Shown: piece after piece, positions 1 through 64,000 of the stretch
How positions within the stretch are numbered: position 1 is the first letter of the stretch
Layout: every line of letters starts with the position of its first letter
NCBI GenBank assembly: GCA_976226885.1
Contig: OZ320316.1
Coordinates: 97,402,001-97,466,000, forward strand
Direction of reading: 5' to 3'
Origin: Iphione sp. A-MEVVRFRX5
Lineage: Eukaryota
DNA: 64,000 nt
Program-made: the position numbers and the translations under genes
The notes under the pieces: generated by a model
What the model saw: the letters and a program-made list of their open reading frames with translations, nothing else
Told to the model about the DNA's origin: nothing
Databases searched by the model: none

Positions 1-2572
1 CTGCCTAATTTACCGAGCTACCATTATCTCTATGAAATATGCATGGAAAGGGCGCACTTTAGCGAGCTAAATGTTGGTCTCGATGACTGTATAAGTTTCA
101 TTTCATATCATTCACATACTTATTAATAGGTCTCCTGCTTACTTCTTCAGAAAGAATTAAGTACTGGGGAGTAACCCCTCAAAAGCAGACCAGAAATCAG
201 GCCAGACTACACGTGAAGACATATGAACACTTAACTAGTGCTGCCTTCATATTCTGAATTTGGCTGTGCTGGAAACAAATGTCACATATTTAGTGCTGAC
301 AGCTACAAAGGTAAAAGCATGTAGATAATATTGAAGAAAACTCGGCAGATTCATATCAGAATTTAGTGGTAAGTTCTAGATCCCCACCGTTTGGCTATGG
401 TATTTTTAAGTTTGTCTGTCTCTATCTGCCTGTCTTTCTCTACTTTCTTACGGTCCTAACTGTCGTGTCTGTGTGTGTCTCTTTGTGTTTCCTTCCCTCT
501 TCCTCCTGTGTATCTTTCTCTCTTTCCCTCCCTCCCTCCCTCCTCTTTTTCTCCCCCAAAGTTGTCTTCTGGTCTCTGTCATTCTCTCTCCCTTTCAAGA
601 TTGTCTATCTCAGTTCCTGCTTTCTTCATACATTCCCCCGCTCAACCTTTCTATCTCGCTAATTCCCGCCTGTGTATTCCCCTCCCCAAGTGTGCCCCTT
701 ACCCTTCTCATTATCAAGCAGCCCCTGGTGATAACAGTGTAATAATCACTCCTATTTTCTATGACTACAACTGGTTACCGGCGGAGATGCACCAGCAATC
801 GTCAGATTGGTTTCCCAAATCTCATGCGACAATGCCATTTGACACGCTTCCTTCTCTCCGACAAGATGGCGACGTTGAAAGTCAATGGGAGGCCGGGGGG
901 GGGCTGATTTCATTCCCCCCTCCCCCTCCTCTCGCTGTCTGCCTACGATAACGAGGGAAGCTATTATAATGAGGATTTAATGACAAGAGGAAACGCGCAG
1001 GGAGGAGGGATTAAACTTGTTATTTCACCCCTCCAGGTTTAATCCCTGTCTTTTCCAAGATGGAAACAGTCACGTTTGGATACTTGCAAATCCAAGCGAA
1101 TTGGTCCAGCTTTCCCTATGGGGGATTCGCGATCGTTTTCACAGATAATGAGCGTCAGAGGGGATGGCGGGAGTGGGCTGTAGGGGATTTTATTCCTTGA
1201 AATGAACTGACAACTTCGGAAGGAGACAGTCGGTAGAGATAGTTCAATTCAGGCTTCTCACAAACAAGTACTCATTTTCTTCCAGGTACATTTTCTTCTG
1301 CCAGTATTTCAAGTCACAATCCTCACATATTCATACCTCATTGAGCGTTGGTTGAGTTATTTTCTCAAATTTTCACCATTCTCACATCTTCATTTGTTTT
1401 CTGAGAATACATTAATTTGTAAGCGATTTTCACATTCTCATTATTCTTCTGAGAACGTATCTAGCAAAGGTGGTTAGTCTAACTACCAATCCCGATAAGA
1501 CCAGAGAAAATTTGCTTCGGATGCCTAGACCTGGCATCGGGCTTGTATTTTTCAGTTCCGTGGAATATTGCTAGCGTTTTCGTTGCAGGTCACCTTGATT
1601 GATTTGAACTTAATGGCAGGTTTTAGTTACAAAGCCTTCCAGCTCCTTTTAACCTGTCTAGTTTAAAATCCCCCTTGCGAGTTGGGCAAAGAATGACATC
1701 TACCGAGAAGTCGAGATTTTCCCCCCTGAAACATGGGCGAATTGCACAAAAAAACAACTCGCATCATCGCAACCTCGCACCATCGATACGTCGCACCAGA
1801 ACATACACACGCAAAAATAGCTCGCGCTGTACGCAATTCACGCCGTCTTTAAAAAAAATGCAGATCTGACCAACGAGTGGACAGATTGACTTCGGAAGCA
1901 ACTGACAAGGGAGACCGAGTTAAAGACCAGATCGCAGCGGGGACTGGACTGAGACAGACACCATGACTTTTTCAGACCAAACCATTCGTTTCACCTCTAT
2001 GTAGACCAAACTGTGGGAGAGACCAAAACTGACTGGTCCTAAGCTTGCTCTTCTACACGAATCTTAGCTGTACTAGATTTAATGGACAAATACTACTTGA
2101 TCCCACACACTGGACGTCACCACCTTACTAGTTTCAGTTGAGTACACAACCCTGGTCGTAAAGTGGTGTTCCACTGTATACATCTCCAGCGAGAGATGCA
2201 CACGGTGAACAAAATGAAGCTTCACAAACTACTCCACAGAATCTACAAAATGACTATTGAAATGACTATGGAAAACTACTATGAATTCTCTTTCCATTAC
2301 TCGGTCTCCACCACTCTGCATACCTTCTTCTATGCCTGTCTCTTCCCTCATCTCTGTCTATCTGAAGACTGTCTGCCTTCTTCCTCCTTCTCCCTTGCCC
2401 CTTCCTAATGTCTGTTTCTCTCTTCTGAATACCAGTTTTTCTCAATCTTTCCCCCTTTTCCTCTCACTGCCCTCCCTCCAGTATATCTTTCAGTCCCTCT
2501 TCCTCTTTATCTATTTTTAGCTCTCCCTTTCTTCCTTTCTCCCCTATTTTAGTGGTCTTTCTCCTATCCTAC

Positions 2573-2779
2573 TGACCTATTGCTGGGAGGCTTGGACATT
2601 GTCCAATTTCATTTGCCTTTGACAGCTGGTATCACGAAAATATAAATCCTAGGTTACAGACTTTCACTGAACAATGAAAATAAGTCTGTAAATAGGAAAT
2701 TTACGAGGGTTTTACTGGTTTCAGCACTTCAAAGAGAAGAAAAGATTGGACAATGTCCAAGCCTCCGAGTGATAGGTCA
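2573..2779. mobile_element. MITE, 207 bp, ~35-bp terminal inverted repeats
   Basis: Left tgacctattgctgggaggcttggacattgtccaat (2573-2607) and right attggacaatgtccaagcctccgagtgataggtca (2745-2779) are reverse complements with 3 mismatches. AT-rich non-coding interior. No clear TSD. Confidence 0.8.
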
Positions 2780-3460
2780 ATTTTCTTTAGAATTGTTTTC
2801 TCGCCATCGACGTCAACTCTCTGTATAGTCCATATTCTGCACTCGTTCTTCGTCTCTACTTTATTCTCCCTCACTCCTAGTCTCTACCTTTGTCCTTCCC
2901 TGTGTCTCTTTCTCCATCTCTGCCCCCTCTGGCAAGATGATGCCTAGCGAGATACCCGCCTCCCAATGTACGCACTCCCGCCGACCCATTTAACCTTTGC
3001 TGCTTTGGAGAACCAGTTCATCAGGCCTATTCAATAAACTGGAGCTTAAGTAAGTTGGGTTCTACGGGGTCGTTCAATGCGCTGTGCCGGTAGACGTCCG
3101 TCTACGGTAATTTGGGAGAGGGACCAGAAAATGGGCTGACAAACGAAACAAATCACCCTCATAGGATCTCCTAATGTCGTCTTATCCTGACATCTCTATC
3201 GTGTTGCCCTTTGAAAGGGCATATTTTCTGGCAGCGTACCGGCCTCGGGATTTTCTTGTGTGACGGAAGAAATCAAACTATCGAACAATGGATTCAAATG
3301 GTTGCCGAATATTCCAGAATGTTCTACCAGAAATGTCGTCAAAGGCCTCGTGTGTATCGGAGGACTTATCAGTCTGTTTCTTCAAAACCCATGGGAACGT
3401 GTCCCTAACGAACTAGCCAATCAGGACGCAGAACGGTCTCGTCTGCGGAGCACCACTCAC

Positions 3461-3770
3461 CCGTGCTGTCAGCTTCCGGGAAGCGCGTGCCTCCATATCT
3501 CACCACCAGGGGCGTGGCCGTGGCCGTGGTGGCGGGCAGCGGTGCGTTGTAACCCGTAGCAGACGGGGCCGCTGCAGCTCCAGCCGCCGATGTGTTTCGC
3601 CCACCCCACGTGACGTGCATGCCGTACATGCTGATGTTGTGTTGACGCATCTGGCGTGTGACGTCACGGATGGTTTCCTTGGCGACGGTGCGGAACCAGA
3701 CGCAGAGGTTGGTGGCGACCATGTGGGTGAGGCCGAACCGGGCGAAGGTGCGATACTTGTGGATGCACAT
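3461..3770 (-). CDS. OTOP: OTOP coding exon 7 (TM5 and start of extracellular loop: MCIHKYRTFARFGLTHMVATNLCVWFRTVAKET...EADST)
   Basis: Acceptor tttgttttctccccag|ATG and donor CGG|gtgagt (phase 1). Motif RFGL.H..ATNLCVW...ET. N-glycosylation sequons NIS and NTS in the following loop. A weaker alternative donor GTG|gtgaga lies upstream. Confidence 0.93.
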
Positions 3771-6700
3771 CTGGGGAGAAAACAAAGAGAAAGAAATGGT
3801 AAACACGCTGTGACTGTCCCTTCTGGGGATAAGGGGATGAGGGGGGAGGGGGCTTATTCAAGATTAACACCCATGGGACTGTTGGCGAGGGACAATGAGT
3901 TAGGGCAAGCAAAAAGGGTGCNNNNNNNNNNNNNNNNNNNNNNNNNNNNNNNNNNNNNNNNNNNNNNNNNNNNNNNNNNNNNNNNNNNNNNNNNNNNNNN
4001 NNNNNNNNNNNNNNNNNNNNNNNNNNNNNNNNNNNNNNNNNNNNNNNNNNNNNNNNNNNNNNNNNNNNNNNNNATAGAGAGCGAGAGACAGACAGACAGA
4101 CGGACGGATGGAAGGAAAGAGACGAAAGAAAAAAATGAGGAAGCAAGAGAGAAGACTAAGGTTAGCGGGAAGAGGGAATATAAAAAGACGTGGAGGACAG
4201 TAGAAGCACAGATAGAAATGCGAGAGGATAGACTAGAACGCGGGGCAGTGGGCTGAAGGTAGGCTGAAGAACAAACATAGTTGTTAGAAAGAGACGGACG
4301 GACACACAGACAGACAGGCAGGCAGGGAGAAAAGGACGCCGGCCAGACAAAGGGAAATTTCCCCATGAATCCGAATATCATACCGTATTGAATTATCTTC
4401 ATATGAAAACAACGGATTGGTTTTCAAACAAATATAGCCACTTCTTGTCTTCAAAGGGACAGCCTCCCGTCAGCAGCAGCATCGATTTTTTTGCCTTTAA
4501 TCTTTAAGGGCGATATCCACAATTTCAAAAGGACGAACAACACAGCGACACAAATGTGGCACATCAAAGTTAAGTACGGCTATCGATCGGAAGCGACAAA
4601 AAACCAACTAATTTCTTTCATCCCTCTTATTAGATCGACCGTCATGGTTTCGCCATCTTCCTTTTCAATATTGAGCCTCGTTTTCATCGCCGGAAGTCAA
4701 TGGCTGCAAGAATGTGAGCAGCAGCAGCTGTACCAATGCATTCGTGGACAGAGCAGTGATATGGTACCTAAACAGGGCCGGGCGGGCAGGAGGGAGAAGG
4801 GAGCGAGGGAGAAGTGAAGAGATGGAGAACAAAAGAAGCAATAAGATAAATAAAAGGGAAGGGAATAGGAAAAACAGAGTGGAGGATTGACTGAGGGCGA
4901 CTGGCGAGAAAGGGAGGGAAAAGAGAGTATACGGGAGGAGAAAGACCCAGGCAGAGAGAGAGGGCGCAGACAGGAGAAAGAGAAGGAGCAAGGAGTGTTG
5001 AAAAAAATGGGAGAAGAGTGATCCAGTCAGGAATTAAATAAGAGAAAACAAGGACAGGAGAAGTGAGACGAGCCCCAGTGAATGGAGCATACGTGAAGGG
5101 AGCCTGAAGAGAATGGGAAGAAGAGTGAAGAGTCGAGAATGAGGAAGCTCTGGCGGCTTTGTCAAGAGCTGACGCCCCTCTCTGTCTGGCTGCATTGAAA
5201 TCATTTCGGACAACGTGAATATAGACGGAAACCGTGCACACAATAGGCATTTCCACAGCCATCCCCGCCACCTACTCAAGAGCATACAATCCGCAATGAT
5301 GCGAGGGGGACTCGTAAAAAAAACAGACGGAGACACCCTAGATACCGTTACCAATGCATCATTACTGAAATAAAGTGTTTTCCCTTGACAACCTTTTTGC
5401 CCCCTTCACAGCCAACAGTTACTCCCTGATTGGACACGACAAAGGAGGTCCGATTTACTACCAGACTGCCAGGGGGCGCGGCTGCCATGTCTGGCAACAG
5501 TACTCTTTACTGATGTAACCTCTCCTGCGAGTTGCTAGCATTACATGTGTATACATATATAAATATATTCCTTTTTCTATATGTGCAGGCATAGATCATC
5601 AGATAATCATATTGGAAAAAGCATGGACTTAAATCTGACTTTAAATAAAAATACAAATACTCTGATGCAATGTCTGAAATCATTTACTGTTTGTGTGAGT
5701 TAGAGGAAGCAAAAGGGGTGAACAAGGACATTACCCAAAGGACGCCAGACAACAAAGTGCGGGAAAAGAGTCTGACAGTAAAAAAGAGAGAGAGATACAT
5801 CCTTACATAAATACATGGCCAGATGACCTCAGGATTACAGTGCGTATAACACGAGTCTGTATCTCAAAAGGAGTTATAGCCCAACAGTGGAGGTTCTGAT
5901 GCCACAGCTGTCCTTTGTCTAAGTTTCTATTACTCCTATATCTCTCTATATGGATACACATTTGGATCACAACATGGTTATACCACATATACGTCCTATG
6001 GGACCACAGATTGTAAAACTACAAGTCTGCAAAACTGCAAGTCTTTGATATATCATGTCTGAAATTATCTTTCAGGGTTTATATGTGATTTCTTGCTCCG
6101 AGTAGTTAATTTTCACGATGTATAGTTGGATCCCTTTTAAGAGACCACAGTTTTGTTTTTAAACATGACTCAAGGACCGTCTAACCAGGGTGTAAACACC
6201 TACCTCTATGGGTAAGGCAGATTGCAAAAACAAGTTGAATAAGGCGTGGTATATTGAGAGCAAACAACATAGGATTATACCTCTCGCAGGGCGAAAAAAA
6301 AAATCCCTCACTTAACACAAACCTTACTGAGTTACCTGGGTAAATCTAAACATGATACAGACACAAGTCTGTTGGGGCCGACAAACACTGCTCACCTGTC
6401 CCAGGTCCTCACCTGGTCACGTTACCCGTCAGGTAGGTCTTGACTGCAGAGAATCCGCTACCTCGTACAAAACCTAGTTGTCAGAGGCATACACGCACAC
6501 GCGAATAAAAAAAGAATGGAGAAAGAGAGAAAGGACTCTTCAACAGGACGCCAATGGGTTATGGATTTCATTACTTAGGACGAGAGGCTTCTCACATGAC
6601 TCTGTTTTGTTTTCCAACCAAATGTCGCGGACGGGATGTAAGAATGACCATCCAGGCCTTTATCATTACCACCGACCTTCGGTAAGGCGGGCAAGTCCTT

Positions 6701-9700
6701 CACCAGGAGACCCCAAAGGCACGCCTGCGCCTTTATGTCTACAGAGCCTGTCCAGGTTCAGGAGCTTACAGAGTACAGAACAGCCGCCTTGGCTTCTTTA
6801 ACAGAGACAATTCTAAAAAGAGAGTTCAAAACACAAATATAAATAGGCTCCCGTTAAACAGTCTTAAAGGACCACCGTCCAAGCTGCGTAGAAGAAAGCT
6901 TCTCAGACTCGCCGACAGGCGCCGCTCGAGACTGTCCGAAAGGCGCATGCGCTGCGTGAGGAACGCTAGTATGGAGGCAGTCGAAGTGAAAAAAAATGAC
7001 CGGAAAACTGAAAAAACGGGGTATGCGTTTTAAAGGCAAGGAAAAAAGGGCCAAGCTTAAGAAAGAGATGTTTCTTTATGAGCACACCCGAGCGTCCGCA
7101 GGGCAGCGCGATTCAAGGTGCTTTTTGCAAGGATGAGACAAAACTGGTAATCCGAGGTAAAACTCATTATGGGCGACAAATCAATAGATGTGCGAATGTA
7201 GAAAGAATCGGGGTGGGTGGGGGGGGGGAGCAGGAGAGGAGGAATAGGCCGAGACAGATCAGGGGAAAAGAGAAATTGAAGAGAGAGGGCGGAGGGAAAA
7301 GAGGAACGGAGGGAAGCGGGACCGATGGGTGGTTAGACGGGAGAAAGGAGAGAGAGGGAGGGAAGATAGGGTGCAAAAAGAAAGGGAGGAAAGAGAGAGG
7401 ACAGCGATAGATGAATTTACACAAAATAACAGTTGCGACGATGAAAAAGAAGGCAGACAGAGAACAAGGACAGCAAACAAAGAAATGGCTTTTAAAGGAA
7501 ATGAATTAAAATAGTTCATTTGTACATCCCGAAAGTTTGGATAAACAGTTCAACGGTCAGCAGGTCCTACAGAGTTGCATTTAAAGTTTTGTCTCCATTA
7601 CAATAAGAGAAGGATCACCCTAGCAACCTTTCATTTCCTTTTAATTTAGCCACGATCTCTTCTCGAACAGGTAGGATATCCAAGACCAGCTTTAACGAGG
7701 GACTGTGAACCTCTGCCAGATATAAGGTTAAAATGGCAATCCTCTGTTTCTACCGTACGAAGCAAGTCTTCCCATGGGAAATTCAACTTGCAAACGCCCA
7801 GGTAATATTAGGCCTGCAGATCAATTCTTTATACAAAGCTGAAATCATACGCTGGAACATGGACGTTGTCCATTAAGCTCGTCCTGTTATTTGTTGTGGT
7901 TCATATGATATCGTACAATCCTGGCTAGTCTGCCTTAGATAAGATTGTGTGAGTCTATAAAACGTCAAGCAATGTTTTATGGAACAGCAGTCTATCGGGC
8001 TGCTCATTTATCGACATTTAAACACTGACAATGAATGTTCAAGCGAGTGAACCTTTGAGATCTCTTGTCCTCCACCTCTACAACCTATGGCCACACTTAC
8101 ATCATGAATCATATGCATGTACATGTACCTCAGTGCACACAGCTAGTTGACCAACGCAATGTCCTATCGCACCCAGTTGGGCTATGGTCATCGTGAATTT
8201 ATTATTTATTTACTGACATAAACTACTTTAAAATCATACCAAATATGCGATCCTATAATATCAGAACATTTAAAACAAATGTTTACGACAGGATTTTCAT
8301 TGAATGTACAGAATGAGGTTTCGATGAAACGTCGCACACCCTTTGGGATCACCTGCTGGAAATTCACCACGATGAAAGTGTACTTCAAAGACTTGCATTT
8401 CGTTAACAACTGTTTAATGTAGGGGAGTGTGTGCGTTGGGCTTAAGTATGGCGCTGCTTAGTGGCAAATAAACACGCAAGGGACTATGAGACGGGGCTCC
8501 GTATGCCCGGACAAATGTCGTCTGCCGGTTCCGTAACAATGGCGGGTACCGACAAAGATGATAATAAGATGAGTGTGGGGTGGATGGGTAGGTGGGTTAA
8601 GGGACTCAACGAGCATAACACACCAAGAGATAACACAGGCGGATTAATCACTGAGACTACAAAGCCTGCACTCGCATAGGAACAACTACAAAAAAGGATC
8701 CCTCCGCACTTCGTCTACTGCGCTTGGGACTATTTTTCCCCTAATCCTTCCTCTATTATCGACCGTGTAATCTAGTATTTACGCTTTGTCTTGGCTTCCG
8801 TTTCATAACAGGGCTGACTGAATGTCTAAAGTAAACGCTTGTTGGAAAGGTTTTTTTAATGGCGAGTAATTCTTTCCGTAACCCAGGGGCTTAGGACAGG
8901 CCATTTTGAGACCCTAGATACAGGGACAGCTTCGTCTAGAAAAACGTTTTAAAACAGACTTTTTTTCCCACGAAATGGCATGATACCGAAGCTATACAAA
9001 TATACAAATCAAGATCTTCAACAAATTACAAAAAGACAACAAATCTGACAGAAAGAAAAATGACGACAGTGTTGTTCTGATTTTTCAGAAAATGTCCATG
9101 CTCCTGTGCGAGTCGTGAAGCCTCTATAATCCCACTACCGTATATTTCCCAGGCATTAAGGCTGATAAATGACGTACTGTAAAGTGAATTCCTTCAACAG
9201 GAAATGAGATGGCGTGCACTGTTTCCTGTATTATCGCCAATATTATCCTATGTAATCTCTTGAATGCAGGCATCTTCTTACGTCAATGTTTTATTTCAAT
9301 GGTAAAGTTATTATAGACAATAAAAGTTAGTAATTATCCAGACTGCACAGTTGTACCGGGTCCACCGGGGGGGTCCCTCTATTCCATAAATGTGATATTT
9401 TAAGAACTTTGATCATGTTACAATTCACGGTGGTAGTAAAATACATTTTTGACTAGATATATAACCAACAAGTCTTCTTTCCAGTATAAAATGTCCTAAA
9501 CTTTACTGTACAGGAACACATGAATGGGAGAATATCCTATCCCAAGTCTCGCTGTCAATTCATGTTTTTTTTTTATATACATGGAAATGTGTAAATGGAC
9601 CACATAACATCATTAACTGCATGAAAGTACAGAAATAGTCAAAGCTTAATGGAAATGCACTTTAAAGTCCATCTCCCATACAGACATGGCTCAAATTGCG

Positions 9701-10008
9701 ATACTTTTGGGAAGAACAAATTTTATTTTGCTTGTTATAGCAAGTCTCAAACAGGAATATGTCTCAATGAGGGACTGTTTAGCAAAGAATCATGGATGCC
9801 CCAGTCACAGGATTTTCACCGTACATACCAAAACCAGATGGAGGGGGAAATAAACTTGACTTTAAATGAGGTATTAGGGGGCCTTACCCGAGACCAGGGA
9901 AGAAGACTGCTCTACACCCACTGCCTTTGTATTATACATACTCACTGCCCTTAAAGAAACAGTGGACGCCAGAGAACGACAAAGAGTAAGCAGCGACCTT
10001 TGACTCAC

Positions 10009-10169
10009 CTTGGAATTGAGGAAGATGAAGTAAAGTTGGATGAAGGTAAAGGCCAGGTGAAGGACAGGTCGAATTGCTTCGGTGACCTTGACACAGGGTG
10101 AGGTCAACTCAAACTCGAACAGCTCTCCAAACATGAGCCCCTCATGGATCATGGCACCAATACCGAAGG
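10009..10169 (-). CDS. OTOP: OTOP coding exon 6 (TM3-TM4: AFGIGAMIHEGLMFGE...LHLAFTFIQLYFIFLNSK)
   Basis: Acceptor tcttctttcag|CC and donor AAG|gtgagt. 161 nt with otopetrin motifs FGIG.MI and FTF.Q.YFIFLN. Confidence 0.95.
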
Positions 10170-10914
10170 CTGAAAGAAGAGACATACTGGATAAACACAG
10201 AGGCATGTGACTCCCGGACAATATATGGATGATTTTTTTTTATTTCTTTTGCTGTACCACAGGTGACTCCATTCCACTCCCTCTCTGTCATCTGTACACA
10301 TCTATTATAATGAGGACAATAATAACAATAATGATAATAACAACAATAATATAAATCAGAATAATTACCGCATTCATATGAGAATGACATGACACCTGAT
10401 AAGCCCAGATGGTCGAAGCCCTGTTGTAAAGCACCCGAATTCATATACTTCCGACAAAAGAGAAAAACTCTCTCCCTCTAAAATATTTTCCTGCATTGTA
10501 GTAGCTCTGTTATAAGAAATCTGGAGAAACTCTTCTTTCAACAAACAGGGTACTTCTCTCCATAGCTACACACACAGGGGACATGACAACCACATTCCGG
10601 TGGACCTGACAGGGCAATACCTTTTCTCTGAACAGCTGCATTTTGCGTTTTCTTGTCAGAATAGTTACCAAGGTGGGTTTGGAATTACAATACTAATCAT
10701 AATGATAGTTAAAATACATGGGTGGGGATGAGAGTTACTGTGGCTTGTGATATTGACCACGATGACAGGTAAAATCTCTGTATGACAAGAGTATGGACCT
10801 GCGAGATCTATTGTCCCCCACCGCCAAGCGCCCATTTCATGTTTGACTGCCTGCAGGGCGGGACCCAAGCTCAGTCTGTCTAGGGGGATGGCGGGTGAGG
10901 GGTTTTGGCTCCCT

Positions 10915-11070
10915 TGGTCAGACTGCTATGAGGTGGTGCTAGAAGGAGGGTATTGGTGAGTGAGTGAGTGAGTGAGTATGTGTGTGTATAATTGATTGAT
11001 GCTTGATTGCACCTTCCGTGGTCAGACTGCTACAAGGTGGTGCTAGTAGAAAGGGGGGTACAAGTGAGTG
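10915..11070. repeat. Short direct duplication (period 104 bp)
   Basis: tggtcagactgcta(tg/ca)aggtggtgctag at 10915 and 11019. Confidence 0.75.
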
Positions 11071-11501
11071 TCCATGCATGTATGTGTGTGAGTGCAATGT
11101 CTAACCTAGAAATCCCTAAACAAGGTACGTATGTTCATGGGTGTGTTAGTAAAAGAGTAAACAGGGAAAATTTTACTTTCTGAACATGTTAATTACTACC
11201 AAAATTACCCAACGTTATCAATCCATGTACATAAGTATCATATATCAAAATCAATTCATTTGACTGAAGGATTTTAGATTCATAAGACCCACAAGAGTGT
11301 GACAGAGGGTCAGACAGTCATCCAGGAGCATTCCTAAGCCCCTCTCCCTCTCTATGAGGTGGGGGACAAAATAGTAGTTAATATGGCGCTTCAGGTTGTG
11401 TATTATGACGGTGATAGGTATCAGGCACTGGTGAGGATGACAAAAACCACGCTAGTAAGAAGGTGTGTATTTTAATACGTCTCCATGTATGCATGCAAGT
11501 G

Positions 11502-11504
<3 letters not shown>

Positions 11505-11539
<35 letters not shown>
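11505..11539. repeat. (TG)n microsatellite
   Basis: Direct reading of the sequence. Confidence 0.95.
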
Positions 11540-11542
<3 letters not shown>

Positions 11543-13679
11543 TGTGTATGTACATGTATGGGCAAGGGTTGACAGTTCGGCTAAGGACAGCCCGTGAGAA
11601 GGGCACCGTCCTGGCAGGTGGTGCTGTCTATGAGGAGCACAATGAGACCCAGTGTAAGAAGGCACACATAAGGAGGGCTTAGATGTCCCGTAGCAGCCAA
11701 TAATCTGGCTTAAATCATCTCTCTTGCTCTACCTATAGCACTTGCCTCGCGTCTGTCTCACCCCTCCTCCTCCTTAGAACTCTACCACTATGGTGTGTGC
11801 CTGTTCTCTCCAACTGTGGTACGGGTGTTCTGCCAAGCAAACAAGTCTTTGTTTCATCGTCCACCTCCACCTCCACCTCCTTCTCACGCGGTACCCGTTC
11901 AATCACCGTCATTTGTTGCACAGTCACTTTAGACAAAAGGACCTTGCCCTGCAACGTGTTCCACAGCAACAGTGGGATAAAAACACACCCAACACACCCC
12001 CACACTGCCGGAATGCTGCAGGCTACCACTCTGCTGTCATTTTACGCTGTGCTGTGTACTGAGCAATAATGAGGGAAATAACAATGTTCCCAGCACATTA
12101 AAATGAAAGGTAGGCTGTTTCATTAATAGAGTTTCACTGAAGACACGCCCACTGCGTGCCACTTGTGATTTACAGGATTAATTTGCTTGGAACAATAAGG
12201 TGTATGATATCATGAGATGAAATCACAAGATGTGATTGTACGGTTCCACAAAGTACGTCCTACTGAAGCAGATTACTGAGAACAGACGCTTAAAATAACA
12301 AATAACAATGGAATTTAGTGCACAGACGGTCAGTGCAGGAACTAATTGGATTGAAACAGAAAGGAAATTGCTTCATTATTTCCTTTACATTACAAACTGT
12401 GTACGACAGCCTGATATTTCTTTTGAATAAATATTAAGAGACAGAACTGAAAATACACCGACCAGGTGGTGGGAGGGTGAATCCTCGTAAGTGAGTTTCG
12501 CTTTAAAACCGTGTTATATGACAAAATGAAATATGAAGCCAGACAACAGTACTGGAGGTCAATCCTTCACATCTTCATTTTTCCCTGGAAACTTTCTATA
12601 CTTAGCTAGCAGTACGGTTGAGATAATTAACTACTATTGTTCCTGAGATAAACACATAAAACATACACTGTAGTTCTTGCTACGAATCATGACATAAGAT
12701 GCAATAAAGTGTTGAATATTCATTTTAAACGGCTTCCGGCGCCAACTGCAGTGACTGCAAGTTATTTTCCTTTTTTGGACAGTAATTCTGACCGCTCCCC
12801 CTACTGTACAGCGAGGAAAACGTAAAAGCTGTCTGCGCACTAGTCAGTTCTTCTACGATATACATGTACTTAAAATTATGTGTAATGTGTAAATTTATGT
12901 AATATGTGTATGTAACAGACACACATACATGTATATAAGTATCCAATTTAACACATATAAAAATATTTTGAGAGACACATCTGTGACACCCACACATAAA
13001 AAGATTCGATAAAAATCGCCCAGAAAATAAGAACATATGAAGAACGAATGAAATTACATCCATTGGAGCAAATTTTCTGTGTAAGGAGCAGGTTTCATGT
13101 AGGAAGGGGTCAGTCCCTGTCTTCTTGTTAAATTCCCGGATGTGCATATTGCGTGGAGCAGACCGGGGCACAGGTGCATACCGAAGGCGTTTGTAAAAGG
13201 AATACTGATTGGCTTACAGGCCAGGAAAGGTCACGTGAACTCAAAGCACCTGATACGTAGGAAGACATGAGGTTGTCAGGAGTTATCATATCACTATGGA
13301 TCACTAATTATGAAACCATGACGTACATGTATGCCTCTATCAAAGAATCCTCTGAGAGTTCAACCTCTTTACAACAAAGTTGGCTAATGCCGTAGAATAT
13401 GTGGCTCAAAGTCACTTTTCCCGACTGTCAAAAAAATGGAAGAAATTGAGTGAAAATGAACCTGATAACCATAGACATGTACTACAAAAAGGATAAAAGA
13501 GAAGTGAAATAAAAAAAATGCAGTTGCTTCGGGAATGATGTATTGCTGTATTGGAATAGTATGTTTGTAGTCCTGGAAGTTAATCCCATTAAATATGGTT
13601 CGGCGGAGATGATGAAAAAGGACATACAGTGGTAGGTATGAGATAAATACTGGGAGACGTGACAATATCCGAGGTGTAT

Positions 13680-13948
13680 GGCATAGTGAGAGAGATATGA
13701 CAGAGACTGAGTGAGGTGATAGAGCAGGGAACATGTGAATGGGACTGAGAGATGTGGGGTGTGGGAGATGTGAGAGAGACTGAGACATGTGACAATTACT
13801 GGAAGATGTGAAAGAGACTAAGATATGTAGAAAACACTTGGAGATGAAAGAGAGACCGAGGCATATTTGGAGACATGTGAAAGAGACTGAGACATGGAGA
13901 GAAACTGAGGGATATGATAAGGAGTCCGATATGTGACGGATACTTGAT
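13680..13948. repeat. Degenerate purine-rich minisatellite (gagacatgtgaaagagact-like) next to the gap containing the exon 5 donor
   Basis: Recurrent gaga(c/g)atgtga..gagactga units. Confidence 0.5.
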
Positions 13949-14147
13949 NNNNNNNNNNNNNNNNNNNNNNNNNNNNNNNNNNNNNNNNNNNNNNNNNNNN
14001 NNNNNNNNNNNNNNNNNNNNNNNNNNNNNNNNNNNNNNNNNNNNNNNNNNNNNNNNNNNNNNNNNNNNNNNNNNNNNNNNNNNNNNNNNNNNNNNNNNNN
14101 NNNNNNNNNNNNNNNNNNNNNNNNNNNNNNNNNNNNNNNNNNNNNNN

Positions 14148-27184: not shown

Positions 27185-28545
27185 GCACATTGTATTTAGA
27201 AGTCACGTCCTATGGATTGTTGGAAGCTGGGGGCGGAGGTTTCTAAAGGGTAGTAGGCTGGAGGGAATGGCACCATAGAGAGGCTGAGGCAGCTACAAAG
27301 GGAAGGGGTTCAGACAGATCGTCGGTCTCCACTGACAGGCCTCCTGATAAATACAAACTGATCGTCACTACGTTCTCGTCTCTTTTACAAAATCCAATAA
27401 TAACAGTCTACACACATACGCACGCACGCACGCACATACACACACACACACCATGAACCTATCCGTGGGCTGAGCCTTCCTGTTTACAGTACAGATAGTA
27501 TGTGTGTATGTGTGTATATGTGTGCAGGTCTCTGTGTAGATATGAGGTTTATTTTTTCTATCATAGTCTGTCCCTCTATTTACTGAGTCTTTACTGTGAA
27601 CTGTTCTCTATTTTGAAGGATATTAACACTGCTATGTAAACAAACCTACTTAGACCTTTCTGTCTGCAACAGCTATAACGGAGACCTGTATCATTCAAGT
27701 CCACCTCTCTTATTTGCGGGTTCTGTTGTATAATGTAGATATTGTCTATGTAGTCCAAGTCCACACAAACATGTCTTAGTCATGAGAATGTTACGCATAC
27801 AGTGTTACACTAGCTATTAAAAAGAACATTGTCCAAGAGTATTTCCAGTCAATAGAAGTCCCACCTCATGGTATTGTGGTCTTTAGAAGAGTACAGTATT
27901 TTTTTTATGAATTCACATATGTGCATGTATTAAGAACTGATGTTAAAATAGACTATGGTTGATGTATATTTTGTATGTGCGAAAGGCGTTAAAAAATATA
28001 TGATATGTAGCCCTAATTTTTCAGGCTGAGTGAGAATACATGAAGAATTTTCAGTAATGACGTGGCTGTGGTTTCCCTCTCCTCCTAATGTCCAGACTAA
28101 CAGACAGACCGACAGATAAACAGACAGACAGTCAGACTCTGTCTGTCTGTGTCTTTGCCGTGTACCTGACTGTAGGAGTCTATGAGGTCGGTTTCAGCAG
28201 GATTCTCACAATGGTACCAAAAACACCACAAGGTGGCGCCACAAGCTTAAGTCGACAACAGTGGCGCCATCTAGCACGGATTCATGTGTAAGTGTAGAAA
28301 AAGACGACAAAAGATCATGTATAAGGAAAGCAATAGTCAAAATTAAATAAATTAGAAAGCGGTAGAGGGACAGAATTAGCTGTCAATCTGTTTCTCTATT
28401 ACACATTCATACATGCACACATGAACATAGGAGCAAACGCCCAGGGTAACAGAAAGAAATTTCTTTTAAGAGGTTGATATTAAATCGTGTTCCAGACATC
28501 AGAGGTAGTACCTACAGTATACTAGTAGATGTCACTGGGACTTAC

Positions 28546-28660
28546 CTCGAAGACGCCTGGGGCCACTGGGGCGGCGAAGATCTCGGCGACAGGCAGGGCA
28601 GCCCCCATGGTAACCAGCAGGAGGGCGTACAAGCCACTGAGAATGTTGAAGAGGCTTTCT
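28546..28660 (-). CDS. OTOP: OTOP coding exon 4 (TM1: ESLFNILSGLYALLLVTMGAALPVAEIFAAPVAPGVFE)
   Basis: Acceptor gctgtcttgcag|A and donor GAG|gtaagt. 115 nt with the otopetrin TM1 pattern LS.LY..LLV.MG.A.P.AE. Confidence 0.93.
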
Positions 28661-30376
28661 CTGCAAGACAGCACCAGAATGCACGAGTTAAGGTCAGGAG
28701 TAACAGAAGGGTACAACAAGGTATTCTTAATGGTGGCTAAGGGTTGGGTACGACTGCAGGTATGGGATGCCAGTCGGGGCACACATACATATGCTCAAGT
28801 CTACTGTTAAATACGGTCTTCGGATAAAAACGAAGGAGAAGGCATGCTACCTATTGGCATGGCAAATGTCCCTGATGAGAGGATAGCACGGGAAGTACTA
28901 CGTCCGTCTTTCTTTAGCACTCTCTCTCCGTCTNNNNNNNNNNNNNNNNNNNNNNNNNNNNNNNNNNNNNNNNNNNNNNNNNNNNNNNNNNNNNNNNNNN
29001 NNNNNNNNNNNNNNNNNNNNNNNNNNNNNNNNNNNNNNNNNNNNNNNNNNNNNNNNNNNNNNNNNNNNNNNNNNNNNNNNNNNNNNNNNCTCCCTGATTG
29101 CACATGCCCTCTGTGTCCCNNNNNNNNNNNNNNNNNNNNNNNNNNNNNNNNNNNNNNNNNNNNNNNNNNNNNNNNNNNNNNNNNNNNNNNNNNNNNNNNN
29201 NNNNNNNNNNNNNNNNNNNNNNNNNNNNNNNNNNNNNNNNNNNNNNNNNNAACCGTCCGTTCTTTCCTGCTTAGGTCCATACATCTTGTTTGGCGTGAAC
29301 CAAACCGTAACTGTACACCTGTATGTACGTCTGTGAGTCCGTTCGAATGTCTATCATCTTTAATGTCTTAGTCATTTATCACATTTCGGTTCGTTTTCCA
29401 GCCTTAGCTCAGACAAGAACAAATCTTTACAGACGGTGAAAAACATTCATCTTTCTACAAAAAAACCCACTAGTTTCCCTTAACCATATGCCACCTGCCA
29501 TGTGTTTATGTCGGCCACCACCTTCTCCGAGTTCTCGTTTTTCTTAACCCTCTCATGTTTTCAAAAAAACCCAATGCCTGTGGAGCTAGTCAGCAGAGCC
29601 AGGTACTGCATCTCCCCCAAACCAGGCTTAATTTGACACTGGATTTGGATGAATTCTAGTATCAACCCGCATGCTGCATGCCGGGGTTAGTAGAGTCAGT
29701 CCTAAGTTCGCACATGGGTTCTTCCATTCCAAACATCAAGTGGTACTTTAATTTGAAAAGTACCGATTATAAATACAGTCAGGACTCCTAACACACAACT
29801 TAAGAAAATATGCGAAACTTCTCGAGTGACTTCCGACGTTTTCATGCAGTCACAATCAGTCGGGTATTGAGTCTTGACTGAAACTGGTTCTAAAGGTTGG
29901 ACACACGAATCGCTCTACCTTCGTCAGACATTTTTCGCTCAACCCTCACGTACACACCACTCAGGGCCCTTCTTCATGCACTCTTTATGGTATTCGTTAG
30001 CTCTCCCAGTCCAATTAAACCTTCGCCAGGAGAATATTAATGGCCAATTGTTACACCTGCCGAGTAATATTTTGTTGTCACTGGTAGGACACTGCCATTT
30101 TTCTCTCCACACAGCACCGACAGCTAATTCTTAACACATCATTTGTCAGACTTTTGCGTCTCACCGCCTCTCTCAGCTATCATACTATATTCATACATTA
30201 AACAATCGAACACCTCATGGCCAATTCGTTAGGAATCATTAGAGAGTTAATTCCCTCTATACTTGTACGTGGAGAACGAGAGACTGTGTGATAAACTCAC
30301 GGACAGACAGAGGAAATAACGAGTGAGGGAGACAGACTGGCACATATGAATGGATAGATATACAAGTGAACAGATG

Positions 30377-30551
30377 CAGTGTCCCCTCGGTGTAAGACCA
30401 CCTCTCTAATCAGACCACCTCCCTAATAAGACCACTTTTAAGGAACAGAACTAAACACATGTATATATAAAACCCTCTGTATTAAGACCACTCCCTATTC
30501 AGACCACTTGAGGGAAGAACCAATGGTGGTCTTATTAGCGAGGGGACACTG
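30377..30551. mobile_element. Tc1/mariner (pogo/Tigger-like) MITE, 175 bp
   Basis: TIR cagtgtcccctcggtgtaagaccacc / ggtggtcttattagcgaggggacactg with CAGT...ACTG ends. Right flank TA, left flank TG. Internal (taa/tca)gaccac subrepeats. Confidence 0.8.
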
Positions 30552-32390
30552 TATATATACTGACATTTCGATGAGCCACAAATCGACAGAGAGACCGGGG
30601 AAGGATCGAGTGAAAGATCGACAGAGATACAATGAGCCAGATGGACAAAAATTCAGATGGACTCTGTGAGGCAAAATCAAGCTGACAGAGACAGTGAGAT
30701 TGATTAATAATAATTTAACAAAAAACAGACACGAGAGACAGACGGACAGATAAAGACTGGCAGTTGGACAGAAGAACCCAAAGTCATCTGCTCCAGCAAT
30801 AACGGGTGGCATCCACCATACAGATGTACATGTAGATGTGTTCCCAAAGTAGGATATGTTCTTGTGCTCGTTAATTTCGCCATATCCACAGTAACTATAA
30901 ATATACAAAAACAAAAAAAAATATTCCTCTTATTCAGCCTTACAGAGAAAAATAAGAACTTTTGTCCAAACGTATATTTGTCTGTAGTTAACGTGCTCGA
31001 TAAACGACATAAAAAAGACATTGTACTGACAATTCAAGAACATGACTTAGCCCTGTACATGGATACGGTGATCCCTCCACAAAATACAACTGTAGAACCT
31101 GTCAATAAAGCCAAACCGAATGACTTTTTGGGAGAACAGGCAAAGCAAGTGTAAAATACTTCCACAACTGACAAATGCTAAATAACCAGCTGAATCATCA
31201 GCAATGTTCAGGACATGTCAGTCCCAGAAGGACTGCTGCATGCGTATCCACTACTGCAGCATTCGCAGCCATATGTGCATAGCTGGGCTGTGCTTGGGGC
31301 AGATTAGCCCGGCTAGGTTTAAACTAATATGGGAATACCTACAATTGTTGGCCCGGTAAGGTTACAGCCATTCGCCGCTGGGTGGAGGCGGAAGAGATTG
31401 GTGGTGCCCTCTACTGACTGGAGGTGGTGGGAGAGTGCCGGCACCCTGGAGTCGGGTGCAGGGACCCCGCTAACAAGCCATCATCTCTATCTATCCATCC
31501 ATATTGCCATTTGTCTCTTAGCATAAAAAAAGCTTTCTGCACATGTCACCGATAGTTCGTGCACAGGTCTTGGATCCATTTAAAAATGGTGAGTTTTCAC
31601 GAATAAAATATTCATTTTTACAAGGATAAAAGAAACTTGTTCAGAAGCTATCATTACGCTACATTTAACATCCTAGGAAAGGTCAATGTAAAGTTTCTCT
31701 GCATATATGTCTGCCTCTCTCTCTCTCTATCATGCCACCTTTTACAACCCTGGAAATGCGCAACACACTTCGTGCACAAAACAGGAATTCATGAAGCACA
31801 ACACAAACAATACGATACACATACACAGAAACTCACAGACAAACACGCATACACGTAAACTCTCCTAGAAGCAATATTCAGGTCAATAAGGTGAGAATCA
31901 ATTATTCAACTGATGACCCCATAAATTTGAGTTTTTCTCTCTGACATCTTGAATTATGCATACACCTCATTTCCACGTAGTTATTGACACTCCCCCCCCC
32001 CCCTTTACTGTTTCCCCGCCTCCCCACTACTGCTTGCTCGCTGACTAAGCCCTGGTATTATCGTGTTTGATTCTGAATAAAGCTATGCTTTGCATACATG
32101 CAGTTTCGAAACATTTTAATCTAGAAAATTTCAGCTTGATTGAATTTCTGCTTTAAAAATGAAAAGATTGATATATAACTTTCGCTTCTGATGCATTTCA
32201 TTTGTATTGACTTCAGGAAATTATGTCAATTAACAAAACTCGCGTGCACGTGTTTACAGAGGAGTACTGTGAATAGATCGCAAAATTGCAGAGTTAGAAC
32301 TGCAAATACAAAATTAACTACTCCGGCGAAAAAAAAAATCACTGGGCGTTGGCCGCCTCCATCTGCAGCGTTTGACGCGCCAGGGACGCC

Positions 32391-32448
32391 GAGCCACCTA
32401 GCGGGACGCCTGGGAACCCTGCCGTGTGGATGCAGCGCCCCCTACTGT
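32391..32448 (-). promoter_or_regulatory. Tandem reverse CTCF-like motifs (CCGCTAGGTGGCTC; ACAGTAGGGGGCGC)
   Basis: Plus-strand gagccacctagcgg (32391-32404) and gcgccccctactgt (32435-32448). Motif match only. Confidence 0.45.
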
Positions 32449-33902
32449 TAACGCTGTTAAACATTTTCCCGGGAACGACTTGGCACCAGATGTGGAGGTA
32501 TTTTTGCTAGGGGTTCGAAGCGTGGCGGGGAGGTTGGCTGGGTGGGGAGGGAGGGAAGGAGGAAGGGAGGGCAAGGACATGGCACTGAGTCATGTTAGGT
32601 GGTTTTGTAATAAAGAGGTTGGTCATTGTGACCTGAAAGAAAGTGGGGAGCAGAGAGACGGGGTGGGACATGAGTCAAGATGGGCTGCGANNNNNNNNNN
32701 NNNNNNNNNNNNNNNNNNNNNNNNNNNNNNNNNNNNNNNNNNNNNNNNNNNNNNNNNNNNNNNNNNNNNNNNNNNNNNNNNNNNNNNNNNNNNNNNNNNN
32801 NNNNNNNNNNNNNNNNNNNNNNNNNNNNNNNNNNNNNNNNNNNNNNNNNNNNNNNNNNNNNNNNNNNNNNNNNNNNNNNNNGAGGGCAGGAAAGACAGAA
32901 GGGAACACTGAGGCTTTGAGAGCAAGAGGTAGATAGAAAGAGAACAGAACCAGAAAGGGTGATAGAGAAAGGAGGGAAGAGAATAGAGCAAATGAGGGAG
33001 CGAGATGGAGAGAGAGCGTACAAGAGTGACAGAATTGGAAAGAGGTACACAGAGGGAGGTACGCAGGTACATAGAGGGAAAGGGCTAGTGAGAAAAATAT
33101 AACCGATAGTAATACACAAAGCAATTTATGAAACACAACAGTGTTGCAGATATAAGAAACACACTATTATAATTCAGTAGCATTCCTAAGCCCTCCTTGC
33201 CTCCTCTCTGAGGCAGGAGACAATAAACAGGGATATGGGTAGAATGAGCGAAGAGACAGAAGGGGAGAGAAGAGACAAGGAAAAAATCAGTGATAGATTA
33301 GAAGACAAAGATAACTCACTTGAGACATAGAAAGATAGGAACAGCTCACATGCATACCAACTGAGGTCTCTATAGAATATATATATGTATATATATATCT
33401 CATACACAATGATATTTATACATGTATATTTAATAGGGATGTGAAAAAGAGAACGGCGAAGTACATAGTAAATCGGGGAAAAAAAAAAAGGATCAAACCT
33501 AAAAATAAGTAAACAATAACGCGCACCATATAGAGGTACACAGACAGACCATGCAAAATGGGTTAAAAGAGATGTCATACAAAACACATCATAAAAGCAT
33601 ACTGGATGAGTCTAGGGACGATAGGAACAGTGGCATGTCAAACACCATCTACGTCCCCAGCTTCTCGCACCTTGAATCATTCAACATGGATGACCAGCCT
33701 TTATTATGGTCGGCGAGGGACGCTGGCTTTTAACAGTAGGTGGCGGCACTAGCGGCCATTAGCCAGATCGCCTAATTGGGGACGGCTTGGGTCTGTGGGG
33801 GTGCGTGGTTGTCGGAGGTGTGAACGGCGATGTACTGGCACGAAGCGGACAAAGCAGAGGCGGAACGTTACGAGGGGAAGGCACGGTAGAGCTCTGTGTG
33901 TA

Positions 33903-33975
<73 letters not shown>
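33903..33975. repeat. Compound (TG)n(AG)n microsatellite
   Basis: Direct reading of the sequence. Confidence 0.95.
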
Positions 33976-33979
<4 letters not shown>

Positions 33980-34463
33980 CAGACAGACAAACAGACGGAC
34001 GGACAGCAGAGATCACGGTGGCACGGACGTGATGAAGAAAGTATATGTTTCCAGAATGATGGGATCTCAAAGGCTTGGACAAATAACTCGAGAAAGCATC
34101 CCTCTGGAGGGCAGTTTTCATACTTGTGTGACAGTGTTTGCGTATTTTCTGCACACGTGCACTTTCCATGAGTTATTTATACTGTAGTGCTCTTTTCATG
34201 AGTTATTTGCTCTATAGTGCATTTTTTCATCACCATCTATAGACAGGAAACAACGGGAAACAACTGCAAGCAAAGCAGTGCTAAAATAAGCAAAGGGAAT
34301 CCCCGTAAGTTCCCAGGCGTCATTACGATCGGAAATAACGCAACAAAAACACATATAAACTCATAAATGCAATCATGGAACCTAGTTTTTACCCACAGTT
34401 TCTTCCAAGTTTAAGAGATGATTACAAAAGAAATCCCGGAGGAGACATGACAAGACCACTCAC

Positions 34464-34734
34464 CGGATGGAGACGCCATCTCGAGCCGCTTCCTGTTGGA
34501 CCGTCGTCACTTCCGCTTCCTCCGGGTGGGGCGTGCGCGATGGTGACTGGAGCGGGGGCATGGTCACGTGGTGGGCAGCCGCCCTGGGGCCCCCTGGCGT
34601 GGACTGTTGGTAGGAGAGGTGGTGGTGTTGGTGGTGGGACCCGCCATGGGGGAGGTGGTGGTGGTGGTGGGAGTGGTGGTAGTGGTGGTGGTCTGCGGCG
34701 CTGCTGGCGGTATCTGGGCTCTCGTTACTGATGC
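34464..34734 (-). CDS. OTOP: OTOP coding exon 3 (His-rich; GISNESPDT...DGVSIR)
   Basis: Acceptor ttttgttttacag|GC and donor CCG|gtgagt. 271 nt, open, phase 1 in and phase 2 out, joining exactly to the TM1 exon. Confidence 0.85.
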
Positions 34735-35781
34735 CTGTAAAACAAAAGAAAACAATGTGTATGGTTAAAAAAAAAGATAATATGTAAAAAACGAAGGAAT
34801 GCATGGAACTTTGGTTCGTGAAACCTATGTCCCTGGAGATTATTGGAGGGGGGGGGGGGGCGTACTTAGTATGACAAGTACCCGGTATAGGCAGACAGGG
34901 CACCTTCGGAAACAGCAAGAAACGAAAAGCAACTCTGTGATATCCATGATAACAAGAGTGAGATAGATATGTGAATGATCCAAAGAGAACAGGTATTTGA
35001 GAGCGTTATGGACAGAACGACACAGAAATCAAACGATAAATGTAGATAGAGGGGGGGGGGCGGGGGTAGACGGAAAGTTCAACAGAAAGGGAAGGCTGGG
35101 AGCGAACGGAAGATAAGGAGGACACCAGTAGGCAGATAGATAGATAATTACATAGAGAGTTATTATGAGGAAGAGAAAGAGAGAGGGGTCTGAATCTTCG
35201 AGAAGAAATCCATAAAACTTAGTTATAAGAATCCGGATATTATACATTAAGCATATCATATAAAGTTTGCATTCAAGTAATATGGAGATGATGTACAGTC
35301 AACATGATAAAAGTCCACAAAAAAAGTGCGATTAATTACTTAATAAGGTCTGATTCGGGCTTTTCGATTTTGCTATAGATACAAAATGTCCCACCTCACC
35401 CACCCATCCCCAGCTCGACCATAGCACCATAATTACCTCCATCTTACTCTGACACACATCGCCTTGAGTCAAATATGACATGACAGCACGACTAATGATT
35501 CCCCTCCCCCCACCCTACCTGTCATACTAATGAAAGGTAAACCATAGCCTGAGGGGTCGAAAACCTCCACCATCAACTCAGGTCAAATCAACCTTTTGGT
35601 TACACATTACGATCATGTAGGAGCTCGGGGGGCTATGTTCATCCGTTTATGATCATCTTCCTGCCTGAATACACAAAGAGCCCGTAAATGAGCTCTAATT
35701 GATGTTAATAAACCGTGAGATGAAAGCAGAATAGTAGGGGAGAAATGCACTGCTGAAGGCTGGACTTCTGAAGATGTCAGC

Positions 35782-35961
35782 CAATGAGCCGATCACCAGT
35801 CGTTGAAGAAACGGGTACTGCAGACATATATTTTTTTTACTAATCGTGATGACATAATAGAGCATCTACCGATCAGAATGCGTATCTTTGTGAAACTTTA
35901 ACAAAAAAAGGTAAACATATGTGCCGTTACGGTTGTTGCAGTGCTGGCGATTCGCTCATTG
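35782..35961. mobile_element. Older copy of the 26897-27060 MITE family
   Basis: ccgatcaccagtcgttgaagaaacgggtactg matches cctatcaccagtggttgaagtaacgggtattg. Interior gtgatgacataatagagcatctaccgatcagaatgc matches gtgacgtcataatgagaatcgaccaatcagattgc. Ends caatgagc / gctcattg are inverted. Confidence 0.7.
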
Positions 35962-37463
35962 ACGATTGGCTAAAGGATGAGCCACACCCTTACAATGCCA
36001 TCTTGTGCGTACAATATTGATATCTTAATAGACTTTTCTCCATTTTACATGTGCTGTTTCGTGACACTCTCGATATATGTCACGATACTATGCAATATAA
36101 ACCTCGTTGTAAGGGGGGGGGGCTTTAATAAAAAAAATTCAGCAATTCCTCAATTAAAAATGGGTTTCTTGTGAAAACCTGCTTGAAAATAAAGGATCTT
36201 ACCTCTATTAACGAATCCTCTGAGAATATAATTTCTTTATATAACAAAGTTGACTTTGTAGACTTTAACATACGTTTTAAAACAGAATCACTGAACAGGA
36301 AGATAACAAACACAGGCATACACATGTACAAAAGAAATATCTGTGCCAATAAATGACAAGTTGAAAATCACAAAATTCGTGCTGGAATAGTGTCTCTAAC
36401 GATAAAGTTTCATTGAACATGGAAGCGAAGTACACTTCTACATGTACCTGTACAACAACAGGTCCCGATGACATACTGAACATGTGCCAAGAGGCATGTA
36501 CATGACATTATGTCAATCCTGGGTGAGCCCATACTTCACTTGACATGCTTTGGCAAGGACTACCTCTAGTTGGCGTCAACGATTTTTATGTTGTGTGTGT
36601 GTGCTTTCATTATTCATGACAATTATAAAATGAAACATGATGTTCCAGAACGGCTCTTTAGATCACCATGTATGTAGGTTGTCACAAAGTGTCGTTTTTT
36701 TATAGGTCTTTGTCTAGTAGGAGCTCATGTTCCTATTAACGATGTGATACTAGGTGACAATAACAAAGTGTCATGATTTATCCATAAGATCGCTACAAAC
36801 GCGGGTAGTGCACCTGGTGCGGATGGGTTTTCAATTACTACACGATTGGATTTAACACATATCACATGATATCGAGCATATTTCGATGTACATTGTAGTT
36901 ATGATTACGTACTGACCAAAACACAAACAATTATTTCAAAATATCGACAAATATTCTTGCCCGTTATTCATAAATATGCTAAATTGTCGTCAGTTGATTT
37001 ATGCTGCCTCTGCTTGCTTATCGTTCTGTCTGTACTCTCTGGCAGTTTGTCGACCTCGAATATCAGTCTTTCGGTCTGTCTATCTTGCTGTCTGTCTCTG
37101 TCTCCCTCCCCTTTACATTACTCGTTTACGCCCTCCCAAATATATCAGGTTCTGTGTTTGTCTCCACCCCCCCTCTTCCCATGTCTCCCCATGTCTGAAA
37201 CTGCATCTGTCTCTACCCTCTCATGCTTGTATATCTCTCCCCCTCCCACTTCCTGTCTGCCTATTTTACCTTGTCCGCCTGCCTATCTGTCTGTGTCTTT
37301 GCCCGTCTTTATCTTTACTCTTTCACGCCTGTCTCTCTCGCTCATGTCTTCCTATCTACGTACATGGCTGCTGACTCTATCTATCTGCCTGCCCATCTTG
37401 ACCATAAACATACAAACCAAATAAAACGGCAATAATGGCGGTCGTTAAGGCCTGAGGCAAGCA

Positions 37464-37477
37464 CCACTAGGGGGCAT
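37464..37477 (+). promoter_or_regulatory. CTCF-like motif CCACTAGGGGGCAT
   Basis: Near-perfect match to the CTCF core CCASYAGRKGGCRS. Motif match only. Confidence 0.45.
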
Positions 37478-38000
37478 GGTTGTGACTTTGGAAAAGCAAT
37501 CACGCAACGCTCTTCCGGATGCGCACGCAGACCACGAAAGCCTCATTTGGGTGCCAGCAATTTGACCTTTTTGTAATTTTAAAACGACAGGAAATATGAC
37601 TTCCAAGACACACTGTAAGTCATGTGACATGTCACTTGACATAGATGTCTCATTCAGGTGAACCTTTTCTCAAACAACGGCCATGTACATCCCTGTCTAT
37701 CTCAATCCTTACNNNNNNNNNNNNNNNNNNNNNNNNNNNNNNNNNNNNNNNNNNNNNNNNNNNNNNNNNNNNNNNNNNNNNNNNNNNNNNNNNNNNNNNN
37801 NNNNNNNNNNNNNNNNNNNNNNNNNNNNNNNNNNNNNNNNNNNNNNNNNNNNNNNNNNNNNNNNNNNNCTCTCCATGTCCCCAAACTTGCCGGGCATCAA
37901 TCTACTCCTCCATTCATTTAGGGCAACACCAACACCGTCGTGTTATCACGTGATGCTGGCGTCTATGGCCAACAATGGCATGAACGGCCATCAATGGCCT

Positions 38001-38014
38001 GTTGCCATGGTGAC
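38001..38014. promoter_or_regulatory. RFX X-box GTTGCCATGGTGAC
   Basis: Full 14-bp match to GTYRCCATGRYRAC. Binding not demonstrated. Confidence 0.5.
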
Positions 38015-40805
38015 CACACAGCCCCAAACAACAGAAACTTGTCCCCCCTCCAGGCTATTGGTGATTTCTAGGTCGGAGGTCAGGGGTCAGGGGTTCCGAT
38101 TCCAAAGGGCAAGGAGTCAAGGGTCACTATGAGGGACAGGGTCAGAGGTCAAGGTCTTGGGAGATGGATCACTACCATTACCTCTTTCTCGCTGGGTCCA
38201 GGGGAACAGACAGGGAATCACGTCTTCCAAATGGAGTAGCAGGCAACTCAAGACAGTTTCATTATCTTTGCCAATATATTTGTTATTCGGTAGTTTTTTC
38301 CTCAAAAAGTAACATTTTATGTCATTCTAAGTGGTATTGACAAAACAAAAACTGAACCCAAAGGTACCAATCATACATTAACATTTAGACTTTTGCATTT
38401 CTTCTACACTAAAACGTAGTGAAAATCTAAAATCCTGATTTCTATTTTGGTTGTATGAGGGAGCTGGCGCTAACATTATCAAACAATTGAGAACTGCTAA
38501 GGAAACGTTCCCATTATATATCAATTTAGAAATAGTTATTTTCATATGAACAGGTATACATACACCTACTTCTAGTTTCTACCGATGGCTGGAAAATGGT
38601 GCAAAATAAGTGTACGTGTACATGTAGTATTCCACTGGGTAAGCAACATCCTGCTGGGTCTAGTTTGGCAAGGCACTCCCTGACATGCAACATACTGTGC
38701 GCATACGCCAGACAAGTCAAGGGGAAGAACATCAGTTATTTTTTTAAATGGCGTTCCCCTCTGTTTCCTACTCCCTCTCATCGCCCCTCCCACCTATCTT
38801 TCTTGAAGAAGTATATCCACCTGAGGCATATTCTCTTCCGTACTGTACAAGAGATGCCTGACAATCAAAGTAGGTAGTTCTTAATGTAAGACATCCTTAA
38901 TGTAGGACAGGGAAATCATAAGTGATGAAATCCTGTCTTTTAACCTAGCTCCCTCTCACTTCACTGTGTACATAGAGAGACTATACTCACCTGAAGAACA
39001 ATCTGTTTAATGTTTTATTTATTTATTTTGTTCATGGTTGTATCAACGAGTGGAACTACAGCCGAGTTAACTCACAACATTCTATTTGATGGCGATAATA
39101 CATAACCAACAAATATGAGAGGTAGTTCTTTATGTGAAACATCATTATTGGAAAGCAAGAAAAAAAACGACCATGCAGTTTCTATCAAAGGCAATCATTT
39201 TACTTCATTCCCGCCAATCTTCTATTCTTTCCTGAGAACGTGTGTTCACCTGAGAAATATACTCCCATCTCGATATAAAATGTCTCTCTCAGGCCATGTA
39301 TCCATGAGGTATGTGCGTGTGGATAGCGTATGTGTGGGATAATACCAGACTGTAGGTCTGCATACGGATGTTTGCACGGCAGCACTGTGTGCATACATAT
39401 TTTTGCTGTGTACATTTTGGAATGAGCATTGCTCTAAATTTTGGACACCGTACTGTAGGGACCTGCACGAAGATGAGTAAGGCATCGATGATACGGTAAG
39501 GTACAAGTCCACGTATAAAAAAAACCGAATGAATTTGCGTATCATTTGCATAGAAACTGCACAGTAATGGATCGAGTTATGGATCAATTTCAGGAAATTT
39601 ACCCTATAAAAGACCAAATTTACCTGCATACCTAAGCAGAGAGGAGGACACAGGAGGGGAGAAAAAGCACGAGCACTGATGGAAAAACCAACTGTAAGAG
39701 GGTGTGGGGAAAGCTTCCTGCACGTTTCCCACATGCATACACCCGTATTCATGGAGACATGGCCTTCAAAAAACTGCATGATAAGAATCCTCAGTAAATT
39801 CTAAAGCCCTAAAGCTCTAGATGGTTGAAATGTCAGAAGGTCACACAAATGAACTCCCACGTTCTGTAGTCACAGAGGAGGGAACAAGATCACTGGAATC
39901 TACCGAACAGGCTTTCGGAGGTCACCAGGTCGGGACCTGTTAATTATGAATATGCACTTAAATTAAGGGTGTTACAGTCACTTCAAGACTACAACGGAGG
40001 TAATACTATTTGTTGCCAATCCTACTTTATCCTATTACAAGTGTCAGCATTATTACCTAGCAAGTTGCAGATGTCAAACAGGGGACGATGGCCGAAGGTA
40101 GGAGCGAAGCAGGGAGTGGGAGGAAGGGACAGAGAAAGGGAGAAGAGAAAGAAGACGCACAAGCAAGCATAGGGAGGAGTGAGAGAGAGAACGATCCGAG
40201 GAAAAAGGTCATATGGAAAGAGAAGAGACAGATAAACTGACACAGGTATAAGAATGAGAAAGAGTCGAAGGGAGCATGAGAGGAAGAAACAATGAGGGGA
40301 AATTCAAGTGCAGGGAGTGAGATGAAAAAGGCCGACAACGGAGGCCGACAGACATCTAGGTATGAAGATGCATACAGACAGACAGAGCGAAAGACAAATA
40401 GACAGACAGGACTGGTTCAGTGACCATGAAATAAACGGCCTAACATTCCTGTGTTTAAAAACAGCCAGTGTCAAACACATGTTCCTGTCTGCCTCTCTCC
40501 CCGCCTCTCTCTCTGTGACGGTTCCTTATTACTCCTGAGAACCTCACTTTCGCGAAATTGCTCCGAAAAAAAGGAAACCTCAAAGAAATAAGACAGGAAA
40601 GTGTGGCGAATCCGATCCAAGCTCAATTTTTCCGCCCTCCATCGGAAACAGGACAGAGAACACACTGACTCCGAAATATTAAAGATCGTCTACACAGATG
40701 GTCTTAGCGAATTGTGGAGGCCGCGAAAATTAAAGTGTCCGCGAGCGCCTCGTGCGCGTATTCCCCTCGTGCATGGAGCCGTTCGTGAGCACGTGACAAC
40801 CCCTT

Positions 40806-40819
40806 GTTACCATGGCAAC
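40806..40819. promoter_or_regulatory. RFX X-box GTTACCATGGCAAC
   Basis: Full 14-bp match to GTYRCCATGRYRAC. Binding not demonstrated. Confidence 0.5.
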
Positions 40820-43800
40820 CTGACATGGAGATTGCTGTACAGTTGCTCTCTTCTGTCAGACTGTGTGGCGGTTGAGTGATTATAACGTTTGTCTGTGCAG
40901 TGACAGAAAGAGATGAGGTGCGCCTCCCATCTGTGCAATGGCGTATGTATGTGTGTTTGTGTGTGCATACGTGTGTGGGCAGAGGTGTATGTGTGCGTGT
41001 CTACTATACAGCATGCGGGCGAGATTATAATATTGTCTGCGCGATGACAGAAGCAGGAGATGGGTTGGTCTACTGAGCAACACGTTAAGGGTACTAAACC
41101 TACCCATATGTAGAGTATGAAGTGGGAGATTTAATATCTATTATCTACAAGTGATGCTGAAGGGAAGGAAGGCCTTTTAGCCAGAGTGTGGTGAGCCAGT
41201 GATTTGATCATCTATGTAACGCTGCAGAGAGAAGGTGGAATGACCCTCTATACTGCATGCTGTGGGTCAGTGATTATACAGTCTGAGGGGCTATTCACAT
41301 CAATCCTTACGAAAAATATGTCTACGTGTCTGGAAGCATAGGTACCCCCTGAAGTTTCCGTATTGTAATTGCTCAAATGTTAACCGGATGTATTTTACTA
41401 TAGACTCCTTCAGAATCTGCAGGTGGATGTGGGGGGAAAAACCATCCCCAATGGTTTGGAGTATGCATCTGCACGCGGATGCAGAAAAGTCCTGATATAT
41501 GTGAATGGTGTCACTGCTTGTTAGGGGCTGGGAAAAAATATGGCCCCCAATCCGCATGTGGAGCTTACAAATACATGTATGTACACATGTGGATAGCCCC
41601 TTAGTCATGATAGTGGGTGTGGGGCTGTGTTCTGTTTTATGTGTTGTGCATGAGTAATTAATGCATTATCTATTTAATACTGAAGAAAGGTTGTGGTAAG
41701 TTCATATGTTTATCATTTCGTGGATGAGTGATTCGTACAGTGCCTGTGTGGTGATGCCGGGAGAAGGGGCGTGTTATACCACACGTGGTATGTGAGTGTT
41801 TATCACATCACCTGTGTGTAATGTTGGGAGTGGTTGTAGTCAGGTGGATCCTGGTGTAGATGGTGGGACGGGGAGGCAGAGAGACAAAAACGACAAAAAA
41901 AAGGGGGGGGGGTGGAGAGAGACGAGAAAGAGAGCTAGGCCGGGATCAGAAGAAAGGAGGAAATCAAGCGCACTGGAGAGAGGTAGAAGGAGAGATAGTG
42001 AGGTAGAGGTACAAACAGATGTAGGGATACAGAGACATAAAGAGAGTGATATAGAGGCTTGGACAGAGAAGACCAAGACGAATGGACAGCAAGGCAGAGA
42101 GTGAACATGGTCCAAGAACAACACTAGTGTGGTATCCCTTTTGACCATGACCCTTTTGTAAGGACCTCACTCATTGGCTGGACAGATTTTAGGCATGCGC
42201 AGTGATCATAAAGCATGGGGTTATTTCCGGCAGCCGTTTTATAAGAGTAGTGTAAAAAGGTAATTTTGTTGATAAAGAACCGTGAAGCTGGTTATAAAAT
42301 ATTGAAGGGGTCTAACAACTAATGGAACTAATGGATGTGTCTGAAATTGGTAGTACAAGTATGATTTTGTATATGGATAATTTAATGTACAAACCAAGTC
42401 ATGCGGAACGGATATGGGCCGAATAATGAGTGACCACACCATCATATGTATAACAGTGCTCTAAACCTCTCCACCATTTTAAGGACTGTTTCATCTCTAT
42501 CACACTACTGGCACCACTGGGAATGGAACCCAGACTGTTCTTAGTCAAGGGAGGTTGAAATACAGCGCCTGACCAATGAACCGTGAAATTATTCCCACAA
42601 TAGTCCATCGATCTGTGACCAGGTTACGGAGTAGCTATAGTTCCACCTCATTGAATCCAAATGGTTAAAAAAAAGAGAGGGTGGACTTCCGATCGTGACG
42701 AAGTTCCAACACCTTTAGCAACAGCTTGGCTCATTAATTAAGGAAAGTCAGTATTGCATAGCGAGAGCAATATGGTACATAATACAACACGCCGATGTTA
42801 AGTTCTATGGGTTTTACTTTATACGGTGAAACCTGACTAATCCGGTCACCAATAGTTAAATCCTGGAAGAGTGAGATGGCTGAATTAGTGGGGGAAATTA
42901 GGGTGGATTTAATAGATTTTAACCCCTTTTCAACTGGCCGGACGAGTGAGGTAACCTGATTACTGAGGACACCCCATATCATGAGGGTTAACAGTAATTA
43001 CAGATCATTTGTAGGCTCCTTCTGTGGGCAATCATTGCCTTTTCATGTAGAATTCGGCTCACGTGTGACCTGTGTGCGCTGTTTAGGCAGCCGTGCAGTC
43101 AGGTGGGAAGTCACGCTTCACTGAACATACCCGCCTACCTTGCACAGACAGCCGTGTACATTATGCATGCACAAAGAGTTTGCATGTATGAAACCAGCAT
43201 CTGTGCTGTTCTCATGTGAATGTTCTGAGAATGTTTCAGTTTTGAAAGGGATATGTCATAAATCCAAGAAGCCACACCTCCAACAGAAGCCACATCTTAA
43301 AAAGAAGCAATTTAGCTGATCTCCAAAACTGTCGGTGAGGAGCAGACCATTCTTAATCCAGTGTGTCTCTGTTTGGTATAACCTTTACTCTGACTCAGTA
43401 TAAATTACTCAACTTACTTCTTTTCTTTTATGCTATGAATGATTTTTACTCAAGTGTCACAGCAACTCCTGCTTGATGTCTATTACATATGGCTTCTCAG
43501 AATCAGTCCAATTACACACATGTTATCCATGGGTCTTCCAAGGGTTCAGTCTAAATAGCCACTAAAAGGAACTTGCTCGAAAGGTTCTTCCACAGAGGTG
43601 ACACTTTCTCCTAAGTGCCTAGCAACACTCAAAGATCGCCCCCATCTAAAGTGATTCCAGCAGCTTCGATTTTTAACCCTGGCTTGCTGGGTGCTCGCTT
43701 TTACTTCAGTCGCTGAGGCTCTATCGGTGCATACAGTGCACTTCATTATCAAAGGGTTTTTTTTATGTTCTCTGCTCACGGTCGATTTGACTGTACCTCT

Positions 43801-44477
43801 GCTTTCATCTCACTCTGGGTATCCTCTGTGATGTTTTGCGCCGTACCCAATCTGATTGTACCTTTATGTATATTTATACATGCATCTGTCGATCTGGTCC
43901 GCTCTAAAATGTAACCGCTCTGCTGTAACCGTGTGAAGTACTGTCGTTTATTTCACGAGCATGTACTTGCTTTATGTTTTTTTTCTCTAATTTTATGTCC
44001 ACTGGCGATTTCGTTTTCCTTCTACCTTGCTTTTCCTTTCATACTGCGTATTTTCTTCTGGTGTATACCCAATGATCAATATTGATGATATACATGCACG
44101 TGTACATATACGTCAGTTTTATCCTGTCTCAAATGTTCCAATCCACCCAGACAGTATGGAAGACAGTCCCACCCCAGTACATTCCACGCGCTGTCTTAGC
44201 TTGTCGATATGTTGATATAAATCTTTCTTTTTTTGTGTCTGTCTCCTTGTTTGCGTATGGCCCCTTATATCTCTTTCCATCTCTTGTTGCTGTCCCTTTG
44301 TATCAGTCTCTGAGTATAGTTATCTGTTCCGTGCATGTGTGTAGTCTTTCTCCCTTAGCTCTTTCCTCTCACCAGCATCTGTGTATCATTTCCCCTCTCT
44401 CTCTCCCCCCGCCCCCCCACTCTCCTATGCCTGTCCCACTGTCTGCATTTGTCTCCTCTCTCTATTTTGTCTGTCCC

Positions 44478-44519
<42 letters not shown>

Positions 44520-44811
44520 CTGTACGATGTTACCAAATAATGCTGCACCATCACTAAGACCTCCACCGGACTTTGTTTACCTTCAAGGAAGGCACGTCAT
44601 TGTTTTCTGAGGCTGCGATTGTCTACCGTCACACCTATAGTCCTTGACACGTCCATTTGCCACCGTTCAACTGGTCCCCTCTGGGCTACTGCCGTCAGGT
44701 GTCAAAGGTCTAGGTTCATGACCTGAGGACAATATACCACCATTACGGTGAGAGGTCTCGCCTAAAATGGCGCTGAGGAATCGCTAATGAGAAGGCAATA
44801 GCCAAGGGTGA

Positions 44812-44966
44812 ATTTAGTGCCCATGGCCACTCATAATAAAGTACAGTTATTGTCTATGGACACTCATAATAAAGTACAGTTAGTGCCAATGGACATTCAT
44901 AAGAAAGTATAGATAGAGCCTACGGTCATTCATAATAAAGTGTAGTTAATGTCAGTGGTCACTAAG
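44812..44966. repeat. 33-bp minisatellite, ~4.5 units
   Basis: Units start at 44823, 44856, 44889 and 44922, with a partial unit at 44955. Consensus atggacactcataataaagtacagttagtgtca. Confidence 0.85.
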
Positions 44967-45814
44967 AACCGGGTGCAATTACTACATATAACAGAAAGTG
45001 CCTGCTGTGCTTTCAGTTATCGTATTCTGCGCCGTTAAAAAGCCGTACAACACTATTGTGTGACTGGTTTTGTGGCAGACGTCAAAGAATGTTGCAAAAC
45101 TCTGCGTCTCATTGGTCGAAACACAAAACGCACAAAACACCCTACTGCGACAGGCTGACTGACAAAACGGTCCTAGATGACATCAGGATTGCCTTCTACA
45201 AAAGCATCAAAGCATTTTGAATGGATCAAATGGTCCAGCCTATCGCCCGTAAATCACTGATATGGTAATTCTTGTGTGGTACAGGCCAATGTAATGGTCC
45301 CACCTATTAGGTACGTACGCTTTCCATTTAATGCCACCTGTTTGAGGACGAGAGAGATCGAGGGAAAGAGAGACACAGACAGAGAAAAGGGACGATGGGA
45401 GTGAGTGACACTGAAAAGTGAGAGAGAGTGACGGTGAGGTATGAAACTTGGGGGCATAAGAGGGGAAAGGCAGGGAATGTGATGAGGGAGAGATGGACAG
45501 GAGAGAGACATGGGAAGAGGGGCAGAGACACAAAGAAATATTTACATACAGTAGAAAACCCTCTTATATGACCAATGCAGTGGCAGCGCGTTCTCCACTG
45601 AATACAGGGCTGGTTTTTCTATACAGTACTGGTACCAGCAACTACTGCCCTAAATTCTGAGTTACTCCTGCTGGCTGAGTTTCTCGCGGAGTTGGCTGCT
45701 AATGGAGATACATTCAGGTGTCCCCATGGTCGGCATTTAGGTAAGGAGATGCGAAGGCACAGTTGCCTTAAAGAGGTAAATATTAGGGGAGATTAAGAGT
45801 AAGAGCCTCCCTAC

Positions 45815-45999
45815 CTGAGTCGCCTGCGTTGATGTGGTGGTGGTCGTCAGGGGCTAATGACGTCTCCGCCCTACCCGACACGCTTGACTGACTCACGACG
45901 CTCTGACGTCCGCGTGGTGACGTCACAGGCGTGCTGCCGTTCCGGCCCGTCACGCCTGACTTGTTGGAGGGCCCTGGGCTGGCCTTGACAGGTACCCAC
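45815..45999 (-). CDS. OTOP: OTOP coding exon 2 (WVPVKASPGPSNKSG...DDHHHINAGDS)
   Basis: Acceptor ttcattcttaattttccag|G and donor CAG|gtaggg. 185 nt, open, phase 2 in and phase 1 out, matching both neighbours. Confidence 0.8.
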
Positions 46000-46833
46000 C
46001 TGGAAAATTAAGAATGAAGCAGAGGGTTAGATGAGATAAGGTGAGATAAGGGAGAAAGGACGAATGTGTGATGAAGGAGAACATGGGAGACAGAATATTA
46101 ACAGTCAACAGTCAGTTGAGGGAGAGCAAGTGAGTTTTAGGTAAGTTATAGCGTTGACGGTCACAGGAGAGATGAAGGAGAGAGGGTGAGATAAAAACGT
46201 GGTTAGTTATAGGTAGGATATGGCAGGGTGAGGGGTGGATAGTAACAGATGCAGTGAGGTATTAGGAGTCATGTTAGTAAAGGGCTAGAGGGGTGGGTAT
46301 AACTATGATAAGTGAGAGCGAGTGAGTTAGAGGTAGGTCACAAATACAGCCCTGTGACAAGAGGAACGACAATTCTGATTATAAATACACATATATACAA
46401 GTTTATCACAAATACAAACTTTACTGTGTAGCATTCTACATGCATAACGTAAGCTTTAATCCACAGTCCTTTTCCTTATATTAAAAGTCTTCCTTTATAT
46501 AACGTGTGGTTATGATTATAAGCCCTGTTGAACTTATAATTATAACTCCTACTGAACATAACTATACAAAACGTAAAATCTCTACTCAATACAACCCTGC
46601 ATGTTGTACTAATTACCACTGTTTACACAATTCTTTAGGTAAAATGATAAAGTTAACAGGATCTAGCTTTGGGTTATAATAATCTCTACTCTATATAAAC
46701 ATGTCAATCAGCAAGTACGTGTACTATAAATAAACCAAGGAGTAGCTAGGTTAGAGATCCATATTAGGAATCACACCAGGGTTGCGGTTGAGGGTTGAAG
46801 TACCATGAGCAGGCCTTCCTCCTGGGGCCATAC

Positions 46834-47531
46834 TTGAGGTTAAGAGTAGGGAAGTCTTCCACTTTGATCTTCCAGTGTTCGTCCTCCAGTAACCTCCTCT
46901 GTCTCTCCTGTTCCTGCTCCTCCTCCTCCTCCCGTTCTCTCCTCTCCTGCCCCTCCTCTTGTTCTTCTACTCCGCTGTACTGCCTTAGGTTCCTCCCGTC
47001 CGGTCCCTCTGTGCTGCTGTTGCTACTGTTGCTGGTGGTGTAGTGATGTACTTGTATTGCGTTCCTTCCCTGGGGCTGGTGTCCGCCTCCTCGAAGACAG
47101 AGCTGGCCTTCACTCCTTTCCTGTTGCCTGTCCCTTCCGTCCAGATGATCGCTTCTTCTGTCATTCTGGCCTTTATTCCTGTCTCCCTGTTCTTCTCCCC
47201 TGCTCTTGTTCACATCCTGCCTGTACCTCCCACCTCTCTTCTGGTACCCTGCACTGCTCTCCTGGTGCCTCGCACCTCCCTCCGGGTAACCTGCAGCTCT
47301 CTCCTGGTACCCTGCACCTCTCTCCTGATGCCCTGCACCTCTCTCCGGGTACTCTTCCTGCATACACTCTGGCCCTCCTATTCCGTCCACTGTAATATCT
47401 CCACTATATTCCTCCCCCTCTTTGCTGCTGATGCCTTCCTCCTCTTCCTGGGGGTCCGCCTCTGCCGCGTGCTGGCCCAGCTTGCCCATGGGAACCATCT
47501 CCACGCTCTCATCCACCCCAATGATCGTCAT
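46834..47531 (-). CDS. OTOP: OTOP coding exon 1 (start codon; disordered N-terminus). 3' end ambiguous: 46834, 46804 or 46777
   Basis: ATG at 47531 in CACCATG context with an in-frame TGA 9 nt upstream. Long open frame MTIIGVDESVEMVPMG...EDFPTLNLK. All three GT dinucleotides between 46860 and the stop are phase 2, which matches the next exon. Linked to OTOP by strand, phase and position, not by sequence homology. Confidence 0.7.
47213..47359 (-). repeat. 21-bp coding tandem repeat (~7 units; ERGAG(H/Y)Q-type heptads) in OTOP exon 1
   Basis: Plus-strand units such as ctctcttctggtaccctgcac and ctctctcctggtaccctgcac at an exact 21-bp period (47234, 47255, 47276, 47297, 47318, 47339), plus a degenerate unit at 47213. 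Confidence 0.85.
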
Positions 47532-49890
47532 GGTGACTCAGGTTCACCCAGATGAACCACGCTAGTAATCCGCAACAGAACGACTAATCAGCCAAAGATA
47601 AGTCGTCAACTCAAAGCAAAGCTAAAATCAACTCAAAATCTTTGGCAAGGGAACTTGCTCCCAAACAGACTTGGCTGAGTATCAATCCACTTTACCCCAG
47701 AAAAATGTGGGTGAAATTTCACGTACATGTAGTGACTATCTCTGACGAGGGTCGTAACATTTTTCTTAGGTCCTACGATTGGTGATTTTTAGTGAAATAT
47801 AATCTCAGCCAAACTCTCTGCCAAATACGGAGTGTTGTCAATAGAATCGTTCCCTATTAGTTAGTCTGCCTTTCCGGATTCACCCTGGACAGCACGTAAG
47901 GTTACGACACTACCGTTTATGTTAGAGACGAAGACAGAAGGATGACATCACTACGTCACGTGATGTGTGATCATAGGTCAGAGGTCAATAGTGGCTCCTG
48001 TGCACCACGGTGCAGATTGGAACTCCTAGAGAAAGTAAGGAATCAGAATGATCCTCACAGATGGGGATTTGAAAATAAATGCATGTTGACGTGTCATACA
48101 TATAGAACTGTATGGTTAGTTAACGCATGTGACACCTTCCAGTCTAGTGTTCTGATGACAATTAACGCCTGTCCATGTACATGTATACAGAACTGAACAG
48201 TCCAAATGTACTGTACGGATATGGACGCAGAAAATGGGAAAGTTTGATTGACGTGCGATTCCTTATCCACAGAAACAATCAATGGCTGTTTCTCTCAAAC
48301 TCGTCCCTCGGAGCGAAGGGTTGAGCTCCTGACAACCGTTTGATGTACCTATGGTGGCTGTTAGCCACTGCGGGCAGCAACAGCAAAGGGTCTATACGGA
48401 TGGGTCCTGACAAGCCAGCAAACGGTCTATAGATATGCACAACCCCGGCTCAGGTCAGGCTGGATGTTCTATATAGTCTGTAGACGTGACTCCGTCTGTC
48501 TACCCGGCTCAACTCCCACAGAAGAGCAATATCCTTCCTTGTATATAACCAATGAAATCCTCACTGAGATACACACTGTCCTCAATGGCATGAACATTTA
48601 CAGCAAACGTGCGAAGCGCCAATAGTCGTTGAGCATCCCAGACTTTAAAAGACGGTATATGAAGATGAAACGGTGGGCCGTGGTGAAACGTAGGAGAGGG
48701 GCACGGGTGTCAGGACACGGCCTGGGAAACGGACTGGTTACTTGAGGTTGGTAGCTCGCCACACGGTCGCGATCTGCTCGGACCGACTCGCTAACCGTGG
48801 TTATAAGACGCAGTTCCGGGATGTAAACATGTCCCCTTCCCTCCTTTGCTCCCTCCCTCCTGCCTCCCTCAAAGACATAGCATTCCTATTTCAGCTCCAT
48901 CATACCTTAGCACACCTCTCCTGACCCCCCTCCCATCGCCCCTCCCCTCGTTATTATCATCGGTGAGTCGGTCGGGGATTTCCCAGGAACGACTCACTAC
49001 CGCTCAAAACAACAACCGATGCTGGCGCCGCCATCGGCAACTGGAAATGCCAGCACAGCGGATTTCCCCACCACCGTGGCCCGCTGTTGGCCTCCTGTCC
49101 CGGCCCGGGCTGTCAGCCTTTGCCTGGGGGGGCTCCTTCTCCCTGGCCCTTCCTAGGAAGCTTCTCTCCCTAGCCCCTTGTTTCATGGTCTGATCTGTTG
49201 GTGGCTTTCTTGGTAGGAAATGTCTCTCTCGTCTTCGCTCCTAACCCTCTGCCTGGCGTCTTCCAGATTGCTGGCTTGGGCCGGGGATTGTCGCAGTGGT
49301 GTCGGGCCCGAGGTGCGTTATCCGGACTTCTGGATGAGTGGATCTTCTGGTATGTGCCTAATATGCCTGTGCCTGTTCAATATGGAGGTCCAGCAGCTGG
49401 TCCAATATTTTTTTAACTCTGTAACGCACCGCCATGACGTCGCTGGGAACAAGTGTGGATCCTGCTGCAAAAGGGAGCGTGTATGTATATGTGTGTGTTT
49501 GTGTACATGTACGTGGGTAGGGGTGGGGGTCTGCCCCAAGCTATCCCTCTCCTCAGGAGTTCCTAGGTCAGCATCTATGACATCTCGAGGAAAGACCGCG
49601 GGGGTGAGATGTAGATTCCATTCAGGTAGACTATTCTGTGTACGTGCTTTGTATTCCACGTAGGACCAGTGTCCTGTCTCCTGTCCTCTCACTCTGGAGT
49701 ATGACAGACTACTCAGTGCTATGGCAAGGACTGTACTACTGTTGGCGGGTTCACGTCTTGTTACATTTTGTTTCCGCTCGAGTGAGTTATGCAGAGTGTT
49801 TCCCTTCTGGTGGATTTCATTACCGAAGTGATTGCGGGTTTTGTCATTCTCGCTGGAAACCAACATTTCTGAATGGGGTTAGTACCCCCT

Positions 49891-50069
49891 CAGTAGGGAG
49901 TCTCTATTTACGACCATCACTTGGGACCAAGCTTAAATGGTCTTAATGGCAAATTTGGTCTTAAATAGAGTATTCAATGTATAGAAATTAAGATTTTTGT
50001 TCCCAACTAAAGTGGTCTTAAATAGAGAATGGTCACAAATTGATATGGTCGTAAATAGAGACTCTACTG
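49891..50069. mobile_element. Tc1/mariner (pogo/Tigger-like) MITE, 179 bp
   Basis: TIR cagtagggagtctctatttacgaccatca / tgatatggtcgtaaatagagactctactg followed by TA. Internal tggtcttaaatagag subrepeats are the reverse complement of the motif type in 30377-30551. Confidence 0.8.
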
Positions 50070-52038
50070 TACATATACCTTTCCTTCTAGTTGCACACTT
50101 AGGCGTAATTTCCATGTATCCGCGTAGCATGTTCATCATGCTACACGGATACATGGATACTTTCCATTCCAAACATACCATGGCCATGAAAATACAGCAG
50201 AATGGGCCATTTCCTATTTTCAAAAAGCATGCTACACAGAGAGGTGCAACATATTACATTGTACATGCTACATATATGCATATAGAAGCAGTCCGGTAGA
50301 TAAGCACAGTTCTCCCTGACGAGGTAAAAGGACAGATAAAAAAAAACAATATGTATGCATGTATAATGAGGGATACAACATGAGTGACAGGTGAGATGGG
50401 GAGAGAGATGCATGTATCTGGAGGAAGCGGTGTGTTGATGGAAAACATGAGGATCATGTGAAAGGAAAGGATTAACGGGTGGCAAGAGGGAGGGAAGTTG
50501 GTAGGGTACAGAGGGTAGTGAGGGCGGGATGAAATAGGAGGGGAGGGAGGGAAAGGAGGTTAGTGGGCAAAGGGAGAGAAGAGAAGAGTAGAGAGGGTTA
50601 AAGGAAAGCAGAGAAGTATAGGATGGGAGTGAGAAGACTGGGTAGAGCAAAGGAAGGTAGGAAGGAAGACAGAAAGAGAAAGGCGAGAAGGGGCACCGAG
50701 GGTATACAGAGAGAACGGAGAAAGAGGCGGGGAGACAATGAGAGCTAACGAATCCATTCCCTGTGATACAACATTTCCCGCTAAATCCGCTAAATAACAA
50801 TGAGTACGTGAGAGTGGGAAGCCATCTAAGCCTCTCACGAATGTCGAACACCCACAACATCTGCCTTCCCACACAATATTACTAACTCTTCTTTAGGAAT
50901 GGTTGCGTCACGTTTTCCAATTTTACCTCATCCATCATGGGCGATGACCTTCCCTCCTTTCTCAGAGGACGTAACAACTCCTGCCACTTCCCCCTCCCTC
51001 CCTCCTTACCTCCCTCCCACCCTCCACCCGTCTCTCCCAGACACGCAGGCGCCGGGGACTCACCATCCGAGCGATCGGCCGGCCGCCTGCCCAGACCACC
51101 TTTACTGCTGGCGCACCCCCCCCCCCCCCTCAACTCCTCCCCCCCCCAAGGGTTGATGGGAGGTGATGACCTAGATAGGTGAGTCACTCGCGGGGAAACC
51201 CATGACGTCATACTGCGGAGGGCCATTCTAGGAACTGGACGGCGGGAGGCAGATGGGCGCCTGGTGAAGCAGTGCCAGCAGCGGCGGCAGCAGCATGCCG
51301 TCGTAGTGGCATTGGTAATGTACTGTGCATATGTATGCCCATCGTATTTTTTTTATGGTTTCATACCAGCCATCGAGCAGAAATGGATGTGGGGGACATT
51401 CTTAGATTGAATATCGCTGAGGTAATTAATTATTCTCGCCGTTAAGTCGCCAAATGACGTGAAATAAGAAATGAGATGGCGTTACAGATATGTAAGGGCG
51501 AAGTTTATAATGATTCTGTGACGGTGTTCTGCATGTTTACGTAGAACCTACGTGAAAAATCAACCGGGTAAAGGGTAAGTGCTGGATAAACACCCGCTGC
51601 TGCAACAACATCTGCAAGATTGGACAGCCATAGTGAAGCGTAATAGAATTCTTGGCGGACGCCGTAAAATGCATACATGTATACAATGTTCATATACAAA
51701 TAACATACATATCTATCCTATTAACAGATCTACAAACCGGCCACGTCTGAAATGCGGACGATTTTGGAAAGAACGGTGGGTGTCTGTAATCGGGACTTCC
51801 GACTGTATTCACATTAAGCCTGGGCTGATATGGATTCACTGGTGACATACACGTGCATGTATATAATAGAGAGCAGGGACAAGCTTAGTTATAAGGAGAA
51901 GGGGTTGAGTACAGTGTAAAAAACTACATGTGTATGTACATGTATTATTACATTTGCAGCAGTGGTGCGGAGTGCCGGTCACCTATATAGGTCCGTAATC
52001 CGCAAAGGCTGAACGACGAGTCGGCATAATCCCGACAA

Positions 52039-52045
<7 letters not shown>

Positions 52046-52079
<34 letters not shown>
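52046..52079. repeat. (TA)n microsatellite
   Basis: Direct reading of the sequence. Confidence 0.95.
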
Positions 52080-52081
<2 letters not shown>

Positions 52082-52854
52082 GACTGAGAGAGAGTAATTA
52101 CAGGGGTCTCTGCTGAGTCGAGAGTGCAAAGGAAGCGAAGGAGATGGATAAAGATAATTATAGGAGTAGGAAGACAAACAGACGGGANNNNNNNNNNNNN
52201 NNNNNNNNNNNNNNNNNNNNNNNNNNNNNNNNNNNNNNNNNNNNNNNNNNNNNNNNNNNNNNNNNNNNNNNNNNNNNNNNNNNNNNNNNNNNNNNNNNNN
52301 NNNNNNNNNNNNNNNNNNNNNNNNNNNNNNNNNNNNNNNNNCAAATCCGGGCTTTGTGAACGTGGCAGATATAGAACAATAATCGTGGCCAACCCGAATC
52401 CAATATCTCCCCCCAACCCCATCTTCATCCCCACCACACACACCTCAGCCCTTTAACGTCCGTATTGATTGACTGTGCAACCCTCCCACCCAACACCCCC
52501 TCCCACCAAAATTCCAGCCAGAGTCAATGGTATCAGTGTCACGTGACCGGCGCGCGCCTGGCACCACGTGACCCAGAAGTAAGAGCCAGGGTCAAAGCCC
52601 AGATTCCTATACTGCACACGTTAAAAATGAGGTTGGGGGCAGAACTAATGGGGAGAAGCGGGAGAAGGAGATATGGAAGTTGTAGAGGTCAGTCGAGTGA
52701 GAGAGAGAAAGAGAGAGTGAGATTGATGGGGAAAAGGGAAAGGAGCAACAGCGAATTCTTATAGTGAGGAAGTTAAAATGGTGTAAGAGACCGGAGTAAT
52801 AGGGAGAGGAGAGATAAGGGAGACGTAGTGGTTAGTTGAAAGCGAGCCAGAGAG

Positions 52855-52856
<2 letters not shown>

Positions 52857-52907
<51 letters not shown>
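52857..52907. repeat. (GA)n microsatellite
   Basis: Direct reading of the sequence. Confidence 0.95.
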
Positions 52908-52916
<9 letters not shown>

Positions 52917-54024
52917 ACAGTAACAGATTTCTAAATTGCAGAAGTTAAATTGGGGTAAAAAAAAAAAAAGTAGAGTTTGGTGCAGGGAATGTAAGACTGG
53001 GATTGAAATAATGGTGAAGAGCGAGGACTTAAGTTTTAACAAATAAATGTAAAGACTGATGGAATGAATAACAAAGGAAGAGGATATCTTCAAGTAGGGG
53101 TTTTTTTTATCTTTTCCTTTTAAACTACCACAGGAGCGAGGAGTAACTGGTCATTGCTCAGGGACCAGTTGAGTTTGGTAGATTCCTCACATATTTCATC
53201 AAGAACAAAGCATACACAGCATAATCTAACATATTGTGAATAAACTGGACATCCAACAATCTGGACAAATTTGCCCCAAAACCCTCAAGTCTCTGAGGTT
53301 CAACGGACTTTGCAAACAGATTGAAAAGAAAGCATATCAAGCACGGGCAGACAGACCCAAGAGGATCCAATAACGAGTCCAGGGAAACGTTCTTCCAGTT
53401 CAACTAAGGGTCATTACCTAGGTGAAGGCCTCCCTGGGCAGAGAGTGAAAACAAACGCTCTCGGAGCTAATGCAAAAAGACACCAGATTCCCATGCTGCT
53501 CACGGCTATGCGAATTTTGATTAAGCATAGCTTAAGAGTCGGGACTTTTTAGAACGATGGAGGAAGTGGTGGATGGTAAACAGAGAAATTACCAATGCAA
53601 GCATGTACATACATGTGTTTTATAGAGGACATTGATTCAATTTATGGAGTTATATGAACTGGAATATAGATAACCTGCTGCATGTACGTTTTTGTAGTGG
53701 CCCGTGGAAAGTGATAGTGGCGGCGTTAGTGTGCCATGAACGCCCCAGGTGGCTCTAGTGTGCTCTCTGGCCCTTCTCACTGTTGTCGAGTACTTGGTTA
53801 AATGTAGGCCACTCCAAGGGCCACACGCGCGGTAGTAAGAGTGAGCGTATGCGCGTGCGCATGGGTTAGAGGGAGGGGGGGAGGAAGAGAGCGAGAGGAG
53901 AGGTAGGGGAGAGAGAGTAGAAGAATGACAGAGAAAGAAACAGATAGATAGGGAGAGAGGGTGCAGTGACAGAGGATATGAGAAGGGAAGGCTGGACAAG
54001 ATAAAAAGGGAGGTAGAGAGAGCG

Positions 54025-54026
<2 letters not shown>

Positions 54027-54115
<89 letters not shown>
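54027..54115. repeat. (GA)n microsatellite (~44 units)
   Basis: Direct reading of the sequence. Confidence 0.95.
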
Positions 54116-54116
<1 letters not shown>

Positions 54117-55049
54117 CAGAAGGACTGGGGGGGAGAAGGAGTGGCGATACGTATGGGGGAGACGAGAAGACACGGGGAAATGACAAATGAGGCATAAGAG
54201 ATGAAAGGAAAGAAGAAGAGACAGGGAGAGAGGAGGGAAAGGGACAATAGAGAGAGCATTGGAGAGAGAAACGGGGCAGATGCGCGAGTACGTGTATGCG
54301 TGGCTGGAAGTGTCTTCTCAGACGTGCGTCCGTGGTCGTCAGTGCATTTGCATGCATGTAGGGTTGCGTATAGTATTGCACGCGTATGCGTGCGTGTGCG
54401 TGTGTGTGTTTGCGTGTCAGTAGTAAACGAGCGCACGTGCACCCGTCGGTAGGTAAGAAGTGATCAGTGAGAAAGCAGGAGGGGAAAGGGGAGGAGGAGG
54501 TGGGGGGGGGGGTAGTTGGTAGGAGGGAGGGGGAGGAGGGGGAGGAGGGGGAGGAGGGGAGGGGTAGAAGGAAGGGACGCGCTCATCGCTCACTCATCGG
54601 TGCCAACTAGCGGAGCATGCGCGTGCAAATTACACGCCTGTACGCACACATAAATACAGACATGTACAAACAGGTCATCTACACACACTCACGCACACGC
54701 CTAAATACAGACACGCACAAGTAAGGGCATACACTTATACGGATGGTCTCTTGGGAATTTCATACAAATACATGTACGCACACAGAAACATTCCTGTTTG
54801 CAGTCTATAGGGAGCCGCATATAAAAAGACTCACATTCAAACTGACATGTACATATATATATATATATAGCTGCCCCCATCAAAGTATATATGAGCAACG
54901 TGTTACAGGCACTGCAGGCGATATGCACACCCATAAACACACACACGCGCGCGCGCGCGTGCATACCTGCATGTAATGTCTCGCTTGTTCCCCGGAACAC
55001 CCACCCACCAGCTAACCCATCCACACCCATGGACTAACAATGCTCCCTC

Positions 55050-55063
55050 GTTGCCATGACAAC
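55050..55063. promoter_or_regulatory. RFX X-box GTTGCCATGACAAC
   Basis: Full 14-bp match to GTYRCCATGRYRAC. Binding not demonstrated. Confidence 0.5.
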
Positions 55064-55776
55064 GCGATGCAGAAATGCACAGCAGTGAGAACCATATCGC
55101 CCAGCACCCCAGTAACCTCCTTGACAACACCCCCCCCCCACTCACTACCCCGATCATCCGCCCCCCAACCCCCACCCAGCCACCTCCTGCCCGTGATGGC
55201 GGGGATCAAATGTGAATTACATTATTTCATTTGGCAGGTTTTCTATTATCAACTTACGCGCTGGGGTAGCAAGAGTGATTAATTAGATAGAAGAGTAAAA
55301 ACAACACGGGAAACCGAGGCAGACGAGAAGAGAGAAGAAATGAGAGGCGATCCCGCAATGAAAGAAAACTCATGTACAGGGCAGACGGAAATTTTCGTAT
55401 ACATGTAGTTCTGATTGTTGCATTACACTTGGTGTCATACTGAACTTATAACCCGAAAACTCCAATATTGCAGCGGTATTAGACTAGGAAGACTGAGAAC
55501 CACCATCACCACAAATTATGGGCAAGTATGCCAGTTTAGTGCAATCTGAGTGTATTGCTAAGAGGAGAAATGCAAGAAACAAATTGCAGAAAAAACCTGG
55601 AACGTTACATGATCCATTGCAAGGAAATAATGGCTGAACAAGTATTAATAACCTTACTAGCCACACGTGATGTGAGTAATATCACCCAATCTGGGAAAAT
55701 AAATACATGCAAACATATATACGCTTCAGCATGACAGAGGAATTGATGCAAACAATATAATTGACGCAACTCTACG

Positions 55777-55923
55777 CTATCGTTCTATCACACAACTGCC
55801 TGACGAAGGCCCGTAAGAGGGCCGAAAGCTCGCGAAAGTTGTACTTGGTTATATGTTGATTAAAGCCACCCTGTTGTTGGAATTCGGTGTCAGTCATCTT
55901 TTCCTCTAGTTCTATCGTTCTAT
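55777..55923 (+). mobile_element. 123-bp ribozyme-bearing insertion (solo PLE pseudo-LTR or monomeric retrozyme) with 12-bp target-site duplication
   Basis: Exact direct repeat CTATCGTTCTAT at 55777-55788 and 55912-55923 brackets 55789-55911. The insert holds the hammerhead followed by ATTAAA (55859-55864). Confidence 0.7.
55792..55842 (+). ncRNA. Minimal type I hammerhead ribozyme (Penelope-like element / retrozyme type)
   Basis: Sequence acaact-gc-CTGACGA-a-GGCCC-gtaaga-GGGCC-GAA-AGCT-C^gc-gaa-agttgt. Intact core (CUGANGA 55800-55806; GAAA 55824-55827), perfect 5-bp stem II, palindromic AGCU in place of stem III, stem I of 2+6 bp with a 3-nt bulge. Predicted cleavage after C55831. Confidence 0.85.
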
Positions 55924-56879
55924 TAATTCGCACAGTTACTTATTTATAGAGCCGAAGTGTCATCACAAGTGATGATACTGCTAATTTCACAGAAATGAAA
56001 TCCCTCCAATTTTCACCACACTTCTACGCTAAATAGAAGCATCTTATTTCACCGGGTGATGGATATCTAAGCCAGTGTAGTTAGTATCCCTTCTTTCATC
56101 ATTTCTCCCCGGATTGCCTCACAAACATAAAGTGATAGTCAAGATCATACAAAACTAAAACTGAGACATCGTAAATTCCCTATATGTGATGATAACTGAC
56201 GAGTTGTATTATGCAACTGCCGTCTATTACAAGAGAAATATTGAACAGCTTTGTAAAAAAAAAACCTTTAAATATACATATATTTCCATTTCAGAATTCG
56301 AACTCAGAAAGTGTTAAAACCCAAAGACTAGGTATCTTCAACGGAATGACATGCTTGAAGCTATGGAATCCTACGAGCGTCAAAATATATGTCTATTTTC
56401 AAAGTCATGCAATGACCGTTAGATGACCCTGACTAGGAAAATGCACGGAAATGATTGAAACACTAAATTGACAAATCTACTTTCAATTATACAAGCATCA
56501 ACGGGGTATGAATCTGGAGCCTGAAATGGAGCCACACCGAAAACTGTCTCTGCTTTGAACTTAATTTCATTACTGTGAGGAGATGGGTACTAAACACAAC
56601 GTATCCTGCATCAACACTACCTCCTCCCTACTTCAAACAGCACAGCAGATGCCGGGTGTGTATCTCCCTAACCCTATCCCCCATCTCCTCTACTACTACG
56701 GGAGTGGGGTTGGGTGGGGGTTGGGTGGGGGGAGAGATAGGCTGCTAAAGTGTATAATGAGCCGGTCAATGAGAGTGGGCGTGGCCACACCTATCAATCA
56801 CTCACGTGACCTCCCCAGGGGTGTGGGTGTATGACCGCCACAGCTCTTTACAATGCAGCCTCACTGTCACTAACCGGAC

Positions 56880-56945
56880 TGACCTAATTACCCCATTGCG
56901 CACGGGCGGCGTGACCTAATTACTGTTTTCCCCATGACCTAATTA
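56880..56945 (-). promoter_or_regulatory. Triple ROR/Rev-erb response element (TAATTAGGTCA x3)
   Basis: TGACCTAATTA on + at 56880-56890, 56912-56922 and 56935-56945, with unrelated spacers. Matches the RRE consensus [A/T]A[A/T]NT[A/G]GGTCA. Function not demonstrated. Confidence 0.55.
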
Positions 56946-57218
56946 GGGGGCATTGCCCACAGACCGATGACCATATCTTTGTGAAAGCCCCGCCCCGCTG
57001 TGGGTGAATTGAGAGACTGGAAGATGACGACTGTTGGGAGTTTGCTGATTGTTGTCAGTGGTCAATTTAGAGACCAAAATGTGTGGGTCGAGAGGTGGGG
57101 ACAAGGGGTTAGTGCGTGGTGGGATAGGGTGATGCACTGGTCTGTGGTCATTTTACAGAGGCCCCTAGTGTGGCTGGAGGGTTAGAGACATCGGGCACTG
57201 TTTGTCGTCACTTAAGAG

Positions 57219-57222
<4 letters not shown>

Positions 57223-57258
<36 letters not shown>
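57223..57258. repeat. (TG)n microsatellite
   Basis: Direct reading of the sequence. Confidence 0.95.
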
Positions 57259-57262
<4 letters not shown>

Positions 57263-60200
57263 TGCGCCCGCGCGCGCGGTAGAGAAGTAGAGATAAGTTA
57301 GTCCATGGTCACTTGAAAGATCATATGTGGATAGACGGGGGAATTACAGAGACAGGGGGAATATACTGGTCGGCGGTCACTTTAGAGAGTACATGTATGT
57401 GTATCATGGAGAGGAGGTATGTGTCCATTTTGGAGTACTTTCTCTATGTGTGCCCATGTCTGTATGCGCGTGTGTATGTGTGAAACATAGACAACCAACA
57501 GGATTTTATATGGACACTGGCCTAAGGTGAATTAGTTCTGGTAATCAATAAAAAAAAGTAAATTGCCCTATAATGCATGTGTTAGCCTGTTTACCAAGTA
57601 ACCATTTGTCAGCTCTTCTGGTGGTGGGTCAACTCTTTTGGAACACGGGGTGAACAAAAAGTGGTATGGGTTTAAACAATTCCTATGCTTTTTTTTATTC
57701 TGGTGGCAAAATCTTTACACTGAAACAAGTTAAGTCCGAACCCTGGCGATAGAACAGACGTGTGACAATAAGTGCTAAACAACACATGTACATGTAATTC
57801 TACTTAATAGTCATAGAATGGAAATGTGACGCTTAATGCTCGACTGCGCGTTCAAATTTGCTACCATCACTTTTAATTTCTTAATAATCATTAGCCACTG
57901 TAACGAAAATCGATAAGAAGTTCAAGTCATTAATTAGCTGATCATAATCATAATGACATTAGCAAGTGGAACTAATGTACCTGTTCCTTTTCATTTTTAC
58001 GAATATGACAAATTGTGCTTGGATGTATTGCTGGCCCGTCACTTGCCTTACGTACAGTACCTCTGTGTAAGGTCTAAGGGGAGGCGGAGGGAGAGGGAGA
58101 AGGGGAGGGGTTGGGAGAGAGGGGAGGTTGGGTTGGGCCCGGATACCAGATCAGATAACGAATCATCCAGCATGACCCATGACCGTGAATGCAAGCGGCA
58201 GCATAATGAATCAGAGATACTAGCGACAGTACTTGGCGAACTGGGGGTTCCATTACAATATGGGCATGCCTGTGGCTGTATGGCATTGCATGTAAACATT
58301 GGGATGTGACACACAAGGAGCAGATGTCCTGTTCTGTCACACTGCAGGCAGACACATGGCTGTATGACACTGTAGGTGAACATGTACATGTATATGTGAT
58401 TTTTTCACCCTATGCATAATTCTATCAGAGTACATTCAGGTATGTGCTTCTATCACTGAACAGACAGAACTGTGGGTCTTTATTGCATGGCATGAAGACC
58501 TGAAGGTCCACTCCATGACAGACAGACTTATGGTTCTTTAACACTGGAGGCAGACATCTGGTTCCATCATGTGACACATACACATAAGGTTTTATCACAC
58601 AAAACAGACAGAGATGCGGGTCTTCTGTAACACAGGGAAAGATATGGGTCCATTACAGGCATATCACATGAAAGAAAAGCACATTGTTCTATCACATTAC
58701 AGGCAAGGATGTGGTGGAACAGCTCTAGAGGCAGACCCACGATTCTCGCATCATACCACAGGCAGGCTTTGTTCTGTATTTCCAGCTTCTGTATTTCTCT
58801 CTATCACTTCAACTTTCCTTCCATTACTTTCCATCACCTCCTTACCTTTCCTGCCCCATATCTCTATCTGTTCCTCCCTCTTTCCTTCCCTACGTTCCAT
58901 TCGTTTCTTCCCTCTTCTCAGTCACCCTCATCCCCTCCCTGTAATAGCCCACTATTACTAAACCCAGACCCTCACCTTATCAATCATAGGCACAGATGAG
59001 AGGGTGTCCCCTGCTTTACGAGTCATTTAACCAATACTGCTATCTCTATTGGCAGCTTAGAGAGCGAGCCGTAGGCCTAATCCCACGACCCTGAAAACAT
59101 ATACAAACACACACACACAGACACACACAAACAGAATCAGACATTCACACATACACATACAGAAACATGCATACCATCACACAGACACACAGAGAAGTAT
59201 AAAAACATGCATGCGGACACATTTAACTATTTGTGGAGACACTACTATTTGTATTGGCAGTTGAGGCAGCGAGTAATGCCGTAATACTAACCCAGACACA
59301 CAAACATGCACAAACACACAAAGTGACATGCACCCAACATACACAACATAGTAATCCGCACACATACAGAAAGTATGAACACATGGCGTTCTCCCACACA
59401 TATAAGCTCAGACACTACCAAACCGAAAGCTTAGTCCCTTCATCTACGTACACACACACACGGAGACACATCACCCAAGAATATATAGGCTTACACGTAA
59501 ACACACACACTTGCATTGTTACACACACACACAAACACTGCACACACACAGACACACACTAATGAGGAAATCTTGGAGCCAGACTGAGAACACGAGGAAA
59601 GAAGTCCCGCAAGACCGTCGTAAATAACGAGAAGAGTCATCCGACCAGGTCACGTGTGATGAAAAATTCAGAGCCAGATAAGGAATCAGCCATAATTTGG
59701 ACAGCATCAAGTAACAAATGATCAGGAGTTAAAAACAAACGCAAAAACAAAACTTAACGAAAAACACACCCCTTTCGTTCACGCACATAGAGGTGCACGT
59801 CTCATCCATGCCTACAGGGGGCGCTGAGTGTCTCTCATTCCAACTCATAGCGGGTGCCGAAGGTGTCCCGTCTCATCCCCACTCATAGGGGGGGGGGCTG
59901 CTCTTCTCACTGCCGAGCTGCTCAATGAATCACGTGATTGCTTGTTAATCTCCAGCGCCCTCGGACGGATTTTTTAACGCCCGACCCCTGGTGGCATCTA
60001 CTTGGGGGGTCCAGAGATGGGGGCACCAATGTACCACTGGATGGCGGTGGTGGGTGGGGACGGGCTAGGGGATGGGCGGAAAGGAGGGGGGGTGTACGGG
60101 GGAGTGAGTAGTAAGGATGAGGAGGGATCAAAAGATCTGAAGTGTGAATATGAAGTACATCCCTGGCTAAGGCAAGGGTATGAATAGTGTTAATATGAGA

Positions 60201-60873
60201 GGAAAGAAGCAGAGGGGGAAAGACTCAAATACGGTACATGTTTACAGAGCANNNNNNNNNNNNNNNNNNNNNNNNNNNNNNNNNNNNNNNNNNNNNNNNN
60301 NNNNNNNNNNNNNNNNNNNNNNNNNNNNNNNNNNNNNNNNNNNNNNNNNNNNNNNNNNNNNNNNNNNNNNNNNNNNNNNNNNNNNNNNNNNNNNNNNNNN
60401 NNNNGGGAGACATGAACCAGCATTGGGTGGCTGAAGAAGCAGAGGAGGAAGAAACAAGGGAGAGGGGAGGGGAGAGGCCATGTTTGAATAGGAGTGATGT
60501 TGGCAACACTCGTGTGAGTGTGTGTGTGTGTGTGTGTGCGCGCGCGCGCGTGTGCTAGCGTGTGCATGTTTTCCACATTATTCCTGTAAATCGTTTCCTG
60601 TACGTTGAACTGCCACCCAAAATGAATAAGCCTGTGTGCGAGCGGTCTCTCGGCTTCCCACGCGTGTGCACTGATGTCACGGAGCTTCAAATGCCATACA
60701 GCACATGCACGCACAAACATGACGAACAACCGTTGTTTCAAACGTAGAACTAAGTTAAAAACATACATATACAGATATATGTATACAGGCATGTTTACAA
60801 ACTGTCTGTATTTGTAAGTTTTCTCTTCTCTTTCGTCTCCCTTACGAACACATTACTCTTTCAGCACAACGCA

Positions 60874-60980
60874 CGCATGCGCACGCACCCTCCTCAAACA
60901 CCTCATTCCATCGGCTCATCTCCCAGTCACTTCCGCTTCATTACGCGCATGCGCAAAGACAAACAAGGGCCGCCTTCCGG
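60874..60980. promoter_or_regulatory. Promoter-like motif cluster (NRF1 x2, ETS/GABP x2)
   Basis: CGCATGCGC 60874-60882, CACTTCCGC 60928-60936, GCGCATGCGC 60945-60954 and CTTCCGG 60974-60980. Confidence 0.35.
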
Positions 60981-63766
60981 CTGACACATCTTCAATCTTC
61001 ACCAGATGTCACTCATATCAACTGCCCATTGGCCATGCAGGGCGCTGTGATGGAGAACAAGAACGACAATGAAAGTGTCTTTTTTGTCTGCGAGAAGCAC
61101 GCATGCCATCAGTGAAACAAGCCATATTTACATCAGATTTCCTCTCATGGAACTTGTAAGGGTGAAATTTCTATTTAAAAAAAAAGATGAATTCCTGTAA
61201 TCTCACCGTGATACAAAGAAAGGAAACCAATGCACGTTTTATACGTAATGTAAAAGCTGTGTCCGCAAAATCGACCTTAGAGATGTGGCTGAGTAGGAAT
61301 ACTAATCCTACTACTCTTAGAAGTCCACATACGTTGTGATTATGTCTTTCACGTAAAACTGCAGAAGGCAGAGATGGCCACGAACTCCACTCCACGTTTA
61401 TTCTGCAGGCCTCGTATCTACCTGACTTCAAACTACGGGGCCCCGATACTGTTATCCTGCTGCATGCACAAATCCCTATAACTACTGCACACAATAGTAT
61501 GATACAGGGGGCCACAACAGTTAGGCGTCACCAGCTTTGTGATACGGGGCAGGTCATGTCTAACCTGACTACTGGAAATATGTTCTTATCCAGACGTGGG
61601 GGAGGGCTCTTCTATGTTGTAGGGGCGACCGACTTCTGGTCCTTAATACTGGAGAACATTATACTCTGGGCAGGTATTAATCTACCTGGTGATTTACTAC
61701 CCAGCTATAACTATTTGTTTAAAAGTGCTGAGAATGGAACTCCTTAGGCAGACAAGATGAAACATGGAGTTCTGAAGTACTGTTTAACTTCCATAGTCCT
61801 GCTGTATTAAGTCAGCTGATGTTTACCGATACTCTTTCAAGCTAGAAAGCATAGTCAGAAGCACTGGGTTTCCACACATAGGTCAAAACTGAAAGAGATG
61901 GCCAAGGTCATTCTAAGGTCACGAATAATGACGGGAAGATCAGCCTGTTGGGACGGGGTGGGTAGCAGTGCACTAGCTCGGGCAATATGGTACCCGTTCA
62001 AACAGCAGGGTACCAGTTCAACCATTGTTACCATTAGGGGACCAGCCGTCCGACCAGGGGACCCGTCCGCTCACCCTGGGACCTGTCATTACAGCATTGT
62101 AATGCTGCATGTAAATGACAATTACTTCGGTGAAATATCTCGGGTCCTTTTACCGATATTGACCTGTCAGCGCTGAAATACGTGCTAGAAGATCACTGAA
62201 GAACTGACTCATCACTGAGGGCTCCTCCATTCCACTTAGTTCAACAATGCCTACTTGTACTTTTCATGGGGGCGGGGTCGGTAAGGGGCTATTCATATGT
62301 ACATGTATGAAAAACGGATGAAAAACATATCTATACATCCAGAGATGTTGAATACCTCCTGCTGTGTGTATTTTAAGGGCTTCCTTATGTTAAGCTGATT
62401 TCTACACGGATTTTAAGCTGGTTTCTACACTGTTGTGCCTATGGAGTATCCATGGATCCACAGCCATAGAAAATCCGTCCATGTTAGTGAAATATGTTTA
62501 GAGATCCGTAGACCTAGAAAAATCTGGATGGAGCTACATGTGAATGATTAACTTGATTACTATAGAAAGGGTAAAAATCCATGGCTACGGATCCGTAGAT
62601 GGACAAACAATACGTGCACATGTAAATAGCACTTTAATCGGCATCCCCAAAACTCACCCTGCCTCTCCCTGGCTGCATTGGCAATCAGACTGTGCCAGTA
62701 TGAAAATAAACGCCTTAACTGAACCCTCTGAACATGCAACTGATACAAGAGGCCCACCTCTTAAATATTATCATAAAAACATAGACTAGGTGTAAGTTTG
62801 TATGGACTCAATTCCTGATTAAAACAAGTGACTTTGAATGACATTTTGGGGTTCTTCAACAGTTGTATGCTGGTATCCTGACAAGTAAATATCACAGAGC
62901 AGGACTAGGTGACTGTTTTGTTCAAGGACCTGTTTCCTACCTACAGAGCTATGCCTTCACAAGACGGCATGATAGAAAACAACAGCATTCATGTAAAGTG
63001 TGAAATAGGTAGTATATTATTGCAATCATAAACTTTTATATGTATGTGTCAAAAAAGAGCATTCATCCCATGTGACTGAAGAATAGCACCAACCACCGTT
63101 TATTGTTAAAACCATTCTGGCTAATAAATATTACACAAGAACACCTTTCAGTATAAGCCAGAGCTTTGTTTCTCATTACTTGTCACATCCGACTATTCAT
63201 GAAGTTCTTATGCTAGGCTACCGTGAATGTGGCTTAGTGAGTTACACCATAGTAAACATAAGCACGATCAAGTGTGCCGATAGCTTTACAGTTATACCTT
63301 TATTAATGAAGCTTCTGGGATAGGAGCTACTTTGCAACGACGTTGGTTGTGTGGTCAAATTTTTGGCCTGAGACCACTTTTACCTTTTTTTCTCATTAGA
63401 ATGAGCTAAAAACAAAGGAAACAACTCCAGATATACAATTTTACAAATCACAAATAAGCAATAGAATTGATATTAAGTAAAAAGCATTGAAAATTCATAT
63501 GAAAATGATTTGCCTCTGAAAATAAAGCTTCCCATAATGAAGCTATTTCAAAGATCACGTCTGCTTCTTCAACAAAGGGTTCACCTGCATTACATATTAC
63601 ATAGGTATATGACAAGCCAGTCAATAGGCTGGAGAAGAGCTTTAGTAGAGACCAAGGTACACAAGGTTGTAATAGGGTTCTTTACCCGTGTTGCCTGAGG
63701 CTTTGGCAAGTTTGCAAGCATCAACGGCCTTGATCCAGGCCAATACAGATGATACGTACATATAAA

Positions 63767-63787
63767 TAGATAGATAGATGGATGGAT

Positions 63788-63822
<35 letters not shown>

Positions 63823-63835
63823 CGATAGATAGATA
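63767..63835. repeat. (GATA)n microsatellite with GATG interruptions
   Basis: Direct reading of the sequence. Confidence 0.95.
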
Positions 63836-64000
63836 GGCAGAAATATGTATATACATGTATATGCATGGATTTTTCATGTTAACATTAAATGGACTCTGAA
63901 GTACACAGGTGCAAGGGCCATGTATGATGGATTTGCCAGTATCTGGTGTAGTTTTAGGAGAAAAATAAACAAGTCTGTCCTAAATAGGGGCCGTCCAATG

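What the first reader, a model, noticed from the sequence alone, without database searches (positions are those of the whole stretch)
55777..55923. Self-contained 123-bp hammerhead-ribozyme insertion with a 12-bp target-site duplication
SEEN: an intact hammerhead core on + (CTGACGA...GAAA), a perfect 5-bp GC stem II with a GUAAGA loop, an extra A between the core and stem II, the palindrome AGCU instead of a real stem III, and a bulged 8-bp stem I (acaact-gc / gc-gaa-agttgt). ATTAAA follows. The whole unit sits between two exact copies of CTATCGTTCTAT, and the insert starts only 3 nt before stem I. KNOWN: minimal type I hammerheads with palindromic stem III remnants mark Penelope-like retroelement pseudo-LTRs and metazoan non-LTR retrozymes, and they cleave as dimers. 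INFERENCE: this is about the smallest mobile unit that still keeps an intact ribozyme. As a single copy it could only cleave by pairing in trans with another transcript. It lies ~8 kb upstream of and antisense to OTOP, and may mark an undescribed family of very small ribozyme retroelements in this genome.
Basis: partly seen in the sequence, partly recalled or inferred. Interest (0 to 1): 0.85.

Follow-up and report, generated by a model that had tools for sequence, protein, structure and literature searches.

The report
Truncated Penelope retrotransposon copy with hammerhead
The 123-bp insert is real, but it is a dead-end leader-only retrocopy of an active 5.2-kb Penelope-like jumping gene that carries the usual small hammerhead ribozyme, not a new kind of tiny mobile element.

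Summary
Window 55792-55842 (+) has a complete minimal type I hammerhead core. The 123-bp insert (55789-55911) sits between two exact copies of CTATCGTTCTAT, the only two in the window.

The insert is the last ~122 bp of the 459-bp pseudo-LTR of a ~5.2-kb Penelope-like element (PLE) in this genome, which has a 786-aa RT + GIY-YIG ORF and 99% identical pLTR pairs. The hammerhead, with its unpaired A before stem II and palindromic AGCU in place of helix III, is the published PLE "min-HHR".

At least 22 such "minis" exist in this family, and more in other PLE families here. Most have their own 9-16-bp target-site duplications. Their 5' ends cluster within about 8 nt, 29-36 nt downstream of a conserved TATA box that the inserts lack. 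Their 3' ends lie at the element's usual 3' junction.

Each mini is closest to a different full-length subfamily, and none is tandem. They are therefore repeated by-products, not a self-propagating lineage. The best reading is reverse transcription that starts at the 5' pLTR/body junction and runs off the mRNA 5' end.

The nearest Otopetrin-domain exon is 45.6 kb away, not 8 kb. This scan had already noted Penelope hammerheads (split variants) on other DNA of this genome.

The parts
55777..55788 (+). Upstream copy of the 12-bp target-site duplication CTATCGTTCTAT
   Evidence: Exact 12-mer, one of only two copies in the window, 0 expected. The flanks are unique in the genome.
55789..55790 (+). 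Two filler bases (CA) at the 5' junction, not matching the parent pLTR (which has AC here)
   Evidence: Alignment to the full-length copies starts at 55791. Similar 1-5-nt fillers occur at other 5' junctions, for example the full-length copy L033 and the short copy L087.
55791..55911 (+). PLE-derived segment. It corresponds to positions 338 to about 458 of the 459-bp pseudo-LTR, that is from the predicted transcription start to the element's 3' junction.
   Evidence: 97.5-99.2% identical to the pLTRs of full-length elements. There are 0 differences to L002/L003/L007 over the central 102 alignment columns. No other part of the element is in the window.
55792..55842 (+). Minimal type I hammerhead ribozyme motif: stem I, core, an unpaired A, a 5-bp stem II, and AGCU in place of helix III. 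Predicted cleavage is after C55831.
   Evidence: Sequence reading. The monomer MFE keeps stems I and II. Across 21 varied copies from this genome, all 5 stem II pairs covary and 94% of cells pair, against 17-46% overall in the slid controls. The architecture matches the PLE min-HHR of PMC4209133.
55859..55864 (+). ATTAAA hexamer, a possible poly(A)-type signal, conserved in the family
   Evidence: Present in nearly all of the 54 aligned copies. Its function was not tested.
55912..55923 (+). Downstream copy of the 12-bp target-site duplication. Its first 4 nt (CTAT) also match the element's own continuation, and 9 of 11 nt resemble the element sequence that follows the 5' pLTR.
   Evidence: BLAST to 5' pLTR copies runs on to 55923, whereas BLAST to 3' pLTR copies stops at 55912-14.

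Best explanation
The insert is a dead-on-arrival retrocopy of the 5' leader of a Penelope-like element (PLE) mRNA. The parent is a ~5.2-kb element with 459-bp direct pseudo-LTRs and a 786-aa RT + GIY-YIG ORF. Each pLTR contains a CCAAT-like box and a TATA box. About 33 nt further on comes the hammerhead, then ATTAAA, and then the site where all copies of the family end (CTAGTTC plus 0-4 nt).

Shown: the window piece equals pLTR positions 338 to about 458, has a 12-bp target-site duplication, and is nearly identical to active-looking full-length copies.

Inferred: the element's RT/endonuclease nicked the target. The nicked DNA end paired by 4 nt (CTAT) with the RNA at the 5' pLTR/body junction. 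Reverse transcription started there, inside the RNA, as shown in vitro for another PLE (PMC11167929). It ran off the 5' end of the mRNA after ~122 nt, two extra bases were added, and the short cDNA was fixed with a 12-bp duplication.

The copy has no promoter and no ORF. Its single hammerhead lacks helix III, so it could cut only when paired with a second copy. Here it is most likely inert.
For: Copies of the unit pair up 4.70-4.73 kb apart. These are 459-bp direct repeats, 99.1-99.6% identical, around an ORF with RVT_1 and GIY-YIG. Two of the three full-length copies examined keep the 786-aa ORF. Full-length L033 has a 12-bp TSD and 5 filler bases.

The exact hammerhead 33-mer has 54 hits in the genome against 0 in the control, and 12 of these are minis. 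A search with a downstream 31-mer, independent of the hammerhead, gave 78 hits and added 10 more minis. Of about 31 copies shorter than a pLTR, 22 start at pLTR positions 324-348, nearly all at 334-348. The rest scatter at 54, 149, 155, 155, 192, 267, 357, 380 and 381. Sixteen of the 22 minis have a direct repeat of 7 bp or more at their ends, and 13 of these are clear 9-16-bp TSDs.

A TATA box lies 38-42 nt before CTGA in at least 5 diverged PLE families, so the mini 5' ends fall 29-36 nt after it. Minis of other families start at the same spot and have TSDs of 8-16 bp.

The starts of the TSDs match the body sequence that follows the 5' pLTR by 0-4 nt (4, 4, 4, 3, 2, 2, 1, 1, 0). About 0.3 nt would be expected by chance, so the template RNA ran on into the body.

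From the literature: internal initiation of reverse transcription, and a hammerhead not needed for insertion (PMC11167929); a transcription start inside the pLTR of Penelope (PMC8557442).
Against: No RNA data were available, so the transcription start is only predicted from the TATA spacing. Full-length copies carry a complete 459-bp 5' pLTR, including 337 bp upstream of that predicted start, and the simple model does not explain this. [quoted passage not shown] A structure-induced stop of the RT at the 5' edge of the hammerhead cannot be excluded. No empty site could be found for the window insert or for two other minis.
Confidence: 0.78

Rival explanations
1. Ordinary 5' truncation. The RT began at the normal 3' end of a long element RNA and fell off early, and the 5' edge of the folded hammerhead acted as a hot spot. 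The 5' end would then not be a transcript end.
For: PLE insertions are known for a high degree of 5' truncation (PMC8557442). Other truncation points exist in this family at pLTR positions 54, 149, 155, 192, 267, 357, 361 and 380.
Against: Twenty-two of about 31 short copies start within a few nt of each other. The same boundary recurs in families whose stem I sequence differs. It coincides with TATA +29-36 in at least 5 families. An RT copying 3' to 5' would be expected to stall before a structure, not just after crossing it. Microhomology to body sequence points to the 5' pLTR junction as the template.
Confidence: 0.13
2. One reading: an independent, non-autonomous family of very small ribozyme retroelements (retrozyme- or SINE-like). 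It would be transcribed from its own copies and mobilised in trans by PLE proteins.
For: There are many dispersed copies with different TSDs. A 2026 preprint argues that animal retrozymes derive from PLE pLTRs and include monomeric copies (10.64898/2026.07.22.740005).
Against: The TATA box is outside the insert. Each mini is 0-3 differences from a full-length pLTR of one of at least 3-4 subfamilies, and in 11 of 12 cases it is no closer to another mini than to that pLTR. No two listed hits lie closer than about 4 kb on the same strand, so there are no tandem arrays. The flanks of the window copy are unique.
Confidence: 0.06
3. A solo LTR left by recombination between the two pLTRs, or a chance hammerhead-like motif.
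For: The sequence is pLTR-derived.
Against: Only 121 of 459 bp are present, and they are flanked directly by a TSD, so this is not a solo pLTR. The motif has 0.03 chance matches per window and 160 genome hits against 2 in the control.
Confidence: 0.01

Closest known systems
Minimal hammerhead ribozymes (min-HHR) in the pseudo-LTRs of Penelope-like elements (Cervera & De la Pena 2014, PMC4209133)
   Same: Type I topology and a full catalytic core. Helix III is reduced to a palindrome, so activity is expected only as a dimer. [quoted passage not shown] The motif lies in both pLTRs of an RT + GIY-YIG element. Most genomic copies are single motifs in truncated elements.
   Different: Nothing essential for the ribozyme. 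Here stem II is 5 bp with a 6-nt loop, and stem I is 2 + 6 bp with a GAA bulge. That paper does not describe a discrete class of leader-only copies.
Metazoan non-LTR retrozymes (Cervera & de la Pena 2020, PMC7229834; Li et al. 2026 preprint)
   Same: Small, non-coding, hammerhead-bearing units related to PLE pLTRs, with TSDs longer than 4 bp where present. Monomeric copies are reported.
   Different: Retrozymes are defined by tandem repeats of 150-450 bp that give circular RNAs, and they mostly carry canonical type I hammerheads with loop-loop contacts. This unit is single and 123 bp, carries a min-HHR, and shows no lineage of its own.
Internal initiation of reverse transcription and the 'tail' of PLE insertions (Frangieh et al. 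2024, PMC11167929)
   Same: Copies end at a narrow set of sites inside sequence that continues in the RNA. The hammerhead cut site is not the usual end of the copies.
   Different: Here the variable extension is only 0-4 nt rather than 30-40 bp. The junctions show 0-4 nt of microhomology with the target, which the in vitro study did not see.
5'-truncated 'dead-on-arrival' LINE copies and retroviral minus-strand strong-stop DNA (comparison from general knowledge)
   Same: A cDNA that ends where the RNA template ends, or where the RT stops, giving a non-functional short copy with a TSD.
   Different: Here initiation would be near the 5' end of the mRNA, because the initiation site is duplicated in the 5' pLTR. 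The product therefore has a fixed length of about 122 nt.

Membership tests
Hammerhead ribozyme, type I (minimal PLE variant) | Conserved core: C3 U4 G5 A6 N7 G8 A9, G12 A13 A14, A15.1/U16.1, and H17 at the cut site | tested here: met
   CTGACGA ... GAAA-GC-TC at 55800-55831. These columns are invariant in 21 varied copies.
Hammerhead ribozyme, type I (minimal PLE variant) | Stem II kept by base pairing across relatives | tested here: met
   All 5 pairs show changes on both sides and 94.3% of cells pair. The whole 7-pair structure scores 89.8% paired, against 17-46% in the slid controls, and 0 of 500 shuffles reach the observed covariation score. The 20 extra copies were picked by eye for variety from the 160 hits.
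Hammerhead ribozyme, type I (minimal PLE variant) | Stem I closes the motif, with the 5' and 3' ends in stem I | tested here: met
   ACAACT/AGTTGT plus GC/GC here. Other families have ATATGGT/ACCATAT or CAC/GTG. In some families, such as L058/L072, no distal stem I was seen near by.
Hammerhead ribozyme, type I (minimal PLE variant) | Match to the curated Rfam hammerhead models | tested here: not met
   No match at gathering score over the whole window, and none at E<=10 over 55700-56000. My inference, not tested here, is that the Rfam models expect a closed helix III, which min-HHRs lack.
Hammerhead ribozyme, type I (minimal PLE variant) | Self-cleavage in Mg2+ as monomer or dimer | not testable with these tools
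   Needs in vitro transcription. Published PLE min-HHRs cut poorly in vitro (PMC4209133), and one needed its protein (PMC11167929).
Penelope-like element (EN+ canonical) | A single ORF with RT followed by a C-terminal GIY-YIG endonuclease | tested here: met
   Parent copy L033 2000-4360: RVT_1 E = 1.9e-08 and GIY-YIG E = 3.5e-05, both above the Pfam cut-offs. The best named relatives are uncharacterised bivalve, salamander and amphioxus proteins with the same Pfam domain set. The window itself holds none of the ORF.
Penelope-like element (EN+ canonical) | Pseudo-LTRs, direct or inverted, that carry the hammerhead | tested here: met
   459-bp direct repeats in L031-L033. A head-to-head pair lies at C13:54.10 Mb, and an inverted junction is seen in L088.
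Penelope-like element (EN+ canonical) | TPRT-type insertion with TSDs of variable length and frequent 5' truncation | tested here: met
   TSDs of 7-16 bp at 20 or more junctions and many truncated copies.
Metazoan non-LTR retrozyme | Head-to-tail tandem repeats, dimers to multimers, of a 150-450-bp unit | tested here: not met
   No two listed hits of the three genome-wide patterns lie closer than about 4 kb on one strand. The unit is 123 bp and single.
Metazoan non-LTR retrozyme | Expression as unit-length linear and circular RNA | not testable with these tools
   No transcript data were available.
SINE-like autonomous transcription unit | A promoter carried inside the copied unit | tested here: inconclusive
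   The only promoter-like signal seen, the TATA box, is 33 nt outside the insert. An internal promoter was not tested.

The most novel reading that the evidence does not exclude
The ~122-bp minis may be integrated 'run-off' cDNAs made when the PLE reverse transcriptase starts at the upstream copy of its internal initiation site, the 5' pLTR/body junction. If so, their two ends mark both the transcription start and the initiation site of several PLE families without any RNA data. They would also show that the template needs nothing upstream of the hammerhead-bearing leader. They could also be the raw material from which tandem retrozymes arise.
Probability: 0.45. Interest if true: 0.5.

Novelty: new member of a known kind. 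Interest (0 to 1): 0.3.

Why it matters
For the window it matters little. This is a young, probably neutral fragment of a known kind of retrotransposon, lying in unique intergenic DNA.

For PLE biology the pattern behind it is modestly useful. The discrete, TSD-flanked leader-only copies recur in several families. [quoted passage not shown] It also places a likely promoter and transcription start right at the 5' edge of the hammerhead. And it offers a simple genomic read-out of both ends of the reverse transcription step, in a class of elements whose mechanism is still poorly known. It also warns against counting single hammerhead hits as separate ribozyme retroelements.

Tried and rejected
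Rfam gave no hammerhead match over the whole window at gathering score or over 55700-56000 at E<=10, only two chance-level hits to other families.

Empty-site test: both flanks of the window insert are unique in the genome. The flank of mini L075 is unique. The flank of mini L040 matches only a short repeat that does not reach the insertion point. No paralogous empty site was found, and no related species is available in these tools.

RNAcofold of two copies did not choose the AGCU x AGCU helix III. It preferred another pairing, so thermodynamic folding neither supports nor refutes the dimer.

Pfam scans of nine ORFs between 44 and 61 kb of the window found nothing, so the gene context near the insert stays unknown.

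A solo-LTR origin, chance occurrence and a tandem retrozyme were considered and rejected (see the rival explanations).

Full report

- On the + strand, ACAACTGC (55792-99) is followed by CTGACGA, one unpaired A, and a perfect 5-bp GC stem (GGCCC / GGGCC) with loop GTAAGA.
- Then come GAAA and GCTC, with the predicted cut after C55831, then GC-GAA-AGTTGT closing stem I. ATTAAA lies at 55859-64.
- CTATCGTTCTAT occurs exactly twice in the window, at 55777-88 and 55912-23. None is expected by chance.
- The core pattern CTGANGA-N17-GAAAGCTC occurs once in the window, against 0.03 expected.
- No Rfam hammerhead model matches, at gathering score or at E<=10. My inference is that those models expect a closed helix III, which this variant lacks.

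**What it belongs to.** A search of the window's own genome (1.18 Gb) found at least 40 near-identical copies of the unit. Many sit in pairs 4.70-4.73 kb apart on the same strand.

- Three such pairs were fetched. Each is a 459-460-bp direct repeat, 99.1-99.6% identical. The repeats flank a 786-aa ORF with RVT_1 and GIY-YIG domains, both above the Pfam cut-offs.
- This is a canonical endonuclease-positive Penelope-like element (PLE) of about 5.19 kb (L033: 945-6133).
- Two of the three copies keep the full ORF. The closest named proteins elsewhere are uncharacterised bivalve, salamander and amphioxus proteins at about 40-44% identity.
- Full-length copy L033 has its own 12-bp target-site duplication, plus five filler bases at the 5' junction.
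- Within the pLTR, in order, are a CCAAT-like box, GGGTATAAAAGG, the sequence CACAAC 33 nt later (where the window insert begins), the hammerhead, ATTAAA, and CTAGTTC where the element ends.
- The window holds only pLTR positions 338 to about 458 and no other part of the element.

**The hammerhead.** Its features are those published for the minimal hammerheads of PLE pseudo-LTRs. [quoted passage not shown]

- In this genome the pattern CTGANGA-N17-GAAAGCTC, which leaves the 17 middle positions free, has 160 hits against 2 in the control.
- I fetched 20 hits with varied middle parts, picked by eye, and aligned them with the window copy.
- All five stem II pairs show compensatory changes and 94% of cells pair. 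The whole structure scores 89.8% paired against 17-46% in the slid controls, and no shuffle reaches the observed covariation score.
- The unpaired A is invariant.
- The motif is therefore a selected structure of the parent elements. Cleavage itself cannot be tested here.

**A class of leader-only copies.**

- Of 54 genomic hits to the exact hammerhead 33-mer (0 in the control), 14 continue into the element body as 5' pLTRs, 28 are 3' pLTRs, and 12 are minis that contain only pLTR positions ~334-348 to ~457-470.
- A second search used a 31-mer downstream of the hammerhead, so it does not depend on the ribozyme. It gave 78 hits and added 10 more minis.
- Among about 31 copies shorter than a pLTR, 22 start at positions 324-348, nearly all at 334-348. 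The others start at 54, 149, 155, 155, 192, 267, 357, 380 and 381.
- Sixteen of the 22 minis have a direct repeat of 7 bp or more at their ends. Thirteen of these are clear 9-16-bp duplications, all different.
- Minis of other PLE families (L059, L067, L071, L075, L076, L070/L074) start at the equivalent position. Four of these seven show duplications of 8-16 bp.
- A TATA box lies 38-42 nt before CTGA in at least five diverged families, so the mini 5' ends fall 29-36 nt after it.
- The TATA box itself is never part of a mini.

**Not a lineage of its own.** Over the shared 102 alignment columns, each of the 12 first-found minis is 0-3 differences from a full-length pLTR. These pLTRs belong to at least three or four subfamilies. 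In 11 of 12 cases the mini is no closer to another mini than to that pLTR. No hit listed in any of the three genome-wide pattern searches lies within about 4 kb of another on the same strand, so there are no tandem arrays. The minis therefore arise again and again from autonomous elements.

**The 3' junction.** Copies end anywhere from CTAG to CTAGTTCTAT. The first bases of each duplication tend to match the sequence that follows the 5' pLTR in the element body (TATACTT...). The matching runs are 4, 4, 4, 3, 2, 2, 1, 1 and 0 nt at nine clear junctions, where about 0.3 nt would be expected by chance. In the window the match is CTAT, and 9 of the 11 following positions also agree. This is why BLAST to 5' pLTR copies runs on to 55923. 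Because the upstream 12-mer is identical, including at the two positions that differ from the element, the 12-mer comes from the target. The junction is simply ambiguous by 4 nt. This microhomology implies that the template RNA continued into body sequence. In a genomic copy that happens only at the 5' pLTR/body junction.

**Mechanism.**

- Shown: the identity of the parent, the insert limits, the duplications, the clustering of 5' ends, and the TATA spacing.
- From the literature: a purified PLE protein initiates reverse transcription inside its RNA at defined sites; hammerhead mutants do not affect insertion (PMC11167929); the Penelope pLTR harbours the transcription start (PMC8557442).
- Inferred: element mRNA starts near CACAAC in the 5' pLTR. 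When the enzyme uses the initiation site at the 5' pLTR/body junction instead of a downstream one, the cDNA runs off the RNA end after ~122 nt. It is then integrated with a few filler bases and a 9-16-bp duplication.
- The product has no promoter and no ORF, and its lone hammerhead lacks helix III.
- Open points: there is no RNA evidence. The model does not explain why full-length copies carry a complete 5' pLTR. An RT stop at the edge of the folded ribozyme is a possible alternative, which I put at about 0.13.

**Context.** The flanks of the insert are unique in the genome. Otopetrin-domain exons lie on the minus strand at window 9991-10170 and 3636-3800, and further exons lie outside the window. 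The insert is thus antisense to the gene and upstream of it, but 45.6 kb from the first domain exon.

**Comparison and novelty.** The hammerhead-PLE link, single hammerheads in truncated PLEs, and the descent of retrozymes from pLTRs are all published (PMC4209133; PMC7229834; preprint 10.64898/2026.07.22.740005). Earlier notes of this scan had already reported Penelope hammerheads of a split type, and a zinc-finger second ORF, on other DNA of this genome. The window feature is therefore a new member of a known kind. The discrete leader-only class, with ends that coincide with a predicted transcription start and the reverse transcription start, is not mentioned in the papers I read. It is a modest, testable addition.

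Noticed in passing
L087 (G000:C1:45640878-45641908) and L097 (G000:C15:22934374-22935404): Two even shorter copies (about 84 bp and 74-80 bp, with TSDs of 13 and 14 bp) start at pLTR positions 380-381. This is 1-2 nt after the predicted hammerhead cut site (between 378 and 379). They could be copies of self-cleaved RNA. With n=2 and one ambiguous junction, this is only a hint.
   Followed up: partly
L033:4551-5579 (+), between the RT/GIY-YIG ORF and the 3' pLTR: The parent element has a further 342-aa ORF with a weak C2H2 zinc-finger match (E = 0.0036, below the Pfam cut-off). A 184-aa ORF at 1650-2204 overlaps the start of the RT ORF. Earlier notes of this scan mention a zinc-finger second gene in Penelope elements of this genome.
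   Followed up: partly
L101 (G000:C19:16071475-16072505), with L052 4.7 kb downstream: This copy's 5' pLTR starts only at position 361, inside the hammerhead, and then continues through the body. Its form is [partial leader]-body-pLTR, which is what a copy of an mRNA that started near the predicted transcription start would look like.
   Followed up: partly
L033:926-944 and the 5' junctions of L001, L087, L040, L103: The filler bases between the upstream TSD and the element often end in CA or contain it (tcgCA, CA, CA, CGCAac, CCA). This may be non-templated addition or slippage by the RT.
   Followed up: no
G000:C13:54099909-54105840 (L002/L007) and L088: Head-to-head (inverted) arrangements of 5'-truncated copies, as described for Penelope elements.
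   Followed up: no
window 46764-47531 (-): A 255-aa ATG ORF with no Pfam match, 8.3 kb from the insert. It may be an N-terminal exon of the Otopetrin gene or unrelated.
   Followed up: partly
L058, L067, L072, L076: In this related PLE family the hammerhead core and stem II are intact, but no complement to the stem I 5' strand (ACATCT) is seen in the 30 nt after the cut site. Stem I may be closed from further away, as in the split variants noted elsewhere in this genome.
   Followed up: no
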